Origin: Malacoraja senta
Lineage: Eukaryota
Direction of reading: 5' to 3'
NCBI GenBank assembly: GCA_038087875.1
Contig: CM075987.1
Coordinates: forward strand, 23,934,001 to 23,998,000
DNA length: 64,000 nucleotides
The position numbers and the translations under genes are program-made. Below the pieces are notes generated by a model. That model had not been told where the DNA came from and did not search any database. It was given only the letters and a program-made list of their open reading frames with translations. Of this stretch, positions 1 to 64,000 are shown in pieces. How positions within the stretch are numbered: the first letter of the stretch is position 1; each line of letters opens with the position of its first letter.

Positions 1-160
1 ACGGTTTCCCCCACATCCCCCCCTCCACCCCCCACATATACACAGCTAAAAAATAATAAAAACTAAGCTCAGGACATACATTTAACAAGACAAAAATAAA
101 AAATAAAAATAAAAAGACGGACGACTGTAGTCGAGCCGCTGCCCTTAGGCACCGCCACAC
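1..160 (-). mobile_element. 5' part of CpG-rich non-autonomous retroposon (family X), cut by window edge
   Basis: Same GTTTCCCCC..C-run..A-rich spacer..GC-rich head layout as copies at 10406-11168 and 26009-26785. Confidence 0.55.
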
Positions 161-231
161 CCACAAGAGATTATAGCCTACAATAGGACATAAACTAAAG
201 AAATTCCATTTAATGCAAGTGGCTATTAAGT

Positions 232-500
232 GGGCGGTAGAGTTGCTACCTTACAGCGCCAGAGACCCAGGTTCAATCCTGACTACGGGGGCTGTCTGTA
301 TGGAGTTCGCATGTTCTCCCCATGACTGCATGGTTTGTCTCCGGGTGCTCCGGTTTCCTCGCACACTCCAAAGACGCACAGGACTGTAAATCACTTTGGC
401 TTCAGTAAAAATTGTAAATTGTGCTCAGTGTGTAGGATAGTGCTGGTGTATGGGGATCGCTAGTCGGCACGGACTCGGTGGGCCGAAGGGCCTGTTTCCT
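232..500 (+). mobile_element. HE1-type V-SINE
   Basis: tRNA-like head (GGTAGAGTTGCT..GGTTCAATCC), V-domain GGAGTT..GTTCTCCCC..GGTTTCCTC, CR1-like tail GGGCCGAAGGGCCTGTTTCC. Confidence 0.85.
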
Positions 501-629
501 TTTAGGAGAGGCAATATGAACCAAGTGTTACAATTTTATAGGAGATGTAGGAAGAAAGAGTCAAGGGGGTGCATGTACACAAATTTTTGAAGGCAGCAGA
601 ATAAATTGAGGATGTCGTTACAAATGAAT

Positions 630-1470
630 ATATAGTTCAATAGTTCAATAGTCCTTTATTGTCACGTGTACCCTGAGGTACAATGAAATTTGAAGTCATA
701 CCAAAAAACGCAACAAGACACAATATTACATAAAGATCAAACATAAACAGCCACCACGGCGGCGTGTGAGAATCCCCAGGATACACAGCAAAAGCGGAGA
801 CCCACAGCCATCAGTCCAATGTCCGGGCCACACACACACACACACACACTCCTTCACCGTGATATAACCAGTTACACCGACCGCTTGTCGCTCTCTCTGC
901 AGTCCCTGTCCGCCCGGACAGTCAGAAAGCCGTCCGTACTCGGACCAGACTCCAGGACGCTCTCGTGTCGCGACGTCCCCGCAAACACCGAGACCACCGC
1001 ACTCACGGCAATCCCTCCGAGTCCCCACCAGCGCAGGCAGCATCCATCTTGCTTTCGGTGACCTCGCACACCTCACTGTGATGGAAGGCGAATAACTTTT
1101 ACCTTCTTCCTCCTTTACACCCGTGGTCGGGGCGATTGAAACATCCGCAGTCGGGCCGATCGAGGCTCCCGCAACGTGGCGATCAAGGCTCCCGCAATCG
1201 GGGCAGGTCGAAGCTCCTGCGGTTGGAGTTCCCAAAGCCGATCCCTAACAAAGGGACTGCCAGCTCCACCATGTTAGGCCGCAGTGCGTACGGAGATACG
1301 ATGGGAAAAAGTCCCATCTCCTTCAGGGGAAGAGATTTAAAAAAGTTTCTCCCACCCCCCCACGTAATACAAAAACTAAAGATCAACTAAAACATAGAAA
1401 TAAAACAGACTAAAAACAACAAAGAATAAATGGGCAAGATGAGGCTGCCTCTCACTGCGCCACATGCTGG
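630..1470 (-). mobile_element. CpG-rich non-autonomous retroposon, family X (divergent copy)
   Basis: Rex/L2-type tail (TGACAATAAA plus short tandem repeat on minus strand), shared block CTCACTGTGATGGAAGGC, shared CAGCTCCAYSATGTTAGGCCGCAG block; sits inside an old CR1 remnant. Confidence 0.7.
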
Positions 1471-1780
1471 GATATGGGATCCTTGGCTTTATTATGGCAT
1501 CATATTGTAAGAGTGAGCTAAACCATTGGTTTCCACTTGAAAATTACAAAACATTGGTTTGGAGCCAGCCAGAAAATTATGTTTAGTTCTGGGCATCACA
1601 TTTTAGAAAGGAATTAGAACTCTTGGAAAGGATCAAGGGACCAAAGACTGAATACTAAAATAGATGGCATCTGATCATGACCTGGCACAAACTCATTTTA
1701 ATTTGCTACCTCAAAGCATTCTAGACATCTTCAGATAAAGGCCAACATTCCATTAGACTTTCTATTGCCGTCCACCATTG

Positions 1781-1907
1781 TCAGAAGGGTCTCGACCCCG
1801 AAACGTCACACATTCCTTCTCTCCAGAGATGCTGGCTATCCCGCTGAGTTACTCCAGCACTTTGTGTCTATCTTCGGTTTAAACCAGCATCTGCAGTTCA
1901 TTCCCAT
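1781..1907 (+). mobile_element. Penelope-like terminal repeat fragment
   Basis: GAAGGGTCTCGACCCCGAAACGTC..GCTGAGTTACTCCAGC..CAGCATCTGCAGTTC; flanked by ACCATTGT direct repeat. Confidence 0.75.
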
Positions 1908-3531
1908 ACCATTGTTTATTGATTTGTAACACAAGGGAACACATTTTTTCCACTTTTAATCCACTTATTATGTAAATAGTATGATTTGTCTCTCACACTT
2001 TCATATTTGGACACCTCGCACTTGCGCGCAATAAATCCTGCCCAATTTTCATCCTTTTCCCAATTTACTTAATCTGTTTCTGTCTCTTTGTAATTTTCTG
2101 CTCTCTCTCTTTGAAAAAATTATTGAGCGGTTCTTAAGATTTGCATCAATTAAACGTTCGAAGGCATTTCATATTTAGGACTGAGCGGGAAGATAGCGAT
2201 TAAGGACATTTGGATTTTGAAACGGTTTATAATGGCAAGGAGAAAGATGTAAGGAATAGATGAACTCTGGGTAGTTGTCTGGAAAGGAAGAAATTTTCAA
2301 GAATTTTTCGATTCAATTTATAGGATAAATATATGGAAGAAAGAGAGCAGGCTAGATTCAGAGGATTGGAGCATTCAAGAGGGACACTGGTAAAACACAA
2401 ACTGCTGGAGCAACTCAGCAGGTCGGGCAGCTTCTCTGGAGGGAATGGATTGGCGATGCTTCAGGTCGGGACCTTTCCTTAAGAGAGACATTGAAGGACC
2501 TGTTGTGGGGGAGAGAATAAAAGGAGGTATTTTGTCACTGTGTCAGCGCCGGAGGTGGGCGCTATTTGTATTCGTTGCGTATACAAGCAAAGAATTTCAC
2601 TGTGCCTTGTCACATGTGACAATAAAGTATTCCTATTCCAATCCACACAGGGCTGGTAGAGTTGAGGGAGGGGAAGATTGTTAAGTAAATCACACATACT
2701 CACTGATCTGGTATAACAATACTTATTGAGTAACGTATACAACACACTACAGCATGTTACTCCTACTATGCAGCAGTACTGACTGGCGACACATGTCGGG
2801 TTGCGATAATATGAATGGTGTGGTAGTAGGGGGAGCTTATAATAACAAAGCACTACATTGGTTAGTAAATAAAGTAACCAATCTACAAAGACCTCGAAGA
2901 ATTTGCAAACCAACATATCATTTAACAAGGTGCAGGAAGGGAAACTAGTGGGGATAATGAATACGTTGACATTTTAGCAGGGAGAAGACAAGAAGTGTTG
3001 AGCTCTGCTGCTGATGTTGGAAGAACAATGAGGACGTCAAGGTCATCAGGTGAAGGTGAGCTGTACCACCATTGTGGAGACAAACCTGGAGAAATATCTA
3101 CAATTGCACTTCAAGCTACTTGAACTTTAGCTTGGAGCTCTGCTTTCTAAAAGATGGTGATGTTCAAGAAAACATGTTTTGAAATGTTTCTGGCATTGAT
3201 GGATGTGTTACACTGGCAAGCTTTCATTATTAAGCTACAACATATGAATTCTTTAGTGATCAAGTGAAAGGACCTTTGCTCTTCACTCACCACGGCCAGA
3301 TGCAGCCAACATTGGAGTTGTCAGCCCTGAACTGATGATTTATTTTTAAGCATCAAATAAGAAAATATTTAAGTTTGGATTTTAAATTATTAAGCTGCTC
3401 TCCAGCGTATTTGATTTGATTTGTGTCGCAAAACTATTCTGGTGGAAGGCACATTAGGACAAAGCAGCGTACAAGCGCCTTGAGTATTAGAAAGGCGCTA
3501 TATAAATCCCATCCATTACAACCCACAAGGC

Positions 3532-3790
3532 CATGACATTAAAAGCAGAATTAGGCCATTCGGCCCATCGAGTCTGCTCTGCCTTTCGATCATGGCTGAT
3601 CTATTTTCCCTCTCAACCTCATTGCCATAAGGTCATAAGGTCATAAGTGATAGGAGCAGAATTAGGCCATTCGGCCCATCAAGTTTACTCCGCCATTCGA
3701 TCATGGCTGATGTATTTTTCCTCTCAACCTCATTCTCCTGCCTTCTCCCCGTAATCTTTGATGCCCTCACTAATCAAGAATATCAATCTC
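3532..3790 (-). mobile_element. CR1/HER1 LINE 3' ends (two tandem pieces)
   Basis: AGCAGAATTAGGCCATTCGGCCCATC tail present twice, (GGTCATAA)n tail repeat. Confidence 0.8.
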
Positions 3791-5544
3791 GGACCCATCA
3801 TCATCGCCTGTCCATTCCCTTCACAGATATTGCCTGACCCGCTGAGTTCCTCCAAAACCAATTGTTTTTCTCAAGGTCTCAGCATCTCAGCAACTCCTTG
3901 TATCTTCATTAGGGCTAATGTTTGACTTTCTACCCGAAAAGTAAGTTCTTCGGAACAAAGGACCTGGGTAGTTTCTACACCAAGGAGCCAGAACGTGGGC
4001 CAATTTTATGCCCGGTCGAGAAATCGATCCTGTAAGTAGTGAAAGCCTTCAAGTCCGCAGTCAGAACATATTTGGTGATGTCTTAGATTAATCTGTTTAA
4101 ATATTCACTCTGATCCGAGGACAGCTTCAGACATTAGAGAGGATGAAATTAATAATGTCAAGTAGCTGATCTGGAGTTACGTTTCAGACACTAGAACATG
4201 ACTAATGATTTGACCAGTAACAAGATCCATCTATTAGTGTGGTTCAAAGCCTATTTGATCCAACTGACAGCAAGCCAGCACAAATCTCAGTCGTTAAAGT
4301 ATTCCACATAGATCTGATATCAGAACATTGTGTCCTTGTATGCTATATTCCGTGGACATTCCAGTAACTGGTAATGAGTTGTTTTATTAGGTTGACTAAC
4401 CCTTTAAATGAGCAAACACTTCAACCTATCCAAACTGAAAAATAAATCCTGGGAATCAATGCTTGTAAAACTAACTAAACTCAATCTGCTTTTCTGAATT
4501 CGTACAAAATAGCCCCACAGCCGTTTGGGTCGTAGATTACTTTTGATAATTATATAACTTCATAAGCGACAGGAGCAGAATTAGGCCATTCGGCCCATCA
4601 TGTCTACGGACAATAAAACACTCCTGACTCTTGCGGTCCAATGGCCTCAATGGATCAGAATAAGTAAGATTTGATTTTAGTGATTTTTGATTTGACTTCG
4701 TGATTTTTGAAATGTAATTATTATACAAAGCTTGTCATCAAATTGCTCCGTTATTTTATTTTCCCTACTTCATTGTGCAGTAAATAATGGTGATTCCAAA
4801 GGGAACAATCTGCACTTATGTATTTAAGTGGATACAAATTTGCGACTTAACCACGTGTGTTGTAAAAAGACACGGAAGACCTCAACTTACCAGCAAGTAT
4901 TGGACACGATTGTGTAGACAATCAGACTCAGGATGAGGGATCGGCCACGTACATAAGAGGGTTGTGATGCTCTAGAATTCTCCTCTCCTGAAATCTCTGA
5001 ATGCTCGGTTTGTTCATAAGTTCTAGGAGCTGAATGAGGCCATTCGGCCCATCAGATCCAATCTGCCATCCAATCATGGCGGATCTGCCTTTCCCTCACA
5101 ACTCCATGTTTTATTGTCATATGTTCCCAGAATGGGAACAATAAAATTCTTACTTGCGAACCTTGAAAACCTTGAAACAACAGGCAGGTAAACATAGTAC
5201 TCTGTAAAACCTGTAATAACCATCAAGAAAAGGTCAGTATATATATGTGAAAACAGACAAATAAATAAACAACAATAGTATATGTGACTGATGGGCTACA
5301 TTGCCGAGAACTATATTCTGCACTCTATACAGTATCTTCTCTGTTGCTCTATCCATTGTACTTGAGTTTGAACTGATTGCATCCATGTGTGGTATCTCTG
5401 ATCTGTTTGGAAGGGCAGGCAAGAAAAGCTTACACTCTACTTCGGTGGTACATGTGACAACCATAAAATTAAAAGTAAATCTAAATGGTTTTTGTATCAA
5501 TATTTCAACATCATTTATGTGGTTTAAGTAGTGATTTAAAATTT

Positions 5545-6640
5545 AGAGTCATAGGGTCATAAAGTGATACAGCGTGGAAACAGGACCTTTGGTCCAACTT
5601 GCCCACACCAGCCAACATGTCCCATGGGGGCCCCCGGTGGGGGTCCCCCTACGCAGGGATTCTCCCTCTCTACATTGGGGACCTGGGGTGGAGGAGGGTA
5701 TTGCACCGAAATGTTCCCTGCAACCAGTTTCTCTCGCGGTTCACAGACTCGCCAGCCGCCTGCCACTTTGGCGGGCTGGAAGAGTCTGTGTACCACGTGT
5801 ACATGGAGTGCGTGAGGCTGCAGCCACTGTGTAAATACCTAAAGGGGCTGCTCCTTGCCTTCTGGCTGCATTTTTCACTCACCACCCTCACCTTTGGACA
5901 CCCTGTGCATAGGGGAGAGGGTAGGGCTGAAGATGTCCTGGTTGGGTTGCTCCTGGGCCTGGCCAAGCTGGCCATCCGCGAGTCACGGCGCCAGGCGGAG
6001 GAAGGCTCTACCCGAGCCGGCTGCCTGCCCCTTTTCCGGGGTTACGTCCGTGCCCGGGTGGGGTTAGAAAGGGAATATGCCCTGTCCACGGGCACCCTGG
6101 GGGAGTTCCGGGACCGCTGGGCTCTGCAGGGTGTTGAATGCATCCTTGACAAGGAGTGTAAGATAGCTGTATAGAGGTTTATTAAGGATATCTGTTTGTA
6201 TTGTATTATGGTGGTGGGCTCTGGTTTGTTCTATTGTAGTGTAATATTAAATTAAAAAAAAAAATTTGAATAAATTATTTGAAACCCCCCCCCCAAAAAA
6301 AACATGTCCCATCTACACTAGTCCCACCTGCCGTGTTTGGCCCATATCCCTCCAAACCTATCCTGTCCATGTACTTGTCTAACTGTTTCCTAAACGTTGT
6401 GATAGTCCCTGCCTCGACTACCTCCTCTGGCAGCTCGTTCCACACCCGCACCACCCTTTGTGTGAAAAAGTTACCCCTCAAATTCCTATTTAACCTTTTC
6501 CCCTTCACCTTGAACCGATGTCCTCTTGTCCTCGATTCACATACTCTTGGCAAGAGACTCTGTGCTTCTATCCGATCTGTTCCTCTCGTGATTTAACACC
6601 CCTCCATAAGATCAACCCTCATCCTCCTGCGCTCCAATAT
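5545..6640 (-). mobile_element. CR1/HER1 LINE 3' fragment interrupted by a Tx1-clade insertion
   Basis: SRTRGHRFKVKG..NFFTQRVVRVWNELP C-terminal peptide (ORF 6275-6553); 3'UTR split at 5626-6300. Confidence 0.88.
5626..6300 (+). mobile_element. 5'-truncated Tx1/L1-clade LINE (ORF2 C-terminus, 3'UTR, A-rich tail)
   Basis: Peptide GDLGWRRVLH..CHFGGLEESVYHVYMECVRLQPL resembles the zf-RVT/CCHC C-terminus of Tx1 ORF2; stop at 6174, AATAAA, A-rich tail; 12-bp TSD AACATGTCCCAT at 5614-5625 and 6301-6312. Confidence 0.88.
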
Positions 6641-7392
6641 TTCTTGGAATATTTCTAGTCTGTTGCATTTTAATACATTTTAAATGCCATTCAGAGACAT
6701 TCAAGTCATTCGCTTTTCTGATATAAAGCTGGAGGCGGGTGTTCCGCTGGCTATCAAAATCTTTGAAAGTCATGGGGAACTACATCACACATCTCACTGC
6801 TAGGATCTGGGACATTTCAAAACAGCAGGAACGCAAGTGGAGACATAAGCTTGGACGCGGAACTGTTACGGGGCAGCAATCAACACTGCAGCAACCTCAG
6901 TAAATATTAGAACCTGATGGGATCCGACAGAAATGTCCATTAACTTTTAGAACTAGTTAATCATAATCACTGAAATAACCAGATATCATCAGTTAATTTC
7001 CCTCAAAGGCCCTGCTTGACCAAAATCAGTTCCAAAATACCAGCAGAACAGGAAAAGCTGTGGAAGTGAACATTTTCACGAGGGCTCAGAGCAAGACGAG
7101 GCATTTAAATGATGTCGGGATTAACTCTGGGTCTGGTTTTGCACGGCTGTGCACAAGATTAACGGTGCCATGCGCGAGAGCTCAGGGGTGTCAATTTCAA
7201 GGAGATGTGCGCGGCAAGGTTTTACACACAGAGGGTGGTGGGGGCCTGGAACGCATTGCCAGGGGTGGTAGTGGAGGTAGGTACAAGAGTGGCGTTAAAG
7301 AGGCATTTGGATGTGCAGGGAATAGAGGGATTTGGATGACCAACAGGCAGATGAATTCTGCCCAACACCATCATGTTCGACACAAACATTCA

Positions 7393-7815
7393 GTTTAGTT
7401 TATGTCACGTGTACCGAGGTACAGTGAAAAACTTTTGTTGCGTGCTAACCTGTCAGCGGAAAGACAATACATTATTACAATCCAGCCATTTACAGGGTAC
7501 AGATACATGAGAAGGGAATAACGTTTAGTGCAAGGTAAAGCCAGTAAAGTCCGATCAAGGATAGTCTGAGGGTCACCAATGAGGTAGATAGTAATTCAGG
7601 ACTGCTCTCTGGTTGTGGTAGGATGGTTCAGTTGCCTGGTAATGGTTGGGAAGAAACTGTCGCTGAATCTGGAGGTGTGCGTTTTCATACTTCTGTACCT
7701 TTTTCCCGATGGGAGAGGGGAGAAGAGGAGGTGGCCACGGTTGCGACTCGTCCTTGATTATGCTGCTGGCCTTGCCGAGGCAGCGTGAGGTATAAATGGA
7801 GTCAATGGAAGGGAG
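7393..7815 (-). mobile_element. Rex1/Babar-type LINE 3' fragment
   Basis: Minus-strand SIYTSRCLGKASSIIKDES..P.LF.PLP.GK peptide and the shared 3'UTR (GCTGACAGGTTAGCACGCAACAAAAG..GTGACA). Confidence 0.8.
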
Positions 7816-7816
7816 G

Positions 7817-8036
7817 TGGACAAAAATGGTGGAGAAACTCAGCGGGTGAGGCAGCATCTATGGAGCGAAGGAAATAGGCAACGTTTCGGGTCGAGGCCCT
7901 TCTTCAGACTGATGTGAGGGTGGGGGGGGGGGGGCAGGAAGAAGAAAGGAAGAGGTGGAGACAGTGGGCTGAGGGAGAGGTGAGACGGGGAGGAGAAAGT
8001 AGGGACTACCTGAAATTAGAGAAGTCAATGTTCATA
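7817..8036 (-). mobile_element. Penelope-like element 3' part
   Basis: MNIDFSNFR* ORF end on minus strand followed by hammerhead-containing terminal repeat at 7877-7910. Confidence 0.8.
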
Positions 8037-8981
8037 GGTTGGTTTGTGTGATGGTCTGGGCTGCGTCCACAATTCGCTGCGATTTCTTGCAAGCATTGTG
8101 GGCCAAAGTGCCCTTTCCTGTAGTCTTCTATGTTCTATGTTCTACTTTCATGGTCTGTCTCACCCATCTCATGGGCACAGCTCTATCAGGTAGCACTGAA
8201 AAATGTACTCAGCAAATAAAATGGAAATGATGGGGAAGATTGCAGTTCTGTAAAAGAACACTTGCAGTCAATTGGCATTTGAGGAGAGCTGCTGTCTGTG
8301 CAAATTGAGGTTGGCAAAAGTATGTTGAAATGCAGAAATCATGTGGCAGCTTCCTTAACCCTGTCTGCACTATTGTAGCCCAAGAGAGCCAATACTCAAG
8401 AGTGTTTAATTGCTATATGCACTGGCAATGGAGCCATTAAATTCTTACTTGTAGCAGTGTAAAGAGCTGGAAACACGATACATGCATAATTGCATATAGT
8501 AATTAAAAATGTAATAACACTAATAGTAGATAGCCATAATAGCGCAAATATCTAAATCCGCAGTGCAATCAAAGACACAGTCCATAGAAGTTCATCATTG
8601 CTGAGGTTAGTGTCGTGTGGAGTTCAAGGACCTGCTGGATGTTGGGGAGAGACTATTCTTGAACCTAGTGGTCATGTTTTTCAGGCTTCTGCGCCATTTT
8701 CCTGAAGAGTGTGCCCAGGATGGTGTGGATCTTTGATGATATTGGCTGCCTTTCTGAGGCAGCGCCTCCTATAGATCCCTTCGATGGTGGGGAGGCCAGT
8801 ACCTGTGTCTCCAAAGTCTACCACTCGCTGTCATCTCCATCATTCCTGGGCATTTGCAGTTGCCGAACCACGCAGTCACATTCAACACTGTGTCAGAAAG
8901 TTGTTGAAAACCACAATATTTTACACTCCCGCATTTTTAAAGCATTAAAAATGTTCAGCGTTGGTGAAAGAGAGGTAACTT

Positions 8982-9410
8982 ATACTCGCTAGAATTTAGG
9001 AGATTGAGAGGGGATCTTATAGAAACGTACAAAATTCTTATGGGGTTGGACAGGCTAGATGCAGGAAGATTGTTCCCGATGTTGGGGAAGTCCAGGACAA
9101 GGGGTCACAGCTTAAGGATAAGGGGGAAATCCTTTAAGACCGAGATAAGGAAAAACTTTTTCACACAGAGAGTGGTGAATCTCTGGAACTCTATGCCACA
9201 GAGGGTAGTTGACGCCAGTTCATTGGCTATATTTAAGAGGGAGTTAGATGTGGCCCTTGTGGCTAAAGGGATCAGGGGGTATGGAGAGAAGGCAGGTACG
9301 GGATACTGAGTTGGATGATCAGCCATGATCATATTGAATGGCGGTGCAGGCTCGAAGGGCCGAATGGCCTACTCCTGCACCTATTTTCTATGTATCTATG
9401 TATCTATGTA
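8982..9410 (+). mobile_element. Young CR1/HER1 LINE 3' fragment
   Basis: ORF 9004-9309 nearly identical to the C-terminus of ORF 20865-21881; (TATCTATG)n tail. Confidence 0.92.
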
Positions 9411-9539
9411 ACTGAGTTTTTTAACAGCAAATTTGAAACTGGCAAACAATCCGAAAAATATATTTTATATATGAGGATTATCCTACCTTCAGTATTGCAC
9501 TTAAAATGTAATGGATTTAAAAGTAGAATATCTTTTATT

Positions 9540-9830
9540 TGTGGCGTCAGCTGATGGTCAGACCACTTATGGTCGAACCCTCGTCAGTGGTTACGAGGGC
9601 TGGCACGTGACGTCATGGGTTAAGGGGAGTGTCCTGCTACATACGCATATCTCACCTTGAGATCAGGAGTCGACAGGTAGCTGAGCTCGAGACAACACCC
9701 TCACTCAGCAGCAGCAGCAATAACTCAGTATGTTAGTGGACCAAACTTGCATGTACACCAACCATGTAATGTCTGAATAAAGCAACCATTTGTTCACCAC
9801 CTTTGGTACCGCTATGTATTATTATTTTCA
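9540..9830 (+). mobile_element. Possible short solo LTR (Gypsy-like)
   Basis: Starts TGTGG, CpG-containing island in AT-rich DNA, CACGTGACGTCA, AATAAA near 9776; 3' CA end and TSD are unclear. Confidence 0.4.
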
Positions 9831-9864
9831 GTTGAAGCACAGAGCAAAGAAGGTTGAACAAAGA

Positions 9865-10108
9865 GTGGCACGGTGGCGCAGCGGTAGAGTTGCAGCCTTA
9901 CAGTGCCAGGGACCCATTGTTCGATCCTGACTACGGGTGCTGTCTGTATGGAGTTTGTATGTTCTCCCTGTGACCTGCGTGTGTTTAAAATATCCCTAAT
10001 GTGTAGGATAGCACTAGTGTACGGGGTGATCGCTGGTTGGTGTGGACTCAGTGCGCCAAAGGGCCTGTTTCCACGCTGTGTCTTTACAGACTAAAGTAAA
10101 GTCTAAAG
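9865..10108 (+). mobile_element. HE1-type V-SINE (internally deleted)
   Basis: GGCACGGTGGCGCAGCGGTAGAG head and CR1-like tail. Confidence 0.85.
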
Positions 10109-10202
10109 ACCCCAATCCTACCCTGGCAATAGGTCACAACCATTCACCTCGAACAACCGTAGACTTGTTTATTTCCCAAATTGCGTTTTTGCTCTAATGT
10201 CC

Positions 10203-11282
10203 TGTTTAGTTTAGTTTAGAGATACAGTGTGGAGACAGGATGTTCGGCCCACCGAGTCAGCACCCACCAGCGATCCCCGCACGCTAACACTATTGTGCAC
10301 ACTAAGGACAATTTACAATTATACCAGGCCAATTAACCTGCAAACCTGTATATCTTTGGAGTGTGGGAGGAATCCGGAGATCCCGGAGAAAACCCACGTG
10401 GTCACAATCACAATCAATCAAAATTATACTTTATTAGCCAAGTATGTTTTGCAACATGCGAGGAATTTACTTTGCCTAGTTAGTCATACAAATAAAAAGC
10501 AACAGAACACATAAAATACATTTAAACATAAACATCCACCACATTGACTCCTCCACATTCCTCACTGAGATGGAAGGCAAAAATAAGTTCAAATCTCTTC
10601 CTTTCTTTGTTCTCCTGCGGCTGGGGGCCTCGTGCCCTCCGTTGACGGGACGATCTTGACTCCCTTAGCCGGCTGCGTTTGGGCCCTCCGTATCGAGGCG
10701 ATCAGCTCCTGCATCGGGGGGATGTCAGCTCCCCCTGCGCCGGCGATCGGACCCCCGGGATGGGGCTGGTCGAGCCTCTGCGTCGTTGGACCTTCCCGAC
10801 TCGGCCTCTCCCGAAACTGCGAGCTCTCGATGGTAAGTCCGCAGGCCGCGGCGGTTGGAGCGATCCCAGGCAAGGGATCAGCTCCGATGTTAAGCCCCGC
10901 GGTGGGGGCTCAAGTCAGTCTGAGGAGGCCTCCTGCTCCATCGATGGTCGGCCGCAGAGTGACCGGAGATGCAACCCGGAAAAAAAGCGCATCTCCGGCA
11001 AGGTAAGAAACTGAAAAGAAAAGGTTTCCCCTCCCCCCACATAAAACAAACCGGAGAACATTTACACAAACTTTTAACACACACTAAATTTTTTAAAAAA
11101 GATGAAAAAACAGACAGGCTGTTGGCGGGGCTGCCAATCGTGCGGCGCCCCTAATGGTATTGCCACCATGGTCACGGGGAGAAAGTACAAATTGCGTACA
11201 GACAAGCACCTGCAGTCAGGATCGAACCCAAGTCTCCGGCACTGCAAGGCAGCAACTCTACCGCTGCGCCACCGAGTCGCCC
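10203..11282 (-). mobile_element. HE1-type V-SINE interrupted by a family X insertion
   Basis: SINE halves at 10203-10405 and 11169-11282 join in register. Confidence 0.85.
10406..11168 (-). mobile_element. CpG-rich non-autonomous retroposon, family X
   Basis: TGGTCAC direct repeat at 10399-10405 and 11169-11175; collinear with 26009-26785; tandem-repeat tail. Confidence 0.82.
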
Positions 11283-12209
11283 TGTTTTTTCACATAGTAT
11301 TCCTTCTTTTAGTGATTTTGTGTAACGTGTGTATAATTTGTTTTTATATGCTTGTCTGAGTCTATCGGCCTGTGATGCTGCTGGAAGATTTCCCTTTGTA
11401 CCTGGACCTCCCCGTGTGACAATAAATTCGACTTGGCTTGCCAAAAAATTCATCTTGTCACCAACTGACTGCCACCACATCTGGTGCAATGCAGCAGGTC
11501 TGGTTTAAGCTTGTATCTTGTTCATTTTGCAGAAAGGTTTTCTTCTCCCTGCTTTCCTGGAAGAGATGCAATAGAATTGGCAAAGTTCCTCTGATCCAAA
11601 GCTATCCAAGCTGTGCGGCTGTCCAACATACCAGGAGGATTATGAGCAATAGTGAGATTTAGTATTCCTGCCCATTCCTCTCAATGTTACTAATAGCCCC
11701 AAAATCCTCAGACATAGAATATACTAAAACACAGATCAAAAATGTAGCCAACGCAATGAGAGGAAAACAAAATGCCCTCATTTTTTTTGTCATTAAACAA
11801 AAAATGTTCGCAAGTAAACTGAAGTCTATCATGACCTGCTTTTTTAATACCATTTTTTAAAACACTTTTATTCATAACATCAATAATAATCCAGATGGTC
11901 TCCTTCATCCCCTCTGGTTGATTGAAGAAACTTTCAAAATATCTCTTCATTTGGTGGCATGAGATGTTCGGGTGCATCCAGATCCAGCAAAATCATCATG
12001 AGATTTTAATTCACAAAAGGAATTACAAAATCAGAGAGGCACTTTTAGATTTTAACTTTGATCTGTGTTGTGGTAATAATAAGCAGTTGGAAAATGCGAA
12101 GAATCTTTGACAAGACTTAAAAGGCAATGGTTTTAGCTTGTCACTGCGTTTGTGGTATGCTTGCCCGCATCAGTGCATTAGTGCTTTCACACACTTATTT
12201 ACGGGGTTT

Positions 12210-12717
12210 ACGAGATTTACGGAGATGTTGCCAGGACTAGAGGGTGTGAGCTATAGGGAGAGGTTGAGTAGGCTGGGTCTCTATTCCTTGGAGCGCAGGA
12301 GGATGAGGGATGATCTTATAGAGGTGTACAAAATCATGAGGGGAATAGATTGGGTAGATGCACAGAGTCTCTTGCCCAGAGTAGGGGAATCAAGAACCAG
12401 AGGACATAGGTTCAAGGTGAAGGGGAAAAAATTTAATAGGAATCTGAGGGGTAACTTTTTCACACAAAGGGTGGCGGTTGTATGGAACAAGCTGCCAGAT
12501 AAGGTAGTTGAGGCTGGGACTATCCCAACGTTTAAGAAATAGTTGGACAGGTACATGGATAGGGACAGGTTTGGAGAGATATGGATCAAGCGCAGGTAGG
12601 TGGGACTAGTGTAGATGGGACATGTTTTTTTTTGTTTTTTTTCCAAAGATTAATTCAATTGTTGGCAAGTTGGGCCGAAGGGCCTGTTTCCACACTGTAT
12701 CACGCTATGACTCTATA
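12210..12717 (+). mobile_element. CR1/HER1 LINE 3' fragment
   Basis: RFTEMLPGLEGVSYRERLSRLGLYSLERRR..TRGHRFK peptide; short foreign poly-T insert at 12627-12660. Confidence 0.9.
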
Positions 12718-12894
12718 ACTTGGGTACAATTTGCATCTTATGAGGCATAGGAACGCTGGGTCAGTTTGAGCTTTGTGTGACAATGAATGAGCCTTGTCGA
12801 AGTGACCGCCCATTATTGACACTTCATCCAATTTCCTCTTCCATTGTTTAGTTTAGTTTAGTTTATTGTCACGTGTAGTGAGGTACAGTGAAAG

Positions 12895-13132
12895 GCTGGA
12901 GTAACTCAGCGGGTCAAACAGCATCTGTAGGTGGAATATACGTGATGTTTCAGGTCGGTACCCTTCTTCAGACATGGAGTAGGCGGGAGGAAGCTGGAAA
13001 AGAGATGTAGGGATAGGGCAAAGATACTGCTCCCACTCACTCTATTAGTCTGATGAAGGGTCACGACCCGAAACAGCTTCTGTCCATTCCGTCCACCAGT
13101 GCTGGCTGACCTGCGGGAGTTCTCCAGCACAT
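12895..13132. mobile_element. Penelope-like inverted terminal-repeat pair
   Basis: Minus copy at 12895-12972 and plus copy at 13047-13130 with CTGATGA..GAAAC. Confidence 0.75.
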
Positions 13133-13139
13133 TAAGTTG

Positions 13140-13462
13140 AGTTGAGTCCAGTTTACTGATACAGCGCGGAAACAGGCCCTTCAGACCACCGGGTCCACGC
13201 CGACTAGCGATCCCCGCACATTAACACTATCCTACACCCACCACGGACAATTTTTACATTTACCAAGCCAATTAACCTACAAACCTGCACGTCTTTGGAG
13301 TGTGGGAGGAAACCGAAGATCTCGGAGAAAACCCACGCAGGGCACACAGGGGAGAACGTACAAACTCCGTACAGACAGCATCCATAGTCAGGATCGAACC
13401 CGGGTCTCTGGCGCTGCATTCGCTGTAAGGCAGCAACTCTACCGCTGTGCCACTGTGACTGC
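13140..13462 (-). mobile_element. HE1-type V-SINE
   Basis: Full head, V-domain and tail on the minus strand. Confidence 0.88.
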
Positions 13463-13464
13463 CC

Positions 13465-13835
13465 AGTCGAGTTCAGTTGATTGTCACGTGTACCGAGGTA
13501 CAGCGAAAAGCTTTTGTTGCGTGCTAACCAGTCAGCGGACAACACATGATTACTATCTAGCCATCCACAGTGTATAGATACAGGATGAAAGGGAATAATG
13601 TTTGGTGCAAGATAAAGTCCAGTAAAGTATGATCAAAGATAGTCTGAGGGTCTCTAATGAGGTAGATAGTAGCTCAGGACTGCTCTCCAGTTGTTGGTAG
13701 GATGGTTCAATTGCCTGATAACAGCTGGGAAGAAACTGTCCCTGACACTGGAGGTGTGCGTTTTAACACGTCTGTCCCTCTTGCCTGATGGGAGAGGGGA
13801 GAAGAGCGAATGGCTGGGGTGAGACCATTGGTCCA
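13465..13835 (-). mobile_element. Rex1/Babar-type LINE 3' fragment
   Basis: HPSHSLFSPLPSGKR..SFFPAVIRQLN peptide (ORF 13654-13845). Confidence 0.82.
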
Positions 13836-14124
13836 TAGAAATCAAAATAAGATATGATTTGCAATGAGTGACTGATTCACATTACATCATTGCTTGAAGT
13901 TAGGGCTAATAACTGCAAAATAGTCAACTTTAGCGGCAGCTAAAATATGGTGTCACTAATAGACATCTATAGATATTTCTATACTTATTCAATGATAATG
14001 TTTGACTATTAGTTCAGATTGTGCTGTTTCCAAATGTGTGCTGTGCTAATCTATGTGAATAACAGGGATATATCTCAATTGACAACCTCTTCTACGCCCT
14101 TCAGTTGGAATACCTGGTCAAACC

Positions 14125-15045
14125 AGTTCATGTTCTAGGAGCAGAATTAGGCCATTCGGTCTATCAACTCTACCCCGTCACTCAATCATGGCTGATCTAT
14201 CTTGCCCTCCTAACCCTATTCTCCTGCCTTCTCCTGTAACCCCTGACACTTGTACTAATCAAGAATCTGTCAGTCTCTGCCTTAAAAATATCCATTGACT
14301 TGGCCTCCACAGCCGTCTGTGGTAAATAATTCCACAGATACACCACCATCTGATTAAAGAGATTCCTCCTCATCTACTTTCTAAAGGTACATCCTTCTAT
14401 TCTCATAAGGTCATAAGGTCATAAGGAATAAGGAATAGAAGTAGAATTAGGCCTTTCGGCCCATCAAGTCCACTCCACCATTCAATCATGGCTGATCTAT
14501 CTCTCTCTCCGAACCCCATTCTCTTGCCTTCTCTGACACCCGTACTAACCCGTACATAATCTCTGACACCCGTACTAATCAAGCATCTATCAATCTCTGC
14601 CTTAAAAATATCCGCTGGCTTGGCCTCCACAGACTTCTGTGGCAAAGAATTCCACAAATTCACCACCCTCTGACTAAATACATTTCTCATCTCCTTCCTA
14701 AAAGAACCCTTTAATTCCGAGGCTTTGATCTCTAGTCCTAGACTCTCGCACTAGTGGAAATATCCTCTCCACATCCACTCTGTCCAAGCTTTTCACTATT
14801 CTATAGGGATTCAATGAGGTCCCCCCTCATTCTTCTAAACGCCAGCGAGTACAGGCCCAGTGCCGACAAACGCTCATCACAGGTTGACCCACTCATTCCT
14901 GGGATCATTCTCGTAAACCTCCTCTGGACCCTCTCCAGAGCCAGCACATCCGTCCTCAGATATGGTGCCCAAAAGCATATTCTGAGGCTTTGGCCTCTGG
15001 TCCTAGGCTCTCGCACTGGTGGAAACATCCTCTCCACATTCACTC
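14125..15045 (-). mobile_element. Stacked CR1/HER1 3' fragments
   Basis: Pieces at about 14125-14400, 14403-14975 and 14976-15045; LERVQRRFTRMIPG and FSQRVVNLWNSLP peptides. Confidence 0.85.
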
Positions 15046-15169
15046 TCGGCACGGCAACTCGACTTCCAAGCCCACACGATCAATCATTTGTTGTCTCCAT
15101 TTGTTGGAGATTGAAAGCAAATCTTGGGAATAGGCAGGATTTTTGGCTGAAAAGATTTAAATGGTATCA

Positions 15170-15525
15170 TCAAGCATCATCAAGGACCCACACCATCCTG
15201 GCCACACACTCATCTCTCCGCTGCCTTCAGGTAGAAGGTACAGGAGCCTGAAATCTGCAACATCAAGGTTTAGGAATAGCTACTTCCCCTCAGCCATCAG
15301 ACTATTAAACTCAACTCATACAAAATCTGAACTTTAATTAGCCTACTGCTCTTTATATGCTTATTTATGTGTATATATATATATTCAATGGTATATGGAC
15401 ACACTGATCTGATCTGTATTTATGCCTGCAATATTCTGTTGTGCTGTAGCAAAGCAAGAATTTCATTGTCCTATCTGGGTCACATGACAATAAACTCTCT
15501 TGAATCTTGAATCTTGAACCTTGAA
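15170..15525 (+). mobile_element. Rex1/Babar-type LINE 3' fragment
   Basis: SIIKDPHHPGHTLISPLPSGRRYRSL..RFRNSYFPSAIRLLN peptide, TGACAATAAA, (TTGAATC)n tail. Confidence 0.82.
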
Positions 15526-15577
15526 AACCCCCTCATGGATGATAGCAAGCATTAAAAAAAATACAGGGTTAATGCAG

Positions 15578-15908
15578 GGGCACCACAGTGGCGCAGTGGT
15601 AGAGTTACTGCCTTAAAGGGCTTACAGCGCCAGAGACCTGGGTTCGATCCCGACCACAGGTGCTGTCTGTGCGGAGTTTGTACTTTCTACCCATGACCAC
15701 GTGGGTTTTCTCTGAGAATTTCGGTTTCCTCCCACACTCCAAAGACGTGCAGGTCTGTAGGTTAATTGCGTTGGTATAAATGTTAAAAAATATATCGCTA
15801 TTGTGGGACAGTGTTAGTGTGCGGGGATCGCTGGTCGGTGCGGACTCGGTGGGCCAAGGGGGCTGTTTCCGCGCTGTATCTCTAAATAAACTAAACTAAA
15901 CTAAACTA
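15578..15908 (+). mobile_element. HE1-type V-SINE
   Basis: Full-length with (CTAAA)n tail. Confidence 0.88.
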
Positions 15909-16724
15909 AGATAATCTATTCAAGCAAGTGAAGGGATATAATGGAAGATAGACACAAAAAGCTGGAGTAACTCAGCGGGGCAGGCAGCATCTCTGGAGAG
16001 AGGGAATGGGTGACGTTTCGGGCCTAACCCAGCATCTGCAGTTCCTTCCTACACATATAAGGGCATGTGTAATAGGGCTACAGAGAGAAGAAAGAAAATT
16101 ACACAGAAGTAACAGTAATGTGGAACGATGGTAGAGTTGGTGGGCAGAGTTAGTGTTCCCTCAAGGAACACCCACACAGTACAATGACAATAACATGGTC
16201 TCATTAGATTTTTGATGTGGTCCCATTCAATAAAGTGGGAGATGGAGATTAACACACTTGCCTGGCCGTGCCAAAACTGTACAGTACATGAAAGATGGCA
16301 AGTTATTCCCCACTTCTTTATCCAACAGAACTTTTGGTGGGTCCAAAGATTTTTGTCAGGGCTTGATTAATTGAGACCATAATTTCTTTTGCGAACACAT
16401 GCCACTTGGCATAACCCAGCAAAATAAATGGAGGCAGCTGGGGTGGTTTTATAAACAAAATTATATAAATCGGATATGATTCAATAAATACCAGATGTGT
16501 GACAGGGGATGCAGGCAGCGATGCAATCTCAGAGCATAGCCAATGATCAGGTCACTTGAAAAAATGCTCTTGCAAATTATATTGTCACCTACACCCTTCT
16601 GCTGGGTGGCTGGCTGGCTCTTTAAGGCACTGTCAGGCAGTCAGAGTTTGCTCTTTGTATAAGTGATACATTTTGTATCTACATGTTCCAGACGTTTGCT
16701 CCTCCGATAGTTGGGTCGGGCAAA

Positions 16725-16975
16725 TATTTTCACCCAGAGAGTTGTGAATCTGCGGAATTCTCTGCCACAGAAGGCAGTGGAGGCCAATTCACTGGATGTA
16801 TTCAAGAGAGAGTTAGATATAGCTCTTAGGGCTAATGGAATCAAGGGATATGGGGAGAAAGCGGGAACGGGGTACTGATTTTGGAAGATCAGCCATGATC
16901 ATATTGAATGGCGGTGCTGGCTCGAAAGGCAGAATGACCTACTCCTGCACCTATTTTATCTGTTTCTAGGTTTCT
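16725..16975 (+). mobile_element. CR1/HER1 3' fragment
   Basis: FTQRVVNLRNSLPQKAVEA peptide and conserved 3'UTR. Confidence 0.85.
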
Positions 16976-17037
16976 AATATTTTTCCAAGTTTCCCAACGT
17001 ATTACCATTTTAGAAATTATTAGAATTCTCAGAATTC

Positions 17038-17360
17038 GGGCGGCATGGTGGTGCAGTGGTAGAGTTGCTGCCTTACAGCCCCAGGGACCCGGGTTCGATC
17101 CTAACTACGGGTGCTTGTCTGTACGGAGTTCGTACATTCTCCCCGTGACCTGCATGCCTTTTCTCCGTGATCTTCGGTTTCCTCCCACACTCCAAAGACA
17201 TACAAGTCTGTAGGTTAATTGGCTTGGTATAAATGTAAAAATTGTCCCTAGTGTGTGTAGGACAGTGTTCGTGTGCGGGCTGGTCGGTGCGGACTCGTGT
17301 GCGGATGGGCTGAAGGGCCTGTTTCTGTGCTGTATCTCTAAACTAAACTAAACTAAACTA
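17038..17360 (+). mobile_element. HE1-type V-SINE
   Basis: Full-length with (CTAAA)n tail. Confidence 0.88.
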
Positions 17361-17379
17361 AATAATACACTTGCATGGT

Positions 17380-18095
17380 CAAGGTTGAGTAGGCTGGGAC
17401 TCTATTCCTTGTACGCAGGAGGATGAGGGGTGATCTTAATGAGGTGTAAAAATTCATGAGAGAAATAGCTCACCCCCTCCATGGTCAACCTGAGGAGCAC
17501 CTTCAGCAACAGACTGGTTCCACCAAGATGCAGCACAGAACGCCACAGGAGATCCTTCTCCCCTGTGGCTATCAAACTGTAAAACTCCTCCCCCTTCTGT
17601 CGTGGGGTAGACGGACTCCCCTCCCCCCCCACCCCCCCTTCCCAATCTTTGCACATCCCCAATCCTTTCCACGTTACATTAATTTCATGTTTCATGTGAC
17701 TTGTGTTTTATGATTGTTGGCAGATCAATTTCCCTCCTGGGATAAATAAAGTTCTATTGTATCATATCGTATCGTAGATCGGGTAGACGCACAGAGTCTC
17801 TTGCCCAGAGTAGGGGAATCGATAACCAGAGGACTTAGGTTTAAGGTGAGAGGGGAAAGATTTAATAGGAACCTGAGGGGTAACTTTTTCATGCAAAGGA
17901 TGGTAGGTGTTATGGAATGAGCTGCCAGAGGAGGTAGTTGTGGCAGCTACTGTCGCAATGTTTAAGAACCGTTTAGACAGTTACATGGCTTGGGCAGGTT
18001 TAGAGGGATATTGGCCAAATGCAGGCAGGTGTAGATGGGACATGATCGTCCGAAGGGCCAACTTCCATGCTGTAAGACTCTATGACACTATGACT
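17380..18095 (+). mobile_element. CR1 3' fragment with a nested Rex1/Babar 3' fragment (about 17464-17773)
   Basis: CR1 sequence resumes in register after the (TATCG)n-tailed insert; the insert matches 24810-25140. Confidence 0.8.
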
Positions 18096-18270
18096 GGAAT
18101 TTCTATTTAAAGTCTTATTAAACATAAATTGCAGGGGGAGATGATGATATGACTAATGGGAAAGATTGTGTTAGCGAGTAATAAAAAATATCCATTTGAA
18201 AGACCTCAATCCGTTAAGAAGTGGCTGGAGCAGCTGTTACAGGTATGTGATGATATCTTTCCATTAACAC

Positions 18271-18582
18271 AGGGTGGCACGGTGGCGCAGCGGTAGAGTT
18301 GCTGCCTTACAGCGCCAGAGACCCGGGTTCAATCCTGACTACGGGAGCTTGTTTACACAGAGCTTGCACGTTCTCCCCGTGACCTGTGTGTGGGTTTTCT
18401 CCGAGATCTCCGGTTTCCTCCCACACTCCAAAGACGTACAGGTTTTGTAGGTTCATTGGCTTTCTATAAATGTAAAAATTGTCCATAGTGTGTGTAGGAT
18501 AGTGTTAACATGCGGGGATCGTTGGTCAGCTTGGATTTAGTGGGCCGAAGGGCCTGTCTCCGTGCTATAACTCTAAACTAAA
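18271..18582 (+). mobile_element. HE1-type V-SINE
   Basis: Full head, V-domain and tail. Confidence 0.88.
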
Positions 18583-18914
18583 CAGTTGCTGCAAATGTCC
18601 TGCATTCTAGGTTCACTGTTTACGTTACTGAGGCTCAGATCCCCAGCTATCCTTTAGAGATGCCGTCAGTGAACTAAGATCCTGAGATCACCAGCCGTAC
18701 TCCTGGGAAATCAGGATATTTCTCAGTGCAGCTATAAGTTCCAAATTATAGATTTTTATATTAGCTGAATTCAGTTGGAGCTGGAGAATGGACACTCTAC
18801 ATGCCTCAGGTTGGGAGGGGGGGGGGAGGGGGGTAACCAGTTGTCAGGCTGTATTCATTCTCATTATGTTAACTCAATGTACCTGGTGCATAACATTATG
18901 GATGTAAGTGCACC

Positions 18915-19320
18915 TGGCACAGGGGTAGAGTTGCTGCCTTACAGCGCCAGAGACCCAGGCTTTGATCTTGACTATAGGTGCTGGTCAGCATGGAGTTTGT
19001 ACGTTCTCCCCGTGGATTTCAACTTGCCCACACCGACCAACTTGTCCCATCTACACTGGTTCCACCTGCTTGTGTTTGGCCCATATCCTTCTAAACCTGT
19101 CCTGTCCATGTACCTGTCTAATTGCTTATTAAACGTTGGGATAGTCCCTGCCTCAACTATCCGGCAGCTTGTTCCATACACCCACCACTCTTTGCGTGAA
19201 AAAGTTATCCCTCAGATTCCCATAAAATCTTTCCTCCTTCACCTTAAATCTATGCCCTCTTGTTCTTCATTCCCCTACTCTGTGTGACCAACCAAGCTAT
19301 ACCTCTCATGATTTTATACA
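18915..19320. mobile_element. SINE 5' half (+) fused to CR1 3' fragment (-)
   Basis: SINE head at 18915-19017, then reverse CR1 3' sequence. Confidence 0.75.
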
Positions 19321-19340
19321 CGTTAGTGCCCCTAACATTT

Positions 19341-19665
19341 GGGCGGCCACGGTGGCGCTGGGGTAGAGTTGCTGCCTTACAGCGCGTGCGGAGCCTGAGA
19401 CCCGGGCTCGATCCCGACTGCGGGTGCTGTCTGTACGGAGTTTGTACGCTTTCCCCGTGACCTGCGTGGGTTTTCTCCAAGATCTTTGGTTTCCTCCCAC
19501 ACTCCAAAGACGTACAGGTGCAGTATGTATGTACATTGGCTTGGTAAATGTAAAAATTGTCCCTAGTGCGTGTAGATTGGTGTTAATGTGCGGGGATTAC
19601 TGGTTGGTGCGGACACGTTGGGCCGAAGGGCATGTTTCCGCTCTGTATCTCTAAATCTAAATCTA
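19341..19665 (+). mobile_element. HE1-type V-SINE
   Basis: Full head, V-domain and tail. Confidence 0.88.
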
Positions 19666-20420
19666 AAGAATAAACTTGGGAGCTTCCTAGGCTGGTTTTG
19701 GCCGGTTTTGTAATTTTCTTTAGTAAACAATTTATCTCTGTCTTGAACTGGAGGGGGGGGGGGGGGGGGGGGGGTTATAATATTAGTTGGAGCCCATGTC
19801 ACACTTTTTTGAAATGATAATTTTCCTCTAACTTTAGTAACAATGAGAGCATCATTTAACCCCAGGGGAATTGATATCCATTTTGAAAGCCAATCAGTTT
19901 ACTTCCAAAACAAAATCTTTTTCTAAATACACGGGGCCTCATAATTGCAGAATTTCTTACATTTTATTAGTTGACTAATGCTGAAATAGTAGATGAATCA
20001 CTCCAATGGCAACATGATAGCCCACAGTCAATAATAAATATGAAATGATTACCAAAACCATATGTGGTACATATTTGTATATTTCGTGACTAGTGGTTTG
20101 AGTTCAGGATAATGATGACTGTGGTCTTAAAAATCCATCAAATTTCATTGCTTAAGTATTGTATACAATGACTATATGAGCACTTTAAAGACTTTGAAGA
20201 TACCAGTTTTGGCACAGCATTAACATTCTTCATACTAAATCCAAAAAAAAGTTCACGTTCAAGGCATTTGTCCTTGTGGGGCAACACTACAGTTTTGTAC
20301 AGTGGGTACACTGATGAAATGTCATCTTCTAAATGAAATGTTAAGTAGACATTTGCCTTTCCGTTTCAGATGGATGTAAGTGATTCCAGGCTCCATTCAA
20401 AAATTAATAGAGATAGGAAG

Positions 20421-20501
20421 ACAATAGACAATAGACAATAGACAATAGACAATAGACAATAGACAATAGACAATAGACAATAGACAATAGACAATAGACA
20501 A
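20421..20501. repeat. (ACAATAG)n microsatellite forming a CR1 tail
   Basis: About 11-12 perfect 7-bp units. Confidence 0.95.
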
Positions 20502-20830
20502 TATGTGCAGGAGTAGGCCATTTGGCCCTTCGAGTCAGCACTGCCATTCAATGTGATCATGGCTGATCATCCCCAATCAGTACCCCGTTCCTGCCTTCTC
20601 CCCATATCCCCTGACTCCGCTATTTTTAAGAGCCCTACCTAGCTCTCTCTTGAAAGCATCCAGAGAACCTGCCTCCACCGCCCTCTGAGGCAGAGAATTC
20701 CACAGACTCACCACTCTCTGTGAGAAAAAGTGTTTCCTCGTCTCCGGTCTAAATGGCTTACTCCTTATTCTTAAACTGTCGCCCCTGGTTCTGGACTCCC
20801 TCAAAATCGGGAACATGTTTCCTGCCTCTA

Positions 20831-21986
20831 CAAACTTAAATCACACGGTATTGGGGGTTCAGTATTGATGTGGATAGAGAACTGGCTGGCAAACAGGAAG
20901 CAAAGAGTAGGAGTAAACGGGTCCTTTTCACAATGGCAGGCAGTGACTAGTGGGGTACCACAAGGCTCAGTGCTGGGACCCCAGCTATTTACAATTTATA
21001 TTAATGATCTGGACGAGGGAATTGAAAGCAACATCTCCAAGTTTGCGGATGACACTAAGCTGGGGGGCAGTGTTAGCTGTGAGGAGGATGCTAGGAGACT
21101 GCAAGGTGACTTGGATAGGCTGGGTGAGTGGGCAAATGTTTGGCAGATGCAGTATAATGTGGATAAATGTGAGGTTATCCACTTTGGTAGCAAAAACGGG
21201 AAGGCAGACTATTATCTAAATGGTGGCCGATTAGGAAATGGGGAGATGCAGCGAGACCTGGGTGTCATGGTACACCAGTCATTGAAAGTAGGCATGCAGG
21301 TGCAGCAGGCAGTGAAGAAAGCGAATGGTATGTTGGCCTTCATAGCAAGAGGATTTGAGTATAGGAGCAGTGAGGTTCTACTGCAGTTGTACAGGGTCTT
21401 GGTGAGACCACACCTGGAGTATTGCGTACAGTTTTGGTCTCCAAATCTGAGGAAGGACATTATAGCCATAGAGGGAGTGCAGAGAAGGTTCACCAGACTG
21501 ATTCCTGGGATGTCAGGACTCTCATATGAAGAAAGACTGGATAGACTTGGCTTATACTCGCTAGAATTTAGGAGATTGAGAGGGGATCTTATAGAAACGT
21601 ACAAGATTCTTATGGGGTTGGACAGGCTAGATGCAGGAAGATTGTTCCCGATGTTGGGGAAGTCCAGGACAAGGGGTCACAGCTTAAGGATAAGGGGAAA
21701 ATCCTTTAAGACCGAGATGAGGAAAAACTTTTTCACACAGAGAGTGGTGAATCTCTGGAACTCTCTGCCACAGAGGGTAGTTGAGGCCAGTTCATTGGCT
21801 ATATTTAAGAGGGAATTAGATGTGGCCCTTGTGGCTAAAGGGATCAGGGGGTATGGAGAGAAGGCAGGTACGGGATACTGAGTTGGATGATCAGCCATGA
21901 TCGTATTGAATGGCGGTGCAGGCTCGAAGGGCCGAATGGCCTACTCCTGCACCTAATTTCTATGTATCTATGTATCTATGTATCTA
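20831..21986 (+). mobile_element. Young 5'-truncated CR1/HER1 LINE
   Basis: Open RT frame plus 3'UTR and (TATCTATG)n tail; TCTA at both junctions. Confidence 0.95.
20832..21881 (+). pseudogene. CR1 ORF2 reverse transcriptase C-terminal part (5'-truncated, frame intact)
   Basis: GVPQGSVLGP and KFADDTKL RT motifs, RPHLEYCVQFWSP, TRGH; frame open from the insertion junction (KLKSHGIGGSVL..). Confidence 0.93.
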
Positions 21987-22329
21987 GTATGTCCAAGCCC
22001 TTAACAATCTTATATGTTTCAATGAGATACCCTCTCATCCTTCTAAACTCCAGAGTGTACAAGCCCAGCTGCTCCATTCTCTCAGCCTGTGACAGTCCCG
22101 CCATCCCGGGAATTAACCTTGTAAACCTACGCTGCACTCCCTCAATAGCAAGAATGACCTTCCTCAAATTAGGGGACCAAAACTGCACACAATACTCCAG
22201 GTGTGGTCTCACTAGGGCTCTGTACAACTGCAGAAGGACCTCTTTGCTCCTATATTTGATTCCTCTTGTTATAAAGGCCAACATGCCATTGGCTTTCTTC
22301 ACTGCTTGCTGTACCTGCATGTTTACTTT

Positions 22330-22450
22330 CAGAAGAACTGCAGATGCTGGAATCTCGAGCAAAGCGTAAAGTGCTGGAGTAACTCAGGCAGCCAGGCAGC
22401 ATCTGTGAAGGGAATGTACCGGCTACATTTCGGGTCGGGACCCTTCTTCA
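22330..22450 (-). mobile_element. Penelope-like terminal repeat fragment
   Basis: GAACTGCAGATGCTGG..GCTGGAGTAACTCAG..TTTCGGGTCGGGACCCTTCTTCA. Confidence 0.75.
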
Positions 22451-22489
22451 ACAAATTGGTTGTTTTCTTTGAGTCCCGCGATCAAGAGT

Positions 22490-22792
22490 GAGGAGGTAGA
22501 GCCGCTGCCTCACAGCGCCAGGGACCCGGGTTCGATCCTGACCTGGGTGCCGTCTGTGTGCAGTTTGCACATTCTCCCCGTGGCCTGTGTGGGTTTCTCC
22601 CCGTGACCTGCGCACTCCTGTTTCCTCCCACATCCCGAAGACGCAAGGGTTCGTAGGTTAATGGGCCTCTGTAAATCTCTCCTTGTCTGCGGTGGGATAA
22701 CTAGTGTGAATGGACGATCACTGCTGGGCATGGACTTGGCGGTCCATAGGGCATGTTTCCCTGCTCTATCTCTAAACTAACCTAAAGTAAAC
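22490..22792 (+). mobile_element. HE1-type V-SINE (divergent)
   Basis: B-box GGTTCGATCC, V-domain and tail. Confidence 0.82.
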
Positions 22793-22868
22793 TTTACCCT
22801 ACAACAAATATTGAAGTGTAAATTAGTGATGAAGAATTTTTTTTGAATTTATTTTTTAGAACTTGGGG

Positions 22869-23068
22869 NNNNNNNNNNNNNNNNNNNNNNNNNNNNNNNN
22901 NNNNNNNNNNNNNNNNNNNNNNNNNNNNNNNNNNNNNNNNNNNNNNNNNNNNNNNNNNNNNNNNNNNNNNNNNNNNNNNNNNNNNNNNNNNNNNNNNNNN
23001 NNNNNNNNNNNNNNNNNNNNNNNNNNNNNNNNNNNNNNNNNNNNNNNNNNNNNNNNNNNNNNNNNNNN
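22869..23068. other. Assembly gap (200 N)
   Basis: Run of N. Confidence 1.
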
Positions 23069-23559
23069 ATACAAGCCCAGCTGATCTATTCTTTCCTCAT
23101 ATGTAGCACAATAAAACAAATCTCGAGTAAATTAAAACAAAATTCTTCAGGGACAAGTTCTGATGAAGCAGAGTCACTTGAGCCTCCGCTTCTATTTCTT
23201 TCCTGTCTGCAGGAACAACTTGATCTGCTTTTCCACTCAGCGTTCCCATTGTCACGTTGGGAAGGATGACATTTCATGAACCTCAGCTCGAAGAAGCAAG
23301 TCAAATTTCCCATTAACTGCCCGTTGAAGGACTGAAATCTGGCTATCGCTCGCTGAAATACTTGTGGCAAAGTTCTTGGGAGGAGAGACCAGAAATATAA
23401 TTCTCAATGCCTCAAGGGCTCTATGCATTAGGGTGGCACGGTGGCGCAGCGGTAGAGTTGCTGCCTTACAGCGCCAGAGACCCGGGTTTAATCCTGACAA
23501 TGGTGGGTCGAAGGGCTTGTTTCTGCGCTGTATCTCTAAAGTAAACTTAACTAAACACC

Positions 23560-24098
23560 ATAGAAACATAGAAACATAGAAAATAGGTGCAGGAGTAGGC
23601 CATTCGGCCCTTCGAGCCTGCACCGCCATTCAATATGATCATGGCTGATCATCCAACTCAGTATCCCGTACCTGCCTTCTCTCCATACCCTCTGATCCCT
23701 TTAGCCACAAGGGCCACATCTAACTCCCTCTTAAATATAGCCAATGAACTGGCCTCAACTACCCTCTGTGGCAGAGAGTTCCAGAGATTCACCACTCTCT
23801 GTGTGAAAATGTTTTTCCTCATCTCGGTCTTAAAGGATTTCCCCCTTATCCTTAAGCTGTGACCCCTTGTCCTGGACTTCCCCAACATCGGGAATAATCT
23901 TCCTGCATCTAGCCTGTCCAACCCAATAAGAATTTTGTACGTTTCTATAAGATCCCCTCTCAATCTCCTAAATTCTAGCGAGTATAAGCCAAGTCTATCC
24001 AGTCTTTCTTCATATGAAAGTCCTGACATCCCAGGAATCAGTCTGGTGAACCGTCTCTGCACTCCCTCTATGGCTATAATGTCCTTCCTCAGATTTGG
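23560..24098 (-). mobile_element. Young CR1/HER1 3' fragment
   Basis: ORF 23658-24116 nearly identical to the C-terminus of ORF 20865-21881. Confidence 0.93.
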
Positions 24099-24179
24099 AC
24101 CATGTGGACAAGTCATTCCTCCAGAGAAGCAATGATTTCCATTGAGCAGGAAATTTTGATGAATTATTTAGAAGTAGCA

Positions 24180-24485
24180 GCAGCACGGTGGGGCAGCGGT
24201 AGAGTTGCTGCCTTACTGCGCCGGAGACCAGGGTTCGATTCTGACTATAGGAGGCTGTCTGTATGGAGTTTGTACCCAAGTTTTCACTGTGATCATGAGG
24301 GTTTTCTCCGAGTGCTCCGGTTCCCTCCCACATTTCAAAGACGCGCAGGTTTGTAAGATAATTGGCTTCTGTAAATTGTCCCTGGTGTATGTAGGGTAGA
24401 ACTGGTGTACGGGTGATCGCTGGTTGTCGCGGACCCGATGGGCTGAAGGGACTGTTTCCATGCTGTATCTCTAAGCTAAACTAAA
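24180..24485 (+). mobile_element. HE1-type V-SINE
   Basis: Head, V-domain and tail. Confidence 0.85.
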
Positions 24486-24809
24486 AGCAGCAGGAAGGAT
24501 GGGGCTGGGGAAATGCAATGTTTGGAGTCAGAAATCCTTCTTTGCACTTGGCTGCTTTGAGCCATATTTTTATTAGGCTGAATATTCAACTGCAAATCAT
24601 TGCTTTAATCGATATTAGAATTATTTCTGGTTTGTTTTTTAGAAAGTTGACCAGGCATTTCCGGCTGACATTCACAGGATAATGCCACGTCTATTGCTAA
24701 GCTCCTGTTCCATCTGACAGCCTCTTCATCACTGGCTTCTCCATTGGCGAAGCACGGATGGGTTGAGGATGCACTTCACATCTGACACCTGTAAACGTGA
24801 TGCAAAAAC

Positions 24810-25150
24810 AGTACTCCTCAAATGGTGGAGCATCTTGGACAAATCAGCTCACCCCCTCCATGATGCACTGGTCAACCTGAGGCAACAGACTGGCTCCACC
24901 AAGATGCAGGACAGAACGCCACAGGGAATCCTTCTTCCCTGTGGCTACCAAATTGTACAACTCCTCCCCCTTCTGTCGTGGGGTAGACTGACTCCCCCCC
25001 CACCCCACCCTCTCCCCAATCTTTGCACATCCCCAATCCTTTCCACTCGATACCAATTTCATGTAGCTTGCGTTTTTATGACTGTTGGCAGATCAATTTC
25101 CCTCCTGGGATGAATAAAGTTCTATCGTATCGTTTGGTATCGTATCGGTA
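24810..25150 (+). mobile_element. Rex1/Babar-type 3' fragment
   Basis: SILDKSAHPLHDAL peptide, AATAAA and (TATCG)n tail. Confidence 0.78.
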
Positions 25151-25382
25151 TCATAGCGTTATCATAGCATATTGCATCGTATAGTAATGCGCTTTACTTA
25201 AGTTAAATTAATTTTACTTTTTCTTTTAATAAATTTATCTTTTTAATTTTGCCAATCTCTTTAGCCATCTGAAGGATTAAAAAGCCATAGAATGAGGTGA
25301 ATTCCGGGTCCAGGACTCCGGATCCAACCGTTTGAAATAAGATGCTTCTCATCTTGAAAGGGTCTACATATCCTCCTTCATT

Positions 25383-25680
25383 AGGGTGGCACGGTGTCGC
25401 AGTGGAAGAGTTGCTGCCTTACAGCACCAGAGACCCTGGTTCGATCCTGATTCCGGTGGCTGTCTCGACGGAGTTTGTACATTCTCCCCGTGACCTTGTG
25501 GGTTTTCCCACAGTTGCTCCAGTTTCCTCCCACACTCAAGGTTTGTAGGCTAATTAGCTTCGGTAATATTGTAAATTGTCCCTAGCGTGGAGCAGAGTGC
25601 TAAGGTGCAGGGCGATCGCTGGTCGGCGTGGACTTGGCGGGCTGAAGGACCTGTTTCCACGTTGCATCTCTAAAGTCGAG
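25383..25680 (+). mobile_element. HE1-type V-SINE
   Basis: Head, V-domain and tail. Confidence 0.85.
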
Positions 25681-26008
25681 TCAAGAGTCAAATTAAGAGT
25701 CTTTTATTGTCACATGTCCTAGACAGGTGGTGTGTTTAGACAATGGGTTGGATGCAAGTCAACCTGGCTTAGGATCTCCCTTCTAAGTAGACAGGATATC
25801 ATGCAATCCACCAGTGACACATTAGTGGTGCTTTTTTAATGCATGTTATATTCCTCTCATCACTGATGAAACATTTCCAGTCAAGAAGGCACTTGTGTTT
25901 TATTCCATTGCCTTTCTATGTTCATTGTGGAAATGTTGTCATGGGTGGTGCCTGCAGAATGTATGTTCTTCCTGTGGACGTGCTTGTCCAGTCTACACAT
26001 GAATGAAT

Positions 26009-26785
26009 GACTGAATCATAATCATAATCATACTTTAGTAGCCAAATATGTTTTGCAACATACGAGGAATTTGTTTTGCCGTACAGTCATGCCATTAAAA
26101 AGCAACAGAACACACAAAATGCATTTTAACATGAACATCCCCCACAGTGACTCATCCACATTCCTCACTGTGATGGAAGGCGGAAAAAAAATTCAATCTC
26201 TTCCCTTCTTTGTTCTCTTGCGGTCAGGGGCCTCGAGCCTTCTGTCGACGGGACGATCTTGGCTCCCGTATCCGGCGGCGTTTGGGCCCTCCGCATCGGG
26301 GCAATCAGCTCCTGCATCGGGGGGATGTCAGCTCCCCGCACCGGGCGATCGACCCCGGGTCAGGGCTGGTCGAAGCTTCTGCGTCTTTGGTGCTTCCCGA
26401 CTTGGTCTCTACCCGAGACTGCGAGCTCCTCAATTATGAAATCCGCAGGCTGCGATTGGAGCGTCAATCCCAGGCAAGGGATCGACTCCGATGGTAAGTC
26501 CACGTCCCCGCGGTGGGGCTCAAAGTCAGTCCCGAGCAAGGCCTCCAGCTCCATGATGTTAGGCCGCAGAGCGATCGGAGATACGATCCGGAAAACAGTC
26601 GCATCTCCGGCAAGGTAAGAGATTGAAAAAAGTTTCCCCCGACCCCCACCCCCACATAAAACAAACCAGAGAACATTAACACATACTTTTAAAACACTCA
26701 AAAAAGAAAGAAAAATAGGCAAAAAGACAGACAGACTGTTGGCGAGGTTGCCATCGTGCGGCGCCCCCTGGTGGTATGGTGGTAA
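26009..26785 (-). mobile_element. CpG-rich non-autonomous retroposon, family X
   Basis: Collinear with 10406-11168; ATGAATGAAT on both flanks; (AATCAT)n tail. Confidence 0.82.
26761..26774 (-). promoter_or_regulatory. CTCF core motif CCACCAGGGGGCGC at the 5' tip of a family X copy
   Basis: Exact match to the vertebrate CTCF core consensus; binding is untested. Confidence 0.6.
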
Positions 26786-27269
26786 TGAATGAATACTTTA
26801 TTGTCACATGTGACAAGCCACAGTGAAATTCTTTACTTGCCTAGTCAAGGTATGCAAATATTCGCCCATAAATGGCAGCGACAAAGTTACGGAGTATCCG
26901 GGCCGGGTCCCCCTTTGTTCTCTGGAGTTGTTGCAACAATTACGGATGAACCATGAGTAGAATCTAAATGCTCACCCACGTTGTATTGCACTGGATAAGT
27001 CTGGCATTCTGTGATCTGTATTCGATCTGTTTAGATGCTAAATGACCTGCTGCTGTTCCTCCAGCAGCTTGTTTTTTTACTCTGCGTAGGAAGGAACTGC
27101 AGGTGCCAGAAGGGTCTCGACCCGAAACGTCACCCATTCCTGCTCTCCAGAGATGCTGCCTGTCCCGCTGAGTTACTCCAGCGTTTTTTAATTTGTTGGA
27201 CAGTGTTCTTCCAACAAAAGACTTGCCACTAATTTGACAAAACAACTAGGAATGAACAGCTGGGTTATC

Positions 27270-27700
27270 ACAAGTTCACATGTTACAGGAGTAGAATTAG
27301 ACCATTCGGCGAGAGTCTACTCTGCCATTCAATCATGGCTGATCTCTGCCTCCTAATCCCATTTTCCTGCCTTCTCCCCATAACCCTTGACACCCGTTCT
27401 AATCACGAATTCGTCTTTCTCTGCCTTAAAAATATCCACTGACTTGGCCTCCACAGCCCTCTGTGGCAATGAGTTCCACAGATTAACTACCCTCTGACTA
27501 AAGAAGTTCCTCCTCACCTCCTTTCTAAAAGAAGCACCCTTTAATTCTGAGGCTATGACCTCTGGTCCTGGACTCTCCCGCCATTCTTTCCACATCCACT
27601 CTATCTATGCCTTTCATTATTCTGTAAGTTTCAATGAGGTTCCCCCTCAACCTTCTAGACTCCAACGAGTACAGGCCCAGTGCAGTCAAACGCTCATCAT
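27270..27700 (-). mobile_element. CR1/HER1 3' fragment
   Basis: ORFs 27353-27595 and 27525-27713 give CR1 C-terminal peptides. Confidence 0.88.
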
Positions 27701-28240
27701 CATTGTCCTCCAAATGTTGGTTTGAAAATGAACTCCATTCATCTGACTTCTCCGCTTAGAACGTGGGATAGAGTTGGATAATGGTTAAGTCACTGGATTG
27801 GCATTCCAGGAGCCATAAGATAAGCTTACCCACTGTGGCATGACAGTTTCTAAATATCTATATTACTAAAAGTCTGATCTTGACCATTTCCTGTTGTTCT
27901 GTATATTGATTTTAGAAAAAATGCTGCCACTTACGGCTGTAATTTTTGGCCATCTTACTCAGAGTCCCCCTCCGCTGCGCAGGAGAAGAGGATTTTTCCC
28001 ATCGATGAAAATAAAAGAGTTATTAGTGTTTAAAAAATGTTCAGATTCTCTCTCCTGAAGGCCACGCCCCTTCTGGAGGGACTATAAAACCCGGAAGTGT
28101 TGAGTGCCTCAGTCAGTCTCTGCAAGATGGGGGAGCGAGAGTCTCTCAGTTTGAGCTGTGAATAACACTGAACACATGTCTACTAAACTGTGAGTGGTTT
28201 TACTGGCCTGTCAGTGCCCTTAATGTGGTTTGAAAATATA

Positions 28241-28520
28241 GTTTGGAAATGCTAAAGCTGTGTTGCCTTTGGTTTGGAAGTGCTAAAGCTGTGTTGCCTT
28301 TGGTTTGGAAATGCTAAAGCTGTATTGCCTAATTAAAGTTGCCTTGCCTAATTAAAGTTGCCTTGCCTAATTAAAGTTGCCTTGCCTAATTAAAGTTGCC
28401 TTGCCTGATTAAAGTTGCCTTGCCTAATTAAAGTTGCCTTGCCTGATTAAAGTTGCCTTGCCTGATTAAAGTTGCCTTGCCTAATTAAAGTTGCCTTGCA
28501 TAATTAAAGTTGTCTTGCCT
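28241..28520. repeat. Minisatellites inside the Helitron: 31-bp unit x3, then 19-bp TTGCCTAATTAAAGTTGCC x about 10
   Basis: Tandem units read directly. Confidence 0.92.
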
Positions 28521-28852
28521 TCTATATAATTAAAAGTCTAATCTTGACCACTTCCTATTTGCGCTTTATATTGATTTATATTAAAAATGCTACCACGTAT
28601 GGCTGTGATTTTTGGCCATCTTACTCAGAATCCCCCTCCGCTCATCAGGTGCCGAGGATTTTTCCCATCGATAAAAAATAAAAGAGTTAATAGTGTTTAA
28701 AAAATGTTGAGATTCTCTCTCCTGTCAATGACGCCATGAAGGCCACGCCCCTTCTGGGGTGAGGAGGGGGAGGGACTATAAATCCCAGAAGTGTGGGCAT
28801 GGCTCCGTCTCTGCAACTTGGAGGAGGGAGAGGTCATGACTCGCTGTCTTTA

Positions 28853-28975
28853 GTGGCCTTGCACCCTGCTTGAAATAGTATGAAACTGCACTTGAATTTG
28901 GTGGCCTTGCACCCTGCTTGAAGTGGTAAGAAACTGCACTTGAATTTGGTGGCCTTGCACCCTGCTTGAAATGGA
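28853..28975. repeat. About 48-bp tandem repeat x2.5 inside the Helitron
   Basis: GTGGCCTTGCACCCTGCTTGAA recurs three times. Confidence 0.9.
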
Positions 28976-29409
28976 ATTTCAAGGAATAGCCATGAGTCAA
29001 CTGCCAGCCCACCAGCCATTAGTGAGTGAGCTGCCAGCACAACAGGCTTGAGTGACAGCCGTCAGCCCAAGAATCCATTCTGCCCACATTGTCCATACTA
29101 GCCCTCTGGAAACCAGTCCCTTCAGCCCACAACACCCATACTAGTGCTCCAGAAAGCCCCCCACCCACCCACTGGCCACCAATATTGGAATAGGTGGAGA
29201 GGTGGAATATTGCGTTGGGGGACCAGCCTCCAGTGTGATGCTGGGACCCAACGGATCCCACTTACTCTAGTAAATATATATATTTTTAAAATTAGACATC
29301 TTAAATAAAATAACTCGGGGCCAAAATAAAGTTACCTTGATGCTTCAAAGTCCCAGATAATTTACAGAAAGAATTGTGTTTACTCCTCCTGGTCTGCACG
29401 CGATACATT

Positions 29410-29990
29410 TTGTTTAATGTCATGTGTACCGAGGTACAGTGAAAAGCATTTGTTGCGTGCTAACCAATCAGCAGAAAGACAACACATGATTACAATCAAG
29501 CCTTTTACAGTGTGTAGATATATCAAGTCAAGTCAAGTCACATTTATTTATATAGCACATTTAAAAAACAACTCTCGTTGGCCAAAGTGCTTTGCATTTG
29601 TTGTAAGAATAGCATAAACAAAACAAACTACATACATATATACATGTAGCCCTCACTCAGAGGACGTCAGGAAAGGCTTGGGAGTATAGATACGTTTTTA
29701 GTCTTGACTTAAAAGAGTCGATGGAGGGGGCAGTTCTGATGGGAAAGGGGATGCTGTTCCACATATGATATATGATAAGGGAATAACGTTTAGTACAAGG
29801 AAAGGCCAATAAAGTCTGATCAATGACTGTCCAAGGGTCACCAATGAGGTAGACAATAGTTCAGGACTGCTCTCTAGTTGTGGTAGGATATTTCAGTTGC
29901 CTGATAACAGCTGGGAAGAAACTGTCCCTGAATTTGGTGTGCATTTTCACACTTTTTTCCCTTTTGCCCGATGGGAGAGGGGGGGGGGGG
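29410..29990 (-). mobile_element. Rex1/Babar 3' fragment with a nested L2-like 3' end (about 29524-29763)
   Basis: L2-type TTTATTTATATAGCAC tail with (TCAAG)n; Rex sequence resumes after GATATAT. Confidence 0.75.
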
Positions 29991-30204
29991 GGGTGGAGGG
30001 GGGGGAAGAGATCGCACATCAATTAACTGCCCTCTGAAGCAAAGCCGCTCTATGATCTTTGCTCTGAAGTGGCCAGAGAAGGCAATCCGTTGGACTAATA
30101 CAATAGAGGCACAAGAGGCTGCAGATGCTGGGCTCTGAAGCAAAAAACATCTATTTCTCTGCCACCATAGAGGTAAGCAGCCCAGATCTCCACACAAACC
30201 AGCC

Positions 30205-30660
30205 TCTCTTCCATTGACTCCATTTACACCTCACGCTGCCTCGGCAAGGCCAGCAGCTTAAACAAGGACGAGTCGCACCCCGGCCACTCCCTCTTCTCCC
30301 CTCTCCCATCGGGCAAGAGGTATAGAAGTGTGAAAACACACACCTCCAGATTTAGGGACAGTTTCTTCCCAGCTGTTATCAGGCAACTAAATCATCCTAC
30401 CAACAACTAGAGAGCAATCCTGAGCTACGATCTACCTCATTGGAGACCCTTGGACTATATTTGATCGGACTTTACTGGACTTTATCTTGCACTAAACATT
30501 ATTCACGTTATTCCCTTCATCATGTGTCTGTACACTGTGGACGGCTCGATTGTAATCATATAATGTATTGTCTTTCTGCTGACTGGTTAGCACGCAACAA
30601 AAGCTTTTCACTGTACCTCGGTACACGTGACAATAAACTAAACTCAAACTCAAACTAAAC
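30205..30660 (+). mobile_element. Rex1/Babar 3' fragment
   Basis: Reverse complement of the 7393-7815 family. Confidence 0.82.
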
Positions 30661-30979
30661 ACTAAGTGACGTGCAGGCAAAATGCCAAGTACACTTTGAT
30701 AAAGGCAGCACAAGGAAGGACAGGGCCTGTTTCAGCTCCAGGTATAAATCAGAGTATTTGGCTGGAAACATTGATTTGTGTCGCTCTTTCTGTGGCCACT
30801 ATGGATGCTGAATTGGTTTTCTAATTTCGTCAGCATGTGCAAAATTATGATGTTGCTGGTTGGCAAATTAGTAACGATTTAGTAACCTGTTGTGCCTATG
30901 CATTGCAGGCATCTCAGAACTCCAGCTGTGCAGCAATATTGACAAAAGGCCAGCACTGTTGAGCCAGTGCTGGCCTTTG

Positions 30980-31410
30980 TTTAGTTTACAGATACAGCGT
31001 GGAAACAGGCCCTTCGGCCCACCGAGTCCACGCTGACCACCGATCACCCAGACATTAGGCTTAATGTCCTACGCATGAGGGGGGAATTGATTGGTACGGG
31101 TGTTAGGGGTTATGCGGAGAAGACAGGAGAATGGGGTTAGGAGGGGGAGATAGATCAGCCATGGTTGAATGGCGGAGTAGACTTGATGGGCCGAATGGCC
31201 TAATTCTGCTCCTATCACTTATGAACTTATGAACTTACAGAAGCCAATTAACCCACAAACCTACTGCCTTTGGAATGGGGGAGGAAACTGGAGCACCCGG
31301 AGAAATCCCACACGGTCACAGGGAAAACATACAAACTCCGCACAGATAGTACCCGTAGGGATCGAACCTGAGTCTCTGGCGCCGTGAGGCAGCTACTCTA
31401 CCGCTGCGCC
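30980..31410 (-). mobile_element. HE1-type SINE with a nested CR1 tail (+, about 31088-31235)
   Basis: SINE halves flank a CR1 3'UTR. Confidence 0.8.
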
Positions 31411-32290
31411 AGGGGAAGGGGGAAAGGACTGAAAGCTTCTCTAGGTTCACATTGAGGACACTCGAGTCAGCTCTTGGCCATCATGTCAACTTCAGATGAT
31501 GTCAACAGGATGGGATTCCAGTCCTGCAGTGGGCACCCGATGGGCTTTGTGGCAGCAGTCACGGTGTCTTCATCCTACAGTGATGAAGTGGCCAGCTTCC
31601 TTAGAACAGCTATTCTGGCAAGGGCTATTGGCTGTTGATGTACCAGCTTGCAGCCCACACATGAGCAAGGTCGATGCACCAATTCCAAGATCCCAGTGAA
31701 ATATTGTGCCCGGAACCCTTCCTCCAGAACTCTGACTCTGATTAATAGGAATTCCAATAGTTTTCAGATGTCTCTAATGATCAGATTCAGTCATAGAGTC
31801 ACAGAACCATACAGGCCCTTCGGCCCAACTTGCCCATGCCGACCAACATGCTGCATCTTGCTCTAAACGTTATTCATGTTATTCCCTTTATCATGTAGAC
31901 GGCTCGATTGTAATCATGTTTTGTCTTTCCGCTGACTGGTTAGCACGCAACAAAAGCTCTTCACTGTACCTCGGTACACGTGACAAGAAACTAATGACTA
32001 ATGACTAATCCTCACTAGCGATTTAAATCATTTAGTTTAGGAAGTAAAAATGATCACATTTGACTAAAAACGAATTAAAACACTAAAAAACTGTTTGAAA
32101 ACCCCATAAAAATAAAATAAAATCAGTCAGACGTTTAGGGGCATATGCCTTTTTTCCCCCATGGGATTGGAAAGCTTATTTGTGAATGGGGTTTTTGCCA
32201 GTCTCCCTGTCGATAAACTGAAGGCCAGACGCAAATATTTGGATCCCTGCTCCATCGAGTCGCTGTTCCATTGGCGAGGCCAGTGGCAGA

Positions 32291-32613
32291 TTAGAAACAT
32301 AGAAACATAGAAAATAGGTGCAGGAGTAGGCCATTCCGCCCTTCGAGCCATCACCGCCATTCAGTATGATCATGGTCGATCATCCAGAATCAGTGCCCTG
32401 TTCCTGCTTTCTCCCCATTTCCCTTAATTCCGTTACCCCTAAGAGATATATCCAACTCTCTCTAGAATACATCCAGTGAATTGGCCTCCACTGCCTTCTG
32501 TGGCAGAGAATTCCACAGATTCACAACTCTCTGGGTGAAAACGTTTTTCCTCATCTCAGTCCTAAATGGCCTACCACTTATGACCTGTGATCCCTGGTTC
32601 TGGACTCCCCCAA
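32291..32613 (-). mobile_element. CR1/HER1 3' fragment
   Basis: (TAGAAACA)n tail and conserved 3' region. Confidence 0.85.
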
Positions 32614-32779
32614 CTAAAGGGCATTGGACAATCACATAGGCCAGTGTTTTTTACCTTCAGTATGCCTTGGACCTCTGACCTTGCGTACATGGGGGTCAGC
32701 AACCTTCTGAGGCAAGAGTCACCGTCAGCTGGGGGTTTGCTCAGCAACTGAAGTTCAGCCCATATCTTTCAAAAATGTT

Positions 32780-32953
32780 TTCAAGGGAGAGTTAGATTTA
32801 GCTCTAGGAACTAACAAAATCAAGGGATATGGGAAAAAAGCAGGCATGATGTACTGATTTTGGATGATCAGCCATGATCATATTGAATGGCGGTGCAGGC
32901 TCGAAGGGCCGAATGGCCTACTCCTGCACCTATTTTCTATGTTACTATGTTTC
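32780..32953 (+). mobile_element. CR1/HER1 3' end
   Basis: GATCAGCCATGATCATATTGAATGGCGGTGCAGGCTCGAAGGGCCGAATGGCCT. Confidence 0.85.
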
Positions 32954-33180
32954 TGGTTTAACTTATAAATGTTAATGGCTTGTCCCGAAACAGCAAATAG
33001 TTTCCGCAGAACACCTGAGTCTTTTGATCCCAAGATCAACACTAGGTTTGGAGCGACTCAGCGGGTCAGGCAGCATCTCTGGAGAAAAAAGATGGGTGAT
33101 GTTTCAGGCCGGGACCCTTCTTTTGATCCCAGGTCATTTATAATGCCCAATGACAAAATAGTTCAACAATCATAATGTGA

Positions 33181-34069
33181 AGGGCCTGTCCCACTTAGGC
33201 GACATTTTAGGCGAGTGCAGGAGACTCTGCGCTCGCCTCATGATCGCCACATTGTCGCCACATGTTCGCTGGAGGTCTTTGGTGAGTCTCCTTCATGGTC
33301 GCGAGGAGTTCCCGCATTCTGAGAACTAGTCGCGGCCTCAGTATGGTTGCCGAAAAAGTTTGAACATGTTGAAAATTTTTCTGCGACCAAAAAATTGGTC
33401 GCCATGGAGAAAATCGATAATCCTGTAGTCGTAGGTGCAGTTGTAGTGGGGTCGCCATGTAGTTATGGGTAGTCGAGGTAGTCGAAGGTAAATTTAGTTA
33501 ATCGTCTTTGCTGACCGGGCATTTTCATTGGCTCACTAGGGGAAAAAAACGTAAGCACGAGTTTTCAGAACCAAGGATAACCAACCGGTAATATTAAATG
33601 CCCGCCGAACTTCACAGCTGTGTATCTCTGGCTTATTAAAATTTGTCTGGCTTCTTAAAAGTGTCTCCACTCCTTCTTCCCCCATTCTCCACCACTTCTC
33701 CCCCCTTCTCCCTACTTCTCCCCCCCCCCATCTTTTAAAGGACCATATGCTGTGCTAGCCATCTTAACCTTCCTGTTCATCGCGGTGTGTGTCTGTATCA
33801 CCTTGGCTTTGCACCGTGTGAATTTCAGGCAGCACTCCCCCGCTTTCCCTGGCCCCCGCCTTTGCTGTGTGTGTGTGCGTGTGTGCGTGTGTGCGTGTGT
33901 GCGTGTGTGCGTGTGTGCGAGTGCGCGTGAGTGCGTGCGCGTGTGCGCGTGTGCACGTGTGTGCGTGCGTGTTCCACTCTTGACACTCGCCGTTCCACTT
34001 CACGGTTTTTCAGCGAACTTGAGAGTCACCGGCAGTCCGCTGAAAAATCGTCCAAGTGGGACAGGCCCT
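33181..34069. mobile_element. PIF/Harbinger-like non-autonomous DNA transposon (MITE A, 889 bp)
   Basis: TIR AGGGCCTGTCCCACTT..AAGTGGGACAGGCCCT, flanks TGA/TCA, CpG-rich, no transposase ORF. Confidence 0.8.
33866..33972. repeat. (GT/GC)n alternating purine-pyrimidine tract
   Basis: About 105 bp of GTGTGC-type units. Confidence 0.95.
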
Positions 34070-36611
34070 TCATTAACGATTGAAAACAGAAATCAACAAA
34101 ACCTTCTATATTATTCATAACTAATACAGATCATTGTGCAACATTAAAACAGGTTTAGGTATAATATTGTCACCTGCACCCAGGTACAGTGCAAAGCGTT
34201 GTTTTTGTGCTGTCCAATTAAATTAGATAATAGTGTCTGAAGAAGGGACTCGCCCTAAACGAGAATTCCTTCTCTCCAGAGATGCTGCCTGTCCTGCTGA
34301 ATTACCCCAGCGTTTTGTGTCTATCTTGGACAATACTATACATGAGCACAATCAAACCAAACTCAAGTACAATAGGGAGAGACTAGGGAAAGATACAGAG
34401 TGCAGAATACTGTTCTCAGCATTGTAACGTAATCGTTCCAGAGAAAAAGTCCAATGTCCACAGTGAGGTCCAATGTCCATGAAATAAAGGCAAACACTGG
34501 CCACTAAAAGGTTAAGTGCAATTTGGAAATGTAGCAATAATACAAATATGTTACCTCTGCTGAGACGGATAATCAGCTCGGCGTTCCGCTCGATGGAAAA
34601 CTTCAGCTTGTTTCTCTTTTGTCGGGTCTAACAATTGTGGCAAAAACAGATTCCGAAGCTTGGGTCAACGTCCAATCTGTTTCTACTTTCTCTTGAGCTA
34701 AGGCAGGGACACTGGTTACGTAGAATGTGTCGTTTTGCAGTGTAATCTGCAAAGAAGCCCGTGTAGCACTGCGGAAGAGGCAGGGCAGGATCATTCATTC
34801 CAGTTCATTTTCTCCCATCACAAAGAACCAGCTGATATTCTCCCTCCCTGGTAAGCTCAGGACTTCTGCCAATGTCTGTTCTTTGCCCGTCTCGCTAAAA
34901 CAGGAAGGCATTTGCGGAAGCTTTCAGCACAACCTATTCCAAACGTTGTCAATTGTTTTCTTCAGAGTTTCCATCTTTCCATTCTCTTTTGTATCCGGGA
35001 AATACGCTACGAAACATGTCCATTCTACAACGTGGAATGCTGTGGATCCTGAGGGAATTGCGTTTTCTTCAATGCCGCAGTTTTGTTGATCTGATCAAAA
35101 TATTTGTACCCCCCCCCTCCCCCCCGTCCCCCGCAATAAAGAAAAAAAAATCCAATGATCAAATGTATCCGCCAGAGTTGCGATGGGAGCAAGTTGTGCG
35201 TGAAGCTGTTTTTCTTTCAAATAAAGAGCTTCCATCCCCCTTTAAAGTTCGTGCAATGAGCCAACATTTTTCCCACACAACAGCTAATGAACCTCAGCAT
35301 GGCAAAGCAGATGTATGCGATCACTGTCCATTTATGTCAAAAACTCAAAATCATTTCACATTCTTGGCATTTTTTGTTTGATTTTAATTCACACTGTTGA
35401 CAAGAGCTTTCCGAGTTTTCCTTAAGGTCAGATCCAATGCATTTTGCCAGGAATGCCACCCCCTGTACAAAGCATTGGTACTTTCAAAAGGGGTTTCTCA
35501 TCAACTGCAAGTCTCTCGAGTGATCCCACCAGTTGTAACTAAGACCAGTTCAAACTCACTCACAGTCTGCTCAGCTCAGCTCAGCTCAGTTCAGTTTATT
35601 GTCACATGTACTGAGGTACAGTGAAAGCTTTTGTTGCGTGCTGTCCGGTCAGCGGAAAGACAATACGTGATTACAATCAAACCATTTACAGTGTATAGAT
35701 GGGAATCGAGATTAGTTCAGTTTAGTTTATTGTCACGTGCACTGAGGTACAACAAAAAGCATTTTGTTGCGTGCTAACCAGTCAGCGGAAAGACAATACA
35801 TGATTACAATCAATCCATTTACAGTGTATAGATATGTGATAAGGGAATAACGTTTAGTGCGAGGTAAAGCCAGCAAAGTCTGGTCAAGGATAGTCTGAGA
35901 TTTAAGGGTGTGGAGCGATTGCAATATGTGATTGTGGATCTGCTTCAGTGGCTAGCATGCAAATAGTTGCCTGGGTTGGACACCATCTTGGACCCAGGTC
36001 ACAGCTGCAAGTAATTATCAAGCAGGACAATTATACCGTCAGCTAAAGTGGTGGACGGACCTCGACCAGAAAGGTAACGGCAAAACACACATTCCCATGC
36101 ATGTTATACAATGAATCAGCCAGATAATGGAATTGGACACGTCTAATTGTAAAGCCAAATATTGCTTACTAAGGGACTTGCGGATGTGTGCCGTTATCTT
36201 TTTTTTTGTGATGCTGTATTTTATTTTCTGTATTAGACCATTGTAGAAGGAATTTTGTCTCTGCCAATTCTTCCCATTAACTTAATGAACTCATCAGTAT
36301 GTGGAGATGAAGGCTGTGAAGGCCAAGTCAATGGAAAGATAGATATGCCATGATTGATTGGTGGACTAGATCTGATGGGCTGAATGGCCTAATTTTGCTC
36401 CTGTCACTTATGAATTTATGACCTTGTGAAATGATCTTTGCTGGCATGGTGTGAGGTTTATAGGTGCAGTGCTCAGTAAGGTCAGACACAAACATTTCCT
36501 GCTCCTGGTCAGTTGAATCATTGAAGCAGAACGGACTGAGAGAGAACCATCCCTTCTTGAATACAGCAACTTTGTCAGTCTGGTCAAAATGTTTGTATCT
36601 TCATCCCTCTA

Positions 36612-36860
36612 TAGGAATTTTATAGGTAACTTTTTCACGCAAAGGGCGGTGGGTGTATGGAACGAGCTGCCAGAGGAGGTAGTTGGGGCAGGGACTATCG
36701 CAACATTTAAGAAGCATTTAGGTACATGGATAGGACGGACTTAGAGGGATATGGGCCAAACGCAGGCAAGTGGGACTGGTGTAGCTGGGACATGTTGGTC
36801 GGTGTGGGCAAGTTGAGCCTAAGGGCCTGTTTCCGCACTGTATGACTCTATGGCTCCATA
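36612..36860 (+). mobile_element. CR1/HER1 3' fragment
   Basis: NFFTQRAVGVWNELPEEVV peptide; uninterrupted GGGACATGTTGGTCGG site. Confidence 0.85.
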
Positions 36861-37680
36861 ACTATTTCTTTCAATATTATGATGCCCCAAATTTCTTTAA
36901 AAAAATATATATATATATATATTTTAATTTTATTAGAAGTAAGTACAATCATATGGCACCAAAGTGCCTAATATATATTGACATAATACATTTTATGTAC
37001 AGCTTATTTTTTTAAATTATAATAAAGAAGAAAAAGAAAAAGAATAGATAATAAAAGATAGAAAAACGTGAGATAATTAATGCTCAAAATTTCTTTGCCT
37101 CTCTGTTTTAAAAATATGAAGCGAATTTGCTTCGTAACAGCTGCGTTGTTTCCCAATAGCTTCAAAGCTTCAACTCTCTCGCCTTCATTTGACAACAGTT
37201 TACTGTTTATGATAAATACAAAGCCAAGTTTTAATTAGGCAGATTTTGCCTCTGTTACTTCTCTTTCCCAATTTTTGATGAGTTCCTGGTATTACTGGTG
37301 CACACAGTTGCAATCGGCCAACTCCACAATTTGTCTCTTTCACTGACAGATGAATTGACACATATCGTGATTAGGAAATGGTTCCCCCCGACCAGTTATT
37401 CTGAACCTTCATACCATTCCCTAACCATTGCCACTTTTAATGTAACCGCAGAAATATTGTTTTCAATTGGCTAATTGGTGACACATGCAGGTTGAAACAA
37501 CCTCGTCAATCTGCACAGCAGTGAGACCAAGTGTGCTTGCTATAAACAGGATTATGGTTTCCTTTTTTAAGCCTCTTCACTATTTCCAGAATGTAGGCTT
37601 TGTATTTTCGCACTTGTTTTTCTCAGAGATTGTCCGTCAGTGGATTTTTGTTGGACGCAAAATGCGGGAATAACTGAGCA

Positions 37681-38055
37681 GGTCAGCACGGTGGCGCAGC
37701 GGTAGAGTTGGTGCCTTACAGCGCTTGCAGCGCCGGAGACCCGGGTTCGATCCGACTACGGGTGCTGTCTGTACGGAGTTTGTACGTTCTCCCCATGACC
37801 GCATGGGTTTTCTCCGAGATCTTCGGTTTCCTCCCACACTCCAAAGACGTACAGGTTTTGTAGGTTAATTTACACCACCCTACACACACTAGGGACAATT
37901 TTTGCACTATACCAAGCCAATTAACCTACAAACCTGTACGTCTTTGGAGTGTGGGAGGAAACCGAAGATCTCGAGAAAACCCACGCGGTCACGGTGAGAA
38001 TGTGTGGGGATCGCCGGTCGGTGTGGACCCAATGGGCCGAAGGGCCTGTTTCTAC
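37681..38055 (+). mobile_element. HE1-type SINE with an internal inverted segment
   Basis: Plus strand 37681-37870, minus 37871-37995, plus 37996-38055. Confidence 0.82.
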
Positions 38056-38134
38056 GCTTGCATAATGCACTTGCATGGCCAAGGTTAAGTAGACTGGGAC
38101 TTTATTCCTTGTGGCGCAGGAGGATGAGGGATAA

Positions 38135-39145
38135 AGCAGCATCTCTGGAGAAAATGGATAGGTAACATTTCGGGTCGGGACCCTTCTACAGACTGATTGT
38201 AAGGAGGTGGGGGGGGGGGGGGGTTTGGGGGGTTAGGGGTGAACTGGAAGCAAGAAAGGTTAATTCCCGGGATGGCGTGACTGTCAAATGCTGAGAGAAT
38301 GGAGTGGCTGGGCTTGTACACTCTGGAGTTTAGAAGGATGAGAGGGAATCTTATTGAAACATATAAGATTGTTAAGGGTTCGGACACGCTAGAGGCAGGA
38401 AACATGTTCCCAATGTTGGGAAGTCCAGAACCAGGGGCCACAAATTTAAGAATAAGGGGTAAGTCATTTAGAACGGAGACGAGGAAACACTTTTTCTCAC
38501 AGAGAGTTGTGAGTCTGTGGAATTCTCTGCCTCAGAGGGCGGTGGAGGCCGGTTCTCTGGATACTTTGAAGAGAGAGCCAGATAGGGCTCTTAAAGATGG
38601 CGGAGTCAGGGGATATGGGGAGAAGGCAGGAACGGTGGGGGGGGGGGGGGTATTGATTGGGGATGACCAGCCATGATCACATTGAATGGCGGTGCTGGCT
38701 CGAAGGGCCAAATGGCCTACTCCTGCACCTATTGTCTATTGTCTACTGTCTATTGTCTATTGATCAGGGCAAATCAAGGCCGGCAACAGATACATCTGGC
38801 TGGAAGGTTCCCTGATAGGCCAATTGTTGGATAGGGACAGTGTGATGCCAGTAGGGATTCAACGTTGTGAACACTGGAGCTGGTTAACCCACCTTTACTG
38901 AAGGAAGGAGGAGCAAGGGTGCGAAAAACGAGGGGGTGGGGGGGTGGGGGGTGGGGATGGGGTGGATGTAGAAGTTACATGAAATTAGAGAAGTCAACAT
39001 TCATACCGCTGGCTTATAAGTTACCCAAGCGAAATATGAGGTGCTGTTCCTCCTATTTGCGTGTAGCCCAGTACTGGCAACGGAGTAGTCCCAGGGCAGA
39101 AAGGCCAGTATGGGAATGGGAAGGGGAGTTAAAATGGTTGGCAAT
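38135..39145 (-). mobile_element. Penelope-like element 3' part (GIY-YIG C-terminus plus terminal repeat), interrupted by CR1
   Basis: Minus-strand translation of 39145-38975 gives IANHFNSPSHSH..RK*EEQHLIFRLGNL*ASGMNVDFSNF, typical of the PLE endonuclease end; degenerate hammerhead at 38160-38193. Confidence 0.82.
38258..38762 (+). mobile_element. CR1/HER1 3' fragment
   Basis: ORF 38299-38676; (TTGTCTA)n tail. Confidence 0.9.
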
Positions 39146-39388
39146 TTTCGAAGTTGACCTCGACACACTGATTTGGCCACCCAGCTTCTCCTAGTCTGGC
39201 AACTGCTTTACATCGACTTTTCTGGACTTTATCTTGCACTAAACATCAATCCCTTTATTATGTATCTGTACACTGTGGTTGTTGTCACGTATTGTCTTTC
39301 CGCTGACTGGTTAGCAGGCAACAAAATCTTGACACTGTACCTCGGTACATGTGACGTTAAACTAAACTAAACTGAATGAAGCTGAACT

Positions 39389-39698
39389 AGGTGGCGCGGC
39401 GGTAGAGTTGCTGCCTTACAGCGCCGGAGACCCGGGATCAATCCCGACTACGGGTGCTTGTCTGTACAGAGTTTGTACGTTCTCCCCATGATGGCATGGG
39501 TTTCCTCCAATATCTTCTGATTTTTCCCACACTCCAAAGAGGTATGTTGGTTAATTGGCTTGGTGTATGTGTGAATTGTCCATCCCCACTGTGTGTAGGA
39601 TAGTGTTAATGTGCGGGGATCGCTGGTTTGAGCGGACTCGGTGGGCCGAAAGGCCCGTTTCCGCGCTGTCTCGCTGAAAAAACAACGAAACTAAACCA
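39389..39698 (+). mobile_element. HE1-type V-SINE
   Basis: Head, V-domain and tail. Confidence 0.85.
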
Positions 39699-39834
39699 AA
39701 TCTCTGCTGGAATCCTGGTTGTGGTTGTGAATCCAGCTTTTTTGTGTTTACCTTCAGTTTAAACCAGCATCTGCAGTTCTTTCCTGCACTATAACTGAAA
39801 GAAGCAGGATTTGAGAATAAGAGAATGTTTCTCC

Positions 39835-40066
39835 ATAGAGTCATAGAGACAAAGCCTGTAAACAGGCCCTTCGGCCCAACTTGCCCACACTGGCCAACAT
39901 GTCCCAGCTACACTAGTTCCACCTGCCTGCGCTTGGTCCATATCACTCCAAACCTGTCCTATCCATGTACCTGTCTAACTGTTTCTTAAACGTTGTGATA
40001 GTTCCAGCCTCAGCTACCTCCTCTGGCAGCTTGCTCCATACACCCACCGCCCTTTGTGTGAAAAAG
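39835..40066 (-). mobile_element. CR1/HER1 3' fragment
   Basis: FFTQRAVGVWSKLPEEVAEAG peptide. Confidence 0.85.
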
Positions 40067-40507
40067 TATCTTTGTTGAACAGCACCTCTTTGTATGTTAA
40101 AAAATCGGTTTGCTTTCACTACTTGCAACCGCTCCAGTTTCTGGTAACCATTTCCTCAAATCAACCTTCAATTTGTGAATTGCAGCACTTTGCCTGCAGA
40201 AAGTGAAACCAACACTGACTGCTCAGATACTTGAGAGATGCTGTGATAGCACCCTGGTGTTCGTTGCCGCGGCCAAACTCATTTAACCCGTTGACAGAAT
40301 AATATCTGGTCTAAATTTCTCGGTACCTATGAATGACATTTATATGACATATACATAAAACAATCAACAACTTCTTTATGTAAGTTTCCTTTATTACATT
40401 TTCTGTCACAATTTGTACCAAGTTACATTTTCATAATATGCCAATAAGAAATTTGTAAAAGCTGAAGGCCAGTCAGTCCATTGACTTAATGCAGACTGTC
40501 AGTGTAA

Positions 40508-41003
40508 AGGGCCTGTCCCACGAGCATGCGACTGCATGCGGCAAGAGCGACTTAACGTGGTCGCTTGAGCCGTACGGCCTCGCGGGTCAGGTCCCACTTC
40601 GATCGCCGGAGCCGTATGGAGTTGTGCGGAGCTGGTCCCGACATCGCGCGGGGCTCCGAAAAACTGACACTGTTCAAAAATTCCGCGCGGCAACGGCCTG
40701 CCGGCCCGCAGCCGCCTCGTCGCCGTACGCACCGCCTCAACGGCGTATGCACCGCCTCGACGGGCGTGCGCAGCGTCTTGACGCCGTACGTCACGCGCGA
40801 ACTTCCCGCGGACTTCGCTCGAACTTCACGTCACTCACTCGACCTCCGCGCGACCCCCGCTTCCGGTTTGGTCGCGCTTGCCGCATGCAGTCGCATGCTG
40901 GTGGGACCGGCCCTGTACGGGGATCACTTGACCTCCGCGCGGCCCCCGCTTCCGGTTTGGTCGCGCTTGCCGCATGGAGTCGCATGCTCGTGGGACAGGC
41001 CCT
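40508..41003. mobile_element. PIF/Harbinger-like MITE B (496 bp) with duplicated right end
   Basis: TIR AGGGCCTGTCCCACGAGCATGCGACT.., flanks TAA/TTA, very CpG-rich; right end repeated at an 89-bp offset. Confidence 0.82.
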
Positions 41004-41254
41004 TTAGGCAGCAATACTGTTTCCTCACTTGTTCTCATCCCGTTCCTTCTCTCCAGAGATGCTGCCTGTCCCGCTGAGTTACTCCAGCATTTTGTGTCTA
41101 CCTCCTGTTTCCTCAGGTACAGTATTTATTTTTAATCTATTCTCTCTCACAGGCCTATCAGCACATCCCCCTGAGTCTGAAGAAGGGTCCCTATCTGAAA
41201 CGTCACCATTGGAGACCCTTTAACTATCTTTAATTGGACTTTATCCAACCCTTA

Positions 41255-41908
41255 GATTAGTTTAATTTAGAGATACAGCTTGGAAACAGGTCCTTCGGCC
41301 CACCGTGTCCGCACCGACCAGCGATCCCCGCACATTAAAACTATCCTACACACACTAGGGACAATTTACACATACTCTAAGCCAATTAACATACAGACCC
41401 GTACGTCTCTTTAGAGTGTGGGAGGAAACCAAAGATCTCGGAGAAAACCCACCCCGGTCACGGGGAGAACATACAAACTCCGTACAGGCAGCACCCGTTG
41501 TCGGGATCGAACCCGGGTCTCTGGCACTGCAAGTGCTGTAATGGCCCTGTCCCACGGTACGAGTTCATTCCAAGAGCTCTCCCGAGTTTGCCCTGATTCG
41601 AACTCGGAGATTTACGGCAATGGCCGCTCGTCGGTACTCGGGGCTCTCGTGGACATTTTTCAACATGTTGAAAAATCTTCACGAGTCTTCCCGAGCTTAC
41701 CTGCCGTTAGCGAGTCTTCCCGAGTACCTGCCGTTAGCGTTACGAGCCGCTAAGAGACGTCCCCGAACTCTGACGTACCCGCTACCTTCATTCTCCGTGC
41801 TTACCACGAGTTTGATTTTTTTTAAACTCGGGAGAGCTCTTGGAATGAACTCGTACAGTGGGACAGGGCTTTAAGGCAGCAACACTACCGCTGCGCCACC
41901 GTGCCGAC
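41255..41908 (-). mobile_element. HE1-type SINE interrupted by MITE C
   Basis: Empty site GCTGTAAGGCAGC is restored on removing the insert. Confidence 0.88.
41542..41871. mobile_element. PIF/Harbinger-like MITE C (330 bp)
   Basis: About 48-bp TIR GCCCTGTCCCAC(G/T)GTACGAGTTCATTCCAAGAGCTCTCCCGAGTTT; exact TAA TSD at 41539-41541 and 41872-41874. Confidence 0.88.
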
Positions 41909-42872
41909 CTCATGTTATATTTTACACTAAATGCTGTACCACTTACCCATCATCTGTCCACTGTGGGCGGCTTGACTGTATTCACGTTTTGTCTTTTATT
42001 TGACAATAAAAGATCAATATTAATGCCAATTTCATGAACAACTCAGGAAAGAACAACACAGGGAAGAAACACTCAATGGTAAATGACTTAAAAAGCACAA
42101 CCTGGCCTGTTGGGTGTCTCCAGCATTTTCAGGTTTTATCTCAGATTTCCGTCATCTATATATTTAATTTTCATTTACAGAATGAATTCTGGAGGTGTGT
42201 AGAAAAATGAGCTAGGAGCCTGTTGAAAATGAATAATAGAAGGAATCTCAAGAGAGTTTAAAGCACTGTGCCTGTAATAAAATGAATCAAGCATTTGTTA
42301 AGATCCTTATAGGCTCTAGATATATTAAATATGCACTTAGTTTTATTAAGGCTATTGATTTAATTCGACAAGAGGTAGTATAGTGAAGCAGAGTTTTAGT
42401 CTTTCTTTTAACAATATCCTTCAATGCTATATTAGCGAAAATAGCTCCGGGGTGGAAAATAAATGTTTCAGCTGCAACATTAGAACTCGTTCAAAGGTAA
42501 AAAAACAGTGGGTAACTTTGAGACAAGAGTGCAGTGAGATAGTCCGACTGAGTTAAGGCTCCTTCCAGATTAGGCGTGTCCAAATTTGGAAAAGACTTCA
42601 CTTCCCGCAACCTGCAGCCCGAACCTGACGAATGATAAGCATAAGGATAAAGATAAATCAAAAGTAAAATCCAATTAAAAAATTGGCCGCATGAAACTAG
42701 CTACGATTTAGCTTCTGAGCAGATCGGGAGAAATGAATGCAGTACATACTGGTCCATATTCACTAGAAAATGCTCATTAAATAGAGCACCATTCAGTTGA
42801 TTTACATTTTTAATCAATACATTTTTACACAATGATTTAAGACTGCCTACATAATAACTGACAGCTTGTCCA

Positions 42873-42908
42873 GGGTCTGAAGAAGAGTCTCGACCCGAAA
42901 TGTCACCC
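42873..42908 (+). ncRNA. Minimal hammerhead ribozyme motif (PLE-associated)
   Basis: GGGT-CTGAAGA-A-GAGT/CTCG/ACCC-GAAAT-GTC-ACCC; stem I GGGT/ACCC. Confidence 0.55.
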
Positions 42909-42974
42909 ATTCCTTCTCTCCAGAGATGCTGCCTGTCCCGCTGAGTTACTCCAGCTTTTTGTGTCTACCTTTCA

Positions 42975-44950
42975 CACAATTTGAATTGAATTGAATACAT
43001 TTTATTAGCCAAGTATGTATACATACAAGGAATTTGCCTTGGTGCTTTGCTCGCAAGTAACAACACGATATACAGTAGACAATTAAGAATAAAACATTAT
43101 AATTTAAACATGTGAAGAATGAAATAAAATACCAGAGCAAAAGGAGGCTACAGACTTTTGGCTGTTGAGTAGAGCTACTACTCGTGGAAAAAAAGCCGTT
43201 TTTATGTCTGGCTGTGGCGGCTTTGACAGTCCGGAGTCGCCTTCCAGAGGGAAGTGCGTCAAAGAGTTAGCGGCCAGGGTGAGAGGGGTCAGAGATGATC
43301 TTACCCGCTCGCTTCCTGGCCCTTGCAGTGTACAGTTCGTTGATAGGGGGAAGGTTGCAGCCAACAACCTTCTCGGCTGATCGAACGATGCGCTGCAGCC
43401 TCCGGATGTCATGCTTGGTCGATGAGCCAAACCAGACCATGATGGAGAAGGTGAGGACAGACTCTATGATGGCAGTATAAAACTGGACCATCATTGCCTG
43501 TGGAAGATTGTGTTTCCTCAGCTACCGCAGGAAGTACATCCTCTGTTGGGCCTTTTTGACTGAGGAGTCGATGGTAGCCCCCATTTAAGGACCTTGGAGA
43601 TGATGGTTCCAAGTGTAGGGGTTTAGTCTTGGTCCACTTCGGGCCCAACTGCCCGAGTGATTCTCTCCCTTGTTGGTGGGTCAAACGGCCACCACTCCAC
43701 TCTAGCGGTTCCCAAGAGAGAATACAAAAAAAAGGGGTTCCCCTGGGTTCTAGACCTCGGAATTATGGTGGGATATGATAAAAGGTTGACTTGACTAGAG
43801 CGTGCTGATGAGAGAAAACAGAAGCCAAGACGGACTCAAAGCAAGTCTAAAATTTACAGGCTTTATTGAACAAATGAGAAATTGAATCTCACCAACTCTA
43901 CACAATACGTGACTAAACTTATGCTTTAAACTAAGACTATGGAAAGAAAATTATCGGGCACGTCGTAAAAACTTACTTTACACAATTTTACTTACAAATG
44001 CACCCCCCTTTCCCCTTCCTCTCTCAACCTCTATCTTATTTCGGGAATTTCACCAGGTCGTCTGGGGTACTTACAGCTAGATCGATGCAGGGTCAGGAGT
44101 CGTCCAACAGAGCAGGAAAGGAGAGCGAGCTCTTGCTTGCCTGTCCCTTTTATACCCGAGTTTCTCCCTTGAAACCTCCCAGGTGGTCCTCTGGACAAAA
44201 GGGTCTTTCGATGATTCCCAGTTTCGATCTGGCATGGCATCCGATGATAATGGGTTTGGTGATGTTACGATGCCTCAGCCTGATCATTATCCCATCACCT
44301 GGATGGGCTCCCATTGTCCCGATGGATGGGCCATTTACGATGGTGATTGTCTTGTTGCTGCGCTATTTACCCCCGTCTGCTGGGCTCAGTTCCTTCCTTT
44401 GTCTTTCCAAGATAATCTCGTTATCTCCATCCCGGCCTTTCCTGTTCTCACCATTCGCATAGTCATGTGGCTGCCCAGGCCCACGGACAGGTTTTAAACT
44501 TGTTCTTCTGTGATCCCTTGGGGGTTTTCCTTTTGCAGCCTGCATGTCCGTTTTAAAATGTCCAGGTCCTTATCCCCGAGTTCTTCCATAATTTGAGGAT
44601 TTGCCACAATAACGTACACAAGGAATTTAAAAGACTCCACAGATGTGACTGTGGTGTTGTTGATGGTGAGTGAGGTGAGGGGAGGGGGAGCTCGCCTAAA
44701 GTCTATAATCAATTCCACTGTCTTAAGAGCATTGAGCTCCAGGTTGTTGCGATGGCACCAGGACGCCAGCTGTGTCACTTCCTGTCTCTAGGCAAATTCC
44801 TCCCCATCCTGGATCAGTCCAATCAGGGTTGTGTCGTCCGCAAACTCGAGAAGCTTGACAGAGGACTCTGTGGAGGTGCGGTTGTTGGTATAGAGAGAGT
44901 AAAGGAGAGGGGAGAGTACGCAGCCTTGTGGTGCTCCCATGCTGAGGGTG
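42975..44950 (-). mobile_element. Rex1/Babar LINE (RT C-terminus and 3'UTR) interrupted by a solo LTR
   Basis: WCHRNNLELNALKTVELIIDFRR..VESFKFL and FYTAIIESVLTFSIMVWFGS peptides; (TTGAA)n tail. Confidence 0.9.
43614..44618 (-). mobile_element. Solo LTR, 1005 bp (retrovirus or LTR retrotransposon)
   Basis: TGTA..TACA termini, 4-bp TSD CAAG (43610-43613, 44619-44622), TATAAAA at 44154-44148 and AATAAA at 43867-43862 on the minus strand. Confidence 0.88.
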
Positions 44951-44970
44951 ACAAAGAGGAATGGAGGTGG

Positions 44971-45177
44971 ATAGACATAAAATGCTGGAGAAACTCAGCG
45001 GGTCAGGCAGCATCTCTGGAGAAAAGGAATACGTGACGTTTTGAATCGAGACACTTCTCCAGACCTGAAACGTCACCTATTCCTTCTCTCAATGAGATGC
45101 TGCCTGACCTGTTGAGATACTCCAACATTTTGTGTCTATCTTCGGTGTAAACCAGCATCTGCAGTTCCTTCCTTCAC
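44971..45177. mobile_element. Palindromic Penelope-derived mini-element
   Basis: Inverted terminal-repeat pair; 11-bp TSD AATGGAGGTGG at 44960-44970 and 45178-45188. Confidence 0.82.
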
Positions 45178-45319
45178 AATGGAGGTGGGGCCAAGATGCC
45201 AGGAGTACATTCTGCCTCTTCTAAATGCTGCCAGGGGTCTGAGGGGCAGATAGTGTGTCATTGTATATCATGTCTGACATGACATTTCCAACATTGCTGC
45301 ACCCACAGTCCTCACGTTA

Positions 45320-45595
45320 GGGGAGGTGCAGCTGGTAGAGTTGCTGCCTGACAGCGTCAGAGGCCCAGGTTCGATCCTGACCACGGGTACTGTCTGAATG
45401 GAGTTTATTCCTTCTCCTTGCGACTGTGTGGGTTTTCTCCGGGTGCTTCGGTTTCCTCCCACACTCCAAGGACGAGCGGGCTTAGAGCTTAAGTGGCTTC
45501 AGTGAATTATTCCCGGTGTGTAGGCTAGAACTAGTGTAGGAGTGATCACTGGTCAGTGTGGACCTTCCATGTTGTACCTCTAAACTAATCTAACG
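45320..45595 (+). mobile_element. HE1-type V-SINE (divergent)
   Basis: Head and V-domain. Confidence 0.8.
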
Positions 45596-45779
45596 TTAAT
45601 ACTACAATGTTGCAGCCTGTCAGGTCCATACCCAAGATAGGCACAAGGTGCTGAAGTAACTCAGCGAATCAGGCACCATCTCTGGAGAAAAAGAATGGGT
45701 GACATTTCGGGTCGGGAACCTTCTTCAGACTGTCAGGTCCATGTTAGCTCCCAGCAGGGCAATCCCTTCAGCCCCAATT

Positions 45780-46300
45780 CCTCTGTCGGGTTGCATCACA
45801 GCTTGGTTTGGGAACAGCTCTGCCCAAGGCCGTGAGAAACTGCGGAGAGTTGCAGATGTAACCCAACTCATTACACAGGCCAGATGCCCCACCAGTGACT
45901 TCACGCTGTCACAGAAAAGCAGCCAACATAATCGAGGGCTTGTCCCACCCTGGTCATTCCTTTTGCACTCTGCTCCTGTCAGGCAGAAGACGCAGAAGCA
46001 TGAAAGCGTGACTCAGGAACAGCTTCTTCCCCTCTGTCATCAGTTTCTGAATGGCCCTTCCATAAGCTAGGATACTGTCCGATTCACTCTACCTTATTGC
46101 GGACATTAGACTTTGTTTCTAGGATTGATGCGCTAGAATACTGAGAACTGTACTCTGCACTCTGTAACTTCCCCTTTGCGCTCCCTATTGTACTTGAGTT
46201 TGACTTGATTGTATTTATGTGTAGTATTATCTGGCCTGATTGGATAACATTCAAAACCAAGCTTTCACTGTAGATCGTTACACGTGAGAACAATAAACTT
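45780..46300 (+). mobile_element. Rex1/Babar 3' fragment (older)
   Basis: LSGCITAWFGNSSAQGREKLRRV peptide. Confidence 0.8.
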
Positions 46301-46380
46301 GAACGGAAACAATCCTAACAGCCGTATTCCCCCGCTGGACCCCAGTATTCCCATCAGACCTGTTCTCCCACATCCATTTC

Positions 46381-46725
46381 TTTAGTTTAGTTTAGAGATA
46401 CAGTGTGGAAACAGGCCCTTCAGCCCACCGCCTCTGCGCCGACCAGCGATCCCCGCACACGATGGTCACATCGAATGGCGGTGCTGGCTTGAAGGGGCCG
46501 AATGGCCTACTCCTGCACCTATTGTCTATTATCTATTATCTAACACTATCCCACACACTAGGGACAATTTACAATTTTACCAAAACCAATTAACCTGCAA
46601 ACCTTGGAGTGGGGGAGGAAACTGGAGCACCCAGAGGAAACCCACGTAGGTCACGGGGAGAACGTGCAAACTACTTAGAGACAGCACCCGTAGTCAGGAT
46701 CGAACCCGGGTCTCCGGCGCTGTAT
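46381..46725 (-). mobile_element. HE1-type SINE with a short nested CR1 tail
   Basis: CR1 3'UTR at about 46462-46540 within the SINE. Confidence 0.8.
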
Positions 46726-47273
46726 TGCCGCCCTCCTGTCGCCCTGCGACCCCTCTCAATTGTCCATCAATTCCTCCCTTTGATTCTTTTGCCCTTGATG
46801 TACAATGAGGGGCAAAGTTACTGCAGCTAATTCATCTCTGGCATATGCCTGGGATGTGGGAATAAACTGTCACAGGGAGAGCATGCAAACTCCACGCAGA
46901 CAGCACCTGAGATCAGGAACTGCGGCCCATGTATCAGCACCCGAGTGTCAATCTAGATTTTTTTTTCCCCGATCCCTGGAGAGAAACTTGGTACAGATCC
47001 CTCTGTTTCAGAGGGAGAACACGCCATACTAACCGAAACAGCTAATAAAAGGTGTTTGTGTGCCAAAAACACCCTTGTAAATTTTAGTTGGAACATGCAA
47101 CCTGCTGAAGGAACAACATGCACACATAGTTTGACCTGAGGAACTGAACTTCCTGATGTTCTAACATGTGTGGTTCAACGACCAAAGTAAAAATTGATAT
47201 TCACAGTAATATAGACTATTCATGTTTTAAGTTTTGCCATGGATGAGGCATGTTCTACCTGCATTCGGTCAGC

Positions 47274-47545
47274 AGAGTGGCGCAGCGGTAAAGTTGCCGT
47301 CTTACAGCGGCCAGACACCCGGGTTTGATCCTGACTTTAGGGGTGCTGTCTGTACGTTCTCCTGGTGCTCCGGTTTCCCCCCACCCCCCCCAAAGACGTG
47401 CAGGTTTGGAGGTTAATTGGCTTCAGTAAAATTGTAAATTGTCTCTCGTGTGTTGGATGGTGCCAATGCACGGGGTGATCGAAGGTTGGCGTGGACTCGG
47501 TGGGCCGAAGGGCCTGTTTCCATGCTGTATCTCCAAAGTCCAAAG
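47274..47545 (+). mobile_element. HE1-type V-SINE
   Basis: Head, partial V-domain and tail. Confidence 0.82.
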
Positions 47546-47609
47546 TAAAAGTAACCACACGGTGCGAGTACATTCTGCACTCGATACGTAGAACGACCAA
47601 ATCAGCATC

Positions 47610-47787
47610 GTCTGGAGCGAAGGAATAGGTGACGTTTCGGGTCTGAAAATTTCAGTCTGAAAATTTCAGTCTCGACCCGAAACGTCACCTATTTCCCTCG
47701 CTCCATAGATGCTGCCTCACCCGCTGAGTTTCTCCAGCATTTGCTGTCTACCTTCGATTTTTCCAGCATCTGCAGTTCTTTCTTAAA
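47610..47787. mobile_element. Palindromic Penelope-derived mini-element
   Basis: Inverted pair; CAAATCAGYATC direct repeat on both flanks. Confidence 0.8.
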
Positions 47788-48431
47788 CAAATCAGTATCA
47801 TAGAAATGCCTTGTGCTGCGTTTTAGATTTCATTTATTAATTTGTGCAAATTTATACTGGATTTTCTTTCGAGGCCAGTGGAGCTGTCAAGATGCAGAAA
47901 ATGTCATGTGGATGCAGTCCTCTCTATGTACATGAGGAGGAATAGCAGTTAACCAGCTGTATCTACTCAACCCATTTGTAACTTGGAAACTCCCTGCTGG
48001 ACTCTCTCCAATTTACATGCCTGCTAGTGGCATAGCTGTTTGCAATTCATGGGACCATCCTCACCATGAGATGTCAAATTAACCTTTTGTATATTAAGTA
48101 AATTGGGACTATTCACTGCCACAGCGCAGTCATGTGATGCTTTCATACTGTTAAGTGGTGTCCCTTGGAAATTGGTTGAATATTAAGATGATTTATCTCA
48201 AGAGGCCTTCTGTTTTATTCAGGAAAGAACAAATTTGCGGTGACATAGTGCTTTTCATGAACTCAAGGTGTCCCAAAGTGATTTATAATATTTTGAGGTA
48301 AAGGCAGTATTTTAATGAAAGAAAATTCAGCAACCATTTGTACAGCAGCTAATTGTACAGCAACCTTTCTGAAATAGTGATGTGATAATGAGGGGATTTT
48401 TGTTGTTGAAATTATGTCCATCAATGATATC

Positions 48432-48746
48432 TTTAGTTTCGTTTTTCGTTTAGAGATACAGCTTGGAATCAGGCTCTTCGGCCCACCGAGTCCGCGCCCA
48501 CCAGCGATCCCCGCACATTGACACTATCCTACACACCCTCGGGATCATTTTACATTCATACCAAGCCAATTAATCCGCAAACCTGTACATCATTGAAGTG
48601 TGGGAGGAAACCGAAGATCTCGGAGTAAGCCCACGCAGGTCACGGGGAGAACGTACAAACTCATTACAGACAGCACCCGTAGTGGGGATCGAACCTGGGT
48701 CTCTGCCGCTGCAAGGCAGTAACTCTACCGCTGTGCCACCGTGCCA
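48432..48746 (-). mobile_element. HE1-type V-SINE
   Basis: Full-length on the minus strand. Confidence 0.88.
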
Positions 48747-48774
48747 TGTGTTGGGAATAACTCCTCCGTACATC

Positions 48775-49145
48775 GGACATAGTGCAGCACAGGAACAGGC
48801 TCTTCAGCCCACCATGTCCAGTTTGAACATGATGCCACGTTAAACTAATCTCCACTGCCTACACGTGATCTATATCCCTCCGTTCCCTCCATTTCCTGCA
48901 CATCCTTGTGCCAATCTAAAAGCCTCTAAAATGCCACTTTCGTACCTACTGCCACCACTGCCCATGACAGGGCGTTACAGGCACCCACAGCTGTCCGTGC
49001 ATGAAACATGCCCCACGCATCCCCGCTAAATGTTTGCCCCTCTCACCTTAAAGCTATGGTCACAAGTCTTTGACATTTCCATCCTGGTGAAAGGTTCTGA
49101 CTGTCCACCCATTCTATATTTCTCATCATTTTATATCGGTCCACC
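48775..49145 (-). mobile_element. Old CR1 3' fragment
   Basis: Degenerate match to the CR1 C-terminus and 3'UTR. Confidence 0.65.
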
Positions 49146-49499
49146 AGGCGTTTTTGGAGTCATTCAATCTCATGCAACATAGAAGCGGACCCTTTAGCCC
49201 ACCATGTCCATGCCGACTAGTAAGTTACCAGCTGTACTAGGAAAAACACACAAAGCACTGGAGTAACTCAGCGGATTAGACAGCACCGTCAGAGAATATG
49301 GATTGGTGATGTTTCATACCGGGTCCCTTCTTCAGTCTGAAGAAGGGTCCCAACCCAAAACATCACTTGTAGCCCATAGCCCCAACACCCTTGGTCAGCT
49401 CATTGCTTTCAAAGACATATTCATTATCTTTAAATACCTTTGATGGTGCATTTCAGTGCTCCTGAAATAGAATAAAATAATAGTTTTTTTATAAAAAGT

Positions 49500-49775
49500 T
49501 AAACCAGAGGACATAGGTTGAATGGGGGAGAGATTTAGTCGGATCCTGAGGGGTGACTTGTCAACACAGAGGGTGGTGGGTGCATGGAACAAGCTGCCAG
49601 AGGAGGTAGTTGGGGCAGGGACTATCACAACGTTTAAGAAACATTTCGGCAAGTACATGGATTGGACCAGGTTAGAGGGATATGGGTCAAACGCAGGCAG
49701 GTGGGACCAGCCTAGATGGGACATGTTGGTCGCCGCTGGCAAGTTGTTTCCATGCTGTGTAACTCGATGACTCTA
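49500..49775 (+). mobile_element. CR1/HER1 3' fragment
   Basis: ORF 49522-49770 STQRVVGAWNKLPEEVV. Confidence 0.85.
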
Positions 49776-50396
49776 CTTAGAACTAATGCAAATTCACATT
49801 CTATCTATTTATTAATTAATGTAAAAACATTAATGTACATTGAAATAAAGAAAAAATAAACAAAAACCTGGTTAAACTTAACAATTGTTGACTCCACCTC
49901 CACAATGTACGGGGTTATTACTTGTAGTCTAAGCCCTCAGTGAATCCAACCCCTCAACTCGGGGTGATCCAAAGATGGTGAGTCCAATGGTGGAGTGGAA
50001 GGTCAAATTGTGCATCTGACCTCCAGAATGGAGTCGAAAGCTTCCAGGATTCTGGACTTCCAGGCTTCATGGCACAGACGTTGAGGTTAAAGACATTCAA
50101 AATTGTGAAAGGCTGAGGTGTAGATGTTCCCACTACAACCATTGCAGATAGGGAAGCGTTGCGTTCTTCTTCCACCCTCTTCCTCTTACCTCTGATGTCC
50201 AATGAATCGCAATGGGATAAGATATGTGTTTATGAATGGAGCAAAGGGCAAATCTTGTAGTTCGTTTGCTGAATTACTAAGGAATAACCACTCTCCATAT
50301 GGTGCGGGTGGTCTGTGATAGACATCCAGCAATGAATTTCCTGGTTAAATATCCTGCCTACTCCTCATAATAAATGTAACTTAATAGTGCACCTCA

Positions 50397-50700
50397 GATA
50401 GACACATAAAGCTGGGGTAACTCAGCGGGCCAGATAGCATCTCCGGAGAAAGGAAATAGGTGATGTTTAAAATTGTGAAAGGCTGAGGTGTAGATGTTCC
50501 CGCTAAAGGAAATAGGTGATGTTTAAAGTTGAGACTTCTTCAGACCCGTTCTTCAGACGTCTTCAACTCTGAAGAAGGGTCTCTACCTGAAACGCCACCT
50601 ATTCTTTTTCTCCAGAGATGCTGTATGACCCGCTGAGTTACTCCAGTTTTTGTATGTCCATCTTCGGTTTTAAACCAGCATCTGCAGTTCATTCCTTAAC
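50397..50700. mobile_element. Palindromic Penelope-derived element with a templated insertion
   Basis: Inverted terminal-repeat pair; extra segment at 50469-50505. Confidence 0.8.
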
Positions 50701-50943
50701 ATTACACCTGTTGTTCTAAGATTTGGCCACTAGATAGCAGTATTGAACACTAGAAGATGCTCACAATGCAACATTGCGCAGATCTCCACAGCTTTGACAG
50801 AGGAATGGTTTGGGGGTGACGGAGAGGATGAGGTAGGGTGGGGAGTGTTTCTTTTGCCCTACTTGAAGAAACAGAAGCAGCTTTTTTTTGTCCCAGCAAG
50901 AGCTGGCGTGAAGAGACATCATGAATTAAAAAAAAATAATCTT

Positions 50944-50977
50944 AGTCTGAAGAAGGGTCTCGACCCGAAACGTCACC
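50944..50977 (+). ncRNA. Minimal hammerhead ribozyme motif (PLE-associated)
   Basis: AGT-CTGAAGA-A-GGGT/CTCG/ACCC-GAAAC-GTC-ACC: core boxes, stem II, loopless palindromic stem III (ACGT) and GUC triplet. Confidence 0.65.
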
Positions 50978-52840
50978 CATTCCATCTCTCCAGAGATGCT
51001 GCCTCACCCGCTGAGTTACTCCAGCATTTTGTGTCTATCTTTAATCTTAAGGCAAAACCTATTGTACATCAGAAATAATTTAATTTGTGCTATAGGTTGC
51101 GTTATGCCACAAAGTTTATTAAGGTAATTCTTTCATGAATGTACCTGAACATTTAACATGAAGTCAAAAGAAATCTATAGAAGCACAACTTGCAAAATTA
51201 AAGGCACTGTGATCTTCAGACTTCATTTAATCTGTACAGTATAACGTTACCGCTTGCAGCACAGAGTGACAGTGCAGCTCTTACTTCCTTTACTGTGTGA
51301 CTAAAGGATGCAGCTGGATATGACTATTTGCCACAGAGAGATGCGATTGAGCCAACTAATCATCCTAATGATAGCAAAAGCCTTTCCCCATTCGGGATAT
51401 GGGTATTATTCTACTGAGCTACTTCATTTGCTTGAGAAACACTGGACTCCACCAAGGCGGTGGGCTGAGGGGAAGGCCCACACATATTAGGATTGTTACA
51501 ATGTAACAAGGATTCATTGACAAATATTACTCTGGCGTAATTGATCTACTCTTGGATCCCTAGATCCAAACACTAGTGCTCTAACACTAAACTCAGCAGG
51601 CCAGGCGGCATCTGTGGAGGGAATGGACTGGCAATGTTTCAGGTCAGACACTCATCTTAATGCCGAAGAAGGGTGCCAACCTGATATGTCGCCTGTCCCA
51701 TTCCCTCCACAGATGCTGCCCGACCCTGCTGAGTTCTTTGTGTCTTGCTCAAGATTCCAGCAGCCGCTCTCCAATGTTACTGTTCCCCTGGTTGTTCTGT
51801 AAACTTCCCTCCCAATGTCCTGGTCTGTTCTATGGCTGTAAGGTCAGTGGAGTGATCAGTGGCCAGGACTCTGATAACCAATGTGAGAAGACACAAGAGA
51901 ACAGTGCTGGCTGGCTCACACTTTGATTCCGAGCCTCCCCGATACCAGAAGGTAGTCTCTCCTTTCCACATCTTGTCTACATGTGAAATCGGGAGATGAA
52001 CACAAACTCATGGGAACGTAGTCAATTAATCCCTTGTGCCAAAACAAATTAAAGTTGACGTGTGTCATAATCACAAGCTTTAACACATTCTTGATTGAGC
52101 TGGTTTTCTGCAATGGGGCAGAAAATCAGGTCCAATTATTTTTCGCAACATACACCTATTGCTGCACAGAATGAGGCCAATCTGCCCATCGGACCTGTGC
52201 AGGGTCATTGAAAGAGCAATCCAAATCAATCTCATTTCTCCGTTTGTTTGCCACAGATAAGCAGTGTTATTTTTCTCTGGAGGCCCCATTGAAGGTTATG
52301 TTCGCATCTGTCTGCATCAGTCCATCACGCAGCACATACTGAATTGTTTATGACTTTCTAGACCTCTTTACCAATATGTTGAAATGTTAGGTCACAAACC
52401 TCGGGTTCGGAGTAACCATTGCAATAAGCAGCTCAGCTTTGTGCGCTCGCCGTTTCTGCTGTCAACTCCACACCGCACAGAGCAAGTTGGCAGCGTTGCT
52501 CTGTGGTCCCCCATTGTTTTAGTTTTGCCTTGCTTTGGATTTCATTCGTTAAAAAGCACATCGATCTGCGAAAGCTGTTTTTGCTTTAATGAACGCACCA
52601 GGGGAGTCGTACAGTGACATTTCCATCCATGTGGCTGACACATGCAAACAAAGAAGAAGATTTCTTTTGAAAAGATCAAACTTAATAACTTACTGGAACG
52701 CATTTGCCATTTGCCATAAATGAACGTGCTTGCTGCCAGTGGCCAGATTGTGAAGGCAGTCACATTATATTGTTGCTGAAATCTGAGTTTCCTTTCCACG
52801 TATCAAGGTTCCTCTCTGGCTCATGTGCCCCATCCCCAGC

Positions 52841-53166
52841 TTTAGTTTAGTTTAGTTTAGTTTAGTTTAGAGATACAGCACAGAAACAGGCCCTTCCCAC
52901 CGAGTCAGCGCCGGCCAGCGATCACCTCGTACACTAACACAATACTGCACACAGGAGGGACAACTTACAATTTTTACCGAAGCCAATTAGCCTACAGACG
53001 TGTATGTCTTTGGAGTGTGGGAGGAAACCGGAGAACCCGGAGAATCCCCACGCAGGTCACAGGGAGAACGTACAAACTCCGCACAGACAAGCACCCGTAG
53101 TTAGGATCGAACCTGGGTCTCTGCCGCTGTTTGAGGCAGCAACTCTACTATTGCTCCACTGTGCTG
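52841..53166 (-). mobile_element. HE1-type V-SINE
   Basis: Full-length with (TTTAG)n. Confidence 0.88.
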
Positions 53167-53512
53167 TATTTAAAAAATATTGAACACTGTGTTGTCAAAT
53201 TTCTTCAGGGATTAGCCTGAATTGTTTAACCCACAATTTTTCGAAGCCAATTTAGCCAAACGTATTTCTAATCACCTAGTCGGGGCTACCTTGCAATTGT
53301 ATTCTTGTGATGCAATATGTTGGTGATAGACTGCTGGGTTTCCACATTGAAATGTTCATTTTGTTCTCCAAGGCAGCAGAACTGCATCCTTTCCCAACAG
53401 GAAGGCACTGGGAGGATAAGTCTATTACCGCCCGACATCAGGGCAGCATTTGGACCAGAATTAAACATTCATTTATTTTTAAATTAAGTTATCTAAAATA
53501 AAGTAAACAAAG

Positions 53513-53745
53513 AGGGTCTGAAGAAGGGTCCTGACCCGAAATGTCACCTGTCAGTGTTCTGCCATATTCTAGAGTGATGCTGAGAATATCCCTGGGAATA
53601 TTGCTGAGAATATCCCTGGGAATATTGCTGGAATATTCCTGGGAATACCCCTGGGAACATGCTGGGAACTCGCTGAGTTACTCCAGCACTTTGTGTCTTT
53701 TTTTTGGGTAAACTAGCATCTGCAGTTCCTTGTTTCTACATAAAG
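53513..53745 (+). mobile_element. Penelope-like terminal repeat with hammerhead motif (53514-53549) and internal repeat expansion
   Basis: GGGT-CTGAAGA-A-GGGT/CCTG/ACCC-GAAAT-GTC-ACCT. Confidence 0.78.
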
Positions 53746-54187
53746 TAAATGTAGATGGCTTGTCAAGTGCTCCCTCTCAAACGGACAGCAAACATCTTTT
53801 CACAAATATAATGAAATAATGTTTGCTCCTCGTTTGCAGTTCCTTATTCCCACTCTCTATCTTATTGCACAGGTCCCATACTTTAATGGTTACCATTCCT
53901 AGAAGTAAAAATTGCGGATGTCAAACTCCATAAAACAAAATGGTTCTCAGACTCACTTACGGATATATCACAATAATGTTAATCAGTTTAAAGTTGTAGC
54001 TAAACCAATCCAGTCCAATCATTAAATAAACACTGAAGAAAAGTATCCTACCAAATGGATTCTCTTAACAGTAAGTTCATGGCTAACAAGCATAACAGTG
54101 AATGCTAGTTTATTTTGCAAATGAATATGATGTTAAAATGGAAAATTGGAACTTAATTGGAAAATTGGAGCTTTGTTTTTGTACTTA

Positions 54188-54440
54188 CTTTAGTTTAGTT
54201 TAGAGATACAGCACAGAAACAGGCCCTTCGGCTCTCCGTGTCCGCACTGACCACCGATCTCTGCACGCCAGCACTATCCTACACATACTAGGGACAATTT
54301 ACAACTTTACCAATCCAATTAGCCGACAAACCAGAACGTCTTTGGAGTCTGGGAGGAAACCGGAGCACCCGGAGAAAAAACCCACGCAGGCCACGGGGAG
54401 AACGTACAAACTCCGTGCAGACAGCACCCATAGTTGGGAT
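54188..54440 (-). mobile_element. HE1-type V-SINE (5' end lost)
   Basis: V-domain and tail. Confidence 0.85.
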
Positions 54441-54481
54441 TGCAGTGGGGGTTGAGGGTTAACCAAACCTCTCACTTGCAA

Positions 54482-54683
54482 AGGATACAAGGATACAAAG
54501 GACATTTATTGTCACGTACACCAATTGGTGTAGTGAAATTTGACTTGCCATTTGCAGCACACCAATAAAAATAAGACACAACATTAAAGAATTTAACGAT
54601 AAACATAAAAACATCCCCCCACAATGGTTCCCACTGTGAGGGAAGGCAGCAAAGCCCAGTCCTATCCGCTGTTTCTCTTCACC
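54482..54683 (-). mobile_element. 5'-truncated family X-related retroposon
   Basis: 11-bp TSD CTCACTTGCAA at 54471-54481 and 54684-54694; CACTGTGAGGGAAGGC block; (GGATACAA)n tail. Confidence 0.75.
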
Positions 54684-55719
54684 CTCACTTGCAAGCAGGG
54701 CGAAGAGAAATCTACCACGCTGATGCACCGGGCTCCTCCAACTCTGCCAGAGTAACATTATGAGTTAATTGAATGTGCTGAAGTGTTTAAAGTCCTTGAA
54801 ATAGTACATGGCCCGTAATTAGACAAGATCTGTCAGGAAGAAATACCATGCATGGCAAAAAAAAAAAGTCTAACTTCGTAGAAAAGCCATGTTCACACTA
54901 CGTGAAGAGCTATCAACACAACAATTGTCTTTATAAACAAAACGTTGTGAAAATGCCATGAAGCAAGAGGAATACATTTGCCAGGGTTCAAATAGACATG
55001 TCTGCGTAAATTCAAGGAAACTGCTGACTATTTTTTTTCTTCCGAGCCCTGGTAATTAAGAATGATTTTACTCTGCGCACAATGAGATGCGGTCCAAAAT
55101 TACAGTCAGATAAATGATCCGAAAACCATTAATGCAAAAACAACCTAAGTAGATATATTAAATTCCTAGAAAGCACGTCAACATGGATGGAGATGCTAAA
55201 CAGATTACTACAGATCTATTTTACTTAGAAAACGATGACCTCATTTGATGATTTAATTCTCTCTCTGCCTTTCTCCAAAAGCAGTCATATTCAACAGCAT
55301 TAGAAAAACAAGCGTATTCCCACAGGCTCAATCTGCTCGGCCTATTAGTGCAGCAACAGCCTTCTCCCCTCACTTGATTGATTATAAACCATGAGGCAAC
55401 CTTTAAAGATGTGTCCTTTTGCCATTCTTGCAGCAGGCTATTTATTAATCCATACTGCAACTCTAAATATGTTGACTCGAATTATTTCTTTACATCCCAC
55501 TGTGAGCATTCTGCAGTCCACCAATATTTCTAGTCAGTATAAATTGCTGAATGGAAGAACCATCATTTATGTATTTACCTGGGATTTTCTTTTGCATGCA
55601 TCATTGTCTATTTGGGGATTTAAGTGCAGATATTTACATTTTTCTCCACTAATAAGATCGATTTTGTGTTAATTCTACTGCGCAGCGATGTATTAGATCT
55701 AATAATAGAGTCCTGGAGG

Positions 55720-55941
55720 CATAGAGTCTTACAGCTTGGACATAGACCCTTCGGGCCAACTTCCCCACACCGCCCAACATGTCCCATCTGCACCAGTCCC
55801 ACCTGCCTGCGTTTGGCCCATATCCCTCTAAACCTGTCCTCTCCATGTACCTGTCCAAATGTTTCTTAAACATTGCGATAGTCCCAGCCTCAACTACCTC
55901 CTCTTTGTGCGAAAAAGTTACCCCTCAGGTTCCTATTAAAT
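55720..55941 (-). mobile_element. CR1/HER1 3' fragment
   Basis: FKKHLDRYMERTGLEGYGP peptide. Confidence 0.85.
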
Positions 55942-56204
55942 CTCAATCTAATAAATCTAATAAAATCTACTACATTGCTGTATCCTGAGCGCTGAAGTCA
56001 AATCTTGGATATTCCTCCCTTGGACAGTCCTAACGGCAGGCCCCGGAAAGTTGACATGCTTCACTATTCACTCATGGGCTCATTCAAGGCAGGCCCTCTG
56101 AGGTAAGACTACCAGTCTTTTATACTGTACGATAGGCACATCCATCTCTGGGGTTCTTAAATTGTAGCGTAGGTGGGGTTTAGCAAAACATAGATATTCG
56201 GTAG

Positions 56205-56543
56205 GAATAGATCGCGTGGATGCACAGAGTCTCTTGCCCAGAGTGGGTGAATCGAGAACCAGCGGATGTAGGTTTAAGGGAAAAGTGAAAAGGGAATCTG
56301 AGGGGTAACATGTTCACACAAAGGGTGGTGGGGGTATGGAACGAGGTGCCAGAGGAGTTGAGGCTGGGTCTATCCCAATGTTTAAAAAACAGTTCGACAG
56401 GTACATGGATAGGACAGGCTTAGAGGGATATGGGCCGAACACAGGCAAGTGGAACTGGTGTAGATGGGACATGTTGGCCGTTGTGGGCAAGTTGGGCTGC
56501 AGGGCCTGTTTCCACACTGTATCACTATGACTCTATGACTCTA
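56205..56543 (+). mobile_element. CR1/HER1 3' fragment
   Basis: FKKQFDRYMDRTGLEGYGP peptide, (CTATGACT)n tail. Confidence 0.85.
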
Positions 56544-56805
56544 TTTTCTGCTGACCCCTCTCTATGCTACCAGAACAATGCCCTGCTTCTGGAATGGAAG
56601 TCCAGTTGAAGACTACAGAGACTGAGATCATGAAACACCATAGGGCAGAGAATCGGAGAGAGGTGGATGGTTTGCAGGGGATGGGCAGATAGAAAAATTG
56701 AGGGAAACATGCCTGGGACATTCACAATCAAATATCAATATGGATTGAAGGATAGCGGATTGGCCCAGTGAGTCCATACTAATCATTGATCACCCGTTCA
56801 CAATA

Positions 56806-57213
56806 TGTGTAGGAAGGAACCGCAGATGCTGGTTTACACCAAAGATAGACACAAAATGCTGGAGTATGCTTGACTCTTCTTCAGACGTCAAGGGTCTCGA
56901 CCCTAAACGTCACCCATTCCTTCTCTCCAGAGATGCTGCCTGTCCCGCTGAGTTACTCCAGCATTTTGTGTCTACCTGTTCACACTAGTTCTATGTTATC
57001 CCACTTTCACATGCACTCCCAGCACACTAGGGGCAATTTACAGAGGCCCATTAACCTACAAACCCGCACGTCTTTGGGAGGTGGGAGGAAACCCAGATTA
57101 AACCCACAGAGTCTCAGGGAAAACGTGCAAACTCCACACTGGCAGCTCCCGAGGTCAGGATCGAACCCGGGTTTCTGCCGCTGTAAGGCAGCAACTCTAC
57201 CAGTTGCACTACC
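56806..57213. mobile_element. Penelope-derived palindrome (56806-56975) nested in a minus-strand SINE
   Basis: GTTCACA on both flanks; the SINE continues at 56976-57213. Confidence 0.75.
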
Positions 57214-57734
57214 ATGGGTCAAGATTTGGATTATACATAGCTATTGAACCTTTCTGCTGAGATATCGTGTAAGAACAAAATGAGTGGACAAGTGACTGAA
57301 AAAATGTAAAGTAAATGTTTGTTTTGTGTTTAAACATTGTACAAAGGACAAGTCTCAGAGGTCTTAAACGTAATTACAAAAAAGCTTGATTTTCTAAGTA
57401 ATTTATAGATGCAATTAAGTTCCAAAAAAACACAATTAATCAGAGTAATATATCCTTAAAATAGGATTTATGGACCTTTGAGATCTTCATAAACAGTTTT
57501 ACACAAATTACGTAATTGCTTTCCTCTTGTGCGTCACTTTGCAAACCAGAGAATAACTATATTATTGATTCTTATAATCATATTTCCTTGCTGGATTACT
57601 GTAAATGTAGTATGTAAATGTGGACACTATACTAACATTGTAACGTATACCGCCCTACAAATAAATTCTATTAATTTAATCTCAGCAGAAGATTAAGTCA
57701 TCATGCAAGCTAATGTGGAAAGGTATTTAGTTTA

Positions 57735-57844
57735 AAGAAGTCTGAAGGAGTCTGAAGAAGGGTTTCGGCCCGAAACGTTGCCAATTTCCTTCGCTCCATA
57801 GATGCTGCTGCACCCGCTGAGTTTCTCCAGCATTTTTGTGTACC
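57735..57844 (+). mobile_element. 110-bp Penelope-derived hammerhead mini-insert
   Basis: 14-bp TSD AGGTATTTAGTTTA at 57721-57734 and 57845-57858; CTGAAGA-A-GGGT/TTCG/GCCC-GAAAC-GTT. Confidence 0.82.
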
Positions 57845-57849
57845 AGGTA

Positions 57850-58150
57850 TTTAGTTTAGTTTAGTTTAGAGACGGAAACAGGCCCTTGGGCCCACCGAGC
57901 CCGCATCGACCAGCGATCCCCGCACACTAACACTATCCTACACGCAATAGGGACAATTTACACTTATACCAAGCCAATTAACCGACAAACCTGTACATCT
58001 GTGGAGTGTGGGAGGAAACCGGAGATCCCGGGGAAAACCCACGCATGTCACGGGGAGAATGTACAAACTCCATACAGACAAGCACCCATAGTCAGGATCG
58101 AACTGGCGCTGTGAGGCTGCTGCTCTACCACTGCGCCATCGTGCCGCCCT
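57850..58150 (-). mobile_element. HE1-type V-SINE
   Basis: Head, V-domain and tail. Confidence 0.86.
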
Positions 58151-59139
58151 TTAGTGGGACATTTAGAGCACGCACATGTAAGATTAAACAAAATTATTAT
58201 CACCTTCCTCCAAGTTTATACATTGAGACGTGTTTTATTTTACTTGACAAATAAAAGCACTCGGGGTTTATGAAAATTGTTTGATGAGTTATGTTCTCAA
58301 GCTGGAAAGGGGGCAGAGAAGATGTTGCCAGGACCTGAGGGCCTGAGCTACAGGGAGAGATTGAGCAGGCTAGGACTCTATTCCTTGGATGATGCATGGA
58401 TAGGATAGGTATAGAGGGATATGGGGCAAACGCAGGCAGGTGGGACTAGTGTAGATGGGACATGTTGGTCGGTGTGGGCAAAGGGCCTGTTTACACACTG
58501 TATGACTGAGCTTTCAGGAAAATAGAAAATTAACCATTGATACTAAATTGAAAATTAAGGAATTCTTCAACTCCTTGAGCAGCGGTAATTGCCTTGTAGG
58601 ATGTTAAAGCCTGAGATATATTATCACTAGTAAATTCAAAGCTTGGTTTTTGACCAATTGATTGGGTAATTGCATGCTGGATAGCACGCAACAAAAGCTT
58701 TTCACTGTCCCAGTACACGTGACAATAAACTAAACTGAACTGAACTGAATTAACAGCATGTCTGTTGCGATTGGATTAATACATTGAAGTGATATCCTAA
58801 CCAAGAAGGCAAGTTGAGGAAAATATTTCTATTTATTATTAAGTTAGTAACTTAAGTGCATACTATAATGATTTTATTAAAAGAGCAAAGAGAAAGGTTG
58901 TGGCCAGTGAGATGTCAGCATGCAATGCAGGAGATATCAAATACAATAATTCCTTGGTTTATGAAATGGAAGCATTCCTAGAAAATGTTTCCTGAAGCAA
59001 AATTCACTGATCAATCAATCTGGGAGAAATCATGATGGATATTTGGTGTTACACATCCACATGGAGAAAGATGTACTATTCATAAATTGAAGAGAGTTAA
59101 AATGTGAAAGTTTATAAATTTAAGATCTCACACTCACTT

Positions 59140-59360
59140 CATCATAAGGTCAGAAGGGGCAGAATTAGGCCATTCAGCCCATATGTCTACTCCGCCATTC
59201 AATCCTGGCTGATCTATCTCTCCCCCCCTAATCCCATTCTCCTGCCTCCTCCCCATTACCTCTGACATCCGTACTAAACAAGAATGTATCTATCTCTGCC
59301 TTAAAAATATCCATTGATTTGGCCTCCACAGCCTTCTGTGGCAAAGAATTCCACAGATTC
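59140..59360 (-). mobile_element. CR1/HER1 3' end
   Basis: Same family as 14125-14400. Confidence 0.82.
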
Positions 59361-59697
59361 ATCATCCGGTTCCAACTGAATGAAGTTCACATTCATCTTC
59401 TTCTTAGGAAGAATAGTGATTTCTTTCAGACTCTCTTTCACTGGAAGCATCGTGGATCTGTCTATTCCTGATTTCACGATGAGAAAGGGAGTTCTAAATA
59501 TTCCCATGTCCCGTTTTCTTCCCTGTACTCCTTCTTCACACTCACACGCTTATGGAAGAGATGAGACACCATAAAAGCCAGATTGTGAAGGACCACTAGT
59601 GTGTGGATAGTTCTATGCCCCAATGCAAGACATTCCCGCATCAATGTATGCATTATTGATCATGTGCAGATGGCAGTGTGCCCCTGTTGATATTCAT

Positions 59698-60222
59698 GTT
59701 TAGCTCAGTTTAGTTTAGTTTAGAGATACAGTGCGGAAACAGGTCCTTCGGTCCATTGAGCCTGCGACGACCAGCGATCCCCATACTATTCTACACAGTA
59801 GGAACAATTTTCAATTCTTACCGAACCCAATTAATCTACAAACCTGCATGTCTTTGGAATGTGAGAGGAAATCGGAGCACCCGGAGAAAACCCCCATGCA
59901 GTCACGGGGAGAACGTATAAACTCCCTTTACAGACAGCACCCGTAGTCAGGATCGAACTCGGGTGTCTGGTGCTGTAAGGCAGCAACTCTACTGCTGTGC
60001 CACCGTGCCATCTTGTACAATAGGTTCAAAATAAATGTAAGCAGCAACTCCAAAGACATACAGGTTTGTAGGTTGATTGACTTGGTAAAATTATAAATCG
60101 TCCCTTGTGTGTGGAGATAGTGTTAACGTGTGTTCGTGTACGGGGATCGCTGGTCGGCAGGGAACGGTGGGCCGAAGGGCCTGTTTCCGCGCTGCATCTC
60201 TAAACTCTAAACTAAACTAAAC
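59698..60222. mobile_element. Divergent SINE pair (minus 59698-60010, plus 3' half 60047-60222)
   Basis: HE1-type motifs in opposite orientations. Confidence 0.84.
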
Positions 60223-60839
60223 AACCCATCTCACTGGCCAGGAACGACTAAAATCCATGTGGCAAAGTCCCAAGTAGGATAGAGTGGTAGACCAGAACAA
60301 GCCGAGCCCCGATAACTCTGCTGACAGCTTTGACAGCCAGCAGAGTCCCACCTTCCACTTTGTCAGCTGTCAAAGCAGTGAAGACTATGAATGTTTCTGA
60401 ATATCGCTGGCATTTAAGAACTCTTGCAAATGAAATAACAAAAGCAAAATATAAATACTGTATGCATAAAAAAGAAACTTAAGTTATTGAACAATTGGTG
60501 TTGGGTTTTTTAATTTACTGAATTAAAAGCTTTGATAAATTCACAGTTGGTGGAAACATCAGGGAGAGAAGAGCAAATGTAACTACAGAAGTATTATGAG
60601 CAAGTTACATATTCCGTGAGTGACCTCAACTATCTATGGATAAATTTGATGCTGATTAAGCATTTCAGCAGACTTTGCACTTAATGCCAGAAGGAGGAAC
60701 AATCAAATTAAAATGATTGTTGTGTTATGCTGTTTAATAAGTAGTTTATAAATCAGAGGAGTTCAGACTGCAACTGTACATTATTTCCGTAGGATTTCCC
60801 AGATGATTTTAGGTTGTTTTAGTCACAGCGAGAGAGGAA

Positions 60840-61150
60840 TTTAGTTTAGTTTAGTGTAGAGATACAGCACAAAAAAAAACTCTTCGGCCCACCGAGTCGG
60901 CACTGACCCGTGATCCCCGTACCCTATCCCACACATACCAGGGACAATTTTACATTTACATCAAGCCAATGAACCTGCAAACCTGTACGTCTTTGGAGTC
61001 TGGGAGGAAACGGAAGATCTCGGAGAAAACCCACGCAGGTCACGGGGAGGACGTACAAACTCCGTACAGGCAAGCACCCGTAGTCAGGATTGAACCCGGA
61101 TCTCTGGCGCTGTGAGGCAGCAACTCTACCGCTGCACCACCGTGCTGCCC
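60840..61150 (-). mobile_element. HE1-type V-SINE
   Basis: Full-length. Confidence 0.88.
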
Positions 61151-62214
61151 TTATGATAGGAATGTATCTCTTAAATCAGAGAATTAGAAATAAAAACAAT
61201 GATTTAGAGAGTAATAAGACTTGGAGAGTCACACAGCATGGGGAGAGACCCCTTAACCCACTGAGTCTGCATCAACAATCAAGCCCCCATTGATATATTA
61301 GTCCTATTCTCACACATATTTTAGTTAAGTTTTATTAGTTTATTATTTTCACGTGCACTGAGGAACAGTGGAAAGCTTTTTGTCAGCGAAAAGACTACAC
61401 TTGATTACAATCAAGATACTGGATAAAGGTATAACATTTAGTGCAAGATAAAGTCCAGTGAAGTCCAGTTACCCAGTTTAGCACAAGACAAAGTCCAGTG
61501 AAGTCAAGGTAAAGCAGAGTTTCTGCCTTCCAGTGCCGGAGACCCGGGTTCGATCCTGACAACAGGCGTTAATGTATGGTGTATGGAGAATGCTGGTCGG
61601 TGGGCCAAAGGGCCTGTTTCCACGCTGTATCTCGGGAAAAAAAAGTCAATAAAGTATTTCGCTCATGAAGCAACCTGCCAAGCCTTCTTCGATAGCACTC
61701 CAAGACCTGTGATCTTGACTGCCCAGAGAACTTGGATGCATTCAGTTCCTCTTGAAGGCAGGTACCAAACTTGCATATCCCGCACTATCATCGGGTTAAA
61801 GTTCCGGAACTCTCTTCAACACCACCACATAGGTTCTCTCAAAACAGGGTTTGAGCATTGCAAAGAGAAAGTTCACTACAATCTTCCAGTTGAGGATAAT
61901 CTATACAATCTCGTTTTGCCAGTAGCTCCCACAATCCACAAAGAATGAATGAACTGATCCTGCAAGCTACATTATAACAACCAACAGTTTAATCTGCTTT
62001 TTTTTTATGACACTATTTGAGAACAAATTTTGCACAAAATTGGAATGAAAACTGGGTCAGGGAAACTGAAACTTGAAGGAACAGTTCTATACCAAGACAC
62101 CCATGGGCATGTATTTTTAATATTGCTACTTTTGAATGTATTATGATATACTGTAAATGTGGGCATGTACAGTATTATTGGCAACTATTCCTCACAGGTA
62201 GATTATCAGGGAGG

Positions 62215-62752
62215 GTAGGAACTGCAGATGCTAGTTTACACCGAAGTTAGACACAAAATGATGGAGTAACTCAGTGGGTCAGACAGCATCTATGGAGAAA
62301 AGGAATAGGCGACATTTCAAGTTTTAGACCTTCTCCAGCCTGAAAAGGGGTCTCGACCCGAAGTGTCAGGTATTCCTTTTCTCCAGAGATGCTGCCTGAC
62401 TTACTCCAGCTTATTACGTCCATCTTAGATTAACAGGGAACCTGGTTTCAATTCAATGTGCAGGAAGGAACTGCAGATGCTGGTTTAAACCGAAGATAAA
62501 CACAAAATGCTGGAGTAACTCAGCGGGACAGGCAGCATCTCTGGAGAGAAGGAATGGGCGACATTTTGGGTCGAGACCCATCCTCAGACAAGACAGGGAA
62601 GCAAGAGATATAGACAGTGATGTAGAGATATATAGAACAATGAAAGTGCAAAAAAGTAACAATGGTAAAGGAAACAGACCATTGTTAGCTGTTTGCTAGG
62701 TGAGAACGGGAACCTGGTGCGACTTGGGTGGGGGAGGGATGTAGAGAGAGGG
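62215..62752. mobile_element. Two Penelope-like pieces (palindrome at 62215-62430; minus-strand 3' part at 62457-62752)
   Basis: GGAACTGCAGATGCT..GGAGTAACTCAG..GGGTCGAGACCC motifs. Confidence 0.78.
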
Positions 62753-63635
62753 ACTCAATACCAGTTTATAAACTTGTGCTGTTAATTTAGCATTTAAATT
62801 TTGTACAGTGTTCAGGAGCTGCAATGTAAAATTACAAGGGCAAGCACCTGCCTGCAAATGTACCAAAACCATTTGAGTTTGTGAGTTGTCGCTGGTGTGA
62901 TGGATGGACGTCATTGACTCCTGCAACACTTTTGAAGGGCAAGTTTTATAACTGAACTTACAGTGAGCAGGCATCGAGCGAAATTGCACTTACGATGAGA
63001 AATTCTAAACGTCACGTTTTATCTAGCCTGTATCGCAACGGAAAATAATTTTGCAAGATTTGGTCCATTATAAACTGGAGAAAGCACCTCATCAATCAAA
63101 GGAAACCTTGTTTATCTTCCGTCATATATCACCAAGTGGAGAAAACTCTCAATGTTACTACATGGATAAGAGAAGACGGATTGAATTGGCTGCCTTCTTC
63201 ATATCTACCTTGTAATCCTGTTAGAAAATGCAAAGATGTTATTCTATCCCCACACGTTTCAGCACCCTTTGAAGGATCATTCCTTGCATAACTTTGCCGA
63301 GGTTTTCTGTGTAGTAAATACATGGCAGAGAGCCACGTATTCCTTAAGCATTAACAGCCATTTATTAAATAACTGTGGATTGATTTACCACCATTTGAAA
63401 GTTAAAGATTTTAGTGAAATACAGATTAAATTGGCAGTGACGAGGAGCCTGATAATTATAGTAACAGAAGGAAAATAACAGCTGAATTGCTGCTTTAAAC
63501 CTTTTTGTTTTGGTGGTGGATATTTAAAAGGATAAAATTAAATGTAGAAAAGAATGGGCATTAATTATTCAAAATCTGGTGTGTAGATACCAAGTGAAGA
63601 TGGAAATGTTTGAAAGGAAATACAAAGAGAATTAG

Positions 63636-63793
63636 ATGTGTTTGTGTCTGTGTCTCCAGCATTTTGTGTCTGAAGAAGGGTTTCGGCCCGAAACGTTGCC
63701 TATTTCCTTCGCTCCATAGATGCTGCTGCACCCGCTGAGTTTCTCCAGCACTTTTGTCTACCTTCGATTTTCCAGCATCTGCAGTTCCTTCTT
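63636..63793 (+). mobile_element. Penelope-derived hammerhead mini-insert
   Basis: 18-bp TSD AAATACAAAGAGAATTAG at 63618-63635 and 63794-63811; hammerhead core at 63667-63700 identical to the 57749-57782 core. Confidence 0.85.
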
Positions 63794-63902
63794 AAATACA
63801 AAGAGAATTAGCAGTGAAGAATCATTGACGTAACATTTTAGCCCAAAATGAGCCATATCATTATTCAATCTCTTATTATAATTTTCCTACAAGAAAAACT
63901 AG

Positions 63903-64000
63903 TGGGCGCATGGTGGCGCAGCGGTAGAGCTACTGCCTTACAGCTCCACATACCCGAATTCGATCCTGGCTACGGGTGCTTGTCTGTACGGGGTTTGTAC
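63903..64000 (+). mobile_element. HE1-type SINE 5' part (runs off the window)
   Basis: tRNA-like head. Confidence 0.82.

What the first reader, a model, noticed from the sequence alone, without database searches (positions are those of the whole stretch)
5614..6312. Tx1-clade LINE that may target one fixed site in another LINE's 3'UTR
Seen: a Tx1-like ORF2 C-terminus with an A-rich tail is inserted antisense into a CR1 3'UTR, with a 12-bp TSD AACATGTCCCAT. A second, separate CR1 copy (12627-12660) carries a short insert at the same nucleotide (after GGGACATGTT) in the same relative orientation. Its reverse complement TTGAATTAATCTTTGG(A)n resembles this element's tail TTGAATAAATTATTTG(A)n. Other copies of that 3'UTR (near 36790, 39900, 49720, 55780, 56470, 58460) are empty. 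Known: Tx1-clade elements are often sequence-specific (Tx1 in Xenopus DNA transposons, Keno in U2 snRNA genes, Dewa in tRNA-gene spacers, Kibi/Koshi in microsatellites). Inference: a site-specific family using the abundant CR1/HER1 3'UTR as a safe harbour. I do not know of a description of this target.
Basis: partly seen in the sequence, partly recalled or inferred. Interest (0 to 1): 0.8.

Follow-up and report, generated by a model that had tools for sequence, protein, structure and literature searches.

The report
LINE copy outside its family's target
A broken-off copy of a jumping gene sits in the tail of another repeat through ordinary insertion; its family does favour one fixed site, but that site lies in the reverse-transcriptase gene of a different repeat.

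Summary
Window 5626-6300 is a 5'-truncated L1/Tx1-type LINE copy (ORF2 C-terminus, 3'UTR, A-tail) flanked by a perfect 12-bp duplication, antisense in a CR1-like 3'UTR. A second CR1-like copy carries a roughly 33-nt A-tailed insert at the same nucleotide. None of the 29 closest relatives lies at that site, and none of 100 listed family 3' junctions has the canonical flank. The site 21-mer occurs 41,697 times, and I found at least five inserts with family-like tails there, so it is at most a weak secondary hotspot. The family does have a preferred target. 24 of 100 listed 3' junctions, and 8 of 29 relatives, abut AAGCTGGTTACC in the reverse-transcriptase coding region of a different, Rex1-like LINE. 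These inserts lie in sense orientation with a 12-13-bp duplication. At least nine different 5'-truncation points at that site show independent insertions. 24 of 100 listed copies of one host subfamily are occupied. Both sites share CC|AA at the nick and a 12-bp stagger. Tx1-clade families that target other transposons are known; I found no description of a LINE target. Clade placement is not proven, because no RT of this family could be fetched.

The parts
5614..5625 (+). left copy of the 12-bp target-site duplication AACATGTCCCAT
   Evidence: exact 12/12 repeat of 6301-6312
5626..6175 (+). 5'-truncated ORF2 C-terminus of an L1/Tx1-type LINE (182 codons plus stop), with a zinc-binding C..C..H..C motif
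   Evidence: open frame; 31% identity (E 2e-22) to residues 1114-1283 of a 1298-aa fish ORF2. That ORF2's cluster includes a protein that NCBI names transposon TX1 149 kDa protein; 89-93% identity to the 40 best genome copies.
6176..6300 (+). 3'UTR and tail: ...TTGAATAAATTATTTGAAA, then a (C)11 run, then the terminal A-run
   Evidence: The 3'UTR aligns with the relatives up to about query position 620-659. This copy's tail differs from the commonest family tail.
6301..6312 (+). right copy of the target-site duplication
5546..5613 (-). 3' end of the interrupted CR1-like copy (3'UTR downstream of the insertion site); limits approximate
   Evidence: matches the canonical tail ...ACAGGCCCTTCGGCCCAACTTGCCCACACCGGCC|AACATG
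6313..6640 (-). remainder of the interrupted CR1-like copy (start of the 3'UTR and the ORF2 C-terminus, antisense); right limit approximate
   Evidence: 91-94% identity to 39 other genome copies over 6301-6420. ORF2 ends ...GRWD* 17 nt before the nick.
12627..12663 (-). second, very short A-tailed insert at the same nucleotide in an independent CR1-like copy: about 19-23 nt resembling the family tail plus A9CA9; 12660-12663 may be a 4-bp duplication
   Evidence: The CR1 flanks differ from those of the first copy. No exact tail family was found.
12300..12720 (+). the second CR1-like copy (ORF2 C-terminus and 3'UTR); limits approximate

Best explanation
The 675-bp insert is an ordinary dead, 5'-truncated copy of a poly(A)-tailed LINE of the L1/Tx1 group. 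It was made by target-primed reverse transcription. The element's endonuclease nicked the bottom strand of a CR1-like 3'UTR at 5'-...CATGTT^GG-3'. The A-tail primed on the TT, reverse transcription stopped early, and the second strand was cut 12 bp away, which produced the AACATGTCCCAT duplication.

This is an off-target event for the lineage. The lineage's preferred target is one nucleotide in the RT-coding region of a different, Rex1-like LINE. On the top strand the site reads ...ATCATCCCCTCC|AAGCTGGTTACC(A)|AGCTCACGG, which encodes ..IIPSKLVTKL... There, several subfamilies have inserted again and again, in sense orientation, with a 12-13-bp duplication.

The CR1 site resembles that target at the nick (CC|AA on the top strand, TT^GG on the bottom) and in the 12-bp stagger. 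Combined with tens of thousands of CR1 tails, that resemblance makes it a weak secondary hotspot, which is why the window shows two hits at one nucleotide.

Shown: the anatomy of both window inserts, the flank statistics, and independent insertions at the Rex1-like site. Inferred: that the endonuclease is what reads the site, that the short second insert comes from the same lineage, and the Tx1-clade label.
For: Anatomy of the window copy.

Ordinary off-target behaviour. 13 of 30 loci have credible, unrelated duplications of 8-16 bp. The 3' flanks of the 29 nearest relatives are heterogeneous.

Preferred target.
- 8 of 29 relatives touch the Rex1-like site: L002, L003, L007, L008, L010, L016, L024, L030.
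- Of 328 genome matches to the family tail, 100 were listed. 17 run straight into GCTGGTTACCAAGCTCACGG... A further 7 have GCTGGTTAC(CA) followed by the element's own interior or by another unit, which indicates tandem copies separated by the duplication (my count).
- Of 686 matches to the host 21-mer, 100 were listed. 24 have a LINE tail plus A-run directly upstream, from at least three tail subfamilies, and one has the 12-bp duplication with no insert.
- The pattern TTTGA, 2-32 nt, GCTGGTTACCAAGCT gave 130 matches against 0 for the reversed control. 82 of the 84 distinct places listed are tail plus A/T-run.

Independent events. The 5' junctions ...CCTCCAAGCTGGTTACC(A)|element occur at 1160, 653, 643, 1381 and 1346 bp from the 3' end, and at four further interior points. 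L010 has the full 13-bp duplication on both sides, and L024 shows it at both junctions.

The CR1 site is rare for the family. 41,697 copies of the site 21-mer exist, and 0 of 100 listed carry a family tail. Of the 30 loci read from the 137 A-run matches, 7 are true A-tailed inserts. Five of those have tails of this lineage or resembling it: L061, L062, L064, L070, L078. The control CC|AA site in the same tail gave 15 matches and 0 family tails.

Nick resemblance. 4 of the 13 off-target duplications are preceded by CC and start with AA.

Group membership. The C-terminus is homologous to fish ORF2 proteins with Exo_endo_phos + RVT_1 + zf-RVT. Two of their clusters are named transposon TX1 149 kDa protein by their sources. 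By the rule in Kojima 2015 (PMC4494074, passages read), a share above 20% of flanks makes a family target-specific.
Against: About three quarters of the listed copies are not at the Rex1-like site, so this is a preference and not strict specificity.

Read from the 5' side, only 4 of 100 listed host sites are occupied, against 24 of 100 from the 3' side. The absolute numbers agree, but the difference between host subfamilies is not explained.

Some 3' junctions could be chimeras co-amplified by the host LINE. L002 has no host sequence on its 5' side, and I found no duplication that settles the question.

Every pattern count rests on the first 100 rows listed, which are mostly contig 1. My patterns also required a non-G letter at one end, and I classified the rows by eye.

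No RT or endonuclease of this family was retrieved, so the Tx1-clade label rests on the C-terminal domain and on names given by other annotators. zf-RVT scores 26 bits in the relative P0002, below Pfam's 27.5 cutoff, and Pfam finds nothing in the window's own fragment.

The short second insert has only about 19-23 informative bases.
Confidence: 0.8

Rival explanations
1. One reading: the family is sequence-specific for this one nucleotide of the CR1-like 3'UTR and uses that abundant tail as its safe harbour.
For: There are two inserts at the same nucleotide in one window. Three more inserts with tails of this lineage lie at the same nucleotide elsewhere: L064, L070, L078. A control CC|AA site in the same tail has none.
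Against: None of the 29 nearest relatives lies there. None of 100 listed family junctions has the canonical flank, although 2 rows have diverged look-alikes by eye. None of 100 listed sites is occupied by a family tail, although the site 21-mer occurs 41,697 times. By contrast 24 of 100 listed Rex1-like sites are occupied. Per site, the preference is lower by a factor of a few hundred to a thousand (my rough arithmetic).
Confidence: 0.03
2. The CR1 coincidence is pure chance: insertion outside the Rex1-like site is random, and two hits at one nucleotide were noticed only because they lie in one window.
For: CR1 tails are extremely abundant, and this window holds 9 of them. Poly(A)-primed insertion needs T's at the nick, which leaves few usable positions in this G+C-rich tail. 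The finding was selected after the fact.
Against: At least 5 inserts with family-like tails lie at this one nucleotide, where roughly 0.1 would be expected. That expectation is my arithmetic: about 55,600 sites in 2 x 1.94 Gb and 5,000-10,000 copies, the copy number being a guess guided by the 4,516 first-look candidates. The control site has 0. 4 of 13 off-target duplications share CC|AA.
Confidence: 0.12
3. The recurrent Rex1-like flank is not a target. One copy landed in a Rex1-like master element, and the chimera was then copied many times by the Rex1-like machinery or by segmental duplication.
For: L002 lacks host sequence on its 5' side. Several junctions share the tail GATTT(A)8-9. Some pairs are plain duplicates: C9:12860483/12994716 and C1:166986698/167030495, and L007/L008. 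3'-side occupancy exceeds 5'-side occupancy.
Against: There are nine different truncation points, each with host sequence and the duplication on the 5' side. At least three tail subfamilies and very varied A-runs occur at the site. Tandem copies are separated by exactly the duplicated 12-mer. One host copy has the duplication but no insert.
Confidence: 0.05

Closest known systems
Tx1-Mar families of crocodilians, and Tx1-9_AMi, Tx1-8_Crp and Tx1-4_AMi (Kojima 2015, PMC4494074; passages read)
   Same: These are APE-type, poly(A)-associated LINEs of the Tx1 clade that insert preferentially at particular positions of another transposon family. The preference is partial and is judged by the share of flanks (>20%). 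Several related families share one target.
   Different: Their targets are Mariner or Harbinger DNA transposons or LTR retrotransposons. Here the target is the RT-coding region of another non-LTR retrotransposon, always entered in sense orientation. Clade membership of the present family is not shown by RT phylogeny.
Tx1L of Xenopus laevis in the Tx1D piggyBac-type DNA transposon; Keno (U2 snRNA genes); Kibi and Koshi (microsatellites); as summarised in PMC4494074
   Same: The specificity is attributed to the element's endonuclease.
   Different: Those families have different targets. Most are described there as specific, whereas three quarters of the listed copies here lie elsewhere.
Human LINE-1 (ORF2p structures 8sxt and 8uw3)
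   Same: The ORF2 plan of the relatives is the same (endonuclease, RT, C-terminal cysteine-rich region). So are the A-tail, 5' truncation and duplications of about 8-16 bp. Relative P0154 matches L1 ORF2p at E 7e-76 over endonuclease plus RT.
   Different: L1 nicks loosely at TTTT/AA (recalled) and has no fixed target. The C-terminal region of this family finds no L1 chain even at E <= 1.

Membership tests
Tx1 clade of non-LTR retrotransposons | The RT domain groups with Tx1-clade references in a phylogeny (RTclass1-type test) | not tested
   No RT of this family was in hand. The longest copies held are about 1.35 kb of 3' end.
Tx1 clade of non-LTR retrotransposons | ORF2 with APE-type endonuclease, RT and a C-terminal zinc-binding region | tested here: inconclusive
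   Only the C-terminal part is present. Pfam finds nothing in P0001. zf-RVT scores 26 bits in relative P0002, below the 27.5 cutoff. The full-length relatives P0154 and P0058 have Exo_endo_phos + RVT_1 + zf-RVT. P0001 aligns to the last 170 residues of P0154.
Tx1 clade of non-LTR retrotransposons | The nearest named relatives are Tx1-type rather than L1-type | tested here: met
   Of the 10 longest hits examined, 2 clusters are named transposon TX1 uncharacterized 149 kDa protein by their sources. Those names are automatic. The C-terminal region finds no human L1 chain.
Target-specific LINE (rule of Kojima 2015: one kind of sequence in >20% of flanks) | A recurrent flank at one position, produced by independent insertions | tested here: met
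   24 of 100 listed 3' junctions and 8 of 29 nearest relatives are at the site. Nine distinct truncation points carry the same duplication.
   0 of 29 relatives, 0 of 100 canonical flanks, and 0 of 100 listed sites occupied by a family tail.
Rex1/Babar LINE (identity of the targeted element) | RT motifs at the two standard Rex1 primer sites, and a 3' end made of short tandem repeats | tested here: inconclusive
   The host ORF reads YSSAFNT and QRLYFLR. The published primers RTX1-F1 and RTX1-R3 (PMC4635592, passage read) encode FSSAFNT and SRLFLLR. The primers do not match at nucleotide level. The host ends in ACTCTTG-like repeats; that such a tail is typical of Rex1 is recalled. No phylogeny was made.
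CR1-clade LINE (identity of the interrupted repeat) | RT phylogeny or curated library match | not tested
Only the C-terminus ...FTQRVV..GLEGYGPNxGRWD* and the tail were read.

The most novel reading that the evidence does not exclude
A long-lived lineage of Tx1-like LINEs, with at least three tail subfamilies, specialises in one nucleotide of the reverse-transcriptase gene of another LINE (Rex1-like). It always enters in sense orientation, which would let it ride on the host element's transcription much as R2 does in rRNA genes, while knocking out the host copy. This would be a LINE that parasitises a LINE, a target class not listed among the Tx1 targets I could read. The CR1-tail hits would then be leakage of the same endonuclease onto a look-alike nick site.
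Probability: 0.35. Interest if true: 0.6.

Novelty: new member of a known kind. Interest (0 to 1): 0.42.

Why it matters
The window feature itself is an ordinary dead LINE copy, so it matters little. Following it up showed a clear, measurable target preference of a LINE for the coding region of another LINE. About a quarter of the listed copies of one host subfamily are hit at exactly one base.

Tx1-clade elements are the main animal examples of APE-type endonucleases that read long sequences. Each new target, together with its look-alike off-targets, gives material for working out how such an endonuclease recognises DNA.

The result also bears on repeat annotation. Chimeric Tx1-like/Rex1-like junctions will recur in this genome and could be mistaken for a composite family.

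Tried and rejected
- Fetching full-length copies to obtain RT and endonuclease.
- L004/L005 looked like long copies, but their upstream part is an LTR-retrotransposon pol.
- Word-based protein searches. P0001 against longer proteins gave one 355-aa hit. P0002 against longer proteins gave none. The ORF1-like P0155 gave none.
- tblastn of full-length fish relatives against the window and all loci found only generic RT similarity to the host LINE, plus the C-terminal part already known.
- The Rex1 primers do not match the host LINE at nucleotide level.
- Looking for a duplication that would prove L002 to be a co-amplified chimera found nothing.
- The pattern TTTGA..ACATGYCCCAKCTAC was confounded, because many CR1 tails themselves contain TTTGACCC. 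Only 2 of the 100 listed rows are real tails.
- A subfamily with the exact tail of the short second insert does not exist.
- The earlier-findings index held nothing for this genome.
- Literature searches for a Tx1 family with a LINE target found none. They cover only the open-access library. Repbase Reports, and the figure and supplements of PMC4494074, were not seen.

Full report
What is in the window

Positions 5614-5625 and 6301-6312 are identical 12-mers, AACATGTCCCAT. Between them, 5626-6175 is a single open frame of 182 codons ending in a stop. It contains a cysteine/histidine motif (...AACHFGGLEESVYHVYMEC...). About 105 nt of untranslated sequence follow, then a tail that ends ...TTGAATAAATTATTTGAAA, a run of eleven C, and eight A.

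The flanks, read on the other strand, form one continuous 3' end of a very abundant CR1-like repeat. In 14 of 18 evaluable tails (29 loci examined) the ORF2 of that repeat ends ...GLEGYGPNxGRWD* exactly 17 nt before the insertion point.

A second, unrelated copy of the same repeat, with different neighbouring sequence and a different subfamily signature, carries T9GT9CCAAAGATTAATTCAAT at 12627-12659. This lies directly after the same ...GGGACATGTT and in the same relative orientation. Next to it are either a 4-bp duplication or four more bases of insert, and about 10 nt of the repeat are missing. The window holds nine such tails, two filled and seven empty.

Is the CR1 tail the family's target?

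The whole 1.94-Gb genome could be searched. The 675-bp insert has thousands of relatives: 4,516 first-look candidates, of which the 40 scored are 89-93% identical. I read both flanks of the 30 best loci.

None of the 29 other copies lies in the CR1 tail site. Their 3' flanks are mostly unrelated to each other. 13 of the 30 loci have credible duplications of 8-16 bp of unrelated sequence.

An exhaustive pattern search for the commonest family tail gave 328 matches. None of the 100 listed has the canonical ACATGTCCCATC flank. Two rows have diverged look-alikes by eye, and one lands about 16 nt further along a CR1 tail.

Seen from the other side, the 21-mer at the site occurs 41,697 times at <=1 mismatch, and none of the 100 listed copies carries a family tail.

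An A-run joined to the site occurs exactly twice in the genome, and both are the window's sites. At <=3 mismatches there are 137 matches. I read the 30 best. Seven are true A-tailed inserts, and most of the rest are ordinary variants of the repeat. Of the seven:
- L064 has the same family's 3'UTR.
- L070 and L078 have the tail of a related subfamily (...TTATTTTTGATAC).
- L061 and L062 are the window's two.

A control site in the same tail that also reads CC|AA (CCC|AACTTG) gave 15 matches and no family tail.

My rough arithmetic goes as follows. There are about 55,600 sites on two strands of 1.94 Gb. The copy number is a guess of 5,000-10,000. That gives an expectation of about 0.1 family inserts at this nucleotide, against at least five seen. 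The site is therefore not the family's target, but it looks like a weak hotspot.

The real preferred target

The same flank reading showed a different recurrent sequence. After the A-tail, 6 of the 29 relatives continue with GCTGGTTACC.... Five have ...AATACCATCATCCCCTCCAAGCTGGTTACC(A) directly before their truncated 5' end. Together, 8 of the 29 touch this site.

The sequence is the RT-coding region of another LINE, read in sense...YSSAFNTIIPSKLVT|KLTELGLCASLCNWILDFL...GAPQGCVLSPLLYSLYTHDC...FADDTTVVG....

Of the 100 listed family tails:
- 17 run into this host sequence.
- 7 more have GCTGGTTAC(CA) followed by the element's own interior or by another unit. This is what tandem insertions into a regenerated target look like (my count; two pairs are segmental duplicates).

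The host 21-mer GCTGGTTACCAAGCTCACGGA occurs 686 times at <=1 mismatch. Of the 100 listed, 24 have a LINE tail and A-run directly upstream, from at least three tail subfamilies. One has the 12-mer AAGCTGGTTACC duplicated with nothing in between.

The pattern TTTGA, a gap of 2-32 nt, then GCTGGTTACCAAGCT gave 130 matches against 0 for the reversed control. The 100 listed rows cover 84 distinct places, and 82 of those are tail plus A/T-run. About 21 of them are of the TTTGATAC type that also occurs at the CR1 site.

The insertions are independent. The 5' junctions lie 1160, 653, 643, 1381 and 1346 bp from the 3' end, and four more junctions sit at other interior points. L010 shows the 13-bp duplication on both sides, and L024 shows it at both junctions.

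By the rule used for Tx1 families in Kojima 2015 (one kind of sequence in more than 20% of flanks; PMC4494074, passages read), this family counts as target-specific.

Caveats on the target

About three quarters of the copies lie elsewhere. From the 5' side only 4 of 100 listed host sites are occupied, out of 3,603 matches. The absolute numbers agree with the 3'-side count (about 0.04 x 3,603 against 0.24 x 686). This suggests that the abundant host subfamily reading ..AAGCTCTCAGATC is mostly empty. I could not tell whether that reflects timing or recognition.

Some junctions may be chimeras copied by the host element or by duplication (L002; L007/L008; the C9 and C1 pairs), and one search did not settle L002. 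All counts come from the first 100 rows listed (mostly contig 1), from patterns that required a non-G letter at one end, and from my reading by eye.

How the two sites relate

At the Rex1-like site the top strand reads CCTCC|AAGCTGGTTACC(A)|AGC. At the CR1 site it reads CAGCC|AACATGTCCCAT|CTA. Both have CC before and AA after the first nick (TT^GG on the nicked strand), TG at positions +5 and +6, and a 12-bp stagger. Four of the 13 credible off-target duplications are also preceded by CC and start with AA; by my rough binomial estimate, about one would be expected.

I therefore read the CR1 site as a look-alike of the nick site that is hit rarely per copy. It shows up only because the repeat is so abundant.

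The short second insert matches the commonest family tail at 15 of 19 positions without gaps (17 of 23 with the four bases on its left; by eye). It is closest to one tail seen at the host site...TTGAATTAATGTTTTTGAA. No subfamily has its exact tail. I put it at about 70% that it belongs to the lineage.

Why both exact hits lie 6.3 kb apart in one window is not explained. The window is rich in CR1 tails (nine, where about two would be expected), but that is not enough to account for it.

What the elements are

The window's C-terminal fragment aligns with the last 170 residues of a 1298-aa fish ORF2 (31% identity, E 2e-22). That protein has Exo_endo_phos, RVT_1 and zf-RVT domains and matches human L1 ORF2p over endonuclease and RT (E 7e-76).

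An exhaustive HMMER search with the 355-aa relative P0002 found 380 proteins at E <= 0.001. I looked up names for the 10 longest of the 150 listed. Two clusters carry the source name transposon TX1 uncharacterized 149 kDa protein, and the others have generic names or none. The C-terminal region finds no L1 chain in the PDB even at E <= 1. This supports the L1/Tx1 group and leans towards Tx1.

The defining test, an RT phylogeny, could not be run.

Downstream of L016, directly after the duplicated target, begins a long unit with a leader and a 242-aa ORF ending in a CCHC knuckle. This is probably the 5' part of a full-length element in tandem.

The host LINE carries YSSAFNT and QRLYFLR where the standard Rex1 primers encode FSSAFNT and SRLFLLR (PMC4635592, passage read). 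It ends in short ACTCTTG-like repeats. I call it Rex1-like on that basis only. It is not the CR1-like repeat of the window, because its C-terminus and tail differ.

Comparison with what is known, and verdict

Tx1-clade families with preferences for other transposons are on record: piggyBac-type Tx1D, Mariner-N4_AMi, Harbinger elements and groups of LTR retrotransposons, besides snRNA and 5S genes and microsatellites (PMC4494074, passages read; PMC4640811, passages read). In those passages, and in four full-text searches, I found no family whose target is another LINE. Repbase Reports, and the figure and supplements that list all targets, were not seen, so I do not claim that it is not in print.

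The verdict is as follows. The feature at 5614-6312 is a real but ordinary off-target LINE copy. The lineage is a new member of the known kind 'Tx1-like LINE with a transposon target', with an unusual target (the coding region of another LINE) and a measurable secondary site in the CR1-like tail.

Noticed in passing
G000:C1:223248926-223248981 (row; no locus): One host copy has the 12-mer AAGCTGGTTACC duplicated in tandem with no insert. It looks like a target-site duplication left without an element (aborted or lost insertion).
   Followed up: no
L016:24-749 (- strand) and the 730 nt before it: Directly after a truncated copy, its A-tail and GCTGGCTAC, a long unit begins with a leader and a 242-aa ORF (P0155) ending in a CCHC zinc knuckle (PF00098, 22.7 bits). 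It is probably ORF1 of a full-length element in tandem at the same target. Word search found no homologues.
   Followed up: partly
window 6285-6295; L018 tail: A run of eleven C sits between the element's tail and its final eight A. Another copy has CACCCC inside its A-run. The origin is unknown; tailing of the RNA is one possibility.
   Followed up: no
L004 and L005 (G000:C7 near 21.85 and 22.00 Mb): Near-identical copies with identical flanks in opposite orientation, i.e. an inverted segmental duplication. The copy sits in the pol region (RNase H/integrase-like translation) of an LTR retrotransposon.
   Followed up: partly
L007/L008 (G000:C1027:100529-107277): Two copies with the same truncation point lie 3 kb apart. 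One follows another family tail plus AAGCAGGTTACGA, so this is a tandem array at the host site.
   Followed up: partly
   Followed up: yes
rows: The Rex1-like host has two abundant subfamilies just downstream of the target (..AAGCTCACGGAACTGGG and ..AAGCTCTCAGATCTGGG). The second dominates the empty sites listed from the 5' side.
   Followed up: partly
window 12599-12663 and 6295-6328: The only two exact genome matches of A8+CATGTCCCATCTACAC lie 6.3 kb apart in this window, in independent CR1-like copies. This clustering is not explained.
   Followed up: partly
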